This document shows positions 1 to 64,000 of a DNA stretch of 64,000 nt, piece by piece; position 1 is the stretch's first letter, and each line of letters begins with the position of its first letter. This DNA comes from Rebecca billardiae RCC1528. Its lineage: Eukaryota > Protista > Haptophyta. The position numbers and the translations under genes were made by a program. The stretch lies in assembly GCA_965240325.2 (NCBI GenBank), contig OZ251235.1, positions 744,001 through 808,000 of the forward strand. Reading direction: 5' to 3'. The notes beneath the pieces are model-generated. The model did not search any database. It was not told where the DNA came from and was given only the letters and a program-made list of their open reading frames with translations.

Positions 1-69
1 CGCCGGAGACCGCGCGTCGATGGGCGCGAGCGCCGCGCCGGCCGTGAGCAGCGCGGCCACGAACGTCAT
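1..69 (-). CDS. 5' end of a gene running off the window; N-terminal signal-peptide-like sequence
   Basis: The reverse complement of 1-69 reads MTFVAALLTAGAALAPIDARSPA, a hydrophobic leader; it lies head-to-head with the gene at 469. Confidence 0.45.
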   Translation of the reverse strand, partial: MTFVAALLTAGAALAPIDARSPA

Positions 70-468
70 GGCGGGCGTCTTCGCGCGATGATTGCGCACG
101 GCCGCTCCTCACAAACTCCCGCGCGTTTTTTCTGCCGCGCTGCGCACCACTCGCGACGAAGATTTCGCAGCAGATTATATTGAAGCGCGCGCCCAGCTGC
201 CCGCAACTGAAGCAGGTCATCTGCAAACAGACACCGCAGCACCGGACTCCTCCTCGTCGGGCCGGCCGCAACAGCAAACTGCGAAGAGCCCGGGCGCGAG
301 GGCGGAAAAAAGCAGCCGAATCAGGGCCGACAGCCTGCACTCCTGCAGCAGTGCAGCAGCCGACGAGCTGCATCGCAAGCATCCAGCCACTCGGCTCGAC
401 GTCCGCGCGGCGCGCGCAGCAGCGAGAGGGTGTGGGGCGCGTGACCCGGCCCGTGCCGCATCGTCACC

Positions 469-2900
469 ATGCCCCCCCACTCGCCCGCGATGGGCCAGTC
501 CGGCGGCGTCCCCGTCACCGAGATGCTCGTGATCGACGAGATTGCAACCTGGGTGTCTGAGCTCGTGACCGAGTCGCTCTGCACGTGGGTGCAGCACACG
601 AACGCGGTGCACGCGGCGACCGGCGCGCCGGTGCACCACTCTGCCGGCCCGAAGCGCGCGAGCGACGCCCTCCGCCTCGCCGTCGCCGACCTCACCGCCT
701 CGCTCGGCGCGTGGATGGACGGGCTGACCGAGCGGCGCAACGCGATGGCCGCGCGGTACGCGGACACGGTGAGCATCGAGAAGGCGCTGCGCGCGCACGG
801 CACGCTGAGCGTGCACATCCGCTCCGCGAGCGGCATCACCACCGCCGACCCGCGCAAGCCGCCCGACACGTACGCAGACGTGATTGTACACGGCATGAAC
901 AAGCGCACGCGCGCCGTGCACAAGACCAGCAGCCCGCAGTGGGACCAGGCGCTCACGTTCGAGGGGCAGCTCGCGCAGCTGATCGAGAAGCCAATGGCCG
1001 TTGGGGTGCGCGCGCGCGCGCGGCCGCGCGCGGCCGCCGCGCGCCACGCGCGCGCACGCGCGGGAGCGCGCGGCCGCGCTCACCGCGCGCGCTCGCTCGC
1101 GCGCCGCGCGCGCGCCGCCGCCGGCCGCGCACACGACAGGTGCGGCAGGAGGGCCCGGGCGCGGCGGTGCTGGGGCAGGTGATCCTGCACCTGTCCGACC
1201 TGCTGCGCGACCCGTCGGTGCTCAGCGCCTCGTGGGAGGACCTGCCGCTCTCGACGCGCGAGGGCCTCACGCGCGGCTCTCTGTCGATGGGCGTGTCGTT
1301 TCTGCCCGCGGCCCTCTCGGATGACGTGGTGCTGCGGCAGGCGGGCAAGCTGCGGCTGCGCATCGACCGCGCGTTCGACCTGCCGCTGCACGAGCTGCGC
1401 GAGCAGAACTGCATCATCCGCGTCACCGCCGCCGGCTCGCAGCGCCAGACCGCGCCCGTGCAGATCGACATCTCGAACGAACCCGCATGGTACCACGAGG
1501 CGCTTTCGTTTGAGGGGACCCTGGCGGACTTTGCGCTGGGCACGCTCGGCGTGGAGGTGCACGTGCAGGCGCCGGTGGGCGTGGCGCCGGACGACGACGA
1601 GGGGCTCATCATGCTCGCGGCGGGCACCTTCTCCCCGCCCTTCTCCGCGCCCGACCTCGAGCTGATGGCCACGGAGGTGCACGGCGTCCGCACCTCCGTG
1701 CCGCTGCGGCCGCGCGGCCGGGTGCTGCTCTCCTATGAGTGGACCGAGACGGCGCAGGTGCCGGTGGCGGAGGAGCTGCACCGCAAGTACCCGCTGCTGC
1801 GCCCCGCGCTGCGCATCCGGCAGCAGAAGCAAGAGGTGCCCATCGGTGCGCGCGCGCCGCGCGCCGCGCGCGCCGCGCACGCCGCGCCGCTCGCGCCACG
1901 CCGCCCGCCGCGCGTCTCACGCGCCGCGCCGCGCCGCCCGCCCCCGCCGTGCGCGCGTCGCGTCGCAGAGGTGCTGCTCGAGCACCCGTCTGGGCGCAGC
2001 TCCTTCCGCGCGTTCCTCGCCGCGGAGGAGTCGTACCACGCCAGCCTCGCGCGCGAGCGCCGCGCGAGCGCCAAGGCGCTCGACTGCTACCTGGCGATCC
2101 GGCAGCACATGGTGGTCTGCTCCTCCGCTTCTCACGAGGGGCCCTCCTCCTCGCCCAGCCGCGTGAAGGGGGCGAGCGCGCACGCCGTGTTCAGCCGGTA
2201 CCTCAAGGCGGAGTCGAAGGACATGCTCGAGCCGCCGCCGCCGCCCGCCGTCGTGCAGGCCCTCACCGTCGCCATGCTCAAGGGCGAGTACTCGGCGTTC
2301 ATGTTTGCGGACGTGACCACGCACGTGTTGGGCGTGCTCGCGGCAGGCGGGTTCCGCCGGTACGTCAACTCGAGCTACTTCTCCGAGCTGCTGCGCGCGC
2401 TCTCGCGCTCGCCGGTGCACGAGGTGGAGGACGACGGGCCGGGCATCCCCGCGTACGCGCGGCCCAAGGACCCCTTCGCCTCGCCCTCGTCCGCGCGCAC
2501 CGGGCCGCGCAGCCCGGCGCTGCACGCGTACGATGCGCTCCGCTCCGAGCGCTTCAAGGAGGGGCTGACGGAGCGGCGCTCGGACGACCTCCGCCGGCTG
2601 CAGGAGCTGCGCAGGCAGAACGCGGACGAGCTGGCCAAGTACCGCGCGGCGATGGAGGGCGCGCCCAACGGCACCTCCGACGTGCACGCGCTGCAGGAGG
2701 CGGCGCGGCGCGCGGCGAGCGAGCGCATCGTCGCGTCTGGCATGGCGTCGCCCGCGTCGGCCGCGCCCTATTACCGCGGCGGCGGCGGCGGCTCGACGCC
2801 GCCGCCGCGTGTGCGCGCGCCGGAGACGCCGAGCAAGCCGGCGCCGCCGCGCAGCAGCACGCCGCCGCCCGCGCACGCCGCCTCTCGCGGCCCCGCGACC

Positions 2901-2932
<32 letters not shown>

Positions 2933-3518
2933 CGCGTCCGCCAAGACGGAGGCGTCGGCGGGCAGGCCCGGCGGCGGCGGCAGCGGCGGCAGCGGCGGCA
3001 GCGGTGGGCGCGGCGGCGCGAGCGCGGCCGGCAGCGCGGCGCAGAGCAGGCCCCGATCCGAGCGCGCGTCCGACGAGAGGCCCTCCTCCGCGCAGGCGCC
3101 GCCGAGCCCGCCCCGCCAGCAGGCGGCGCGGGAGAGCAACTCGCCGGCCGGCGGCGGCAGCGGCTCTCCGGCCGGCGGCGGCGGCGGCGGCGCAACCAAG
3201 GCGGCGCGGAGCGTGTCGTGGTCGCGGGGCGTGGGCGCGCGCCCCGCGAAGGAGGCCGCGCCGCCGTCGATGCTGCGGAGGGTCTTCTCGAAGGGCTCGG
3301 GCAAGTCGCCCACGCCGTCGAACGAAGGCTCGCCCCGCGCGGGCGACTCGACGATCTACACGCCCGCGCCCGGCCATGGCGGCACGCCTCCGCTCGCGAC
3401 GAGCCAGAGCGCAGACGCGGCGGGCGAGGCGGGCAGCAGGGGTGGCACGCCGAGGGCGAGCGACGAGAAGAAGAAGCGCTCCATCTTCTCCCGGAGCGGC
3501 GGCGGTGTCAAGCTCTGA
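469..3518 (+). CDS. C2-C2-RGS domain protein with low-complexity C-terminal tail (introns 1006-1139, 1846-1968)
   Basis: Two C2-like segments (GTLSVHIRSASGI...SSPQWDQALTF; GKLRLRIDRAFDL...NEPAWYHEALSF) and an RGS-like segment (EVLLEHPSGRSSFRAFL...LDCYLAI...VFSRYL...FRRYVNSSYF). GT-AG introns join ORFs 469..1182 and 585..3518 in frame. Confidence 0.75.
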
Positions 3519-4315
3519 GACACGTCCGCAGCCAGCGCTCCTCGGCGGCGCTGCCAGCCCTGCGCGCCGCGCGGCCTGCGGGCCCGTCCCTGCCTCACGT
3601 CGGACTCGGAGTGGTGCGCTCGGCCTGGCCACTCCGCCTGGGCCTGCCTGGCTCTGGACTCCGCGCCGCGCTGCCAGCAGTCAGCAGCACGGCAGCGTCG
3701 GGCAGCACGCAATGCGTATCCGCCGCGGTGTCGGAGACGGCCAGCTGGCGGCCGGCGGCACTCGATCCGCAGCCGCGCCCTCGTCCGGACTACTGTCGTG
3801 GGGCCCCGACGCCGCGCGCATCGTCGACGTCACTGACGCTCATCGTCGCGGCGCATCTATCAGCAGTACGTAGGCGTGACACCCTGACGTGACGACTGAC
3901 GAGTGACTCGTGTCTCGTCACGAGTGACGTGACGAGCTAGCGCATATTATCGAGCGGCGGCGCGCGGCATCGATGCTGATGAATCGCGAATTCGATGCGG
4001 CGGCGCAGCGGTTCCAGTCGGATGACGGGCCCAGGTTTTTCCGGGTATTTTTTGCGGTGTTCTCATTGGCTGCTTAAAACCCATGCCACACTCTCATTGG
4101 CTCTCACAAGCGCAGGCACGAGCGCCAGCCAATCGCGTGCCTCCCTCGATTTACCCAGAAAAAGACTCTCGTCCAATGAGATGTGAGAGCTCCTTCTGCC
4201 AATATCATCTGCTAAAACTGCTGATAAATACATTAAAATTTAAATACCTTTGTAACATCAATTATAAAATTAAATGCGAGTGTAAGTTTTGCTGGACCGA
4301 GTCGTCAGCGGGCTG

Positions 4316-4794
4316 TCCGGACAGTCCGGGGTTCTATCCACCCCCCTCACTGAACAAGTGAACATTGAACAGAACATTGCGAGCCACCGGACATCATTGA
4401 GTCCGGACGGGCTGACAATCCGGACAGTCCGGGGTTCTATCCACCCCCCTCACTGAACAAGTGAACAGAACAGAACATTGAGCCACCGGATATCATTGAG
4501 TCCGGACGGCTGATCCGGACAGTCCGGGGTTCTATCCACCCCCCTCACTGAACAAGTGCCACTACTCAATTCAAGTGAACAGAACAGAACATTGAGCCAC
4601 CGGACATCATTGAGTCCGGACGGGCTGACAATCCGGACAGTCCGGGGTTCTATCCATCCCCCTCACTGAACAAGTGAACAGAACAGAACATTGAGCCACC
4701 GGATATCATTGAGTCCGGACGGCTGATCCGGACAGTCCGGGGTTCTATCCACCCCCCTCACTGAACAAGTGAACAGAACAGAACATTGAGCCAG
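4316..4794 (+). repeat. Tandem array of ~95-118-bp units (4 full + 1 partial)
   Basis: Units start with tccggacagtccggggttctatcca at 4316, 4419, 4514, 4632 and 4727. Confidence 0.95.
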
Positions 4795-5293
4795 GTTTCG
4801 TCGGCTGCGGTTTGACGCGCGATGGCGGGCCGTTTGAAAAAGGCACGCTGGCACGACGACTTGGTCTCGGCTTGCTCGCGGGCGCACGCGGCCTCGCTCA
4901 GCACGGCGCGAGCTCCTGCGGCCGTCTAAGCACGCGCAGAGGCGACGCGCGGGGCTGGGTAGGTGGTAGAGAAGGCCTGTCGCCCTCCTCCGCCGCGCGC
5001 CTTGCTCGCCGCCGCTTTCGCCGCACCTTAGGCCAGCGCGCACGCGCGCGCCGCCTCCAGAGCCAGCCTCGGGCACGCGGCAGCCGCCCGCGCATGTGTG
5101 GTGCGCGGTCTGGTCGGCGCGAGTCGGTTGGGGCGATCGGGCGAGGCGGGTGAGGTATGCATACTGTAGACGCGCGCCATGACGCCTCGCGCCGCGTGGC
5201 ACGCTGCCGTCGGAGGACTCCACGATCAGCTGATTACATTTGCTAACGCAATTGTTGCAGCTTGAAGCGTCTTCTGGTTGCTCTGCTCCGCGT

Positions 5294-5600
5294 CCCTCCT
5301 GGGGCGGGAGCACCACGGTGCGGGAGCACCGAGTCAGATGCAGAGGCGCCAAGTCGGGCGCGAGAGCACCAAGTCGGGCCGGGCAGCACTACCTGTTCTG
5401 GGCGTGGGAGTGGTCACGGCTCGCTGGGCCTCCGGCCCTGCTCGGTAGGCAGCCGGCGCTCCGCGCCTCTGCCCCCAGGGCGCTACGCGCCCGAAATTAA
5501 TCCCCTCTTGGGGCGGGAGCACCAAGTAGCGGGAGCACCAAGTGGCGAGAACACCAGCCAAGTAGCTGGAGCACTGAGTAGGGCGGGAGCACCGAGCAGG
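5294..5600 (+). repeat. Two clusters of degenerate ~16-18-bp gcgggagcaccaagt repeats
   Basis: Each cluster opens with tccc(c)tc(c/t)tggggcgggagcacca (5294 and 5501), followed by several diverged copies. Confidence 0.75.
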
Positions 5601-5652
5601 GCTGGCGGCGCTTGCCCTGCGCGCTCTCGGCGTGGGCGCGCGCGCCGCGCCC

Positions 5653-6680
5653 GGCACGCCGTCGTGCCCGCACTGCCCGCACTAGTCTCGGCCGCGGGCG
5701 CGGCGCGCGCGGGCGGCTGCGTGGCGGCGCGCGCGTCGCTGGCGCACGCGCACTGCAAGCGCTCGTCGCGGCGGGGTGGCCGGCGGCGGAGCAGCTGCCG
5801 GCGCTGGTGGGCGCGGCGACGGCCGCGCTGCGCGCCGCCGACGCACCCGCCGCGCGTGCCGCCGCTCGGCGCCGCGCTCGGCGCGGCCTCGCGGTGCTGT
5901 GCGGCGAGCTCGGCGCGGGCGGCGCGGGCACGTACTCGGCGCGGGCGGCGCGGCGCGGGCGTGTTCCGCGCGCGCGCCGCACCCGGCATGCCGTCACGCC
6001 CGCGCTGCCCGCGCTCGTCTGCCGCGCGGCCGCGGCGCGCGCGGAGGGCTACGCGGCGGCGCGCGCGGCATTGGCGCACGCGCTGTGCGGGCTCGTCGCG
6101 GCAGGGCGGCCGGCGGCGGAGCAGCTGCCGGCGCTGGTGGGCGCGGCGACGGGCGCGTTGCGCGCCGCCGAGACGCCCACCGCGCGCGCCGCGCTCGGCG
6201 CCGCGCTCGGCGCGGCCTCGCGGCGCTGTGCACCGAGCTCGGCGCGGGCCGCGCGGGCGCGTGCAACGCACACGCTGCGCTGGGCACGCCGTCGCGCCCG
6301 CAGCCCGCGCTCGTCTCGGACGTGGCCGCGGCGCGCGCGGACGGCTGAGCGGCGGCGCGCGCGGCACTGGCGCACGCGCTGTGCGGGCTCGTCGCGGCGG
6401 GGCGGCCGGCGGCGGAGCAGCTGCCGGCGCTGGTGGGCGGGGCGACGGGCGCGCTGCGACGCGCCGCCGACACGCCCGCCGCGCGAGCCGCGCTCGGCGC
6501 CGCGCTCGGCGCGGCCTCGCGGCACTGTGCGCCGAGCTCGGCGCGGGCGGCGCGGGCGCGTGCAACGCCGCGCTGCTCGAGCTGCCGGCGGCGGCGCAGC
6601 TGCGCGCGCTCGGTGCGCTGCTCGGGGCGAGCCGTCGCGCGGGAGCCATCGTGCGCGGCGAGCTCAACGCAGGCGGGCTG
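5653..6680 (+). pseudogene. Triplicated, frameshifted fragment of an alpha-helical (HEAT/ARM-like) protein gene
   Basis: Three ~300-330-bp copies (~5653, ~5985, ~6283) each encode ALAHALCGLVAAGRPAAEQLPALVGAATxALRAA in shifting frames. Confidence 0.55.
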
Positions 6681-7154
6681 GGCTGGCTCAATGTTCTGTT
6701 CTGTTCAGTGGTTCTGTGGAGGACCCAAATAGAACACCGGATTCCCGGCCGCCGGAGTTTCAATTCTTTTCTTTTACCAGCAGCATCGTCCTGAAGAAGA
6801 TTTTCTTTTTTTAATAGATATTTTCTTTTCTTTTTAGCGGAAATGGCTTGGCTCAATGGTTCTATCCCTTTTTTGACAAATGGCTTTTTTTAGCTTGGGT
6901 ATATCTCCGGGCGAATCTCCGCTCAGAGACCAGCCAATGGCGTGCCGTGGACTGCTACTCAACTTTACCCAGAAAAAGTCGGGCCCGGATGGTCCAGTCG
7001 TCGTCGCCGCCGCGGCCGCGCACCGGCGCACTCGCCAGCTGTAGACGCTGTAGTCGTCCAGAGCCGCAACCGTGGGCGCCCAGCCGAGCCAAGCAGAATG
7101 CGCCACAGCCCACAGAGACTCCCTGAGAGCCAGCAGCCAGAGCCGTCGCGGCTG

Positions 7155-9847
7155 TCAGAGCCTGACCTCCCCTGCTTTGGCTGCGGCAGCGCTCGGCGGT
7201 GGCGCGGGTGCGGTCGCCCGTCTTTGCTCGTCAGCGGGGCTCGCCTTGACGGCGGCCGGCCCCGCCGCCTGCGTCTGCTCCGCTGCCTGCTGCTCCGCCT
7301 CCTCCTTCGCCTTCATCTCCTTGGCCACCTGCAGGATGAGCTGGCTCTTGCGCACGGGCTTGGGCGAGGAGGGCGCAGACGGGTACTGCTCGCTGTGCAG
7401 CATCTTCTCCACAAACGCCTTGAAGGTCGGGTTGGACTGCGCCTGCTCGCCGTAGTGCTGCGTCATCTCGCGCTGGATCACCTCCTGACACGACGCGGGC
7501 GCGCGCGCGCAGCCGGCGCGGCGGGGGCAGGCGGGGCGCGAGGGCGGCTGAGAGCCCGGCGCGTGCGGCGGCATGCACGGCGCCGCGCTCCACGCTCGGC
7601 CGCCCGGCTGCCGCGCGCGCGCGCCGCTCAGCGCCAATCACCTGAAACTGCCGCCCGCGCTTGCTGCTCATGCTGTCGCTGGCGAGGCGCGGCATGAAGA
7701 TCATCTTGTACAGCGTCTCGTTGAACTCGGCGTGCATCGCCATCAGCGGCAGGTCGTTGGCGTCCTGCACAGCGGCGGTCGCACGCCGGCGGCGCGCGGC
7801 GGGCGAGGCTGGAGTAAGTGGCGCGGCGCGGCCACCGCAGCCGCGCCCGGCCGCCTCGGCGCAACGATCGGCGCGGCGCGGCCACCGCGCGCGAGGGCGG
7901 CGCGCTGCGGCGTGCTGCGCGTGTGCACCTCTCCGAACGGGTCCTCCAGCTCCTCCGCCACCTCGTTGATCGCGACGAAGAAGAGCGAGGACAGGAAGGC
8001 GCACACCACCGCCACCATCACGTGCGACGTGAACGAGACGATCACCAGCGGGCACGTGAAGATGAAGTAGTACTTGATAAGACGCATCAGGTCGTAGAAG
8101 GGGAACTGAGCAGGGGAAGGGGGCGGCGCGTGGCGGGGGCGGAGTGGCCGCGGCGCGCGCGCACGCGACACAGGCGCGCGCGCGTGCGCCAGCCGCGGGT
8201 GAGGCCCAGACTCCCGGGGCGGAGGGTGCCGAGGGCGCAGCCGCTGAGGCTGGCAGGCCGTGGTGCCACGCACACGCACGACGCACGACGCCCGCGCACG
8301 GCCAGCGCGGCCTGTGCAGAGGGCGGCGTCCTAACCAACGCCGCGCAAGCTTGCTCGGCGCGGCAGCCACCACCCACTGCCGCCAGCCATGGCCGCGCGC
8401 CCGGCCGCGCGCAACGCGAGCCCGGCAAGGCTGTGCTGTGCGCGCGCGCGACGAGCGCCGCGCGGCCGCGCGCCCGTACCGGGAACGGATTCTGCGCGAT
8501 CTTCTGCGCAGTCGCGCACATCAGCGTGCCGTTGGAGATCTCCTGGAAGATGCGCGAGACGATCGGAGGCTGCGCGCACAGGACGGCGCCGCGCGGCCAG
8601 GGTTGAGCGCGCCGGCGCTCAGCACTCAGCGCGTGACGCGCTGTGCGCACGCGCGCGGGGCGCAGCGCGCGCACAGGGCGCGGAGCAGCAGCCAGTCTCG
8701 CGCACAGACGTGTGCGGCGCGCACACCGGCATCTGCAGGCCTCCGTTGGAGATCCGGTCGCAGATGAGGCGCACGACGCGCAGCTGTGTGAACTCGACCC
8801 AGCCGGCATCGCCGATGCCCTGCAGCTGGTCGTACTCGTGCGACTCCATGCCGCCGAGCACCTGGCAGCCGCGCGCGCGCACACCGCGGCACGTGCACAG
8901 ACGGCAGCCGGTGGCGAAGCAAGCGTGAGAGTTGGGCGTGGGAGCGTGGAGCGGTCGCCCAGAGCGGCGCGGGTACAGCCCCACCACGCAGGGCCCATGG
9001 GCGTGCGTACGGCACAGCCGTGCCCCAGGGGCAGGGCAGGAGCAGGGGCGGGGGCGTGCACACGCGCACAGCACACACACACCACTGCGCGCACACACAC
9101 CACTGCGCGCACACACACCACTGCGCGCACACACACCCCGGTGCGCACACACCTGCATCTGGATGTACTTGTACCGATCCTCGCCGCTGATCAGGCACGC
9201 GCGCAGCCACGGGAAGATGGCGGAGATGTACGAGATCTCGACCGAGACCTGCCGCGCCTGCTCCGTGACGAGGCAGCGCACGTCCCAGCAGCTCTTGATC
9301 TCGAGCATCGCGACCGCGTGCAGCAGCGAGAAGAGATGGCCGATGATGCACTTGAAGCCCATCACGTTCGGCGGCGGCTTGCCGGCGGTGGAGGGGTCGT
9401 CGAACGCGATGAGCATGGTGATCGAGTCGATGTACTTCTGACGCATGTTATGCACCATCGTCAGCCCCTCCCAGTCTGCCCGCGCCCGCGGCGTGGGAGG
9501 CGCGCAGTGCCCCAGTAAGCAAGGCTGCGCGGCCGCGCGCGGCACGCGCCTCGCCGCGGGCGCGCACATCGGTTGTAGGCCAGGTTGACGCGAAAGGCGA
9601 TCACGAATGAGATCGACAGAAGAGAGACCTGGTGCACGTACGGGTTGACCACGAGAGAGTAGATCACGCCCTCGCCGACGAGGCCGAGCACCGTGTCCTC
9701 GGTCGTGTCCTGCTCGGCAATCTCCGAGTGGATGATCATCAGCACGGTGATGACGACGGAGATGCACGCAAAGGGGATGGACCTCGGGAGGACCGATCCG
9801 ACGATCCGCGTCGTGCCGAACCACTCCGACTTGTCATAGTCGATCAT
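7155..9847 (-). CDS. Bestrophin-like (YneE/UPF0187-type) anion channel, 7 exons
   Basis: After splicing six GT-AG introns the protein contains FVIAFRVNLAYNRYWEG, PFPFPFYDL and AEELEDPFGEDANDLPL, which are bestrophin-family motifs. Confidence 0.9.
9072..9137. repeat. Intronic 18-bp minisatellite (cacacacaccactgcgcg, ~3.5 copies)
   Basis: Directly visible inside the second bestrophin intron. Confidence 0.85.
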
Positions 9848-10293
9848 TGTGTGCCTCGGTAGGCGCCCGGCCGGGCACAATGACCACAAGCCAGTCGGTC
9901 GTGGGCCGCGGGGCTTGCTGCCGCGCTTCCGTGCGCGGTGCCGAACAGATACGTGCGTAAAAATGCAAATACATCCAAAACATCAAACGGCACGCTTGAA
10001 TTGAATACAAGGCAGACAATAACGATGGGGGGCGCGCGCGCGCATGCAAAAGCAGCACGCAGACAGCGAGCTGAACTGCCAAGCTGGATGGACATTCTGA
10101 CATATAGAAGCTTGTTTCGTTTGTGAGCGTGACGCGCGCACAGTGGCGAAGCTTGCTGTGCACGATGAGGAGCTTCTGCTCGCGCGCACCGTCTCGCATT
10201 GCACCCCGCTCTCCAAGCGTGCCAGCACCGTGGCCTGCGGGGCGATGCCCGACCTCGGTCAAGCCAGCGCCATGCGGCACAAGGTGTGGCGGT

Positions 10294-11010
10294 TCAGCCC
10301 GACCGCGTCTGCACAAAATAGCCAGAGGCAGCGCCCTGCTCGCTATTCTGCCGAATGATCAGCATATCGTCATCCAGGTAGGACACGTCGAAGTAGCCGA
10401 TGCCCTCGCGCGCCTGCTGCGCGGCCGGGCCGTCCGGGCCAAATGGGAACGGCAGCTGCAGCTTGGGCAGCTCGAACGAGGCGACGCTGTCCGAGCCAAA
10501 CAGCGAGAGTGGTTGGCCGCCGAACTCCTCAAACGAGAGGCCGACGCGCGTGCTCGAGCGCACGATCGAGCGCGTGTACACCTTGAGACGGAAGGTCGAG
10601 TCGAGCCCGCCCGCGATCGCTGGCGGGAGGGCGGACAGGGCCCGTGGTGCCACGTCAATCATGTTCACAATGGCGGGCGGGTCGGTGATGTCCTGGAAGA
10701 TGCTGCCCACGCTCACGAGCGGGTTGGCGCCAAGGGACGTCACGTCGGCCCCGGACGCATAGAGCAGCTCCCACAGCCCGACGATCGTTGGCTCCCCTGG
10801 CGGTGCGCCGTACGGCTGCAGCCCATCCGTCGGGCTTGTCGCTGGGCTCACCGCTTCAAGCTGCGCAACGAGCCCATCGATCTTGGTGCGATCGCTGGGG
10901 CGCGCGGAGAAGCCTCGGTCGCACAGAGCGCACGCTCGAAGGAGGTCTGCTTTGAGTGGCGAGATTGAGGAGACTGCTGTCAGGCCTGCGAGGGCGAGCA
11001 CCACGGCCAT
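10294..11010 (-). CDS. Plastid lipid-associated protein / fibrillin
   Basis: Signal peptide, then LKADLL...DRGF...IDGLVAQLEA, GLWELLYAS and YFDVSYLDDDMLIIR, matching the PAP_fibrillin pattern. Confidence 0.85.
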   Translation of the reverse strand: MAVVLALAGLTAVSSISPLKADLLRACALCDRGFSARPSDRTKIDGLVAQLEAVSPATSPTDGLQPYGAPPGEPTIVGLWELLYASGADVTSLGANPLVSVGSIFQDITDPPAIVNMIDVAPRALSALPPAIAGGLDSTFRLKVYTRSIVRSSTRVGLSFEEFGGQPLSLFGSDSVASFELPKLQLPFPFGPDGPAAQQAREGIGYFDVSYLDDDMLIIRQNSEQGAASGYFVQTRSG

Positions 11011-11104
11011 GCTGGAGGCGCGGCCGTGAATTGCGCGTCCAGGTGGAATTCAGTAATTCACCCGGATTCCTGGTCCCGGAGCAGGGTGACTGAGTGTGCC
11101 CAGC

Positions 11105-11500
11105 ATGCCGGTCTTCGTCCCGCGCACGCACGCGTTCCGCTGCGCACCCAACGAGGTGCCAACGGACGTGGTGAAGATCGCATACTCTGACCGTGTATTG
11201 CTAATCGTCACGCAGACGGGCAAACCTGGGACGGTGATGCACGTTGGCGCCGAGCTCGACCCGATCCACGGCCCAGCTGGCGATGCAGAGCCTCGCATTC
11301 TCCTCGGCCAGCGAAATGAGCTCGCGCTGGACGTGTACGCACGACGGCTGCGAGATCTGGTGTGCGCGCACGACGGTCTTCCGCTCCTACTTTCCATAGC
11401 GCTCGTCGAGTACTCGCCATCCGCGCTGAATGCGCTCCTCGCCGAGCTTGAACAACACATTACGTCTGGCCGGGCTGGGATGCCACGGGTGTCAACATGA
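11105..11500 (+). CDS. PSMG3: Proteasome assembly chaperone 3
   Basis: TDVVKIAYSDRVLLIVTQTGKPGT...ILLG...YARRL...LLLSIAL matches the PAC3 pattern; first ATG is at 11105. Confidence 0.8.
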   Translation: MPVFVPRTHAFRCAPNEVPTDVVKIAYSDRVLLIVTQTGKPGTVMHVGAELDPIHGPAGDAEPRILLGQRNELALDVYARRLRDLVCAHDGLPLLLSIALVEYSPSALNALLAELEQHITSGRAGMPRVST

Positions 11501-12051
11501 TCGATGCAGCATTTATCTCATCAAAGATCACGGCGTGACGCTCCAGGCGCTGAAACGACGTACTCTTTTCGATTGGCGCACGGCGCAGCAGCAGCATCAA
11601 CATTGAATTGTTCGCGCGATGGGTGCGTCGCGATGGTCCGAGGCCGGGGCCCGGGCGCAGTTCCGACCGAGTCACGACGACTGTCACTGACGAATTTGAG
11701 ACAGCATTTTTAACGCTACTTCACTCATAACTAGCTACTTGTCTACTAGTACAGCAAGCTGCGTTGTGCCAGATTTCGCGGCAGCCACCGCCGCCGGGAC
11801 CGGACGATAGGCAGACCCGCGCAGGGCGGGCCGGGACTCAACATCGGCATCACACCGATGACATGACACTGTGATGACACACATGGCGCGGGCATCGGGA
11901 CTCCCTAATGCGGGTAGTCACTTGGGCCTCAGGGCCCGCGACGAGGATCAAGTCGGACCGCGTGTCCGTTCGGAGGCGGTCGGAGCGGTTCAGAGACCGT
12001 CTGACGAACGTCAATGACGAACAACGAACCGGAACTCGTCATATATATATA

Positions 12052-14026
12052 TGATTAAACTTTTCTGAGGATAGCGCACCAGCAATTTCCCTTGACCGCC
12101 ATCCGGGCCGAAGTGGCGCAAAATGGCGGTTGCCCCGTTTGGGCGCCCTTCCGCGCCTTCGAGCGGCTCGTGCGCGTCGGGAAGTGCGCCGAAGCGTATC
12201 CGGAGCATGCTCCATCGACGCGTCGCACTGCCGGGCCCTCGCATGCGAGCCCATGCCGACGTCTGAGTGCGCCTCGCTGCGCACGGTACAGCTTGACGGT
12301 ACACGGCACGATTCGGCCGCGAGCAGCCTCGTGCGCGCGACCGAGCCAGAGGTGGTCGTCGAGAGTAGCACGAGCGGCGGCACACAAGCGGGCCTGGTCG
12401 TTGCCGAATATCTGACGCACCAATCGACCTCGCCCAGCGCCATCTGCTCGTTTGCGCACGTGTCGGAAAGAATGCGCAGCTGCCTGCAAACGCCGAGCGC
12501 GCAGATGAGGCGTGGGCGAGCGAAGGGGCGGCGAGGGCCGGCGCGTGCGCGCGCGTAAATTCGAGCCTCCCCATACGCATCGAAACACACCGCGCTCGCT
12601 CGTCGAGCTGCGCACGGGTATCGGTGCGCGCGCGCCAACGCGGCGCGCCGTGAACGCGCCCGGCGAATGCACACCTGCTCGCGCGCGCACGCGCACGTGA
12701 TGGACCGAGGAGGCCGCGCGAGCATGCGCGATGTGTCTGGATGGAGCGTGTAGGAGGTGTAGGCTGCGCTCCGCACGCGCTCCGCCACCGTGCACCGCGC
12801 TGCCCCTCGTCCACGCGATCGCCGCCGAGCCCAGATTCAAACGCGCGCGAGCGCTCGAGCGCACCTCCGGGCAGCAGTCGCAGCTATCGTGACGAAGGCG
12901 TGGCGAGAGGCAGATGTGCATGGCAAGTATCGTCATTGTGGTGCCCATCACGCGCACACTCTCGCGCATGCTCGCTGCACCACCTCGTCGCGCCCACGTG
13001 CAGCGCGCGGGGCGCGCTTCGTGCCCGGAGCAGCTGCGGAGCGGCTGCCGCGCGCAGTGCGCGCGGCGAGTAGGGCTCAGCCAATGGTCCGAGGGCGAGC
13101 CGGCCGAGCGTCGTGCGTGACGCACACGGACCTGGTGCAACGCCGCGTACCACTCGCAGCCACCATCGCGCCCGTACCAGCGAGCTGTGGCCGCCGCCGA
13201 CACCCCAAAGCAGCCCAGCCGTCAGCGCGCGACAGCCGACGAGCGTCAGCGCGCGACGCGCGCGTGCACCACCGTGATGAGCACGGATGAGCGCGCGCGC
13301 CCGTGTCGTAGCTCAGGTGGGGTCCCCCGATCGCACGCACCACCGCGCTGCCACGCCTTCGACCATCTTGTGTCACCACGCGGGCACACGCCGGGCAGGC
13401 GGCGGGGCAGCCCGCTCGGCAAACGGTCAGCGCGCAGCGAGGATGGAGTCCGGCGAGGGGCGACCGGAGTGTCCGGCGCGACGGAGGTGGTCCACGCCGT
13501 GGTCGCCGACGCGTTCCTCACCACCTCCGAGGCCGTGGTGGCCGCCCGGGAGAAGGAATGCTCCCAGTCGCACCCTTTGCAGTGCTCCTTTGCGCGTGCA
13601 CGCAACGGCGAGGAGCGGAAGCGTTAGAGGGCACTTTTTGTGCAGTTCAGGCGTTCTTTCCCCAAAATGTAGAATGCGCGGAGAAGTGCCCTCTAACGAT
13701 TTTCGTGTGCAGCCGTGCCGCGCGCGCGAGGAAGGCCACATGCGGCTCCTTGCACATCTGCTGCAGATCGGCTCGTGCTCGGCGAGCGCGGCGAGGAGGA
13801 AGGTGCGCGCTCGCGAGCTGGCGCACCTGGGAGTCCTCGCGGCCTCCGAGCAGAAAGAGCGCGTCGAGCGCAACGCCGCAGGTCGCACGGTCGCGATCTC
13901 GCGAGAGCGGTGGTGCGAGGGCGGGCCTCGCCATCGCGCGTTTCTGCGTCCAAACGCGGCCTCCGTAAAATCCGGATGGCGGTCAAGGGATTTTGCTGGT
14001 GCGCTATCCTCAGAAAAGTTTACACA
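12052..14026. mobile_element. Non-autonomous DNA transposon with 55-bp TIRs (TG...CA ends) inserted in a (TA)n tract
   Basis: 12052-12106 matches the reverse complement of 13972-14026 at 51/55 positions. Both ends abut TATATA runs. No recognisable transposase. Confidence 0.85.
13623..13697. repeat. Internal perfect 14-bp inverted repeat (gttagagggcactt ... aagtgccctctaac)
   Basis: Arms at 13623-13636 and 13684-13697 around a 47-bp loop. Confidence 0.85.
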
Positions 14027-14325
14027 TATATATTAACGACGTGGTATGCAACGGGCAGGCGTCAGAGTCAGCAAGCTGTAGCAGCAGATCGAGCAGCAGA
14101 GACAAACACCAGGATCAGCGCTCCATATAGAGTTATATAGTTATTATTCTAACTGGCGCGCGCAGAATCTCAGTATTCTCACAGAAGTGCCAAGTGGCCG
14201 GGGAATCGGACCGCCAGCCGGCCGAGGTGAGTGGTGACAGACGACCGTCATCTACAGTACTCCGACTACCCGTACCGGTCTCAGATAACACTTAACAGTC
14301 GCGTAGCTTTAAACGACAGATTGAC

Positions 14326-14347
14326 CAAAGGAATCAAGGGGGGTTTG
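14326..14347 (+). mobile_element. 22-bp micro-insertion with 7-bp TSD
   Basis: gattgac-[caaaggaatcaaggggggtttg]-gattgac. Confidence 0.7.
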
Positions 14348-14526
14348 GATTGACAGGCTAACTATACAGCAGATACTCATCATAGCGCAGTACTAAGTAC
14401 GACTGCTCATAGCTACGACACGCCGTACTCGTGGTAAGTAGTATACTCATTTCAGATATTTATAATAATAATATTATGATCGGCTACGCCGATCTTCGGG
14501 TAGTATTAGTAAACAACGAAGTTGAG

Positions 14527-15994
14527 GGCGCACGGCCCTACCAGTGGTAGTTGTCGCAGTTGTCGAGCGTTCTTCACCGAATCACGATGCGCGCGCCCGG
14601 CGCGTCGCCGTGCAGGAGGCGCGGGCGCGAGTAGCCGCTCCTTGCACGCCCTCGGCGTCTTCCCCTCCGAATGCGGGCCACGCGCGATGCGAGGTCGTCG
14701 AGAGCGCGCTGTCCGCCCACTGGAGCGCCAGCTCACGCGTGGACAGCGGCACGGGCCGCGGCCGCGGGCCGCCTGGGCGCACCGGCGCGCGCTCTCGACG
14801 TGCGCGCCGGGCACGATCAATCACGCCCGCCTCGAAGAGCCCGCCGATCACGCGCAAGATGAGCTCGCTCGCGTTCCGCGCCGCCGCCGCCGCCGCGCCC
14901 GCCGCGCCCGCCGCGCGAGCGGAGCGCAACCCTCGGCCGGCGGTCGGCGCGGCGCCCGCGCCCGCGCCCGCGCCGGGCGCCGGCGCGCACGTCTCACAGA
15001 GCAGGGTGTGGCGATCGCGCTGGGCCGGGGCGCGGCGGCGGGCGTGAGTGCGGAGAGCAGCGTGACTCGGAAGCACGGCTGCGAGTCGTCCGGCAGGTGC
15101 AGCACGTGCGCGCCGTCGCGCAGCGCGCCGCCCAGCCTCCCGCGCACGCCGAGCCCCAGCATGTGCGAGTGCCGCAGGTGCGGCCGCGCGCGCTCGCGCG
15201 CCGCGTCGAGCGCGCGCGCCGCCGCGCGGCGCGACAGAGTCAAGAAGCGTGTCTCGAGCGGCGCGGTAGAGAGCAGCGCGGAGTAGCGCACGCGCTCGCC
15301 ACCCTCAAGCACCGCCTCGTGCTCGTGCGCCCGCGAACAAGCGGCTCGCGCCGCCGTCCCGTTGCCGGAGCCCGACGTGATTGATGACGACGCGGCTGAG
15401 CCGAGCGAGCGCGGGCGCGCCCGCGCGCACGTCGCGGCCCCGCGCCACGAACCTGGCGGGTATTTTTCCAGCACTTCGTCCTAAGTGGGGAGCTCAAAAA
15501 ACGCCGTTTCGCTTCAAAGAATGATCAAAGATACCAGCTGGCACCCTACCTGTACGGGCGTTGGACGCGCGATGATACCAGGGCGCGCGGGAACGTCGAT
15601 TCAGGCTACCCGCGCAATAACATCTCGCGTCGCTCTGATGAATCTGAGGAGTGAACAGCTATCCGGAAAATAGTTCGATATCTCACCTTCTTTATCATCA
15701 GGTCAACACACGAATCTTGACTATCAGAAAGGTAGCTATTAAGATGTCTTTGTCCTATTTGATTTCGATTTCTTCTATTACTTACTATCCAAGGATTAAG
15801 GGGCAGTACAAACGCAATCATGAGCAGCGATATGCGGACTCAAATGCTGCGGTTTCACACCTAAATCCACCTACAAAAATCCCCCAAATCCTGCGCGCGC
15901 ATCCTCTTTTATTTGATTTGCGGAGCACGTGCGCCGCCCCCCCCCGGCTTTCGCTCACGCTCAGACCTTAACCTTTCGGGGGGGGCCGTGCGCC
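14527..15994. mobile_element. Possible degenerate TIR element containing a gene fragment
   Basis: 12-bp IR ggcgcacggccc (14527-14538) / gggccgtgcgcc (15983-15994) and an AT-rich right part; no TSD seen. Confidence 0.35.
14640..15330 (-). pseudogene. Frameshifted fragment resembling a eukaryotic UDP-galactopyranose mutase / flavin amine-oxidase-family gene
   Basis: GERVRYSALLSTAPL...LRHSHMLGLGVRG...LHLPDDSQPCFRVTLLS, then in another frame VIGGLFEAGVI...PVPLSTRELAL. The N-terminal GxGxxG FAD motif is absent. Confidence 0.5.
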
Positions 15995-16278
15995 ATAATA
16001 TACTGCTTCAGTCATCATAGTAATCGTCGATCGGACTCGCAGGATCTAGACCTAGTCGGTCAGCATCTGAATCACGACGCTTACATTACGCGCGCCACGC
16101 CGCCGGCGGCCCGCACCTCGGTGCGCCATAGCCATAGGTGATAGGTGCGGCAGGCCGGACTGGCCGCCTGACTTCGACGGAGTGGCAACTCTGTGCGGCG
16201 CTGGCACCTCGAGAGTCGAGTCCGGAGCAGATCCGCGGCCCGTGAGTGCGTGCCCGGCCTCGTCGGCAGTCTTAGCCG

Positions 16279-18516
16279 TCAGTCGTCGTACTCGTCCGGC
16301 GAGCCTTGATCGTCGGACCCATGAGTGTCACTCCCGGAAATGCTCTCGTCTCCCATCTCGTCATCATCCCAAGCCTCGGGCCAGGGGTCGTCGTCGCTGC
16401 CGAGGTCGGCCTCAGCAGCGCCAGGCGGGTACACTTGCTCGTAGAGCCGCTTGCTCGGCGCGCGCGCCGCCTGCGAGTGCACCTGAGACGTGAGCAGGTC
16501 GTCCAGCATGCCGTCGTCACCAGTCCACGCCTCGCGCACGACGTGCGCCGTCGACGGCGCAGGGGCCCCCGGGACTCCCCCTGGCATCGCGGACGCGCCG
16601 CCGGCGCCGCCAGCAGACTCCAGCGAGTAGCGAGCGTGCTCGATCGGGTCGTCCTCGTCCACGGCGGGGCCGCCTTCGCACACGTACAGCTCGCGGAGTG
16701 CGCAGAGGTTCGGCAGCGCGCGCACCGCCGCGTCCCCGACGCCGAGGCCCTCGAGGGAGAGCCGCGCGAGCGTGCGCGGCAGGAGCGCGAGGACCTCGGC
16801 GCCGAGGGGCAACCCGCCGGGCGGCGGCGGCTGCTTCGGATTGAGCTGCTTGAAATAGCCGCCCTTGTACTTGGGCTTGGGCTGCTTGTACACGCGCAGC
16901 TCGAGCGACTCGAGCGCCGGCGCGCCCGGCAGCACCTGCGACAGCACGAACGCCAGGTTGTCCGCCGCGTGGTCCGGGTACGTGGGCGTGGCCGCGTTGA
17001 GTCTCAGCGGCTGGCCTCTGTGCAGACCGCTGTGTGGGTTCGGCTCCGTGTCGTTGTGGTACTGCGCCCAGCGCATGCGCAGGCTGAGCGAGCGCAGCGC
17101 GCCGAAGAGCGGGCGGCCGGCGTGCCCGGCGCGCGCCGGCACTGGGTGCTCGCGGGCCCACTCCTTCGCCTCGCGCGTCTCGCGCAGCTGCGTCGTCTGC
17201 CGCCACACGTCGCCGCACTCGAGCCGCGCGCTCAGCGCGCGCAGGTTGGGCAACGCGCGGCCGAGCAGCAGCAGCGGCCGGAGCTCGAGGCCGTCCGGGT
17301 ACGGCGCCTTGTGCGCGAGCCAGCGCCTGTACCCGGCCCCGCGCACCACCAGCGCGCTGAGCGCGTGCAGCTCCGGCGCCACCACCTTGCCCTGCCGCAC
17401 GTCCCGGCCGCTCGCGCCGCCGCCGGCAAGCGCAGCCACCAGCCTGGCCGCGCTGTCCTCGCAGTTGAGCAGCGCCGTGGGCAGCGCGAGGGAGCGGAGG
17501 CGCGGCGTGGCGCGCAGCACGGCCTCCCACTCGTCGACGCCCAGGTACGACTCCTCCACGTGCAGCGAGAGCAGGCTGCCGAAGAAGGGCAGCTTCGCCA
17601 TCCCGAGCAGAAGGTTCTGCGGAGACGCGTTATGACCGCACTGCGCGCGCAGACGCACGGACGTCACGGCCGAGCCGAGGTGGCGCGCGATGGAGAGGGC
17701 GCGCTTGGTGTCGGGGCCGGTGGCGCCGAACGGCCAGAAGGCGAGCTCGTGCACCGCGCCCGCGGGGATCATCCCGCGGAGCCGCTGCAGCCCCTCGCTG
17801 CTCGGCCAGAAACGGTCGGGGAATTTGAACGCGCTCTCGCGCTTGTCCTGCTCGCGCATCTTGCCGCGCCGCGGCCGGTAGCCGCCGCTCACCTGCTCGA
17901 GGTGGCGGTCGCCGAATTCGAGCGAGGCCCAGAGCTCGGGGAACGCGCGCAGCGCGCGCCACTCCTTGCTCACGCACGTGACGACCGTCAAGCGCTCGAG
18001 CAGCGAGAGGTGGCCGCCGCTCGCGACGAGCACGAGCACCTGCAGCAGCAGCGGCAGCCCCGCGTCGGCCGGGACCGCGCCGTCGACGGCGGCGGCAACC
18101 TTGGCGAGCGAGGTGCTGAGTGCGCGGGCCTCCTTCTTCCGCTGCGCTTGCGCCGCCTTCGTCGCCGCCTTCTTCGACTCGCGCGCCGCCTCCGCGTCGA
18201 GCATGGCGCTCTTCAGGGCGACGAGCGTCGACCGATGCTTCGATTTCGGGATGTCGTCGCGGAAGACGATCTCGCTCCACGGCGACCGATCGACGCCGAA
18301 CGCCATGAAGCTCTGCTTCACACTGCCGCCGCCCTGGAGCGTGCTCGGCAGCACGCAGCCGAAGCACTTGAAATGGTTGTAGGCACCGTCAGTGCCTGTC
18401 GGCCGGTTGAAGCGCAACTCGCCCGGGTGCATGGCCTTGTGGCATGACTCGCACTTGCAGCTGCGCGGGCCGACGGTCTCGATGTAGTTGACCCCTCCGA
18501 GGTGCTTGAACTCCAT
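16279..18516 (-). CDS. PARP-type zinc finger + F-box + LRR-like protein (intronless)
   Basis: First ATG gives MEFKHL. RSCKCESCHKAMHPGELRF...HFKC is zf-PARP-like, LPLLLQVLVL...LERLTVVTCVSKEWRAL...LW is an F-box, and LxxLxL repeats plus an acidic tail follow. Confidence 0.75.
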   Translation of the reverse strand: MEFKHLGGVNYIETVGPRSCKCESCHKAMHPGELRFNRPTGTDGAYNHFKCFGCVLPSTLQGGGSVKQSFMAFGVDRSPWSEIVFRDDIPKSKHRSTLVALKSAMLDAEAARESKKAATKAAQAQRKKEARALSTSLAKVAAAVDGAVPADAGLPLLLQVLVLVASGGHLSLLERLTVVTCVSKEWRALRAFPELWASLEFGDRHLEQVSGGYRPRRGKMREQDKRESAFKFPDRFWPSSEGLQRLRGMIPAGAVHELAFWPFGATGPDTKRALSIARHLGSAVTSVRLRAQCGHNASPQNLLLGMAKLPFFGSLLSLHVEESYLGVDEWEAVLRATPRLRSLALPTALLNCEDSAARLVAALAGGGASGRDVRQGKVVAPELHALSALVVRGAGYRRWLAHKAPYPDGLELRPLLLLGRALPNLRALSARLECGDVWRQTTQLRETREAKEWAREHPVPARAGHAGRPLFGALRSLSLRMRWAQYHNDTEPNPHSGLHRGQPLRLNAATPTYPDHAADNLAFVLSQVLPGAPALESLELRVYKQPKPKYKGGYFKQLNPKQPPPPGGLPLGAEVLALLPRTLARLSLEGLGVGDAAVRALPNLCALRELYVCEGGPAVDEDDPIEHARYSLESAGGAGGASAMPGGVPGAPAPSTAHVVREAWTGDDGMLDDLLTSQVHSQAARAPSKRLYEQVYPPGAAEADLGSDDDPWPEAWDDDEMGDESISGSDTHGSDDQGSPDEYDD

Positions 18517-18633
18517 CGTCGCCTCAGCGCGCCTCGAGGATGCCCCCGCGGTCCCTGCACAACCGGTCGCCGCGGCCACTCCGTGACAGGGGCGCGGAAC
18601 TTGCCGCCCCGCAAAGACTTGACTTGAGCTTAC

Positions 18634-18650
18634 CCCCCTTGATTCCTTTG
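18634..18650 (-). mobile_element. 17-bp truncated micro-insertion with 7-bp TSD, same family as 14326
   Basis: agcttac-[cccccttgattcctttg]-agcttac; the reverse complement equals the first 17 nt of the 14326 element. Confidence 0.65.
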
Positions 18651-18712
18651 AGCTTACTGTACTGGGTTGCACACTTCAGCGATTCACGTACTGTACTACT
18701 GTACTGTACAAT

Positions 18713-18734
18713 CAAAGGTCGTTCTATTCCTTTG
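18713..18734. mobile_element. 22-bp micro-insertion with CAAAGG/CCTTTG ends and 7-bp TSD
   Basis: gtacaat-[caaaggtcgttctattcctttg]-gtacaat. Confidence 0.7.
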
Positions 18735-18777
18735 GTACAATCGTCATCGGAGTCGTTGATTCCCCGGTCATGATGCT

Positions 18778-18825
18778 ACAGTTTACTAAGAATAAGAGAC
18801 GCACACAGCTCAGGCAGGCGAGATC
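18778..18825 (+). repeat. ~45-bp dispersed repeat, copy 1
   Basis: acagtttactaagaataagagacgcacacagctcaggcaggcgagatc; near-identical copies at 20945 (+) and 59975 (-). Confidence 0.9.
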
Positions 18826-19800
18826 AAGTCGACGATTCGACGAACGACTTGTCCTGCGACCTGCTGATCCTCCTCGTGCGCCAGTCAGACCAACTTGGGC
18901 GGTAGGTCAGAGTCGTAATGACGCGGCCGAGCGCAGCCGCGCGCACACGGCATGTTGCCACCGTGTGGGCCACAGCACATGGCCGCGCACTACACTCTAC
19001 ACTACAGACTACAGAGCAGTCTGAAGTCACAGACAGTAGACACAGTCACCGACAGTCGGCTCGGATCCGCCGGGACCGAGCTCCGGGACGTACAGGGGAC
19101 TTCATCGGAGCGCTGCCGACGTGCGGTCGTGCGGCTGCCGCCCGCGCGGTCCGGGTCACGGTCACCGGAGCGGCCAGTAACCGCGCGGGGCCGAGACGCT
19201 GATGAGCCTGAGAGTGAGACGGTATATTCCGTCGCGTAACCTACTGCTACATATATATATATATATACAGTTCACGGGCGTGCCGCTGACCCGACACCAC
19301 TTTGACAGTCACAGACACACTCACACAGTGCTGACCATCACCAGTCAGACTGTCACGCCTCCGATCGGTACAGTGGTACACTCTGACTCGGGATTGAAGT
19401 ATTTGAAGTTGTAATGGCGGCGGTACGGGGACATGAGCTTGCATGACAGCTGCCGCGGCGAGGGCCTAGCCGAGCTGCAGCCCTCGGAACGCGCCACATG
19501 CTCGTCGGCGTCTCGGGGCACGGAGCTTGTTTGCTGGCGTGCTCGCCCGGCAGCGGAGAAAGTCATCGCACAACGCTGCGCTTGACCGCATTCGTGTAGC
19601 ACGGTTCTGGGTACATGCTTGCGGCACCAGGAAAGTCGCCTCCTGCGAGCGCGAGCCCGTCCGTCGGGGTCAGCCCGGTCGGCCTAGGGCACGCTCGCGT
19701 GATCGGTCGCCGGACAGGGCCAGGAAAGCTGCGACGGCCATCGGACGGCGAGGCAGCTCCAATCGGACGGATGATCGTGCGAAGATCTCATCCGGATTCG

Positions 19801-20121
19801 CTAGTGCCGCGAAGCAAGCATCTTTGCACCGCTGGACTGCGTGAGCGCTTCGCACTCAAAAGATGCCAGCCTGCGCAGCGCGAGGAAGCCGCGATCGACC
19901 AGGGCCTCGACGGCCGCTCCATTTGTCTCGCACGTGTGCTGCCGGAAGTTGTCACGCACGAGCTGGCTCAGCAGGTGGCCCTGGGTGCGGCTGCAGCGCA
20001 TAGCCTCGAGCTCGTGCTTGATCTCGCACTCGGCAAGCGCCCGCGACGTACCCATGTCCAGCCGCTGCGAGGCTCGCAAGAGCGACTTGTACAGCGCGCG
20101 CACAACGGTGCGGTTGCACAT
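19801..20121 (-). CDS. Small LYR-motif-like protein
   Basis: VVRALYKSLLR...VRDNFRQH...GFLALRRL resembles the Complex1_LYR-type pattern. Confidence 0.55.
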   Translation of the reverse strand: MCNRTVVRALYKSLLRASQRLDMGTSRALAECEIKHELEAMRCSRTQGHLLSQLVRDNFRQHTCETNGAAVEALVDRGFLALRRLASFECEALTQSSGAKMLASRH

Positions 20122-20386
20122 GGCCGGGGAGGTCCGCCGCCGTCCGCGCGTCGGCCGCCCGGGCCGGCAAAGCCGCGAGCGGTTGATACCGGGTCCGCAG
20201 CTCGAAAGTTAGCCCACCGACTCTCGAAAGGGCACGGTGGATGCTGATTGGAGCATGCCCAAACATGAGCGGAACAAGGGGTCGACGGAACGGGCTGATT
20301 AAGACTATTCAGGAGGGCTCCTCATCAAGACCATTGTCACAAACGAGTATGGCTGCCGGCCGCGCGGGGGACCTCGCAAGGCCATC

Positions 20387-20689
20387 ATGAGCCCAATATT
20401 CGAGTCGCAGATGCTCAAGGCGCTGGCTTCGCTTGCAATCGTCGCAACTGGGCTTGTTGGTATCGCCATCGGCAATCGCATACAGGGGGCCTACCTGCTA
20501 CGCGAAATGGTGTGTGGCATCGCGATCCGCACGAGAGATGCGTACGCGATCAACACTCCATCGCGCTTGAGTGATCTCCCCCACGCCCTCGCGATGTGCC
20601 GTGTGCACGTGGTGCAGAATCGCATAGAGGAGGAGGCGAAAGCGCTGAAAGAGCGGCGTGCCCGGGCGAACACGTCAGACACTCGGTAA
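20387..20689 (+). CDS. Hypothetical small single-TM protein
   Basis: ATG-started 100-aa ORF with normal amino-acid composition, an N-terminal hydrophobic helix and a charged C-terminus; divergent from 20121. Confidence 0.5.
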   Translation: MSPIFESQMLKALASLAIVATGLVGIAIGNRIQGAYLLREMVCGIAIRTRDAYAINTPSRLSDLPHALAMCRVHVVQNRIEEEAKALKERRARANTSDTR

Positions 20690-20944
20690 ATGCTTTTGTC
20701 CTCGGCCACCTGCCCCAGATCGTCGTTCACTTCGCAGATTGTGGGCCGCACCTGCGCGGGCCCGTGGCGCCGGCCCTCACTCTGATGCCGTGATGTTGCA
20801 GGCGGAGTCGGCGGACAAGCTAGCAGCGTGTAGTCCCGGACAGCCTGGCCGCATCGGAAACCGCGGTCGTCATCGTCATCACATTATAACTATACATTAT
20901 TAGTCAGCAGCTTTATCCGATGACACCGTACCGCGACTAGTTTG

Positions 20945-20992
20945 AGTTTACTAAGAAAGTAAGAGACGCACACAGCTCAGGCAGGCGAGATC
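20945..20992 (+). repeat. ~45-bp dispersed repeat, copy 2
   Basis: agtttactaagaaagtaagagacgcacacagctcaggcaggcgagatc. Confidence 0.9.
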
Positions 20993-21250
20993 GATGATAG
21001 TATCCTCGGTCTCGGCGGCGGACTTCCGATTTGTCACTTGACGATGACACCGTCTGACACGGACCGACTCGGACTCCGATAGCCAGTGCTAAGCTACGGA
21101 CAAGTGTCAATCGGTTGACAGTCTGTCTGACCGCGATTCAGCGCGTTGATGTGAGACCGCCGGGACGACCGCGTTTCGGCGTAATTCGTTCTGGTTCGAC
21201 GATGTCGGATACGGGATACTGGTAACCGTGAATCATGGCCTCATGACGCG

Positions 21251-23380
21251 TCATCCGGCATCCTCGTCACCGTCGCCAGATGCTCCCGTTGGCGTTGGTG
21301 CGCTGCCATCATCACCGGCAGCCGGCTCTGGCTCAGCGGCTGCTTGCGAGGTGGCATCGCCACCGACAGTGGCGGGACTCGGCTGCGGCTGCGCCGAGGC
21401 AGTGGGCTCCACCGGGTCGGCGACGGCCTGCGTCGTGTCCTGCGCCGCGTCCGCCACGACCTCGTCCTCATCGTCACTGATGCCGTCGTCGTCGTCGTCA
21501 TCGTCGTCGTCACCACCCCGGCTGCCGGGCGAGGCATGACGGCGCATCACGTCGCTCATCTCCGACTCGGGCGCGTAGATCGGCCGCAGGCTGCGCACGA
21601 CCGACTTCCACAGGAGCGTCGGGCGATGTGAGCCGGGGGCGCCGCCGGACGCCTCCGCCTCAAAGGCATCGGCCGCCATCGCGTGGCACATGCCCCACGA
21701 GACACGAGCGATCTCCCCGAGGAGCTGCGTGCGGGACCAACGCGCGTCGCCCCTGCAGCCCACACGCCGCGCGAGGAGGGCCGGGGGCGCGACAGGCGCA
21801 CTCGTCACGCGCGCGCGTGCCCCCCGGCGCGCGGGCGGTGACGGCATCGCGCCCCGTGCAACACAGGGCCGACGGCAGTCGGCGGCGGGAGCGTGGGCGC
21901 GCGGCCGCACCAGAAGACGTGGACGGCACGGTCGCCGCCGTCGCACGCGGCCGAGTCTGCGCGCGCGAGGGCGGCAACGTCAGCGAGCTCGCCCACGCGC
22001 CACACGCCTGCACGGAGGCGGGCACCACGGCACGGGGAGGGAGGCGCGGGGGGATGATTTGGCCGTTTTGCGGCGGCGAGCGCAGCGCAAGCGCATGGGC
22101 GCGCCCGAGGTTGGGACGATGACCGCAGGGCCCACGCGCGGTGCGCACTCGCGCGCGCGCACGCAAGTATGGGGGCATGCGAGGAGCGCGCGCGCACCGC
22201 CGTGTGCGCCGCAGCGGCGCGTCGCCTCGATGAGCGCGGGCGGCAGCGCCCCCTCCTCCGCGTGCAGGAGCGTCATCCCGGTCGGGTGGATCTGGTGGCA
22301 CGGCCCGCCGATGAAGTGAGTCACGACCAAACTGCATGCCTCGGGATCGGCGATGCGATCGGCTTCGGCGCCCGCGGGGGCGGGCGCGTCGCCGTCGAGT
22401 ACGCGCTCAAGGTCGTCGTCGTCCGCATCCGACTCGCCCATGCTGCTGTCCTCCTCGCCCTCGCTGTCGTCCGCCTCCTCCGCACCGCCCTCACCGCCGC
22501 CCTCGGCGCGCTCGGAGCCAGCGCGCGCGGCGCCCGTCCTCTCAGTGCCATCGCCCCCAGCGCGGTGCGGGCTCGCGCGGGCGTTGGCAGGTGCGGGCGC
22601 AGCCGCGGGCGCGGCGGCGGCGCGGCGGCGCGGCGGGCCCAGCAGCTGCATCGCGTGCAGGCGCAGCACCGCCGGCAGCCGCTCGGCCGGAATCGGCCGC
22701 GTGAGGTTGACGGCCACGATGCAGTCCTCGCCGTCGGAAGCCTCGCCCTCCTCGACCTCCGTGATGATGTACACGCCGCGGATCCAGTGGGACAGCGAGC
22801 TGGTCTGCTGGCGCAGCACGCTCGAGCGCTGCACGCTCGCCATCATCCGCGACGTGCGCGGCTCGCACACGATCAGGCAGCCCACGTCGAGCAGCGCGGC
22901 CAGCTCCGGCCCGGTGAACGATGCCATCAGCTCCCGGCGCGAGGGCGGCGGCGGGTCGAACTCCTCGCGGCACACGCTGCACACGCGCTGCCGGACGTCG
23001 TCCTCGTAGAACGCTGGGTGTGTCGGCTGCGTAACGAGCACGGAGCGCTGCCACTTGCGCAGGCAGTCACGGTGGACGTACCTCTGGCCGCCGCGGCATG
23101 CGCACGGCGCGATCAGGTCGCGCTCGTCGTCGCCGGAGAGGCAGTAGCGGCACATACGCTCGTCGTCGTGCGAGCCTTCATCGGCGTCACGACTGCGCTC
23201 CGCCTGGACCGGGGGCGGCTCCTGCTCGGCGGGCATGGCACGTCGCCGGTCCGCAGTGTGGTACGTCGACGAGGACGGCGGTCCACCTTGGGCTGCGGGC
23301 GTCGGCGTCCACGCAGCGTGCCGGCCGGAGCTGCCTGGCAAGGCCTCGACCAAGCCTCGACTGTCATTTGATTGGTCCAC
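21251..23380 (-). CDS. RING-CH (RINGv) E3 ligase fused to a YqgE/AlgH (DUF179)-like domain, 3 exons
   Basis: C4HC3 RING CRYC...PCACRGGQRYVHRDCLRKW...CSVC, then GCLIVCEP, VAVNLTRPI, FIGGPC and, after splicing, VHVFWGDARWSRTQLLGEIARVSW. Confidence 0.8.
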
Positions 23381-23560
23381 GCGCGCGCGCGAGATTGTGC
23401 TGCTCGTTCGACCCCCATAATCATCGCAGGCATACTGGCCATTTCCACCGGTTCATGCGATTACACGACCAACTTTGGGAGTTGCGCCCTCTTCCGCTCG
23501 TGCAACTCGAATCGACGCCCGCGGTCGACTGGTCGACGCGCGGCCGGCTGCGAGAGTGCG

Positions 23561-25080
23561 ATGCTCGTCCCTCTCGAGCACGTGCTCCTCCTGGCGCAGA
23601 TTATCATCGGCCTTCGCCTCATCTACAGCCTGAAGGCGTGGCTGGGCCGGTTGGAACAGGAGGCCGCTGCGCGGCTTGGTGACTACCCGAGCAAGCCTGG
23701 CAGCCGGCAATGGGTGAACGGCACGATCAACGGCGCGGGCGGGGCGGCGGACACGGAGTCGATCTCCATCGGTGATGAGTCTGCGCGCAACGACATCAAC
23801 GAGCTGGACATGGCCGGCCACCCGGGGCCCGCGCACGAGTGGCGCACGCGGCCGGTGATGCTGCGGATCGCGTCGGGCGTGCAGGAGGGCCAGCAGGTGG
23901 AGTTCAACCACCCGGACTCGGTGTTCGACGTGGAGACCGAGCTGTTCGTGGGCAAGATGTACTTCCGCCTGCGCGGCTGCGCGAACGAGCCAAAGGACTA
24001 CTTCTTCGGCAAACAGCGCCGGTTGTCGGCGGTGGTGCAGGGGCGGTTCAAGCAGCCGCTCGTGATGGGTGAGTGCTACACCGGGTACGAGTTCATGAAG
24101 CCGTTCCAGAACGTGCCCGCGCCGTTCCTGATCCGCGCGGGGCTGCACTTCATCCGCACCCTCGCGCCCACGCTCATCGAGGACATCCTCGGCGAGCACC
24201 CCTACTTCCTCAACCCGCTCTGCCAGACCATCCAGGTGCGGCCGCCCCGCACGCGGCCGGCCTGCGCCGAGCGGGCGCGCGGCGGGGCGCGGCGAGAGAG
24301 CGCGCGCGCCGGGGGAGAGCGCCGCGGCGTCACGCAGAGTGCCCCGAGGGGGCTGGTGGGTGTGGCCTTCTGGCGGGGGCGTGAGGCCAAGAGCGCGTGC
24401 GGCCTGCTCTTGGCTCATCCTGCCATCTGCCTGCCGCCCCCGCGCGCGTGCGCGTTGCGCGCGCAGGTCTTGCACGTGGCCGAGCCGGGCTCCGAGCCGC
24501 CGATCACGGAGGTGCTCGTGGAGAATAACGCAAAGCTCGGCGGCATCTTCTCCGAGAGGAAAGTAGACCGCATCAAGCGCAAGAACTACTTTGCGCACGA
24601 GAGCAACGGTGCGCGCGCCCGCGCGACGCCAGCTGCAGACGGCGTGCGCGTGCGCGCTCACCGTGCGTTGCGTGGCACCCGGCGCGCCGCTCGACGGCGT
24701 TTTTCGCGGGCAGGCGCGAAGCACTCGTTCGATCCCGACCTTGTCTACACGATGGAATTCTACGAGGACAAATTCGACCCCGCGTATTTCGACCTGATGC
24801 TCATCGGGCTGCGGTGCGCAGCGCGCCGTGCGCTCGCGCCGCCACATTGCCGGGCTGGACGGTCCGCACTGACGCGCACCGCTTGCGCTTGCGCCGCGCC
24901 CGCCGCCCATCACGCAGCCTCAATCTGTACCGCTTCCTCGGCTGCCAGCCCCTGCAGATCATGGGGAAGCACGGGCGCACGCCGCACTCGGGCGACTACC
25001 TCTTCAACGTGGAGATGTGGCACGAGTCACTCATCGGCCCGTGGACACCGCAGCGCACCGCGTCGTTCGTGTGCTTGTGA
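23561..25080 (+). CDS. DUF1769-family protein, 4 exons
   Basis: ETELFVGK...YFFGKQRRLSAVVQGRFK...GYEF..PF...PYFLNPL...RKNYF...FDPDLVYTMEFY; GT-AG introns near 24236, 24610 and 24814. Confidence 0.75.
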
Positions 25081-26494
25081 GCTCTCGAGAGGTGTCTCAC
25101 TCAGGCGTGGCTCGTGCGGCGTGCCACTACGGCGGTCTACGCGTGGCAGCGGCACTAGCCTGCCGCGAGTGGCTGCCGCAGCGTAAGCATTGCCACAGCC
25201 CCAGAGGCCAGACGGCAGTGCGCGCCTCCGACTCTTAGTCAGTCAGCCACCGCGCCCGGGGCACGGTGACGACCGCGTGACGGGCGGCGTCCGCCGCGTA
25301 CGGGCGTACGGCGACCGGCGGCGGCGGGCGCGGCGGCGCGATCGCATTTCGTCGCGGCATTATTAGTTAGTAGTCTTAGTAGTCTGATATAGAGAGAGAG
25401 ACTACGACCTCACCCTCATCCAAGTGCTCCGGAACTGGAACTAGAGACTAGAGTGCGGAAGGCGCTCCGGGCCGCACAGCCGGGCATATAGCATAAGCAG
25501 TGCCATCGCCGCCGCGTGCCCCAGCCCCAGGGCCAGGCCGAGCCCGAGGCGGTGCTCCATCCCGGCCCTGCTCCCTCAGAGGGGCAGGGTTGCGGGTGGC
25601 GCACTGCCTGCATGACCTGGTTGGAAGGCGCGGACGCATTCTATGTGTCTGCTGCACTCTGAGCCTGACGCTTGCCCGTTGTGACATATACCACGTCATT
25701 ATATATATATATATATATATATATCCGTGTGACTATAATCACTACTATAACTGATGAAAACACGATATGACTAACGAGAGAGTAACGGACACGGTTCTGA
25801 CTCAGACGCCCGACTTCATCACCCGACTTCATCACCCGCTGCCGCAGCCCCGAGGGCTGCAGAGTGCAGGCGAGGGTGCAGTGAGGGCGTGAGGCAGCCA
25901 TAAATAATGCCAAAGTTGAATGATTGATGAGCGGCTGCTAAGCGGCGAGCCTGATGCTGCGGACGGGCGCGGAGCCCTACCCGAGGTCCCGAGTAGTAGT
26001 TAGTTACTTGTGTAACGGAGTAGCTAGTTGGATGACGGAATACGGTGGCAGCGCGTACAGTCACAGACTCTCAGAACGTGAGTGACCATCTGACAGACTC
26101 TCCGTCCGAGACAGACATATTGCCTATAGCTTGACGATACGTATAATGTTCATACTGATTCACTCATACTGATAATATTCGTATGGCACTCAGACGTATC
26201 AGCAGCATTGCGATGACACGGATTATATAATAATCATTTCAAAGTTGGGCGACTCACGCCGCAGCACCGGCGCCACCAGCCGCGGCGGCCGCCTGCCACC
26301 GGGCCCCTGCCACCGCTGAATCCGCTGATCACAAAATTGTCGTCCGTACATGCACAGTGCTGGCAGCCGCCGGTGCAGCAGCGGCCAAGCACTACCGACG
26401 GCCGCACCGGGCCATGGCCTCACGCCACGATCGCTGTAGCGGCCCTGCGCCACCGTGCACCGAGCGCGTGGCGCCACGGCCGCGGCAGCGGCGC

Positions 26495-27830
26495 TCACTG
26501 CGGACTTTCGCCGTGTCCGTGCGAGGTCGACTGCGCTTGTGCCACCTTTGCGTATTGCGCGGTCGGCACGCGGGTCGTTTGTCTGTTGAGATCAGCCTGC
26601 TTCCGAGCCTCCGCGTAGTACGCGCCCCCAAGGATGGCCAAAAGGCAGCCGAGCACAGAAAATGGCGTCGCCTGCGGGCGCACACGGAGAGTCGCAGCGC
26701 ATCCTGGCACGCGTCAGACAGGCGGCCGCCGCCGCGGCAAGGGCCGGACGAGCAGCGCGCTCGGGGCAGGCGCGCGCGCGCGCGCACCACGTCGCCGAAC
26801 ATGAGGACGCCGAAGAGGATGACCGCGAACTTGTTCACATTCGTGATCACCATGAACGTGGTCGCCGCCACCATGTGCTGCAGCCGGATCCCCGCGTACG
26901 AGATCGCGAGGCCGTTGAGGCACGAGAGGACGAGGAACACCGCGCCGTTCAGCCTGAGCGAGTGGAACGCGGTGCGCCACTCGGTGTGCTCGCCCCAGAC
27001 GAAGGCGAGCACGAGGCACGGGAGCATGCCGACGGCGTTGTTCAGGAGCATCATCATCGGCTTGCTCAGGTCGACCTGCACCCCGCGCGTGCACGGCATG
27101 GGCGAGCTGTCAGCGCGCCCCACGCGCCCCACACGGCCAATGGCGCGCGCGCGGCGCGGCCTCGGCCGGCGCGGCGGCGCGCACCGGATTGTTCGCCATC
27201 AGGTGGCGCTGCATGATGCGCTCGAGGACGGCAAAGACCATGTTGACAAGGATCGCGCAGATCCCGCCGAACGAGAAGCTCAGATCGTTCGCCTCGTACA
27301 TGCACACGCCGCCCACGATCGTGAGCAGAGAGAGCCACGTGTGCGTCGACATCACAAACGGGATTCGGAACATCGACTCGATCACCATGGTGGCGATGGG
27401 CGCGACGTTGCGGCAGACGACGATCGCGCCGAGCGAGGCGAATTGCATCGCGATCATCGACGAGGCGAGCATCCCGACGAAGAGCAGAGGCACCGTCAGC
27501 CCCCACCGCTTGATGTCCTCCATCGAGCCCCAGCTGAGGAGCGACGGTGTGCACAGCAGCGACGCGACGGTGAAGGCCATCTGCACGGCAACAATCGTGA
27601 GTGGCAGCGGCAGGTTGACGACAGTGAGCTTGTTGAAAATCGACATCCCCGACGACGCCACCATGTACCCCGTGATGGTGAGGATCAAGTCTGCATTGCG
27701 CGACGCCGCGCGCGGGCGTTGTCATCATGCGGCGACGCGGCCGCGCGCGTGCGGCAGACGCCACAGCGAGCGCCGCCCGGGCGCGTGCGAGGCGGGCAAG
27801 CACACCTGTATTCCTGCGGACTTCCACCAT
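26495..27830 (-). CDS. Nucleotide-sugar (GDP-mannose-like) transporter, TPT/DMT family, 4 exons
   Basis: SSGMSIFNK, CRNVAPI, GLAISYAG...AATTFMVITNVNK and multiple TM helices; short first exon MVEVRRNT. Confidence 0.85.
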
Positions 27831-28127
27831 CTGCACACGCGTCGCTCGCGCGCTCAGCGCGCGCAGTCACGCTCCTCGATCGCCGCGCGAGCGCAGTTTG
27901 GGCTCGGCCGCAACGCCCGCTCGCCGGCCCCGCGTCTCGTCAGTTCCTTTGATCCGTCGCAAAAAAAGAGCAGGCGGAAAATCGCGATGTGAGCCTTGAA
28001 TATTGGATGAACGATGGCGGCCGGGCGCATTTTCCATGCGACGAGCTTTATTCGGGGAGCCGACGACCGCCGAGGAGGCACCGAGAGATCGCGAGGTTCT
28101 CGCGATCGGGGCACTGACTGACGGATC

Positions 28128-28800
28128 ATGCTGGCGCGGCTGGCTCTCAGGCGAGGTGTGCAGCCTCGTCGCTCGCACCACGCGAGCCCGCGCCGGCGGG
28201 GTGCCCTTCTCACGTCTCACGTCACGCGCGCACGCGCCGTGCTCCCCGCAGGTGTCTCGAGTGCGCTCGCTGGGCCTTCGCGCTCCCTGGCCACAGTGGA
28301 GGATGTGACGTGCGCGCACGGCGCCAGCGCGCATCCGCGTTGAATTGGCCCCGATCCGCCCCGGTTCGAGTCTCGCCAGCGTCGCTCACGCGCTCCCCGA
28401 GCCCTGCGCCGCGCGCTGCTTATGCACGCGCAGGGTTCGCTGCACTTTTATTAAGCCCAATGGCAAGCGCGTCACGGTGCCCGGGCGCGTGGGCTGGAGC
28501 CTGCTGAAGACAGCGCAGCACCACGACGTCGGCCTCGAGGGGTACATGGCGCACCCCTCCTGGTACGACGACTACGGCGACGGCCCCGCCACCAAGGCCG
28601 ACCACGTGATTGTCGCCAAGGAGTGGTACGGCAAAGTGAGCACGCCCGTCTTCCCAGAGGAGGCGGCGATGCTCGATACGATTCCGCACGCGACGGACAC
28701 CTCGCGGCTCGCGGCGGTAGTGAGCCTGACGAAAGAGCTCGACGGTATCACCGTCTACATCCCCCCGGGCAACGAGTCCTACGAGAGCTACAACTGGTGA
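28128..28800 (+). CDS. Mitochondrial adrenodoxin-fold protein lacking the 2Fe-2S cysteines (complex I ferredoxin-like); introns 28156-28251 and 28310-28433
   Basis: Transit peptide MLARLALRRG, then TFIKPNGKRVTV...SLL..A...LEG...HVIV...EEAAMLD...SRL...LTKELDGITV. All four ligand Cys positions are substituted. Confidence 0.8.
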
Positions 28801-29643
28801 GGAGCACTGGCGGTGCCACCGAGGCGCCGCGCTCAGACGTTGGCGACTGTGTCTCCGGCCTCCGGGCTGCGTGGTCACGAGCAACCGACTTTTGCGGGCG
28901 ATGCTCGAAAGATGCGATCGTGCGCGGACCAGCGCCACCCAGCATTCGACGGCCTCGTCGGATCGGTCTCGCAGCTGCCGGCGGGCCGCTCGTCCCGTGA
29001 TGGGGCTTGGCAGTGGGCCGCACAGCGCAGCGGACTGTTACGATTACGTCTTACGGTGAATCGTGAACGAGTCGAGCGCCGGGCCCGCGAGGCCGAGCCG
29101 TCAGCCGACTTGGCCGAAGCGGCCCGTCGTGACCTGATGACGCAGGCTTCCGAAAATTATGAATGAGTGTCACTCATACATATACATTGAGAATGTAGTC
29201 ACTGACTGATCTGCTGCTGACATAACTGATGAGTCTGCTCATAGTCATATTGATATAGCCATGCGCCCGAGACACCAGGCACCAGCCACCTGCGGTCCTG
29301 AGTCACCGGTAACCAATCGTCCTTGAGAATGGTGAATGGACGGCTGGACGCGGACGCAGTTTCACACTTCGAGTGACTGTGTGATACGTGAGTGTCACGC
29401 GGCACGTGTCCGCCGCTCCGCCGAGCCCATGCGCGTCCCGCCGGCGAGGAGGTGCCCGTGCGGGCGTGGGCAGCCGCCCTTGAGCTTGCAGGTCGCGTGC
29501 CCTTGCGCGAGCAGCCTCCAAGTCGCGCGCCCGCGCCGCCCACGACCATGATCGATCATGATGTCGCCGCCGGGCGGCGATGCCGGGCAAGTTGGGCCAT
29601 GCCAGATCCGGCACAGCCCTCTGCCGACGACCTGCGGCACAGC

Positions 29644-30525
29644 TCAGTCCTGCATCGCCTCGGCGGCCGGGGCGCCGCCCCCATCCGCCTGCCCGATCAT
29701 GTCGAGGTACGGCTGCACGGCCTCATCCTCCAGCAGCGTGAAGTCCGTGTCCGCGCTCGCAAAGCCCAGCGAGACGTTGCTGCTGCTGAGCTCCGTGCCT
29801 GAGGGCAGCGTCTCGCGCAGGGAGAGCAGCGCGTGCACGATGAGCTCGTCGAGCGGGAGGTCGGAGAAGGACTCGAACCTGCGCTCGAGGTACGTGCGCG
29901 CAGCTTGCGATCGCGCTCCTGCGCGCCAGAGCGCGCGCGCGCACCCGCGTGGGTGCGTCAGCGAGGCGTGCGCGCGCGGGTGGGACACGCGTGCCGCACT
30001 GCGCAGCCGGCAGGCGCGCGCGCGCGAGCGCGCGCGCGCACCGATGGCGAACGCGTGGTACTCCCAGAAGTTGCCGGATGGGCACGTCTGAAAGATGTGC
30101 GGCCCCGTCTGGTCGTGCCCGGCGACGAGCAGCCCCACGCCGTACGGCCTATGCCCCGCGCGCTGCGTGCCCAGCTGCGACTTGTCCGCAACCTGCGCCA
30201 CCAGCCGGCCGACTTGCAGCGGCCCGTCGTACATGTAGCGGTAGTTCATGCACTCGGAGCGCATGTACTTGGCCAAGACGCGCCCATCGGGCACGAGCCC
30301 CGCGATCGCGATCCCCATGTGGTCGTCGAGCTTGAAGATCTTCTTCTGGTACGACGAGAGCTCATTGGACGACTTCTTGATCGACGCGATCAGCGCGTGC
30401 GTCTTCGAGCGGAGCCCGACGGCGGCGCTGCCCTGCTTGACGGCTTCCATCGCGTACTCGATCTGGTGGATGCGCCCCGCGGGCGACCACGTGATGCAAT
30501 CTGTGTCGTACTGGTTGCGGAACAT
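29644..30525 (-). CDS. PSMA1: 20S proteasome subunit alpha-6 (alpha type-1); intron 29919-30041
   Basis: [37 protein letters not shown]...[11 protein letters not shown]...[13 protein letters not shown]. Confidence 0.97.
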
Positions 30526-30768
30526 GGCGGCTGCCTGCGCGCGCTGTCTCGCACGAGCAGCGGCGGCGCGCGGCTGGCGAGCGAGCGCCTTGTGCTCCGG
30601 TCCTGCAGCAGCAGGACTTTCGATCATTGTTTTTCGTCTGAGGCGCAGAAAAAGACGAAGGCTGATTGACCGGAGAAATAAATGCTGGGAACTTCGCAAG
30701 ATGGCGCCAGCCAATCAGCCATGCGAGTTGCGACTACGCGTATCCATTACGCGTAGACGGCGTAGTCG

Positions 30769-31500
30769 CATGGCTGACGCTTGCTGCGTGGCAAGGCGTG
30801 GCGCGGATTCTGCCGCCCGTCGCACGCAGGTGGACCGAAGGTGCACTGCTCGACCCGACCGGCCGCTCGCCCGTCTACTTGCTGCGCAATTGCGAGGCGG
30901 CCGCCTTCCTCCGCACGCGACCAGCTCCAGGCAGCCCAGCGGCGGCGGCTTGGCGTCCGTGGCGTGCGTATGTGGCTGCGCTGTACCGCCGCGAGGCCGT
31001 GGGTGTCGTCGACATGCGCGCGTTTTGCGTCTTCTTCGGCCTCGCACTCGCCTGGCCGCCTGCGAAGATCGCCCGCCGCCGGCACCGATCACATGCGGCA
31101 CGTACAAGCTGACGGCCAAGCGGCACACTCCCAAAGTCACGCACCTGCGCCGTGCTCCTGCGCACGGCGGAGCCGCCACCGCCTCTGCGTGCGGCCGCGG
31201 CGCCGCTCCTCTGGCCGCGAGTGCCCTTCCTCGAGGTGTCCCGCGAGCGCGTGCGCGCCTTCCTCGAGGGCATCGGCTTTGGCTGCTGGCTCGACCCGCC
31301 ACCGGGCAGCGGAGTGTTCATGAACGTACGAAAAGCGAAGGCGGGCTTGACTTGCGCCTCACGCACTCGGCTTTTGGGTGGTGCGCTCGCGACGTCGGCG
31401 TTGTCGGGGCGGTCGAGCCGGCTGGCACAGGGAGGCCGTCGAAGTCGACGAGCGTTCTCTCGCGCGACGCGGCCACGGGCGTTCGGATGGTCCAGCCAGC
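30769..31500 (+). pseudogene. Disrupted or spliced hypothetical gene
   Basis: Protein-like segments WRPWRAYVAALY...FCVFF and FLEVSR...EGIGFGCWLDPPPGSGVFMNVRK are separated by a stop codon; no clean gene model. Confidence 0.3.
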
Positions 31501-32000
31501 ACTCGAGTGACTCGTCCCAGCGCTGCGGCGTCAGCGTGTCGTGCGCCTCGTGGCTGTCGACTCGTGCGGTCCGCGTCGGCAGCGGCCGGCTCTGTCACAG
31601 GGACATGCACTGCTCCATGATCGTCCAGCTACTGCTAGTATACTCTAGTAGTAGCATGTACGTATCACATCTGACTATATGTAGTCTAGCAGTCGTCGTA
31701 GTCGTCGAGCCTAGCTGAGTGATGACGACTGACGACCCGCGTGCCGTGGGCTGCACTACAAATAATCCCGCACTCAGACTGGATGAGTGGTCGCGGGCTG
31801 CAAGCCGGCTGGACGATCGGGGACTGAGCGCGCGCTCGATCGTGCCCGCACCGGCGCTCAGAGCCCCACGGCTTCGCGCGTGCACATGCAAGTTCCCCAT
31901 GCGTATCCCCCCCTGCCCCCCCCTCCCTCCGCCTCGTGGCCGCCGGCTGCACGGCCGCGAGGCGAGATGCGCCGCCTGCGGCACCCGCCCCGCGCCGCCC

Positions 32001-35000
32001 CTAGGTCTCGACCGTCGGCGCGCCGAGCTTGATGCCGCCGCGTGTCGCGGCGATCTCCTCGTCGATGGTGCCCTCGACGAGCAGCCGGTAGATGAGGACC
32101 TTCTTGGTCTGGCCGTACCGCCTGATCCGGCCGATGGCCTGGGTCTCCCACGCCTGTGCGCGCGCGCGCGCACGAGCGGAGTGGCGCGCGCAACTCGGCC
32201 GCCGGGTGAGCGCGCACACACGCCGCGCGGCCGCGCGCGCAGCGGAGGGCAGGCACGGGCCGCGCGCGCCAGCCGCGCACCTGGTACAGGTGGTCCGAGT
32301 CCGCGAGGATCGGGTGCACGAAGAAGGCGTGGTTTGCGATCGTGAGGTTCGCGCCCGCCGCGGACTCGTTGCCGATGTTGAGCAGCAGGCAGGTCGGGCC
32401 GGCGTCGCTGCCCCCGCCCTCGCGCTGGAAGGCGCCGAGCGCGTTGGTCTTCTGGAAGACCGACCCCTTGAGCTGCTGCGCGCTGATGCCGCCGTCGCGC
32501 AGCGCGTGCGCCACCACCTCCATCAGGTCGTCGAACTGCACGAAGACCAAGGCGCGCTCGCCCGCCGGCAGCGACTTGATCGTGCTCACCAGCCGCTTGA
32601 GCTTGGAGCCGAACTCGGGCGCAGCGGCCGCGGCGCGCGCGGCCGCGGCGCCAACCGAGTGCGCCGCGGCCTTGCCGCGCGCGCCGCTGGCCGGCGAGGC
32701 GGCCTTGCTCCGCCCGCCCTTGCTCGGCGTCGGCTTGGCGCTGCCGCTGCCGCCGCCCGCCTTGGCCGCGTCGGCGCCCGCCGCCTCCTCGCCGAGCATC
32801 GTGCACGGCACCACCGAGGAGGGGCGCACCGGTGCCTTGCAGCCCTCGACCGGGCACTCCTGCGGGCGGCGCGGCGCGGTGCGGCGCCGGGCGGTGGCAC
32901 GCGGCGTGAGCCGCGGGCACGGCGGCGGGCACGCTCGGGCGGCGCGCGCCCGTGTGCGCCTCGCGGCGCGTCCGCCGGGGTGCACACACACACGCACACA
33001 CGCGCGCACGCACACACACGCTTTCCGCGCGCGCGCGCGTGCCGCCGTGCGGGCGCGCGCACCTGGATGTTAGCATGGTGGCGCAGCTCACGCAGCGTGC
33101 CGCAGTGGCCGCAGCACGAGAGGATCGCCTCCGGGCGCGGCGCGTCCTTGCGCGAGGCCGGCGCCGCGGCGGGCTGCTGCATGTCGCGCACCGCCTGGAA
33201 GTAGCGCAGCGAGCGCAGCCGGCCGACCAGCTCCTTCGTCACCGCGCGCAGGTGGTCATGTGTGTCTTTGCGCACGTCCCACTTGGCCTCGCGTGTCGCG
33301 TCCTCGTGTGCGGCCGTGCCGCGCGCGAGCTGCTTCTTGAGCTTGGAGGGCTGGCCCTGCACGCCCGACTTCTTGTCCACCTCGCCGCGCACGTACAGCG
33401 TCAGGTCGAGCAGCTTGCGCGCGTGCTTGCCCTGCTTCGCCCGCGCCTGCGCCGCCGCGAGCAGCTCGCGCACCACGCGCGTCGCGTCAGGGTCGCCCAC
33501 GCCCGCCTTGGCGCCCACCTCCGACATCCAGCGCACAAAGTGCTGCGCCGGGTCGAACTGGTCGAGCGCCTGCGCGCGCGCGGCGCGGCGCGCGGGCGCG
33601 GCGGGCGCGGCGCGGCGAGGGGCCGGCAAGCGTGCGTGAGCGGAAGGCAGGCGCGTGCGGCAGGCTGGTGGATGGGCGCGGGGCCGGTCGGGCGCGCGAG
33701 GCTGGGGCGCCGCGCGCGTCGCCCGCGCCGCGCCGGGCGCGCGCGCGCGCGCGCGACGCACCCCCTCCTCGGGCTTGAAGCTCGGATCGAGCTGCTGCAC
33801 CTCGGCGATCTTGACGTAAATCTCGCCGAGCACCGCCTCGAGGTCCGCCTTGCACTCGTCCAGCTGCGCCTGCCGCGTGTCGACGATCGCCTGGCACACC
33901 TGCAGCGCGGAGCGGCCGCCCGCCTCGAGGTCGAAGTGCGCGCACCGCTTGAGCAGCGCCTCCTCCGGCGACTTGGACTTGCCGAGCACCGTGCGCAGCC
34001 GCGCCTCGCGGTCGCCCGAGGTGGCGCCGCCCGAGCGCTTCGACTTCTTCTGCTTCATCTCCATCGCCTGCAGGTGGTGGTCCAGCTCGAGGTAGATGGC
34101 GCGCTCGGCGGGCGTGAGCGTGACGGCGAGCGTGCGCGTCTCGCACGGGATCTCGTCGATCTCCGCGATGTTCTGCCGCACGAAGCGGTCGAGGAAGGCC
34201 TGGGCGAGGCCCTGCCGCCGCGCGTGCCACGCGTGCGTGTGCTTCGTGTTGTAGAACGCGAACGCCTCCGCGCGCGTCTGCTCCGACTTGGCGCAGTCCG
34301 CCGCCTCCGGCTGGCCGAGGTGGACGCCGAGGAAGTCGCCGATCCCCTTGATGTCTTCAAAGTCGCGCACCGGCGGCGTGCCCGAGAGGCACCAGCGCGC
34401 GCTGGTGGAGAGCCCGCTCACGACGACCGCGCGCTCGCGCGAGGTGGGCGGCAGGTAGGTGAACTCGTCCACGACGACGCGCGCCCAGTGGAAGAGCTCG
34501 AACGGCGGCGAGCGCAGGTTGCGCCAGTCGCGCCGCACCGCGGCCGAGCTGAGGCCCCACGGGTCGCCCACGGCCGGCAGCGCGGCGGTCACGCCGCCCT
34601 CGGCGGCGGCGTCGTCGTCGGACGGCTCGGCCGCGTCAGCCGCGCCCTCGTCCTCGAACGCGTCCGCGTCCTCCTCGTCCGCCGCGGCGGCTGCCGTCGC
34701 CTTGCGCTTCCGCCCGCCGCCCGCCGCGCCTCCGCGCGCGCGCTTGGTCGGCGGCGCGCCGCCGGCAGCCGCCTTGGACGGCCCGGCACCGCGCGCGCGG
34801 TTGATGAGCCCGACCTTGTTCTCCTTCTTGCCGCGGCCGCGCTTGCCGCCGACCACGCCCGTCTCGTCGCTGCCGTCGGCCGTGTCGTCGTCCTCCTCCT
34901 CCGCCGCCTCAGCGCCGTCGCCCGCGCCCGCGCCCGCCTTGGCCGCGTCGGCGCGCTTGGTCGCCTCGGCGAGCGCCGCGCCGATCAGCCGCTTTTTCTG

Positions 35001-38000
35001 CTCGATCACGAGCTGCGCGGCTGTTGCGCTCGCCTCCTGCGCCGCGCGCTTGCGTGACTCGGCGACGCGCTTGGCGCCCGCGCCGCCGGTGAGCTCGCGC
35101 ACGCGCTGCTCGAGCCGGCCCACCGCCTGCGCGTAGCTCTGCGCGAAGTAGCGCGAGTGCTTGCCCGAGGCGGCGGACGCGCCGGTGAGCTGCGGCTGGC
35201 CCGCGAGCGACATGAGCCGCTCGTAGTAGTTGTCCGAGCGCAGCACCGACGTCGCGACGATGACCACGTCGACCTCCATCACCTGTCGCGCGGTGATCGA
35301 GCCCAGCGTGCCGACCGTCTTGACCAGCAGCGTCTTGAGCTTCTCGCCCGTGAACTTGCGCACCTCCGACGGCCACTGGTCGAGGAGGTGCGGAGGCGCA
35401 AAGATGAGCGTCGCCTGCGTCGGGATGCGCGGCGCGCCGCCGAGCGCCGCCGCGGCCGCCGCGCTCTCGCCGCCCTTGCGCACCGCCTCGGGCAGCGCGG
35501 CCCACGGCGTGGCGACGCGCCCGGGTGCCGGGGGCACGCGCTGCGCCGCCTTGGCTGCGTCGATCAGCCCGAGCGTGATGGCGGTCTTGCCGTAGCCCAC
35601 CTGGTCGGCGAGCACACCGCCGCGCACGAGCACCGCGCGCTTCGCGCGCGCCTCGAGCCGCCAGCCCATCGCCGGCAGCACGGCCTCCTCGACCTCCTCC
35701 TCGAGGAAGGGCTCGGCGGTCGCCTCCTGCGCGAGCATCCACGACAGCGAGCGCTGCTGCTCGGGGCGCAGCTTGAACTTGACGAAGCTGGGCGGCTGCG
35801 CCGCCTCCGGGTCGCGGCGGTTGGAGGTGAGCTGCAGCGGCGGCAGCGGCGACACCTCGCCCGTGTGCGCGACGACGCGCCAGCCCGCCGAGAAGGCGTG
35901 CGTGCGCTCGGCCTCGGCACGCTGCGCATCCGACGCCATCAGCGCCGGCAGCGCCGCCGCCGCGCGGTGCACGAGCGATGCCGCGTTCACCGCGATGCGC
36001 AGCTCGCCCTCCATGGTGCGCGCAGCGGGCGCGCCGCCGCGCTGGGACGCGGCCGGCGCGCCGCCCGCCGCGTCCGTCGTGCGCAGCTGCACGATGAAGG
36101 CGGAGGGGCGCGACTTGACGGCGCGCTCGTAAGCGGCGGCCTCGCGAGGGTCTTCGATCGGCTCCAGCCGGCCGCCGCCCTTGCGCCGCCAGCGGATGGA
36201 GGGCGGCATCGGCGCGGAGCGCGGGCAGCGCTCAAGCGTGAGCGCCCCGCCCGCGTCTGCCGCCTGCCACTCCGTCAGCGCCTCCGGCAGCTCGATGCGG
36301 CTCGTCAGCCACGCCAGACCTTCGAACTTGAGCGTCGAGCGCTCGAGCGGCAGCGTCACCCAGCCGGCCGCCGCGGCCGCGGCCGCGCCGTCGGCGGCGA
36401 CGGCGGCGGTGCTCGGGGCGGCAGCGGCGGGCACGGGCTTGGGCCACACGGCCGCGCGCGCCGCCGCGCCCGGCGCCGAGGACGCCGCGCCGTCGGCGCG
36501 CTCCTCCGCGGCCAAGCGCACGTCGGCATCCGGCAGCGGCGCGCGCGCGCGCACGATCACGGGCGCGCGCTTGTACGCGCCGCCACCCAGCGGGATCGGC
36601 TCGGCCGCGATCGTCGGCCGGCTGGCGACGGTGGCGCCGGCAACGGCGGTGGCGGCCAGCACGGCACTCGGCGCCGCCACCCACCGCCCGCGCATCTCGC
36701 ACGCGACGACGGTGGGCTTCGAGCCGTCGTCGGGCCGCCAGGCCGCGTCAAGCCGCGCGAGCGCCTCGCGCGCCTCGCCGTACCCGAGCCGCGCGTGCTC
36801 GTGCGCGAAGACGAACGCGTCGGTGGTGCGCGAGCCGACCGAGGTCTGCTCGAGGAAGAGGAAGGTCTCGCGCGCGGGCGAGCTCTCGGGCGCAGCGGCC
36901 GCCGCCGCCGCCGCCGCCTTTGCCGCCGCGCCTCGGCCCTTGGTCGGCGTGCTGGACGGGGTGCGCTTGCCGCCGCGGCTGCTGCTGCCCGCAGTCGCGG
37001 CCGCGCCCGCGCCCTCGCGCTTGTGCAGCGAGCCCATGGCGCCGTCGCACTTGTCGAGCCAGCGGTACACACCGCCGATCGCCGGCGCGGGCTCATCCAC
37101 GACCTTGCTCTCGTCCTCGCTGTCCGCGACGGGCGACTCGGCGGCGCCGCCGCCGATGGCCGAGGAGACGCGCCACGACGGCGCCACGGCGCGCACATCG
37201 CCGCTCACGCGCAGCTCGTAGCGGTCGAAGCGCTTCTTGACGGCGAAGCCGTGCGAGGGGCCGCGCTCGGCCATCTTGTCGCGCATGCCGACGGGTAGCG
37301 CCACCGGATCCTGCAGGCCGATGCGCGCCTCCCACGTGTCGACGAGGTCACCGACGCCGCGGATGGTCACCTCCGTCCGCCGCACCGCCGGCGTGTTGAT
37401 CTCCCAGCCGCCGAGCAGGCCGTCGGCGCTGCTGCCGAGCACGCTCGTGACTGCCTTGGGGTCGAGGAAGCAGCGCGCCACAGGCAGCGCGAACACCTTG
37501 GCGAGCATCTCGCCCGGCGTCTGCCCCGTGACCGCCGCCGGCCCGCCGGGCAGGTTTGAGACGAGCGAGGCGGTGGTGAGCTGCTTGCCGAGCGCCGCCG
37601 GCTGCGACGCCGACGGCTGCTTGGCCACGGCAGCCGGCTGGCGCGAGCCGGCGCGAGAGCCGCCGCCGCGGCTCGACGAGGGCGTGGGCGGCGCGCTGTT
37701 CTTGGGCGAGGCCACGCTGCGCTTGGGCGAGGGCTTGGGCGAGCTGCCGCGCTTGGGCGACGGCTGCGGCGCCGCGCCCGGCGCCGCGGCAGCCGCGTCG
37801 TCCGCCGCCGCCAGCTCAGCCGCGCTCGGCACGCCGCCGAGCTCGTTGGCGCGCGCGCACGCGGCGCGCACGGCGCGGTCGGCGAGCTGCAGCCGCCACT
37901 CAGCGCACTCGGCCGCGCCGCCACCGAGCAGGCGCAGCGTGAGCGTCGCCGCCTCGCACGTGAACGTCGCCGTCCACGCGCGGCCACGGTGCAGCGCGCG

Positions 38001-40722
38001 GAAGCACAGCTCGGCGCCGTGCACGGCGGCGCTCACCGCCTCGGCCCACGCCTCCCAGACCGCGTCCGCGATGGCGGCGGGGCGGAGCGCGTCGAGGGCG
38101 GCGCGGTCGAAGCCCGTGAGGCGCACGCGCATGGGCAGCGCCTTGCGCAGCTGCGCGCCGAACGCACGCGGGTGCGTGCGCGCCACGCCGTTGAAGGTGT
38201 TCGGCGCGAGCTCGTCAAAGCAGTGCTCCGGCCGCCCGGCCGCGCCGAGCGACACGGTGTGGCCGCACTCGCGGCAGCACTTGATGCAGCGGACCAAGTC
38301 CGCGGCGCCCTCGGAGAGGCAGAGGCGCGCAGAGGTGGCCGCGCCGCTGATGAGCGCAGCCACCGAGCCCGCGCCGCCCTGCTCGAGGCCGAGCGAGAGC
38401 GGGGCGCACACGAGCGTGTGCTCGCCGACGACCTCGACATCGCCGTCGCACCGCTGCGCAGCCGCGGCCGCAGCGCCCACCGTGCGCTGCTCCTGCTGCT
38501 GCTGCTGCTCGGTGGTGGCGTTGGCGGCGGCGGCGGCCGAGGCGAGATCGGCACCGACCGCGCGACCGCGAGGCGCGCGGGGCGTACCCGCGCGCGAGCC
38601 CGCGCGCGAGCCCGCGCGCGAGCCCGCGCGCGAGCCCGCGGCGGGCGCGAGCGGCTGCGCGCCGTCCGGAGCGGCCGCGCCGGCCGGCGCCATGTTGCGC
38701 GCGTTGAGCGCGTCGAGGGCGTGGACGAGCGCGGAGGCGATCGTCGTGCCGACGACCGTCGTCGTCATCGCGTTGCCCGCGAGGTCGGCCATCTGCTCCT
38801 CCGACTCCTTCGTGAGCAGGAGGTCGTCCACCGGGATGCCCTGCAGGGACAGCGCCTCGACGCCGATCAGCGGGCCGCCGCGCGAGGTGACGAACGGCAC
38901 CATCGAGGGCGTGAGGCACGGGCAGATGCCCGCGCGCGTGCCCGAGGTGTTGCGGTCGACGTTCTGCGACAGGTTCCACACGAGCGTCTTGAACTTGGCG
39001 TCGACCGAGCGGTTCGCCACCTCGCGCAGGTAGTCGATGTCGATCAGGTCGAGCACACGCTCCGTCTGAGCGTTGCCCCAGTCGTTCCACGCGTAGTCGG
39101 GCAGGTGGCACGCGCCGCCGTCGCGCCAGTCGGTGTACGGCCGCTTGTGCCCGAGCTGCTCGTCCGTGCGGCAGCGCTGGTGGCGCGCCTCGCACTTGGC
39201 CCAGTCCGTCACCACGTCGGCCTTCTGCTTGCGCTGCGAGAGGCGGCGGCGCGCCTCCATCACGCGCGCGTCGTCGTGCGGCAGCAGGAACGCCTCGAGC
39301 GAGGAGGAGGCGGGGCGCTCGAGCTGGCGCACGTGCTGGAAGATGGTGCGCGGCAGCTCGACGTCGGCGTTGTCCTTCGCGCGGGTCGCCACGAGGTACA
39401 CGCGCGTGCGCGTGTGCGGGATGTAGTACTGCTTGGTGTCGACGCGCATGTACGCGCAGTTGTACCCAAGCGGGATGAGCTTCTTCGTGCACACCTGCTC
39501 CCACGGCGCGGAGCACACGTTCTCGAGGATGACGATGGGGGGCTGGTGCTTCTCGATCCACTTCTGCATGCCGCGGAACGTCTGCCCGGACTCGCCGCCG
39601 TCGTCGAGGCCCTTGTTCTTGTTGTTCAGGTTGCTGCTCGAGGCCGCGGCGCCGCCAGAGTTGGGCACGGTCGCGAGCCGCAGCCGCGGCCGCGGGCGCG
39701 CGCGCGCGCGGGAGAGCGCGCGCGGTGTGAGCACGCCGCGCGCCGGGCGCGCGCGCGCGCCGGCCACGCGCCTCGCACACGCTCGCGCGCGCCGGCGCGT
39801 GCACGCACGAGTAATCCACGCACGAGGTGCCGGCGATCAGCATGTCGACGTCACCCGGCACGTCCGTGAGTGCGCCGTACGCGGTCGTCGCCTGCTCGCC
39901 GTCGAGCTCGCGGATGTCGCGGAAGAGGATGGGCGGCGAGAAGTTGCGCTCGATGTAGGCCTGCTTGAAGGGCTCGATCTCGCACGAGAAGACGTGCTCC
40001 CACCGCAGCGCCGTGCCGTGCTGCACGCGGCACGCCTCCGACATCATCTCGAGCGCGAGCAGCGGCGACTCGGTGCCCGAGCACATCGTCGCGACGCGCA
40101 GCGGGCGCTTCCAGCGCGCGGTCGACTCGGCGACCTGCTTGAACGAGTCGCCGAGGTTGCGCACGATGTCCGCGAACATGTCGTGCGGCGAGACGATCAC
40201 GGGCAGCTCGGCGAGCTGCTGCTCGCTGTAGCGCGACTTGCCGCCTGACACGCAGTGCGCGTTCTTCTCCTTCGGATCGGCCGACGTGGCGGACTCGCGC
40301 GCGGAGCGCTCGGCAGCCCGGCGGTCGGCCTTCTGCCGGAGCACCTCCTCCTGCGACGGCTTCGCCCGCTTCGCCTTGCGCGCCGCCGGCTGCGCCTTGG
40401 CACCGCGCGCGCCGGCGCGCCCGCGCGCGCGCATGCGCGACGAATCCAGGTCGAAGTCGTCGTCCTCGTCGGCTTCCATGGCGCTGCCGTCTTTGCTCGG
40501 CGGCGTCACGTTCTCGTAGTCCTCGTCGTCCTCATCCCCGGCCGAGCGGCCGCCTTTCGACCGGCCGCGCCCCGCGCGCGCCTCGGGCGTGCCGTGCCCC
40601 TTGGAGCGCGCGAGCGCGAGCTCGTCGCCCTCGAGGCTGTCGACGAGCGGGTCGTCGTCCATGCGCTTGAAGGCCTCCTCGGCCTTGGTCGCCGCGCCCC
40701 TTTTCGGGCTGTCGCGCACCAT
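32001..40722 (-). CDS. DNMT5: DNMT5: C5-cytosine DNA methyltransferase fused to SNF2 ATPase (~2670 aa; introns 39634-39808, 33570-33761, 32860-33062, 32154-32280)
   Basis: MTase motifs ATMCSGTESP, FSCEIEPFKQAYIERNF, AGTSCVDYSNLN, ILENV, PHTRTRVY and DLAGNAM; SNF2 motifs GGVLADQVGYGKT, VVVDEFTY, LSGTPP, GANLT and QAIGRIRRYGQ. The spliced length of 8025 nt is divisible by 3. Confidence 0.95.
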
Positions 40723-40842
40723 CTCGGCCCGAGCCTGCTTCGCAGCCTCACAGAGCCGCTCGCGGGGTGCGCCCCGGTGGTGCTCAAGCCCCAGCCCCGC
40801 AGCTACTCTGCGCGAGCCCTCGCGCGCACGCGCAGCTCGAGC

Positions 40843-40870
40843 GCGCGAAATAGTCGCGCCAAGGCGCGAA
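40843..40870. promoter_or_regulatory. E2F-like site(s) in the DNMT5/GHITM divergent promoter
   Basis: gcgcgaaa at 40843-40850 (TTTCGCGC on the minus strand), plus the adjacent tcgcgccaa and ggcgcgaa. Confidence 0.35.
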
Positions 40871-41063
40871 GCGCCACTGGTCGTCACACCCGAGCTGTGG
40901 CCAACGGCTCGGGCAAAATGAGTCCGGCTCAGTTCGGGGCGGGTTGGTGAAGAACCGTCCGTGGCAGCGGAGAGCTCCGGACTGCTTTGAGCTTGCATCT
41001 GGCCTCCATCGATCTCACGCGTCTCGACTGCAGGCGGCCCGGTCGCGCCCAGCGGCAGGGAGC

Positions 41064-42205
41064 ATGTTGTGCACGCGCGCGCTCGGCCGCACGTCCGCCG
41101 TGCGCGGCGGCGCATGGCCGCGAGCGCTGGGCCTCGGCGCGCGCTCGTTCGCCTCGTCTGCGGGCCCGCGCCCGCCCACGCTCTTCTCGTCCGCGCAGCC
41201 GCAGCGCGGCCTCGCCTTCAAGCCGCGCGAGGGCCGCTCGACCAAGGTGAAGGTCGACGTCAAGGAGAAGGACGCGCCCACCGAGTGGTGGCAGTCGGAG
41301 CAGGCGTCGTCGCAGAGCGCGTCCTCAGCGCAGCAGCAGCAGCAGCAGCAGTCGTACGAGCTCTACCAGCAGCAGCGCACGCAGCAGTACGCGGGCTCGT
41401 CGCAGTACGACGCGGTGACCAAAGGTGTCGCCGACCACCTGCGCAAGGTGTACGCGACGCTGTGCGCGGGGATCGGCGTGGCCGCGGGCGCGTCGATGTT
41501 CTCGATGGCGACCGGGCTCGCGAGCATGGTGCCGCCCATCGTGCCCGGCCTGCTCGCCCTCGCGCCGATGATCTACCTCGTCTCGTTCACGAACAAATTT
41601 GTGCGGCGCTCGGCGCCACGCCTCCGCGCCACGCGCACCGACTGCCGGCCGACCGAGGGTCCGCGCCGCCGCTGCGCCCGCTCACACGCGCGACCGGCCT
41701 TGCCCACGCCCGAAATCCCGCCGCGCAGACGCACAGCGCTGAGTTCCGAACGGCACTCTTCGCGTCGTTCACCGCGCTCTCTGGACTCGCCATCGCGCCG
41801 CTGCTCAAAATGTTCCTCGCCATCAACCCGACCGCCATCCCGCTCGCGCTCGGCGCGACGGCCGGGCTGTTTGGCGTGATGACTGTGCTCGCGATGATGG
41901 CCCCGCGCGGCGCGATGCTCAACTGGGGCGTGCCGCTCGGCGGCGGGATGATCGTGCTGCTGCTGCTCGGCGTCGGGGGCATGTTCGTCCCTGCGACCTC
42001 GGCGTGGGCACCGCTACTGCACAACATCATGCTGTATGGCGGGCTGGGGCTCTTCACGATCTACATCGCGTACGACACGCAGACCATGGTCGCCGAGTAC
42101 GAGATGGGCGAGGACGACCACCTGCGGCACGCGATCAACCTCTTCATCAACTTCCAGGCGATCTTCACGCGGCTGCTCATGATTCTGGGCATGCGAAACG
42201 ACTAG
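41064..42205 (+). CDS. GHITM: Bax inhibitor-1 family mitochondrial protein (GHITM/TMBIM5-like); intron 41601-41728
   Basis: Mitochondrial presequence, HLRKVYATL, LYGGLGLF..YIAYDTQ and AINLFINF..IF.RLL.IL. Confidence 0.8.
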
Positions 42206-42617
42206 AGCGCGCGGCCTGCCCATGCGAATGGCAGCAGGCTGCGCAGCTGCTGCTGAGGCGCTGTCGTCCGCCTGCTCCGATGCTCGTAGCTAGTGGGCGC
42301 AACGGCAGAACTGCTCGGCGAATGTGCACTGTAGGCGCCGTGTCGGCGAACACGACCGACGGTCGGTTACTACGGCACTGTCACTATGCCAGGCCTAGCT
42401 ATAGCAAGTACGCCGCGTCGTAGTAGTATACGCGGGGTACAGACAGTCAAGCGGCCCAGGGCAGCAGGGCCCGAGGGCCGACACGGCGACACGGTGACCC
42501 GCGCCCGCGGGTCCGACGGCGACGGCTGATGGCGGCATGGCACATGGCGCATTGCAGCGGGCCGCGGCTCAATGCGGGGATGATGATGCTCATTGGCATC
42601 GATCGCGTAGGGAAGCA

Positions 42618-43121
42618 TCACGATGCATGCGTACCGCCCGATGAGCTTAGCTGTTCTAGTCGAGCAAGCACCTGCTTCCTTCGAGCCCGGACGATATCAC
42701 GGGCGCCGTCGTCGATACCCGAGAGCTCAATGGCATCAAGCTTGAGCATCTGTTTCGTCACCTCCTCCGCATGCAGCGCGCTGCCATCCTGCTTGCTCTC
42801 GAGTGCATCGACCTCGAGCGCGATAGCGTGGATGGATGCCAGTGATTCGCGGGCGCTCGGGAGCACACTGAGCATCATCTTGTCGCGCTGGCGAATGCCG
42901 CTGTCGTGCAGCGTGACGTCCAGATCACCGATCTTTTTACCGCGGATGATGGCTGGCCCAAAGAGATGCTCCGCGCCGTCGACACCTTGGAAACCGTCGG
43001 CGGCAGCGAGCTCGAGCTTCACGTCACGCAGGCGCGCGTTCTCTGGAAGAGTCATCTCCACCCTCTTCCCATCGAGCACGACAAGAAATGTGATCGTCGT
43101 CTCTCCGGTCGCCGCCGCCAT
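42618..43121 (-). CDS. BAG-family co-chaperone (ubiquitin-like + BAG domain)
   Basis: UBL segment (LRDVKLELA...IIRGKK) followed by EEVTKQMLKLDAIE...VRARRKQVL. Confidence 0.8.
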   Translation of the reverse strand: MAAATGETTITFLVVLDGKRVEMTLPENARLRDVKLELAAADGFQGVDGAEHLFGPAIIRGKKIGDLDVTLHDSGIRQRDKMMLSVLPSARESLASIHAIALEVDALESKQDGSALHAEEVTKQMLKLDAIELSGIDDGARDIVRARRKQVLARLEQLSSSGGTHAS

Positions 43122-43240
43122 CGTGAGTTCGTGACGTCGATGCGCCCGGCTGCGGAGGCCCGGCTGCGAGCTGAGCAGAATTCTGTTTCGCGCCGGTCAT
43201 TCGCCGAGCGGCCAGCTCGCGCGGCGGCACTGTCTTGGCC

Positions 43241-44988
43241 ATGACGGCCAGCGACGCGCTGTACCTCTCGCTCGCGTCGCTCGTCGACAAGGATGGCGTC
43301 GGCGCTGTGCCGCGTGAGCAATTCGCCCGCGCCGCGCGCGCTCTCGGCGTCACCGTCCCCGACGAGCACATGGAGCACCTCGCGCGAACGCGAGACCCTC
43401 ACTCTGCGGGCATGCTCGACTTCTCGGACGTGTCCGCGTTCGGGCTTCTGAGCGGCCCGCAGATCGAGCCAGTGCTCCGGCTCCTCGCGCAGGCGCTGAT
43501 CGAGACGACTGAGGCGCGCCGCGCGGCCGACGCGCACGTCGCGCAGCTCCTCGAGTGGCGCGAGCGCGAGCTCGCGCGCCAGCGCCGGCGCGCGATCGCC
43601 GAGCACCGGCAGCGCGCGCTGGGCAAGGTGATGGACGGGTGGACGCGGGTGTTCCGGCACCAGCAGCTGGTGTCGCGCAAGGTGATGCGCATGGCGCACA
43701 AGCGCTCGTTCCTCGTCGCGCTCAAGACCTTCGGCGCGTGGCGCTACCTCCGCACCAACCGCGAGGCGCTGATGCAGGGCACGCTCGAGAAGCTCATGCT
43801 GGACGAGGCGCAGCGGGTGCAGCACCGGTACCTGCTCGGTTGGAGGGAGCAGGTGACGCACCCGCTCTTCGACGTCGAGGCGTACCGCAACATCGGCCCG
43901 CAGGTCAACGTGTGGACGGCCGTCCTCGGCGCGGACATCGAGTACTGGAGGCGCAAGGCGCAGCGCAAGGCGCTGGCGACCCTCCGCCGCGAGGGCCCGC
44001 GCGTGCTCCGCGAGCGCCGCCGGGGGCTGCGCGCGGTGTACTGGCGGGGCTTCAGCACGTGGGCGCACCGCGCGCGGCTGCACAAGGAGGGCAGGCTCCT
44101 CATCACCGCCTTCCGCTACCCCGCCGAGTTCTCGCGCGCGCGCCGCGGCCTGTGGGCCTTCAAGGGTCCGTACCGCTCGCGCGTGCGGCTGCAGCGCCTC
44201 TCGCGCTTCCACCTGACCGCGCTCCCGCGCACGCGGCTGGGCAAGTGCCACCACTGGTGGGCGCAGACGTGGCGCGCGAGGGACTTTGTCGACGGCGTGC
44301 TCCGCCGCCTCATCGCCACGATCGCGCTCGGCGCCGGCCGCCGGCTGCTGCGCCGCTGGGCGGAGCGGGTCCCAGGGTCGCTCCTGCTGATGCGCGCGCG
44401 CGCGCTGCGCCGGTGTGTGAGCTCGGCGGAGGAGCAGGAGCTGCCCGACGTGCTGCGCGCGTGGATGGGCGCGTGCCGCGCTGCCCGGCTCGAGGCGCCG
44501 CGCAAGCTCGAGCACCGATACGCCGTCGCGCGCCGCGTGTTCGACGCGCTGCGCGCGCCCGCGCTCGCGCGGCGCGTGCGACATGGCCTGGCCGCGGCCG
44601 CCGCGAGGCGCAAGCTGTACGCGCCCGTGCGCGTGTGCTGGGGCGGGCTGCGGCTGCACGTGGCGCGGCACGCGCGCAAGCGCCTCGCGCTCGAGCACCG
44701 CCGCGCGCGGCTCCAGACGCGCGTGCTCCTCGCGTGGGCAAACCTCTTCTCGCGCCACTTCCGCGGCAACGCGGACGAGCGCCTCTGGCTGCTGGAGGAG
44801 AGGCTGCGGATGCTGATGACGACCAAGGCGGACAAGCCGCGGTTCACGGAGCTGCAGAAGCAGTACGACGCGCAGCGCGAGACGCTCACCGGGCTGCTCG
44901 AGCAGCTCGTCCGGCTGCGCGAGCACATCGAGCCCGGCGCGGCCGACGCGAGGGGGGCGGCGGGCGGCGCGGCGCGTGCAGGCGCGCT

Positions 44989-45024
<36 letters not shown>

Positions 45025-46311
45025 GGGCGAGCTGAACAGCGCCATCACGGCCGTGCGCGCCAAGACGGACGAGCTGGCCGTGCTGTACGACACGGCGGTG
45101 CGCGGGCTGCACGCCAAGGCGGACGCGGTCGCCACGGCCGAGCTCGGTCTGCAGCTCTCCGAGCACAGCCGCGCCATCGAGGGTCTGCACGCGCAGCTGG
45201 GCGCGCTCTCAAGGCAGCTCGCAGATGTAGCGGATCGGCCCGGCGACGCGGGCGCGGACGCGCGGCGCGGCGTGGACGCGGACGGGATCCAGCGCGCGCT
45301 CGCCGCGCTCAGCTCGCAGCTGAGCGCCGCACTCGGCGCGGGCCCAACCTTGGCCGCCACCGCCAATGCGATGCCCACGCCGAGGCCCATGTCTTCTGCG
45401 TCCGCGCGCGGCGCGGGCGGCCTCGCCAGCGCTCGCACGCCGCGGCGCGGGTCGTCGCCGCCCCGGAGCGCGGCGGAGCTGCTCGAGGGCGGGCTCCCCG
45501 CCTCCGCGGGCGGCGTGAGCACGCGCTCGCGCCGGGTCTCCCCGGGGCGCGACGACGCGGGCACGGCATCCGCCATCGACGGCGCGGAGCCGCGCGAGCG
45601 CACGCCAGGCCGGGCCGGCTCGGCCGGGGGCTCGCCGCCCCGCTCGACCTCGCCAGAGGCGCTGGTGCCGATCGCGCCGCTCTCGACGCGGCTCGGCGCG
45701 GAGACGCGCCTCGCCGGGCGCGACGGGCGCTTCTACCGCGGGCGCGAGCTCGACGCCAACGTGGACGTGCAGTACTACGTGCTGGGAGCGGCAGAGGGCG
45801 GCCTGTCCAACACCGTCTCCACAAGGTGCGCCGCCGTGCGCGCGCGCCGCGCGCGCGCGCGCTGCCGCTCGCGCGTTGGCACGCGGCTGGTGCTCAGCGC
45901 GCCGTGCGCCACGGTAGGCACTGCGCGATTGGTGACGCACGCGCCGTGCGCGCTGGCGCGCTGTCCGCCCACGCGTGGCTCTGCAGGACGGTGCACGCGG
46001 CACACGCCTCTCCCGGCAGCAGCGGGGCGATGGGCGTGCGACCAACGAGCGCGTCCGCCTCGGCAGCACCGACGTTGCCAGGGACGCCTGCAGGCACGGC
46101 GGTGAGCGCAGCGCGAACGCAGCCTCGGCCACGAAGCGCATCGTCACACTCCCCAGCGCCCCATGCTGCCGGCTCTGCCACAGCAGCTGCGCTCGCCAAT
46201 CGCCGCGGGCTACCTGCGTCAGCAGCAGCAGCCGCAGTGCCGCCCGCATCTTCCGTCGTGGTGCCGCCCGTGCCGCAGTCAGCAACGCAGGCATCTCAGT
46301 CTCAACGTTAG
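43241..46311 (+). CDS. EF-hand-like N-terminus + Trp/Arg-rich Sfi1-like repeats + coiled coil; one intron at ~45826-45987
   Basis: DKDGVGAVPREQF and DPHSAGMLDFSD EF-like loops; periodic W motifs (VMDGW, TFGAW, LLGW, GFSTW, LRRW, LRAW, LLAW); KAD coiled-coil segments. Confidence 0.6.
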
Positions 46312-47488
46312 GCCGGATGTCGGAGCCTGGCAGTGCTGCCAGTGTCAGTGGCCAGCAGAGCAAGTCGTAGGCTCGTCGCCTGGGTGCGCGGCATCTCTGT
46401 CTACCCCGGGCTGTGACCGGAGCGCCTACGTACGGTCGGATCTGCCGTGCCTGACTGAGTACCGTGACTGTCTCGGAGCGACTCAGCCTGAGGAGTAACT
46501 CGAAAGTTATATAATATATAATAAATTCGACGACATCATCAGTAGTCGTAGCTTATTAGTAGTTGATGACGGCACTGGCCGTACAGCGTCAGTAGGCTCC
46601 AGCGAGTCGGGCGGACTCAGGCGGAGTCCCGCCCGTACAGACTGCTGCCACGCCGCCTAGTAGTGCGTCCCCGTGTGGTCTCACGGAGCAGCGCGCTCTC
46701 AAGCGCGTGCCTCCGTCAGCGCGGGGCGGCCGTCTTCAGCACATCTTGCTCGGCAATGGCCCGCCTCGATGAGGTGCGGCAACGCGCCACTCAGTACTCA
46801 CCCGTGCTGCGCCGGTCCGTCACAGGAGTTTTGAGTCATGAGTGTGGCGGTAGTGTCTTTGACTTTGTGCACGGTGTTCTTGGATGGCGTCAATCGCGAC
46901 AATCGATCATGCCTCAGAATCAACCAAGTGTGCGCAGCACGCGCGTTATGAACGAAGCCTCGCCGCATCGTCATTCGTCCGACTCACTCGACTGATGACT
47001 GTCCGACTGTCGATCGCATCATCAGCTGTAAAGTGTCGTAGTAATAATCTGTCCGAACTCGTATGCATCAACGCCATATATATATATACGACATCATTCA
47101 TCGATCAAGTATCAACTACGACTGCTGAACTACTGCCTACTGGGGCGTTGACACCGATTCCCACTGGCCACTGCTGGCGATCGAGGCCACGTTACTGGGT
47201 TTGTCGCGCAGTGACGACATATATATGTCCTCGTCGTAAATGGAATGTGCATGGTAGCTTAGTCAGAGCACTGCGTTAAGTGGACGACGACATGTGCATC
47301 CCGCGTGACTGAGCAGCTGCATTGTCAGATTGTGCTGAGTGTGACGACGAGTTGTGCCGATGCCAGAAGCAAGCATGCACAGCTGGCACTCCGCGAGGGG
47401 GCGTCGAGCAGGAGCCAACGAGGCTGCTTGCTCGCTCGTCGTTGTTCGCTCGCATCCAGGCACGCGCGCAGGCGGCGGGTGCGACGGC

Positions 47489-49038
47489 TTACTGCGTTGC
47501 ACTGCGCTCGCGCGCCTCTGCACGCTTGCGCGCGAGCGCTCGGCGCCGCTGGCGGTAGCAGCCTGAGATGCAGCATGACAGCAGGCAGCAGCCTGGGATG
47601 CCGAATATGATCATCGCTGCTGCCCAGACAGGCATGCCCAGGAACAAGTTGTCCAGCCAAGAGAGGTCGACCTGCAGATCGTTGCCGAGGTTGCGCTCGT
47701 CCTCCGCCTCCGTCGCCGCGCGCGTCTCGTTGTCGCTTCGCTCGCGGCGCAGATCTTTGAGGTACTTGCGGTAGTCGCGATCGTAGTTGATCGTCTTGTC
47801 GAGGTCGAGCTCCCACACGTCGTCCATGATCTCCCAGCGGCCCCTGTACCTCGAGCCGCCGACGAGGATGAGAATCGTGCTGTCCGGGACCCACGCCTGC
47901 AGGCCAACGCGTCGAGGGAGGGAGGGAGCGCGGCTCAGTGAGCCGCGGGCTGCGGGGGCGCACGCGAGCGGGCGCGCGCGAGCGCAGCACGGCTTGCTTT
48001 CTCACCAACGAGGCGCCTGTCCTCTGACCAGGCGTCGTCGCGCCAACCGAGAGCTTCTCCCACCCAGCGCTGTGGCGCGACAGCAAGCGTGGTGCCGGGT
48101 GAGCCGCGTGGATCGTCAGACGCGCGGCAGTGCGACGCGCCGGATCGCAGTGCGCGCATCGCACACCTCGAGTAGCGCCAAGTCTCTTCGTTCTCCTCGT
48201 CATCGTCGTTGACGCCTCCGAACATGACGATCTCGTCGGCATCGCTGGAGCCTGCGGCCGCGTGCAGCCGCCGCGCTGATGGGGGCTGCCCCCCGCCCTC
48301 GAGCAAGGAGGCGTTCACCAGGCTCAAGTCGAGCCGAATCACATCCCGCACACACTCCAGCCCGGCCGCACCGCCGATGATGTGCATCCCTCCTTCGAAC
48401 CAGACCGCCGCGGCGTCGCGTCGTCCCTGCGCGAAGTCGTCGGTGCCCGCGGGGACGAGGTTGTCCCACGTGTGCGAGAGCAGAGAGTAGCTCCACGCGT
48501 CGTCCAGGAGCGCTCCGCCTACGAGCTGCTGCCCACCAAAGACGTACAGGGTGTGGCCCGAGAGTGCCGCCACGTGGCCGGACCGCGCCGAGGGGCGGCT
48601 GGTACCTCCTTGCGGCAGTCGCGTCCACTGGCCCGTTCGGGAGTCGCCAGGGCCTAAGGCGGTTGTCAGTAGCCACAGGTCGTCGAGCACACACGAGTGG
48701 CCACAAGCTCCGCCGAACACAACAAATTCTCTGCTCACCGTGCACACGCCTGCGTGATGGATTCGCGCGCGCGGGTGATCACCGGAGATCTGCACGGGGA
48801 TCCAGCCCTGGCGGGGCTCCAGCAGCCATGCGTCGTCATGGAGAGTGCCTCCAACGCCTTGTCCGCCGAAGATGAGTACGCCCGCCGGGGTTCCACACCA
48901 CAGGCCTGTGTGGCCCCATCGCGCGCCGGGCTGCCTGCCGGTGTCGTTCAAGCTGAGCCTCTCCCACGGCGATGTGGGCGGTGTCTGCGAGTGGACCAGG
49001 GCACCAAAGAGCAGAAGCAGCGCCAGGCTCCAGTGCAT
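47489..49038 (-). CDS. Type-I membrane Kelch-repeat protein, 3 exons
   Basis: Signal peptide MHWSLALLLLFGALVHS, repeated (P.AR..H...FGG...DD.W) Kelch blades, and a C-terminal TM helix followed by a Cys-rich, basic tail. Confidence 0.85.
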
Positions 49039-49251
49039 CGCGTCTGCTCGTGGCCACTGGTTCCAGCGTCGCGCGGCGCCCACCCAAGGAGGGGTCAAAA
49101 CAGAGGCGACCGCGGCCCACCTGCCCAGCGCCTGCCCACCGGCGCTCTCGACGCAGTGTCGAAGTCGTCCAAGGCTGACTAAACTCGTCCTCGATAACAC
49201 TGCTGATGAATACCCCCACGACGACAAATAATAAATCGCATCACGACCCCC

Positions 49252-50925
49252 ATGAATGGGCAATGGCGGCGGCGGGCCTTCCGCACGGCCGTGAGGCGGC
49301 GTCATCTTCTCGTCTGTGGCATATTATGCGCGCTCATCACGCCGCTTGCCCTCTTTGCGCTCGACTTGTCCGGACTACTGGGTGTCATCGTGGAGAGGGG
49401 CGTCGATGCGACCGCCGAGTACGGAGTCCGCGGTCTTGTGAGCGCCGAGCTCCAAGAGGTTGTGGGGACAATCCAAGCTCTGGTGGGAGACGCCGACACG
49501 CCGCAGGCAGCGACGGCGCTCCAGCGCGCTGCAGGGCTGCTAGTCCTCCTCGAAGGCGGCTGGCTCGAGCCACCCCGACCACAGGCTGGTAGCACAGCAG
49601 GCGCATGCACGCCCGACGTGCTTCGCGACGCGCGACGCTTCATGCGCTTTGCTTCTGCAACGTACGGCTGGGCGGTTCTCAACAACCTGTTCCTCCCGGC
49701 GGAGCAGGGCGTCCACGAGCTACTCATGCCTTCCCTGCGCGACGAGGCTGGGCTCAACGCCAACCTGGTCTTGAAGCACACGGGTGCTTCCACGTCGTTG
49801 CTGCACGTGCAGTGGACAAGCGCGCTGCAGCCGTACACGCCGGCTCATTACGTCGCAGCGGACCCGCCCTCGCGGGCCCTGGTGATAGCCATCCGTGGGA
49901 CCCTGCATCCGCTGGACCTGCTGGCTGATCTACGCGCCAGCCCCAGATCGCTGCCATGGCACTCGAGCGGCAGCGCACATGCAGGTATGCTGGCAGCAGC
50001 TCAGCAGCTGTGCCAGTCGCTCCTCCCGGCGCTGCGCAAGTGGCTGGCCCTCGAGGAGTACGCGAACTATGGCATCACCGTGGTCGGCCATTCGCTCGGT
50101 GGCGGCACGGCTGCGCTGCTTGCACTGGAGCTCCGGACGCTCCTTCCTGCAGACGTGCGCGTCCGCGCGTTTGCTTTCGCACCTCCAGCTGTGCTCAGTG
50201 AGCATGAAGCTGCTGACGCTGCATCGCTGGTCACTTCCATCGTGTCCGACGCTGACATTGTACCATCGCTCTCGATTGCTTCTCTGCGCGAGCTTGGGCG
50301 ACGCTGCAGCGTCGGCTATGATGTCCTGCGCGAGCGTGCCGGTGACTTGGCAGAGCAGGCCCATGCCCTCGTGAGAAACATGGCAGGGGTGGCGGATGTG
50401 CCGTTCACACCTGGACCACTGCCACGCATGCCAGCGGAAGACGGACGCAGGCCAGCCCATACACGTTTGTCCAGCAACGCGACCGAACGGGCGACTCTGA
50501 CCAAGCTCAGCGCTCAGCTCGACACGATGCGCGTTCATGAGCAGTTGGCAAACGCGCTGGGCACGAGCGGTGCAAGCCGCGGAAGAACGAACTCTCACGA
50601 GGCTGACAATGGCATGCTTGGGAGCACACAGCGCCTCTACCCTGCTGGTCTAGTCTGCCACTTACGCACGCGCGAGCTGCATGCCGGCGGCGATGAGCAG
50701 CTTGCGTGTGCGGTCGAGCAGACAAACGGAGAGGCCTTTCAGCATGTCCAGCTATCCGCTACCGGGCTCAGAGACCACCTACCCAGCAGGTACGAGGAGG
50801 TCCTCGAGAGATGTACATCAACGTTGCAGTTGGAGCGACCTGCTGGTGCTCCGATGTCGTCACATGCTACTGCGGCGGCGCCATCTGAATCGTCGTCGTC
50901 ATCACTGCTCACGCACGACAGATGA
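49252..50925 (+). CDS. Class-3 lipase (diacylglycerol-lipase-like) with N-terminal TM helix
   Basis: LVIAIRGT...D, AHAGML, VVGHSLGGG, DIVP and DHL motifs. Confidence 0.9.
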   Translation: MNGQWRRRAFRTAVRRRHLLVCGILCALITPLALFALDLSGLLGVIVERGVDATAEYGVRGLVSAELQEVVGTIQALVGDADTPQAATALQRAAGLLVLLEGGWLEPPRPQAGSTAGACTPDVLRDARRFMRFASATYGWAVLNNLFLPAEQGVHELLMPSLRDEAGLNANLVLKHTGASTSLLHVQWTSALQPYTPAHYVAADPPSRALVIAIRGTLHPLDLLADLRASPRSLPWHSSGSAHAGMLAAAQQLCQSLLPALRKWLALEEYANYGITVVGHSLGGGTAALLALELRTLLPADVRVRAFAFAPPAVLSEHEAADAASLVTSIVSDADIVPSLSIASLRELGRRCSVGYDVLRERAGDLAEQAHALVRNMAGVADVPFTPGPLPRMPAEDGRRPAHTRLSSNATERATLTKLSAQLDTMRVHEQLANALGTSGASRGRTNSHEADNGMLGSTQRLYPAGLVCHLRTRELHAGGDEQLACAVEQTNGEAFQHVQLSATGLRDHLPSRYEEVLERCTSTLQLERPAGAPMSSHATAAAPSESSSSSLLTHDR

Positions 50926-50932
50926 TTATTCT

Positions 50933-52974
50933 CACAGTAAAGAAATCGATTTTCGGCGTTACCGTAACCCGTCCGCGCTTCCGCCCAGTGGGGATGCGCT
51001 GGAATTTTTTTCATGCCCCGTTCGCGGCACTTCGCGCCGCCACAGTGGAGAAAGATCGGGCCGAAGCCCGTTTGAGCATGGTCGTTCGTGCGCACGCCCA
51101 TTCGAATCGATGGCGCGCTCCGAGCGGCGGGCGTGCGCGCATTTTTGCCGCGAGGGGGGCTGCGAGGCGTCGGCCGGCTTACCAAGGCGGTTCCCCGGGG
51201 CGGCGTCACCCTCGCCCGCCCCTCCTCGCCCACCCTCGCTCCACGGGCGGCCACACGTGAGCTGTTAAGATGACTTCACGGGGGCCGCGCGGCACGCGCG
51301 CGGAGAGGCGAGGAAGTGGTGTTTCGCGGAAAAACGTTCTATAGCATTGTGCTCAACCCATGTGGGCACCCGCTCCACAAGTTTGTACGCCGCCAAACCG
51401 CACACAGCGGCCTGAGCAGCTCCCAGACTGACTTTCGCTCTTGAAGCCTGTTTTTGGGCCAGATCTTGGTGTGGATGTAGCGCGGCGAGGAGGCGCCGGG
51501 CGCGCGCCCGAGCTGCGTGCTGGCACTCGCCATGACCCATAGGCATCGTCCGTCGCGAACGACCCGGCTCGCCTCGACCTCTCCGACCCGCCGGGCAGCC
51601 ACGACCGAGCGCGCAGCCAACGGTGTCCAAACAGAGGCTTCTCAGACCGCGTGGGATGGGCATAGGCGCGAGAGAGGGCGCCCAGCGCGCTCTTGGGATG
51701 CACAGGAGCACGCACTGATGCGTATGGAACCATCCCATCACGATCGCCCCGACCTGGCGCGCCCTATCTGGCCCGTCAGGCTGCCCGCGCCGCCGCCGCC
51801 GCACCACGCCGCCGCCACAGGCGCCGCCGCATCGCGGGCACGTGGGTAAGTCTGTATTCAACAAATACAGAATTTCCGGTGCGGCCCTCTTTTGGGCGGC
51901 AAGGTCGATCTGGTCGACACCTGCCGCGCGGCATGGGCCACGGCGCGGCGAGGTGGCGGCTGGCGCACCGCGGCGCGGGCGGGATGGCTCGAGGACACCA
52001 CCGCCCCGCCTCCCACGCCGCGCCGAGCGCGTGCGCCGTGCTCTCGTCGCGTACCGAATTTCCTGCGGCGAGCGACGCCACACAGCGCGACCATGCCATC
52101 GCGCGACGAGGTGCGTTCAGCTCAGCGATTTGTCGTATTTGTTGAATACATGCGGGTACGAATCGGACGCACGACGCCCTCGACGCACACGTCGAGAGCC
52201 ACGCGCGCGGCGTGGACTGGCACGCGACGCGGAGATGGCGGGCGCGGTGCCGCGGGCGCGCGACTGGTCTAGAACAGCACAATGAAGCGTGGGACGGCGC
52301 CGCGCGCGTGGGCTCGCTGCCGTCTCCTCGCAGTCGAATATTTCTGTGCACCCTCCTACCAGTTCAGTCGACCGACTTGCACGCGGCATGCGAGCACTGC
52401 GTGCGGGGAGGAGTGTGACATGGCAGGCTGTGGCGAGGTGGATGGCCGTGCAGGAGTATGCTAGGAAGGGCCGCTCCCGCGCTCGCGCGGTGCCTCGCGC
52501 ACGCCTCGTCGAGGACGAGCGTGTTTGAATGGCTCCGGGGAGGCCTGAGACTTCGCTTGTTCACAGCAGCGCGCGACAGGTGCACACAACGAAGGTGACG
52601 ACCAGGCACTCCGGCGAGGGCGGCTGTGCTGGCAGCAGACTGCATTCGGAGTAAGATGCGCCATCTTACGCGCCGCTTCGCCTCGCTGCATCGCCGCACT
52701 GAGCAGCAGGGCTCCACGCTCACGAATGGCTCACCACGAGCTACGTGACCGGCCAGCCGCGTGCAACCCGGCGAGGCAGAGAGGGGCGGAGGGATGGGGA
52801 GGCTGGGTGGGATGTTGCAGTCCCATGCCCGGGGCACTCGCCAGGCGCCTGCGCGACCACCGTAGCGTCGTCTGTGCGCTCGTGCGGCCCGCGCGAGAAT
52901 TTCCCCGAAAATCGGCTCGTGTGGGACGCCTCGGACGGGTTACGGTAACGATAATCCCGTTTTTGTTCACTGTG
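50933..52974. mobile_element. Non-autonomous CAC-terminated (CMC/EnSpm-like) TIR element with 2-bp CT TSD
   Basis: Ends are cacagt...actgtg, with a perfect subterminal IR cgttaccgtaacccgtccg / cggacgggttacggtaacg, and CT on both flanks. Confidence 0.75.
51853..52150. repeat. Internal perfect 16-bp inverted repeat (tgtattcaacaaatac), possibly a nested MITE
   Basis: Arms at 51853-51868 and 52135-52150; no TSD seen. Confidence 0.7.
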
Positions 52975-53171
52975 CTATTTTTAAATAATTCCCCTTTGTA
53001 ACGGGCTCCGGGTGATCAGGCTGGCGGCCGAAGCCGCTCCGCAGCCCTACTACCCTGGCCAGCCCCCAACCAACCACCGAACTTTGTCCGTTATAGCAGC
53101 TAAGTATGATGTACACAGCTTATATTATCCGGTGGGCGGATAGTCGTGTGCAGCGCCGCGCAAACTAAATC

Positions 53172-53173
<2 letters not shown>

Positions 53174-53246
<73 letters not shown>
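53174..53246. repeat. (TA)n microsatellite, ~36 units
   Basis: Directly visible; shorter TA tracts occur at ~12041, 19251, 25699 and 47076. Confidence 0.98.
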
Positions 53247-53248
<2 letters not shown>

Positions 53249-53587
53249 TGGCTTCCGTTTCTGTAGTAGCTAGCAGTCAGCAGTGACTGTACACGATTAT
53301 GCCTCGGTTGATGGGATCATATTGGTCATGCATGATATTGGCGGCTGCTTAAATCGAGCCCAGCAGCTGCTTAATTGGCCGCCTGCTTGCCATGTCATCA
53401 TATATATATGACAGCTCAGCCTCAGTCAGAATTAAATCGGACATTACGACGCTGGCATATCAACTACATATACCTCAGCTGTCTCAGAGTCGTATAGACC
53501 TATGACGGGTGCTGTCACAGTGACACTGACGATGAAACTGCAGACTTGCTGGCGCTGATGTGCTGGACGAACTGAGGACATAGCCAG

Positions 53588-55768
53588 CTACGCCGTACGC
53601 TGCAGCGGTAATGGTTGCGGTCCGCACGCAGACAGAGGACCCATCAGCCGATCCACCAGAGCACTCTCGACGGCAGCCCCGCTGCAGGGTGGCAGCTCAG
53701 CGGTGCCCGATGCCATGGTTTCGCCGTTGAAGCGATCGCCAGCACCGGCTGCCCAGCTCCGATCGCTGCCACCATCCGCAGCGCACAGCTGCCAGTAGGA
53801 GGGCGCTGGTCGCATGACGTCAAATGTGCGCAGTGCAAGAATGAGATCGTGCACGCGCGCGTTGAAGCGAGCATACGCGCTCGCAGCGCAAGCTTGCGCT
53901 CGCGCCTGGCCGGCGTCGGGCACGTCAGCGCGCGAGAGCGCAGAGCTTAGCCGGCTGACGAGCGCTTTCGCCGCAAGGACCATGCGCTGCCACATGCTCG
54001 TCTTGCAAGGGTCGTCGCCCGGGTGCTGCAACGTCCAATGGTTTGCCCAAGTGTGCGGGTCCTCGAGCGGGTGAGCAATGACGCACCCTGGGAGCATGGC
54101 CAGGAGCTCAGGGAGAAACATCCAGTACGGAGACACGAGCGCGCGCGGCTGTGCACGCGCGATTCGTGCGAGCAGCTTGAGCGCACCCTTGTAGGCGGTG
54201 TTGGACATGCAGCTGCGCGCCTTGCCGACTGCGAGGACGCACGCCTCCACGTCATCACCACCGTGATCGCGAAGCAGCTCGATCAGCTTTTGGTGGTTCT
54301 CCTGCGCGTTCGTTGTGACGTGGCACGACTCGTTGGTTCCATGCAGCGTGCGGACACCTTGTGCGCAGAGCACGTCTCGGAGGCGGGCCACGGCAGCGCC
54401 GCCAGGTGCAGCGCTCAAGGTCACTGCAGCATGTGGCACTGGGTCCACCCCTGCAGCTGGCTCGAGCGTCGGGGCAGAGGGAGCAGCCGGTGCCGAGAGC
54501 GCACCGACGCATGCAGACAGGCCACCAATGAGGTACTGGCGGGCAGGAGCCCGAGTCCCAGGCGGGATGTCGACGCCGACGTGCTTGCCACATGCACCAC
54601 GGCTGGCTGGATGAGGCTCTGCGAGCTTGCGCTCGCACGCTGGCAGAGCTGCTCCACCGCCAGCCCTCGCCAGCGCGGAGCGCCGGAGCGCCAGGACCTT
54701 GGTGGTGACTCGCTTGGTATCCACGACGTTGGCCCGCTTGAGGATGAAGTCCTGATGCTTGGTGAGCTCGCCGTACACCTTGCGATGATACGGTGAGTTC
54801 GCCACCTTGGCGAACCACCCAGACTCGCTCGACGCGCGGTAGTGGTGTGTGGCGAGCACGAGTATCTCGGCCTGGCTGTCGTCCGTCACGGTGGTCATAT
54901 CTTGCACCTCGTCATCTGACTCACGTGCGCGCACCTGCAGCCTGCCATAGTGCATTGTGCACTGGCGCGATCCCGGCAAGACCTTGGGCGAATGGATGCC
55001 GAGGCCGGAGGCGTTCAGGTACACGAAATGGCCAGACTCGTCCAAGATGCGCTGCTCGGCATGCGCCGGCACGCGCGAAAGTCGCACCGCGTACTTGTTC
55101 TCGATCTGGACCTTGCTGGTACCCCAGCGCTGCGCCGTGTGGCGCTTGAGGTTGCCCGGCAGCCCTGGCCTGTCGCGGAGCAGCATCTTGCCCGCGAGCG
55201 GCTCCCGCCTGCGCACTCGCTCGACGACACGCCCACACGGCTCCGCGCGCATGTCAAGCCCCCAGAAGATGAGCCATGGAGCAGAGACCAGGTCGCAGCC
55301 CGCGAGCTCGCTTGCGAGCAACGACGCGATCGTGCGCGAGGGGCACACCCGACTCACGATGAACTCGTCAATGTCGACGACGATGAGCCACTCAAACCTG
55401 TCGAGGGCGCGCACCCGCTCGAGGGCCGCAGAGTACAGCTCCAGCTGGCGTGGCAGCCAGCTCCGTCGTAGTGGAGACACGAGGTCCGGCGACCTCCAAA
55501 CCGTCAGCAGATCCGACGCCATGCACGTGACGATCCGCTCCAGGCCATCTGTGGACCGATCATCCACGAGGAAGGCGTGCTGCACACCCTGGCTGGCGTA
55601 GTGCTCGACCCACTCGCGCACGATGTCGGCCCGATTGCGAACAACCGCCAACACGGCAACAGACGCCGCGGGCCCCTCCACCCACGTGGTGTTGCAGCGC
55701 TCGGGCGGCGGCGTCCTGACGCCCGCGGCCCCGAGGGCGCTGACGACGAGACAGCTGAACGCCAGCAT
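53588..55768 (-). CDS. Secretory GT-A glycosyltransferase (GT2/GT92-like) with a C-terminal sulfotransferase-like domain
   Basis: Signal peptide, AVVRN...REWVEHY..QGV.H..LVDDRSTD and WLIVVDIDEF; C-terminal ELLAMLPGCVIAHPLEDP..W...Y..FNARV. Confidence 0.75.
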   Translation of the reverse strand: MLAFSCLVVSALGAAGVRTPPPERCNTTWVEGPAASVAVLAVVRNRADIVREWVEHYASQGVQHAFLVDDRSTDGLERIVTCMASDLLTVWRSPDLVSPLRRSWLPRQLELYSAALERVRALDRFEWLIVVDIDEFIVSRVCPSRTIASLLASELAGCDLVSAPWLIFWGLDMRAEPCGRVVERVRRREPLAGKMLLRDRPGLPGNLKRHTAQRWGTSKVQIENKYAVRLSRVPAHAEQRILDESGHFVYLNASGLGIHSPKVLPGSRQCTMHYGRLQVRARESDDEVQDMTTVTDDSQAEILVLATHHYRASSESGWFAKVANSPYHRKVYGELTKHQDFILKRANVVDTKRVTTKVLALRRSALARAGGGAALPACERKLAEPHPASRGACGKHVGVDIPPGTRAPARQYLIGGLSACVGALSAPAAPSAPTLEPAAGVDPVPHAAVTLSAAPGGAAVARLRDVLCAQGVRTLHGTNESCHVTTNAQENHQKLIELLRDHGGDDVEACVLAVGKARSCMSNTAYKGALKLLARIARAQPRALVSPYWMFLPELLAMLPGCVIAHPLEDPHTWANHWTLQHPGDDPCKTSMWQRMVLAAKALVSRLSSALSRADVPDAGQARAQACAASAYARFNARVHDLILALRTFDVMRPAPSYWQLCAADGGSDRSWAAGAGDRFNGETMASGTAELPPCSGAAVESALVDRLMGPLSACGPQPLPLQRTA

Positions 55769-57001
55769 GGCGTCCCGCGTCCGCAGAATCCACCCCTTTC
55801 ACAGCGGCGCCGAGCGTCGAGCGAGCTACAGGATCACTCGGAGGATCGACCACGACAATCGATCAATCTCAAATCATCGAACCTCTTCGCCGAATCGCCC
55901 TTCGCCAAATAAATCGCCATCCCCTTCGCCTTGTCAGTCGATCCAACGCCCGGTCCAGCTGCAGCTGCGCGGACGGCCCCGTTGCCAAGACATTCGTGGC
56001 GCCCGTCGCACGCGCTCGTCTGCGGCGGTTGACGTGGCCGCGGTGACGGCGCATAGTGGTCACCCCCTCAAACACGCGTAAGGGACGTCCGGCTCGGTAG
56101 ATGTGTGCCGCCTCTGCCTCTTCTCACTGTACGCACCACTCGACATGCCACCCGCCGCCAATGCCAACCGTTGCCCACCGCGTCCGCTTCTCTCCGCGGC
56201 ATACGCTCGAGTCGTGCCTTGGACCAGTGCGCATGGGGCTAGCGTAGACAAGTACTTACAGCCTTACTATCTAGGAAGCCCACGCCTGGCACTTGCAGCA
56301 CCTCCGGTGCGATTAAATTGAAGCGCCGCCGCCGCCGCCGCGGGCAGCCGTTTTGGCAAACGTTGAGCTGAAGCGAACGCATTGATGCGAAGTAACACAG
56401 TAACCACGTGCGCAGAAGAGGCCAATGAGCCTAGCCATGAGGGTCAGAAGCGGAGCCAATTGCTACACGCCCTGCCCGTCTCGCGCACCGTCGCACCGCG
56501 GCCAGGCATTTCCGCCACGAGCACACGCAGCAGAGTGAGGCTGCGCGCACCACTACAGTCTATTCACTCTACAGTACCAGGCGCGGCGGTCGAGGCGGCC
56601 GGGCCGTCGCGGCCGAGATCGAGTCCTAAGCCGGCCTCCGACCGAAGGCGACAGGATGATCCAGTGCCCGTTATACCGTATTCATTCTTGATTAATACTA
56701 TATATATAGTTCATTTTGTCATATAGTTAAATTCATCGACTCTCTGAGTGCGTGGACAGACGCGGAATCAGGCCGAGCCCGAGCCCGGCTGCGCCCTCAT
56801 CAGCCTGTGTCTTTTAAAAATCACATAGAATTAGTCAGCAGGCTGCAGGGCCAGGTTCAGGTTGCGGCACGGGCAATGCGGGGCGGTTCGGCCTTCGGGC
56901 ATTGTGAGTGTGACGAAGCCTGCTCTGTGGCTCAGTGAGTCCGCTCACGAGCCGAGCCGCCGCACCACTCACCAGCGGGCTCGCGGACCGCGGGGAGTCC
57001 G

Positions 57002-57437
57002 TAGAGGGGTCAGAGCCCCACTGGGGGATGCGTGGCCCAAAATCCAACTTCCTGTCGTCTTGAGATGAGGCTCTCAAACTTCGGGATGTCAATATTCGCC
57101 TGAAATGAGCTGGGGTCACGCTGACAAGTTTTGCGAAAAAATGCCACATATTAGAGATATACGACCTCAATCTCGACGCGATCTCTGCAACATTAGTAGG
57201 GGAGATACACGATCTCCCAGGCGATAGTCTCGCTATTTGCACCAGAATCGCACCGTCTAGATCACATTTTGGCAGTCTGAAATTGGCACAGGCGGATTCT
57301 ACACCCTGGAATTAAGCCTTAACGCCTACTAACTAGTTCGCCCAAGTAAATACCCGTGTGATAGTTCATGCTAAGAGATTTCGGGAGATTGTGGCTTCCG
57401 AGAGTGTAACGGTCGGAGCTCTGACCCCACTACTCTA
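57002..57437. mobile_element. MITE, 436 bp, TAG...CTA ends, 9-bp TSD
   Basis: gggagtccg-[tagaggggtcagagc ... gctctgaccccactactcta]-gggagtccg, with an AT-richer noncoding interior. Confidence 0.85.
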
Positions 57438-57657
57438 GGGAGTCCGCGCGGGCGGGCCGCGGCCGGCCGGCTAAACCGTCAGACTAGACCATCAACGATG
57501 GCGCCCCCTGGTAGTCAGGCTTCAGCAGGCGACGATGCCGCTGACTCAATGCAAAGACTGAGGCTCTGAGCAGTGCTGCAGCCTGTGACGCGCGCGCCGT
57601 CAACTGACTGTCAAGCCGCGGCTGTCGCGGCATGTGCCACATCGAAGCGTGTCCCAT

Positions 57658-58383
57658 CTACGACTGGGCAGAGTCGTCACCGGTGGCTGCACCGGCAGGC
57701 GAGCTGCCAGTCTCGCCATCGAGTAAGTGTTGCTCAATCAGCGGGAACATTTGAGGCCAGCGGCCGGCCGTCCAGATGTCCGCAACAAGCCCACGTGTGC
57801 GCTCGCTGCTCAGCCAGGGCACCGTCTCCTCCTCGTACGCCGCAAGTCGGCTCTCAAAGACGTCGAGCGCGTCATCGGGATGTGCACGGCCGGCGGCGGA
57901 CGAGCCACAGCATTCGGTGACGGCTGGCAGGCGCGACCCGTCGCCCAGAACGATCTCCTCGTCGTACAGCCCGGAGTCGCAGCTGGGACACACAGCGCGC
58001 TGAGCAATTGATGCGCGCATGTGCGATGGCCGACCGCGCAGATGAAGGATCTGGGAAACGTCGGCGTGTCGCTTGAGGTGCTGCCACTGCTGCGCGTTGC
58101 GTGGATAGCCGGAGATCACCAGGCTCGCGCGCGGCGCGCGGCTGCGCTGCGCCCACAGCTGATCCAGCAGGGGGGCGACCAGCCGGGTCGGCAACAGGGC
58201 ACCACGGTGCGCCTGCATGTGCGACCCAATCTGGACGCCGAGCGCCGTCTGGTGGCGCACTTCGAGGTCGATCAGCCGACAGATCGACACGTGCTCCGCA
58301 CCCAGCCGCCCGGCAAGTAGGCGGCCGATCGTGTGCGCGTCCGTGCCTGGCGTGCCAACGATGGCCAGGCGCCGGGCCGCCAT
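57658..58383 (-). CDS. Adenylate-kinase-like protein with degenerate P-loop
   Basis: IVGTPGTDAHT (cf. GPPGSGKGT), HVS, SGYPRN..Q, LID region R.VCPSC...ECC and DD....SRL..Y..ET.P. Confidence 0.75.
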   Translation of the reverse strand: MAARRLAIVGTPGTDAHTIGRLLAGRLGAEHVSICRLIDLEVRHQTALGVQIGSHMQAHRGALLPTRLVAPLLDQLWAQRSRAPRASLVISGYPRNAQQWQHLKRHADVSQILHLRGRPSHMRASIAQRAVCPSCDSGLYDEEIVLGDGSRLPAVTECCGSSAAGRAHPDDALDVFESRLAAYEEETVPWLSSERTRGLVADIWTAGRWPQMFPLIEQHLLDGETGSSPAGAATGDDSAQS

Positions 58384-58712
58384 GCTTGCGCCACTGAGTG
58401 CTGCTGCGTGAAAAATTCGTCGATTCGATCACGTGCGCGGAAGCTGAGCGACCGGAACGACTCATGGGTCCGGATTCGATCAGATTCCTGCTATGGTATC
58501 ATTACTTCATTGGTTGGGAGTCCGGGCCGCTCGGCTCGGGGTAAGTAAAGTCCCCCACACGGACGCTCTCAGATCAGGCTCCAAGCTCACAAGATGCAGC
58601 GAGATTCCCTAAGGTTTCAGGCTGGCGTTGCAACTTTTCTATGAATGATAGATCCACCATTACGACTCAAGCAGAGTTGTGGCCTATTTGACAATTGTCC
58701 CAACCGACACCC

Positions 58713-59921
58713 ATGTGCTCGGAAAGGTTCCGCGAGAGAGCTTCACCCGGTAGGCTGCCCGCCGACCGGATGCACGGCGAGGTTCCCGCGATGCTGCTGT
58801 CCGATATCGCGAACGGGGAAGCGCTGGGCAAGGCCGGCGGGTGCGTCCAGCTGCCACGGCGCTCGCGCGATGGCGATGCATCGCGCACCGTTGGAGACCT
58901 TGCCGGCATGGCGCTCATCAATCGGCCGGCTACGGGCGCAGCGGCTGCAACGATTGTGCCCCTCCGCTCCTACTCGCTGAGCGACATGCAGTCTTTGGAT
59001 CACGGCTCGGAGCAGAACTCCGTCGAGCAAGGCGCGGTGCAGTCTTTCCTGCTCTACGTGTCAAGGATGCTGGCCATGGACATCGGCGAGCTGTGGACGG
59101 TCGACGTCGGGTCGTCGCTGCAGATGACCAAGCTCTACATCGAGCCCAACTTCTACGAGCAGCACGCGCACCGAATCGTGTACCCGGACGGGGATCCGCG
59201 CAGCAACCCCGCGGCGCAGCACCGTCACTCGCGCGCGTTGTGTCGCGAGAGCCTCGCGAGCGGCGAGCCTCTCTGGCTCGATGTGAGCAACATGCAGCTC
59301 GGCCCAGCTGCGGCCGCGGAGAAGGGCAGCGGCGACATCGGGCACCGCGCGGAGCTGCCGCTGCGCACGGCGGTGGTGATCCCGTTCACGACGCATCCGT
59401 CGCTGCAGGGGAAGCCAGTCCTCGCGCACCGCCAGCCGTCGGGCGGCGCCACCTCCATCCTCGTGCTCTACTCGCAGCGCCACCTGCCCCGGCCGTCGGA
59501 GCTCGCCATGGACACCATCACGTCCTTTACGCGCGCGGTCGCGACGCAGGGGTCGATGATGCGCATGCTGAGCCAGCTGAACATGCGGATCGACGCGGAG
59601 CCCAAGTCGACCGCCTCCGTCAGCGATCGGCTCGGGCTGACCCCATCGTCCTCGTTCCCCTCGGACCTGCACGCGCTCGAGCGGCGGGCGGGCAAACTGA
59701 GCAGCCTCACTAGGCAGGGCGGCCTCACGAGGCAGGCGTACAGCGTGCAGTCGCTCAGCTCCATGCCCGGCGCGAGCTCGCCGCCGCCGACGCCCACGGA
59801 GGCGCCGAACGCGCCCAGGCCAGCCCCTGCGGCGCGCAGCACCTTTGCGCAGCGCCGCATGCGCCAGATGCTGGAACAGGAGCCAGGCGGCGCGGCACTG
59901 GTTGCGGCCACGACGAATTGA
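58713..59921 (+). CDS. Hypothetical protein with a GAF-like domain
   Basis: DIGELW...LCRESLASGEPLW...LRTAVVIPF...ILVLYS pattern; codon usage is gene-like. Confidence 0.55.
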   Translation: MCSERFRERASPGRLPADRMHGEVPAMLLSDIANGEALGKAGGCVQLPRRSRDGDASRTVGDLAGMALINRPATGAAAATIVPLRSYSLSDMQSLDHGSEQNSVEQGAVQSFLLYVSRMLAMDIGELWTVDVGSSLQMTKLYIEPNFYEQHAHRIVYPDGDPRSNPAAQHRHSRALCRESLASGEPLWLDVSNMQLGPAAAAEKGSGDIGHRAELPLRTAVVIPFTTHPSLQGKPVLAHRQPSGGATSILVLYSQRHLPRPSELAMDTITSFTRAVATQGSMMRMLSQLNMRIDAEPKSTASVSDRLGLTPSSSFPSDLHALERRAGKLSSLTRQGGLTRQAYSVQSLSSMPGASSPPPTPTEAPNAPRPAPAARSTFAQRRMRQMLEQEPGGAALVAATTN

Positions 59922-59974
59922 TTCATGGCCGCGCATTCACGCGCATCAATTGTTGTGCCCGGTGTCGCGTGAGT

Positions 59975-60018
59975 TCGCCTGCCTGAGCTGTGTGCGTCCC
60001 TTATTCTTAGTAAACTGT
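59975..60018 (-). repeat. ~45-bp dispersed repeat, copy 3
   Basis: Reverse complement acagtttactaagaataagggacgcacacagctcaggcaggcga, one mismatch to copy 1. Confidence 0.9.
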
Positions 60019-60341
60019 TGAGAGATCGTCCTCGGAGCAGACTCGGATCGGCGCGCGGCAATAAGTGTCAAAAACGCCGCGGCGCCGGCGGCCGCCGGCG
60101 GGCCGCGCCAGCATTGATGGATTCGCACCGCGAATTATTGACAGCATCTGATAGCGAGATTGATTTGAGAATTGATTCGGTCGCCGGTGGGCGCTGGCAC
60201 CGGGCACCGGCGCCGCCGCGCCGCCGGCTGCGGCCTGACTGGCTTCGGCGTCCCGCGGTCGCACGGTCCGGTCTGACTCCGCCGTGTGCAAGCGCGCAAT
60301 GAGTCTGCGGGCCGGCCGCGGGAACGGGCGATGCGATGCGT

Positions 60342-61229
60342 TCACTGCTCATCAAGCGGCTGCACCGCGTTGTAATGCTCGCCCAGCCCGAACGCGTGCT
60401 GGTGGAAGGCGAGCTCGATGGTGGGCGTACTCTGGGCGGCTGCGCTGCCATCGCTCATCACCAAAGGCGGCGCACCGACTGTGTGCACACGGATCGGGCG
60501 GCCCAGGACGGTGGCGAGCGCGCGTATCTCCATCTGCCCGCCCCACGCAGCCGTCGACGCCATCTCCTTGCAGTACGCCTCGAACGTCGGCGCCGTGTCC
60601 GTCGGCTCGAAGAAGGGCTCGAAGTCCGGGGCGTGCGCTCTCGCGTGCTCCACGGCACGCCGCCGCAGGTCCCACACGGGCGCGTCATCTGTGGCGGCGG
60701 CCTTGGGCGTCTCCAGCTGGCACGCGACCGCGCGAAAGAGGCAGTGCCCGTCCGCCGCCACCTCACGCACGCCCAGTCCCAGTGGTGCGAGCTGCGCTCG
60801 GAGGGCCGCGTCCTCCTCTGCGCGCCGGTCAGGCCCGGCATTCTGCCGAGCCTCGGCCATCCGGGCCTCGCGCTCGGCTTCTTCGCGCTGCTTTTTCGCG
60901 CGCCGCTGCTGGGACTTGCCCTTGACCTTGCGCTGCCCATCCTCACTCGCATCCGCGCCCGCATCGCGCTCGCGGGCGTGCCGCTCTAACAGCTCATTCT
61001 CAAGCTGCCCGATTTGGATGGCGACAGCCGCGCGCTCCGCCTTGCCCGCGGCCTTCTTCATCGCGCGCACGCGCTCCCTGAGCTCGACCTTCTCGCGCGC
61101 ATGGCGCTGCACCATGCTCTCCCCAGCCGACGCGGCAGGCTCGCCCGCGTCCGCCCCCTCGTCCTCGTCACCAAAGGTGAAGGCTGCGAGCACATCCTCC
61201 AGGTTCGTGTCGCCCTCAGCGTCCGCCAT
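60342..61229 (-). CDS. OTUD6B: OTU deubiquitinase (OTUD6B/Otu2-like)
   Basis: RH..E..EL N-terminal coil, ADGHCLFRAV, WGGQMEIRAL and HAFGLGEHYN. Confidence 0.9.
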   Translation of the reverse strand: MADAEGDTNLEDVLAAFTFGDEDEGADAGEPAASAGESMVQRHAREKVELRERVRAMKKAAGKAERAAVAIQIGQLENELLERHARERDAGADASEDGQRKVKGKSQQRRAKKQREEAEREARMAEARQNAGPDRRAEEDAALRAQLAPLGLGVREVAADGHCLFRAVACQLETPKAAATDDAPVWDLRRRAVEHARAHAPDFEPFFEPTDTAPTFEAYCKEMASTAAWGGQMEIRALATVLGRPIRVHTVGAPPLVMSDGSAAAQSTPTIELAFHQHAFGLGEHYNAVQPLDEQ

Positions 61230-61348
61230 TGCCCTGACCGCAAGCGTCGCCACGTGTCGCCGTCACTCGCCGACAATCAGCGGACCGGATTCGCCCGTCG
61301 TCGCTCGACTGCCGTCAGCTCGTCCCATCTCGGGGCTGCGTCGGAAGG

Positions 61349-62136
61349 ATGGGACGGCAGCGCGCCGCTCGGGGCGTGGGGGCGCTTCTCCTAGCGGTGC
61401 TCCTTGCCGCTACGCAGCTGAGCGTAGCGTCTGCACATGCCCCGTCGCCTCTCCTGCGCACTCACGGCGCAGGCACACGTGCGCGCGCGCTCGGGCAGCG
61501 GGGAGAAGACCGAGCCGTGTCGGCCCTGGCTGGCCGCCTGCGTGGCGGCAGGAGTATGGAGGAGCTCACAGAGAAGGCGAAGGCCTCGTTCCTCTCCATC
61601 ACCCCCGTCGTGCGCGCATGGCTCGTCGGCATGGTCGTGCTGACGCTCGGCTTTGCGCTGGGTGCGCTCCCGCCTGAGCTGCTGCAGCTCGACTGGGCGG
61701 CGTCGACACGCGGGCTGCAGCTGTGGCGGCCGTTCACCGGCGCGCTCTTCGTGGGCCAGCTCAACCCGTCCATCCTGATGCGCTGCTACTACTGGCTCAT
61801 GTATGGGCAGGAGCTCGAGCGCGCGCTCGGCACGGCCGACTTTGCGCGCGCGATGCTCACGCTGCTCTGCCTGCTGTCGTACGTGGCGAAGCTGCTCTCG
61901 TGGCCGTTCGTCGCGGACGCGCTGATCATGGCGCTCACCATGATCTCGACGCGCATGCGCCCCTCCGAGCGCGTCTCCCTCTTCGGCATCCCGCTGAAGA
62001 ACAAGTACCTGCCTTTTGTGATGGTGGTCTCCAACTACATTGCGCAGCAGAAGCCACCCGTGCAGGACGCGGCGGGCATCGTCGTGGGCTACGCGTGGAG
62101 CGTGCTGGCCAAGCTGCACGAGCGCGAGCTCGTCAT

Positions 62137-62171
<35 letters not shown>

Positions 62172-62287
62172 GCGAAGGCGGGAAGCCGGACGCCGAGGGC
62201 GAGCAGGCAGCGGCCGAGAAGCCGAAGAAGGCGACAGGGCCGCGGCGTCGGCGCTCAGGCTCCATCGTCAAGGACGAGCAGCGCTGA
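61349..62287 (+). CDS. Derlin (Der1) with N-terminal bipartite-like leader ending in LRGG
   Basis: ITPVVRAW, QLWRPFT, GQELE, GTADF, VSLFGIPLKNKYLPF and GIVVG; hydrophobic signal plus an extension ending RLRGG. Confidence 0.85.
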
Positions 62288-62594
62288 CGCGCCACCAGCC
62301 GGACTCTGGGGGCTTGCGACTGGGGCGCGGACCGTCACCACGCCCTCGCTCGCTGCGACGCACGCTCGGCGCCATCGACGCGCTTGACCGATCTCTCGCC
62401 TACAAGCACGCCACTGCGCCGCACATCACTTACAGACTGACTCGTCGGACTCATCACATGCGACAGCAGTGAGCAGACGCAGGCCAGCAAGGGCCACGGG
62501 CCCCCGGTGCGCGGCCTGCTGTGACGGCTGACGGCCTCGTCGTAATCACGCGTTGATGGCAGATATGGACTACCACCGGGGCCGAATTGACGAG

Positions 62595-64000
62595 TCACAC
62601 AGTCGTAGTGCCACCCGTCGACGGCGTAGCGGTGCCCTGCTGGCGCCACGAGCGCCTCCTCTTCGCCTTCTTCGCCTTGCCCAGCGCCCGGGCACACGTG
62701 CGGTACTGCTCGTACCCGCCGTACCCGAAGAGCTCCTCGAGCTCCCAGTCGAAGTGCTCGAGCAGCGCGCGCCACACCTCGCGCGGGAACTTGAAGACGA
62801 ACGCGCAGCCGTCTGGTGTCACGGCCGCAAGTCGGTCGCGCGCATCTTGGTCGTTCGCGAGGTTGCCGTCCGGCTGCACCGGGAGCGCCTCGAGGCTGAT
62901 CCACACGCTGCGCGGGCACAGCCCCAGCCTGCTGCCGAGCAGGCACGCGACCGCGCTCGGCCGGCGCGAGATGTCCTCGTACCGCAGCACGACGAGCTGG
63001 GCCCCGCCCTGCCGCCGGCTCACCGTGTGCACGAGCCCGCCTCGCCGTGCCTGCTCGTCCGCGCGGACGAGGTCGAAGGCGTCCCGCATGAGCCCGAGCT
63101 TGGCGATCCGAAGCTCGACGATCGTCTTGAACGCGTGCACCGCGCACTGCCGCTGCTGCTCGGCGGGCAGCCGGCGGATCTCGTCGAGCGCGCGCGTGCG
63201 GTTGTGCACAAGCCCCAGCTGGGCGCATCGCTCGGCAGCTTGCGGCACGCGTGGGCTGAGCCACTCCGAGCTGACAAAGTCGCGCGACTTGGAGAGGCGC
63301 AGCCACGGCGCGTCGTGCGGCGCGCGGTGCATCGCCAGCAACCACTGCAGCGGCTCCCTCACCAGCACGACGAGGGGCGCCGCGCCGCTGTGCGCCAGCT
63401 GCAGCTGCTGCCGCATAGCGCCGAGGTCAGCGGCCGAGTCTGTCGTCCACATGAACTGCGTCGCCTCGCCGCCCGGCATCAGCTCCGTGCCAAAGTTGAG
63501 CAGCATCATGCGCCTGAGGGCGTTCGCGCCCGTGTGCCGCTCGCCGACGATCCGGTAGTGGAGCGCCCCTGCCGCTGGCTCGGCACCGGCACTGGCGGCG
63601 GCGGCCGGAGCGGCGGCGCCGTCAGCGGCGGCGCCGTCAGCGGCGGCGCCGTCAACGGCGGCAGGCTCGGTGATCTCAGGCTTGACGGGGTGGCACGCCG
63701 GCGGCACGGTGGGGAGGAGGTTCGCGGGGCAGTCCGCGCTCCACCGCTTCGGCATGTGCACCGCCTTGAGCATCCCCGACGCGAGCACGCGCCAGTAACG
63801 GTCCCAGTGCGCGTCCCCGCTCGTGTTGGTTCTGTGCAGCGCGTCCTGCTCGTTGCCGAGCGGCCGGATTTTCAGCTGGTGCTTGCAGTAGAGCTGGGTG
63901 CAGTGCAGGAAGCGCGGCACGCCCATGTACTCGAGGTAGTCCGAGATCAGCAGGTCGTCCGAGATCCGCGCGTCCAGGTTCGCTGTCAGCGCGCTGAACC
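62595..64000 (-). CDS. 3' part of a gene: probable glycosyltransferase C-terminus fused to a sulfotransferase-like domain (5' end outside the window)
   Basis: The frame stays open to the window edge (ARISDDLLISDYLEYMGVPR). Sulfotransferase-like motifs: IVGERHTGAN, VLVREPLQWLLAM and LRYED. Confidence 0.65.
   Translation of the reverse strand, partial: FSALTANLDARISDDLLISDYLEYMGVPRFLHCTQLYCKHQLKIRPLGNEQDALHRTNTSGDAHWDRYWRVLASGMLKAVHMPKRWSADCPANLLPTVPPACHPVKPEITEPAAVDGAAADGAAADGAAAPAAAASAGAEPAAGALHYRIVGERHTGANALRRMMLLNFGTELMPGGEATQFMWTTDSAADLGAMRQQLQLAHSGAAPLVVLVREPLQWLLAMHRAPHDAPWLRLSKSRDFVSSEWLSPRVPQAAERCAQLGLVHNRTRALDEIRRLPAEQQRQCAVHAFKTIVELRIAKLGLMRDAFDLVRADEQARRGGLVHTVSRRQGGAQLVVLRYEDISRRPSAVACLLGSRLGLCPRSVWISLEALPVQPDGNLANDQDARDRLAAVTPDGCAFVFKFPREVWRALLEHFDWELEELFGYGGYEQYRTCARALGKAKKAKRRRSWRQQGTATPSTGGTTTV

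Follow-up and report, generated by a model that had tools for sequence, protein, structure and literature searches.

The systems closest to the one described here are the excision footprints of the Drosophila P element, the shorter footprints of Tc1/mariner transposons, and the small or internally deleted elements that accompany a longer parent. Drosophila P transposase makes an unusually long, 17-nt staggered cut (PMC7776569; PMC10983969), and P elements are known for local hopping, a preference for promoters and NHEJ repair of their donor sites (PMC7776569). End joining leaves a footprint of overhang sequence between the target duplications (PMC3878927), an arrangement also seen at Tc1/mariner donor sites, where 2-3 nt per side are retained and the duplication is TA. 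MITEs carry both functional ends, measure tens to hundreds of bp and form homogeneous families, and like internally deleted elements (KP-type P derivatives, zebrafish Pdre) they have termini and duplication length in common with a parent element. To our knowledge, long-stagger cleavage has so far been measured only for the Drosophila P element.

In this work, we analysed a window of 64,000 nucleotides (744001-808000 of contig 18) in a genome of 72 Mb, 41 contigs and ~68% GC, which contains three micro-inserts of 17-22 bp with perfect 7-bp direct repeats on both sides. On the basis of sequence comparisons, we regard these micro-inserts as very probably the excision footprints, that is, the end-joined donor sites, of a cut-and-paste transposon family of the P superfamily. 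What appears to be a mobile unit of 20 bp is thus replaced by a well-understood object, the excision scar of a transposon. The phenomenon itself is already known, and the algal P-type family is new; the added value lies in a large natural record of scars and in an unusual two-gene layout.

As in the Drosophila P system, the family here consists of cut-and-paste elements with a P-type RNase H transposase, as much as ~17-20 nt of the inverted end persists between the duplications at its donor sites, non-autonomous copies with internal deletions are present, and events are clustered and lie near gene starts (for P, PMC7776569). It differs from Drosophila P in its inverted ends, which are ~158 bp or longer instead of 31 bp, in a transposase of 1322 codons that does not itself include the C-terminal domain and in which a THAP domain is not detectable, in a second, convergent gene that encodes a predicted P-transposase C-terminal-domain fold, and in its host, a GC-rich alga-type protist and not an animal. 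Furthermore, the cleavage geometry is here one that we infer from the scars. Unlike Tc1/mariner footprints, those described here retain up to 20 nt and lie within a 7-bp duplication; unlike MITEs, with which they share the link to a parent element, its termini and its duplication length, the micro-inserts are unique and mostly one-ended products of repair. The features in the window are as follows.

14319-14325, no strand: left 7-bp target-site duplication of scar 1, GATTGAC (window sequence and scan)
14326-14347, plus strand: insert of scar 1, 22 nt, made of 19 nt of the subfamily-a tip (through the G-run plus T) followed by the terminal 3 nt of the opposite tip, TTG
14348-14354, no strand: right copy of the scar 1 duplication, GATTGAC
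18627-18633, no strand: left 7-bp duplication of scar 2, AGCTTAC, the last bases of which overlap the tip by microhomology
18634-18650, minus strand: insert of scar 2 (locus L011), 17 nt of one tip (at most 20 nt with microhomology) and 0 nt of the other
18651-18657, no strand: right copy of the scar 2 duplication, AGCTTAC
18706-18712, no strand: left 7-bp duplication of scar 3, GTACAAT
18713-18734, no strand: insert of scar 3 (locus L125), 22 nt, two-ended, with CAAAGG (6 nt) from one tip, a filler of 7 nt and 9 nt of the other tip, ATTCCTTTG
18735-18741, no strand: right copy of the scar 3 duplication, GTACAAT

All three inserts that the first-pass annotation had placed between perfect 7-bp direct repeats, starting at 14326, 18634 and 18713, are thus found in the window sequence, and its view that they arose from independent insertions agrees with the duplications, which differ between the three sites. 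Aligned to the inverted end of subfamily a, the inserts correspond to nt 1-19 (scar 1), 1-17 to 1-20 (scar 2) and 1-6 plus 1-9 (scar 3), the range for scar 2 being due to the microhomology between the tip and the end of its duplication. Inserts 1 and 2 form a perfect inverted match of 19 nt. We considered whether this pair, with its outer limits at 14326 and 18650, could represent the ends of one composite element of 4.3 kb, and rejected this because each insert has its own, different 7-bp duplication. A scan across the window for any 7-mer followed by an insert starting with CAAAG or ending with CTTTG and by the same 7-mer again returned only the three inserts and two chance matches in GC low-complexity sequence.

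Long elements with the same termini and 7-bp duplications, a possibility already raised in the first-pass annotation, do exist elsewhere in the genome, where some of the matches to the tip motif are arranged as inverted pairs and fetching these pairs revealed complete elements. The intact copies measure 1.9-6.4 kb, have long inverted ends that start with CAAAGGAATCAAGGGGGG or close variants of it, and are flanked by perfect 7-bp target duplications in nine of nine cases. They fall into four subfamilies, a to d, which differ by a few bases in the tip. Subfamily a has copies of 1.9 and 3.2 kb with inverted ends of ~158 bp, subfamily b at least six near-identical copies of 3.17 kb, and subfamily c copies of 3.0 kb with fragments of both genes described below (ORF1 and the transposase gene). 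Subfamily d is represented by one copy of 6.4 kb (L111), with no long open frame and no similarity to the transposase or to ORF1. The transposase gene that had also been anticipated was detected as a full copy in subfamily b only.

When the whole genome was searched with the Pfam model of the P-type RNase H domain, this gene was the single match: an open frame of 1322 codons on contig 21, scoring 31.9 bits against PF21787 (TNP-like_RNaseH_N; cut-off 24.6; hmmscan). The GTP-binding insertion domain, PF21788, reached 15.3 bits, below its cut-off of 24.8, at residues 1063-1132, which is the expected position. PF21789 and PF12596 had no match on the genome, and their controls were equally silent, so these blanks mean little. 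A Pfam search at E values up to 0.1 detected no THAP domain in the protein; DNA binding may instead fall to a C-x6-C ... C-x2-C motif that is conserved in subfamilies b and c. Among PDB sequences, the only one similar to the transposase is that of the Drosophila P element transposase (6p5a_A from entry 6p5a), at an E value of 0.2 that is not significant alone, with an alignment that spans the PHLIK, QxFS and EHxFG motifs, which we take to be conserved in P transposases. The nearest clusters in the ESM Atlas all belong to THAP9/P transposase families (0.92-0.95). A word-based protein search with the catalytic region found no relatives, and an NCBIfam search with the transposase gave no match.

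Because of the Pfam match, the motif alignment with 6p5a and the ESM Atlas clusters taken together, the transposon family is assigned to the P superfamily. In the Repbase classification, target duplications in this superfamily range from 7 to 8 bp. Those of Drosophila and zebrafish are 8 bp long (P-element review), unlike the 7 bp found here.

Several copies preserve parts of the transposase gene. The 3.17-kb copies of subfamily b have a 304-aa 'ORF2' that hardly differs from the first ~290 residues of the protein, and a DNA alignment identifies these copies as internal deletions missing 3447 bp of the transposase gene; the subfamily-c copies hold diverged fragments of the gene that are ~35% identical. 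At the sensitivity of our search, the catalytic part is single-copy in the genome. The copy on contig 21 that encodes it belongs to subfamily b, is without the last 11 nt of its right end and has an LTR retrotransposon nested between ORF1 and the transposase gene; it looks immobile, though its frame is open. The scars in the window come from subfamily a, for which the genome yielded no specific transposase.

The second gene of the elements, the conserved ORF1, encodes a protein of 561 or 577 aa that is 28% identical between subfamilies a and b, persists as fragments in subfamily c, and lies convergent to the transposase gene. ORF1 had no match in Pfam, in a word-based protein search, in a profile search of PDB sequences or in Foldseek against the PDB. 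Its 131 homologues, recovered by an exhaustive profile search, are all unnamed and come from metagenomes and from a set of marine protist transcriptomes. AlphaFold predicts an all-helical structure (pLDDT 79), and ORF1 is therefore not a catalytic RNase H protein. When the conserved domain was folded alone (pLDDT 91) and compared with ~48,000 PDB representatives using VIA-align, the top match was the C-terminal domain of the P element transposase (6p5a_B, residues 617-734), with Z = 10.1, an r.m.s.d. of 3.0 Å and 118 of 118 residues aligned; the next match had Z = 6.3. The model of full-length ORF1 has the same top match (Z = 8.9), and its N terminus bears a weak resemblance to homeodomains (Z 5.5-6). 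The catalytic protein itself ends ~95 residues past the EHxFG motif and has no similarity to ORF1.

One possible reading of this layout, which we put forward tentatively and would not yet favour, is a two-component P-type transposon, in which a protein with the RNase H and insertion domains but without the C-terminal domain would act together with a separate, convergently encoded protein of 561 aa, homeodomain-like at its N terminus, that is predicted to supply it. If this were true, the split enzyme and the scar census together would indicate that the long-stagger cleavage of P elements is ancient, common to algae and animals, and feasible by a split enzyme. The split gene layout would also offer a handle on the role of the C-terminal domain of P transposases.

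The micro-inserts had been described in the first-pass annotation as members of a family, and the terminal motif is indeed far more frequent in the genome than its control: there are 74 matches to an 18-mer of the tip with up to two mismatches allowed and 129 to a degenerate 17-mer, and the reversed control of each has 0. We fetched the context of 87 distinct matches to the terminal motif, of which 13 contain a full inverted end and 74 are stubs. Nearly all stubs extend 16-20 nt from the tip and end at or just past the G-run. In 22 of the 74 cases the 7-mer in front of the stub recurs exactly downstream of it, compared with 1 of 74 when the 7-mer lying another 20 nt upstream was used as a control, and with one mismatch permitted these numbers rise to 40 and 7. 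About half of the stubs are without a clean second duplication and have partial duplications or flanking deletions; in many of the stubs where the 7-mer does not recur, the 3' part of the duplication adjoins the stub, which is what a joint that had eroded the flank would produce. A pattern designed for two-ended remnants (9 nt of one tip, 0-30 nt, then 6 nt of the other tip) had 18 strand matches versus 1 in the control, and nine of the 13 loci with this pattern, scar 3 of the window among them, have perfect 7-bp duplications. Overall, roughly a hundred scars stand against some twenty intact copies in the genome.

Retention of the tip was parsed in 29 scars with perfect 7-bp duplications, after the removal of two intact elements in which the duplication recurs by chance inside the end. 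No scar retains more than 20 nt of tip on either side, and the mode of retention is 17-19 nt. From the second side, one-ended scars have a further 0-6 nt and two-ended scars 5-13 nt. The inserts range from 14 to 53 nt, with one or two tips and varied filler, and most of them hold one tip only.

These observations can be accommodated by a simple sequence of events. Insertion of an element would create the 7-bp target duplication, and the transposase would later cut the element out, with the 3' strand cleaved at the boundary of the element and the 5' strand within the inverted end, ~17-20 nt from that boundary, as by Drosophila P transposase; the element tip would thereby remain on each donor flank as a 3' overhang. 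End joining by the host would then keep one overhang nearly whole and trim the other (scars 1 and 2), or keep short pieces of both together with filler (scar 3), the end product in either case being a tip remnant between two copies of the duplication. The two overhangs would have the same sequence, with G-run ends, and so would be unable to pair with each other, which may account for the usual outcome, the filling-in of one and the trimming of the other.

A stagger such as the 17 nt of P elements would explain stubs of 17-20 nt, and the sharp ceiling at this length suggests, independently of biochemistry, that a distant algal relative of the P element also cuts with a long stagger. The end of the stubs coincides with the conserved G-run, which, if it affects resection or synthesis, could give the impression of a fixed cleavage site. 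The ratio of scars to intact copies points to frequent end-joined excisions. Indeed, the scars would serve as a record of the alga's end joining as well, in which one overhang survives and is filled in, whereas the other is cut back. Of the origins offered in the first-pass annotation, the stereotyped excision scar is the one borne out, given that full elements with the same termini and the same duplication length exist and that the inserts are pieces of their tips; the 7-bp stagger that it proposed agrees with the duplications at the window sites, at all nine intact copies and in the 29 scars, and nothing points to its suggestion of oligonucleotide capture.

An alternative origin of the same remnants would be abortive, template-directed gap repair, in which the gap left by excision is refilled from a sister or homologous copy, starting at both ends and aborting after a few nt, so that the inserts would be recopied sequence and not overhangs. 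Internally deleted copies are clearly present, both as the 3.17-kb elements lacking 3447 bp and as the 3.0-kb elements with fragments of both genes, and a few longer two-ended remnants with filler, of 33-53 nt, also fit it. The distribution of retained lengths nevertheless makes this route improbable as the source of the scars: it predicts broad lengths, usually with both ends represented, whereas the 29 clean cases stay within 20 nt per side and most consist of 17-19 nt of one tip with 0-6 nt of the other. Between ~50 nt and 1.9 kb, moreover, the 87 contexts hold no intermediates except a composite of 1.2 kb (L093).

Less probable still is that the 17-22-bp units are a minimal mobile element, a micro-MITE moved by the transposase, with each copy a fresh insertion. 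In its favour, each unit has its own 7-bp duplication, two of the units in the window are 22 bp long with short inverted ends, and the duplications follow the target preference of the family. This preference is palindromic, GTnnnAC, and common to intact copies and scars (38 duplications, nine from intact copies and 29 from scars). Positions 1, 2, 6 and 7 are G, T, A and C in 61%, 76%, 66% and 50% of the duplications, respectively, in a genome in which A and T each account for ~16%; every one of the three duplications in the window matches at least one GTnnnAC half-site. The units are, however, not copies of one another, as their lengths, their one or two tips and their varied filler attest, and most are without the second end that cut-and-paste transposases need for synapsis. 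They do not form a homogeneous multi-copy family with both terminal repeats, as MITEs do, and their many damaged duplications are expected from repair and not from insertion. The minimal mobile unit considered in the first-pass annotation therefore falls away, since the inserts differ in make-up and do not have the paired ends that a transposase needs.

The genome as a whole is composed of GC-rich coding DNA and AT-richer spacers, which marks it as eukaryotic, and all three inserts lie within AT-richer non-coding DNA, with 48% GC at 13950-14520 and 55% at 18517-18800 compared with 68% overall. Their position in such DNA near gene starts would suit a promoter or terminator motif with fortuitous flanking repeats, a reading to which we give next to no credence, as it is refuted by the controls (0-1 matches for the reversed patterns against 74-129), true transposons end in exactly this motif, and a perfect 7-bp flanking repeat is expected by chance only about once in 16,000 per site.

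With the inserts read as excision footprints, their arrangement along the window can be compared with the behaviour of P elements. An open frame of 797 codons on the minus strand, presumably a gene, has its first ATG at 18516, and scars 2 and 3 are found ~120-220 bp upstream of this ATG, presumably in the promoter. The three scars fall within 4.4 kb; with about one scar per 600-700 kb across the genome, so tight a cluster of three would, by a rough estimate, be expected less often than about once in a hundred genomes. This clustering suggests repeated local hops or a preferred landing zone, and three scars within 4.4 kb of spacer would fit the local hopping and promoter preference of P elements. 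Other close pairs of scars are found on contig 20, where they are 2.1 kb apart, and on contig 14, where they are 4.8 kb apart.

The parent transposon family, a P-type cut-and-paste element, carries two genes in convergent orientation, present in copies on contig 21 and contig 7. The features concerned are the following (L-numbers denote genome loci fetched around terminal-motif matches or element copies).

L109:148-1830, plus strand: ORF1-type gene of the parent element, 561 aa
L115:5846-9811, minus strand: P-type catalytic gene of the parent element, 1322 codons
Contig 21:1527000-1542999 (L115/L116; also L042): copy with the full transposase gene

The 561-aa protein is all-helical. In structure, its conserved domain comes closest (Z 10.1; runner-up 6.3) to the C-terminal domain of 6p5a_B, the Drosophila P transposase, a domain that the 1322-codon catalytic protein does not have. 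Together, the two proteins may constitute a split transposase.

The full transposase gene was found in a single copy only, the one on contig 21. Its frame is still open, and the copy holds a nested LTR retrotransposon, with a 1599-codon frame that includes a retroviral polymerase SH3-like domain, and lacks the final 11 nt of its right inverted end. We consider this copy probably immobile. Among the subfamily-a copies, those of 1.9 kb (L032 and L033) are non-autonomous and foldback-like: in each, the two halves repeat one another in inverted orientation over about 850 bp. What they have in common with the 3.2-kb copy is only about 190 bp per end.

Scars, the short tip remnants read as excision footprints, and intact copies share a palindromic preference for GTnnnAC in the 7-bp target (38 target duplications). 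In subfamily-d-type stubs (L049, L053, L061, L063, L070, L072, L075 and L096, among others), the G-run at or just after which almost all stubs end is 6-8 G long and often directly followed by T; extant d elements have 4 G, then A. The source of these scars seems to be a d-like subfamily that is not represented by any intact element in the set examined; alternatively, the extra G could stem from untemplated addition. One subfamily-b stub occurs with identical flanks at five loci (L084, L090, L094, L098 and L103), and appears to be a scar that lay within another repeat and was duplicated together with it. At two further loci, L083 and L009, the stub is directly followed by TTAGGG-like filler (TTAGGGTTT and TTAGGC).

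A spacer upstream of scar 1 (window 14326-14347) contains one additional feature, a possible terminator or small hairpin element.

Window 13623-13697: perfect 14-bp inverted repeat, arms GTTAGAGGGCACTT and AAGTGCCCTCTAAC, about 47 nt apart
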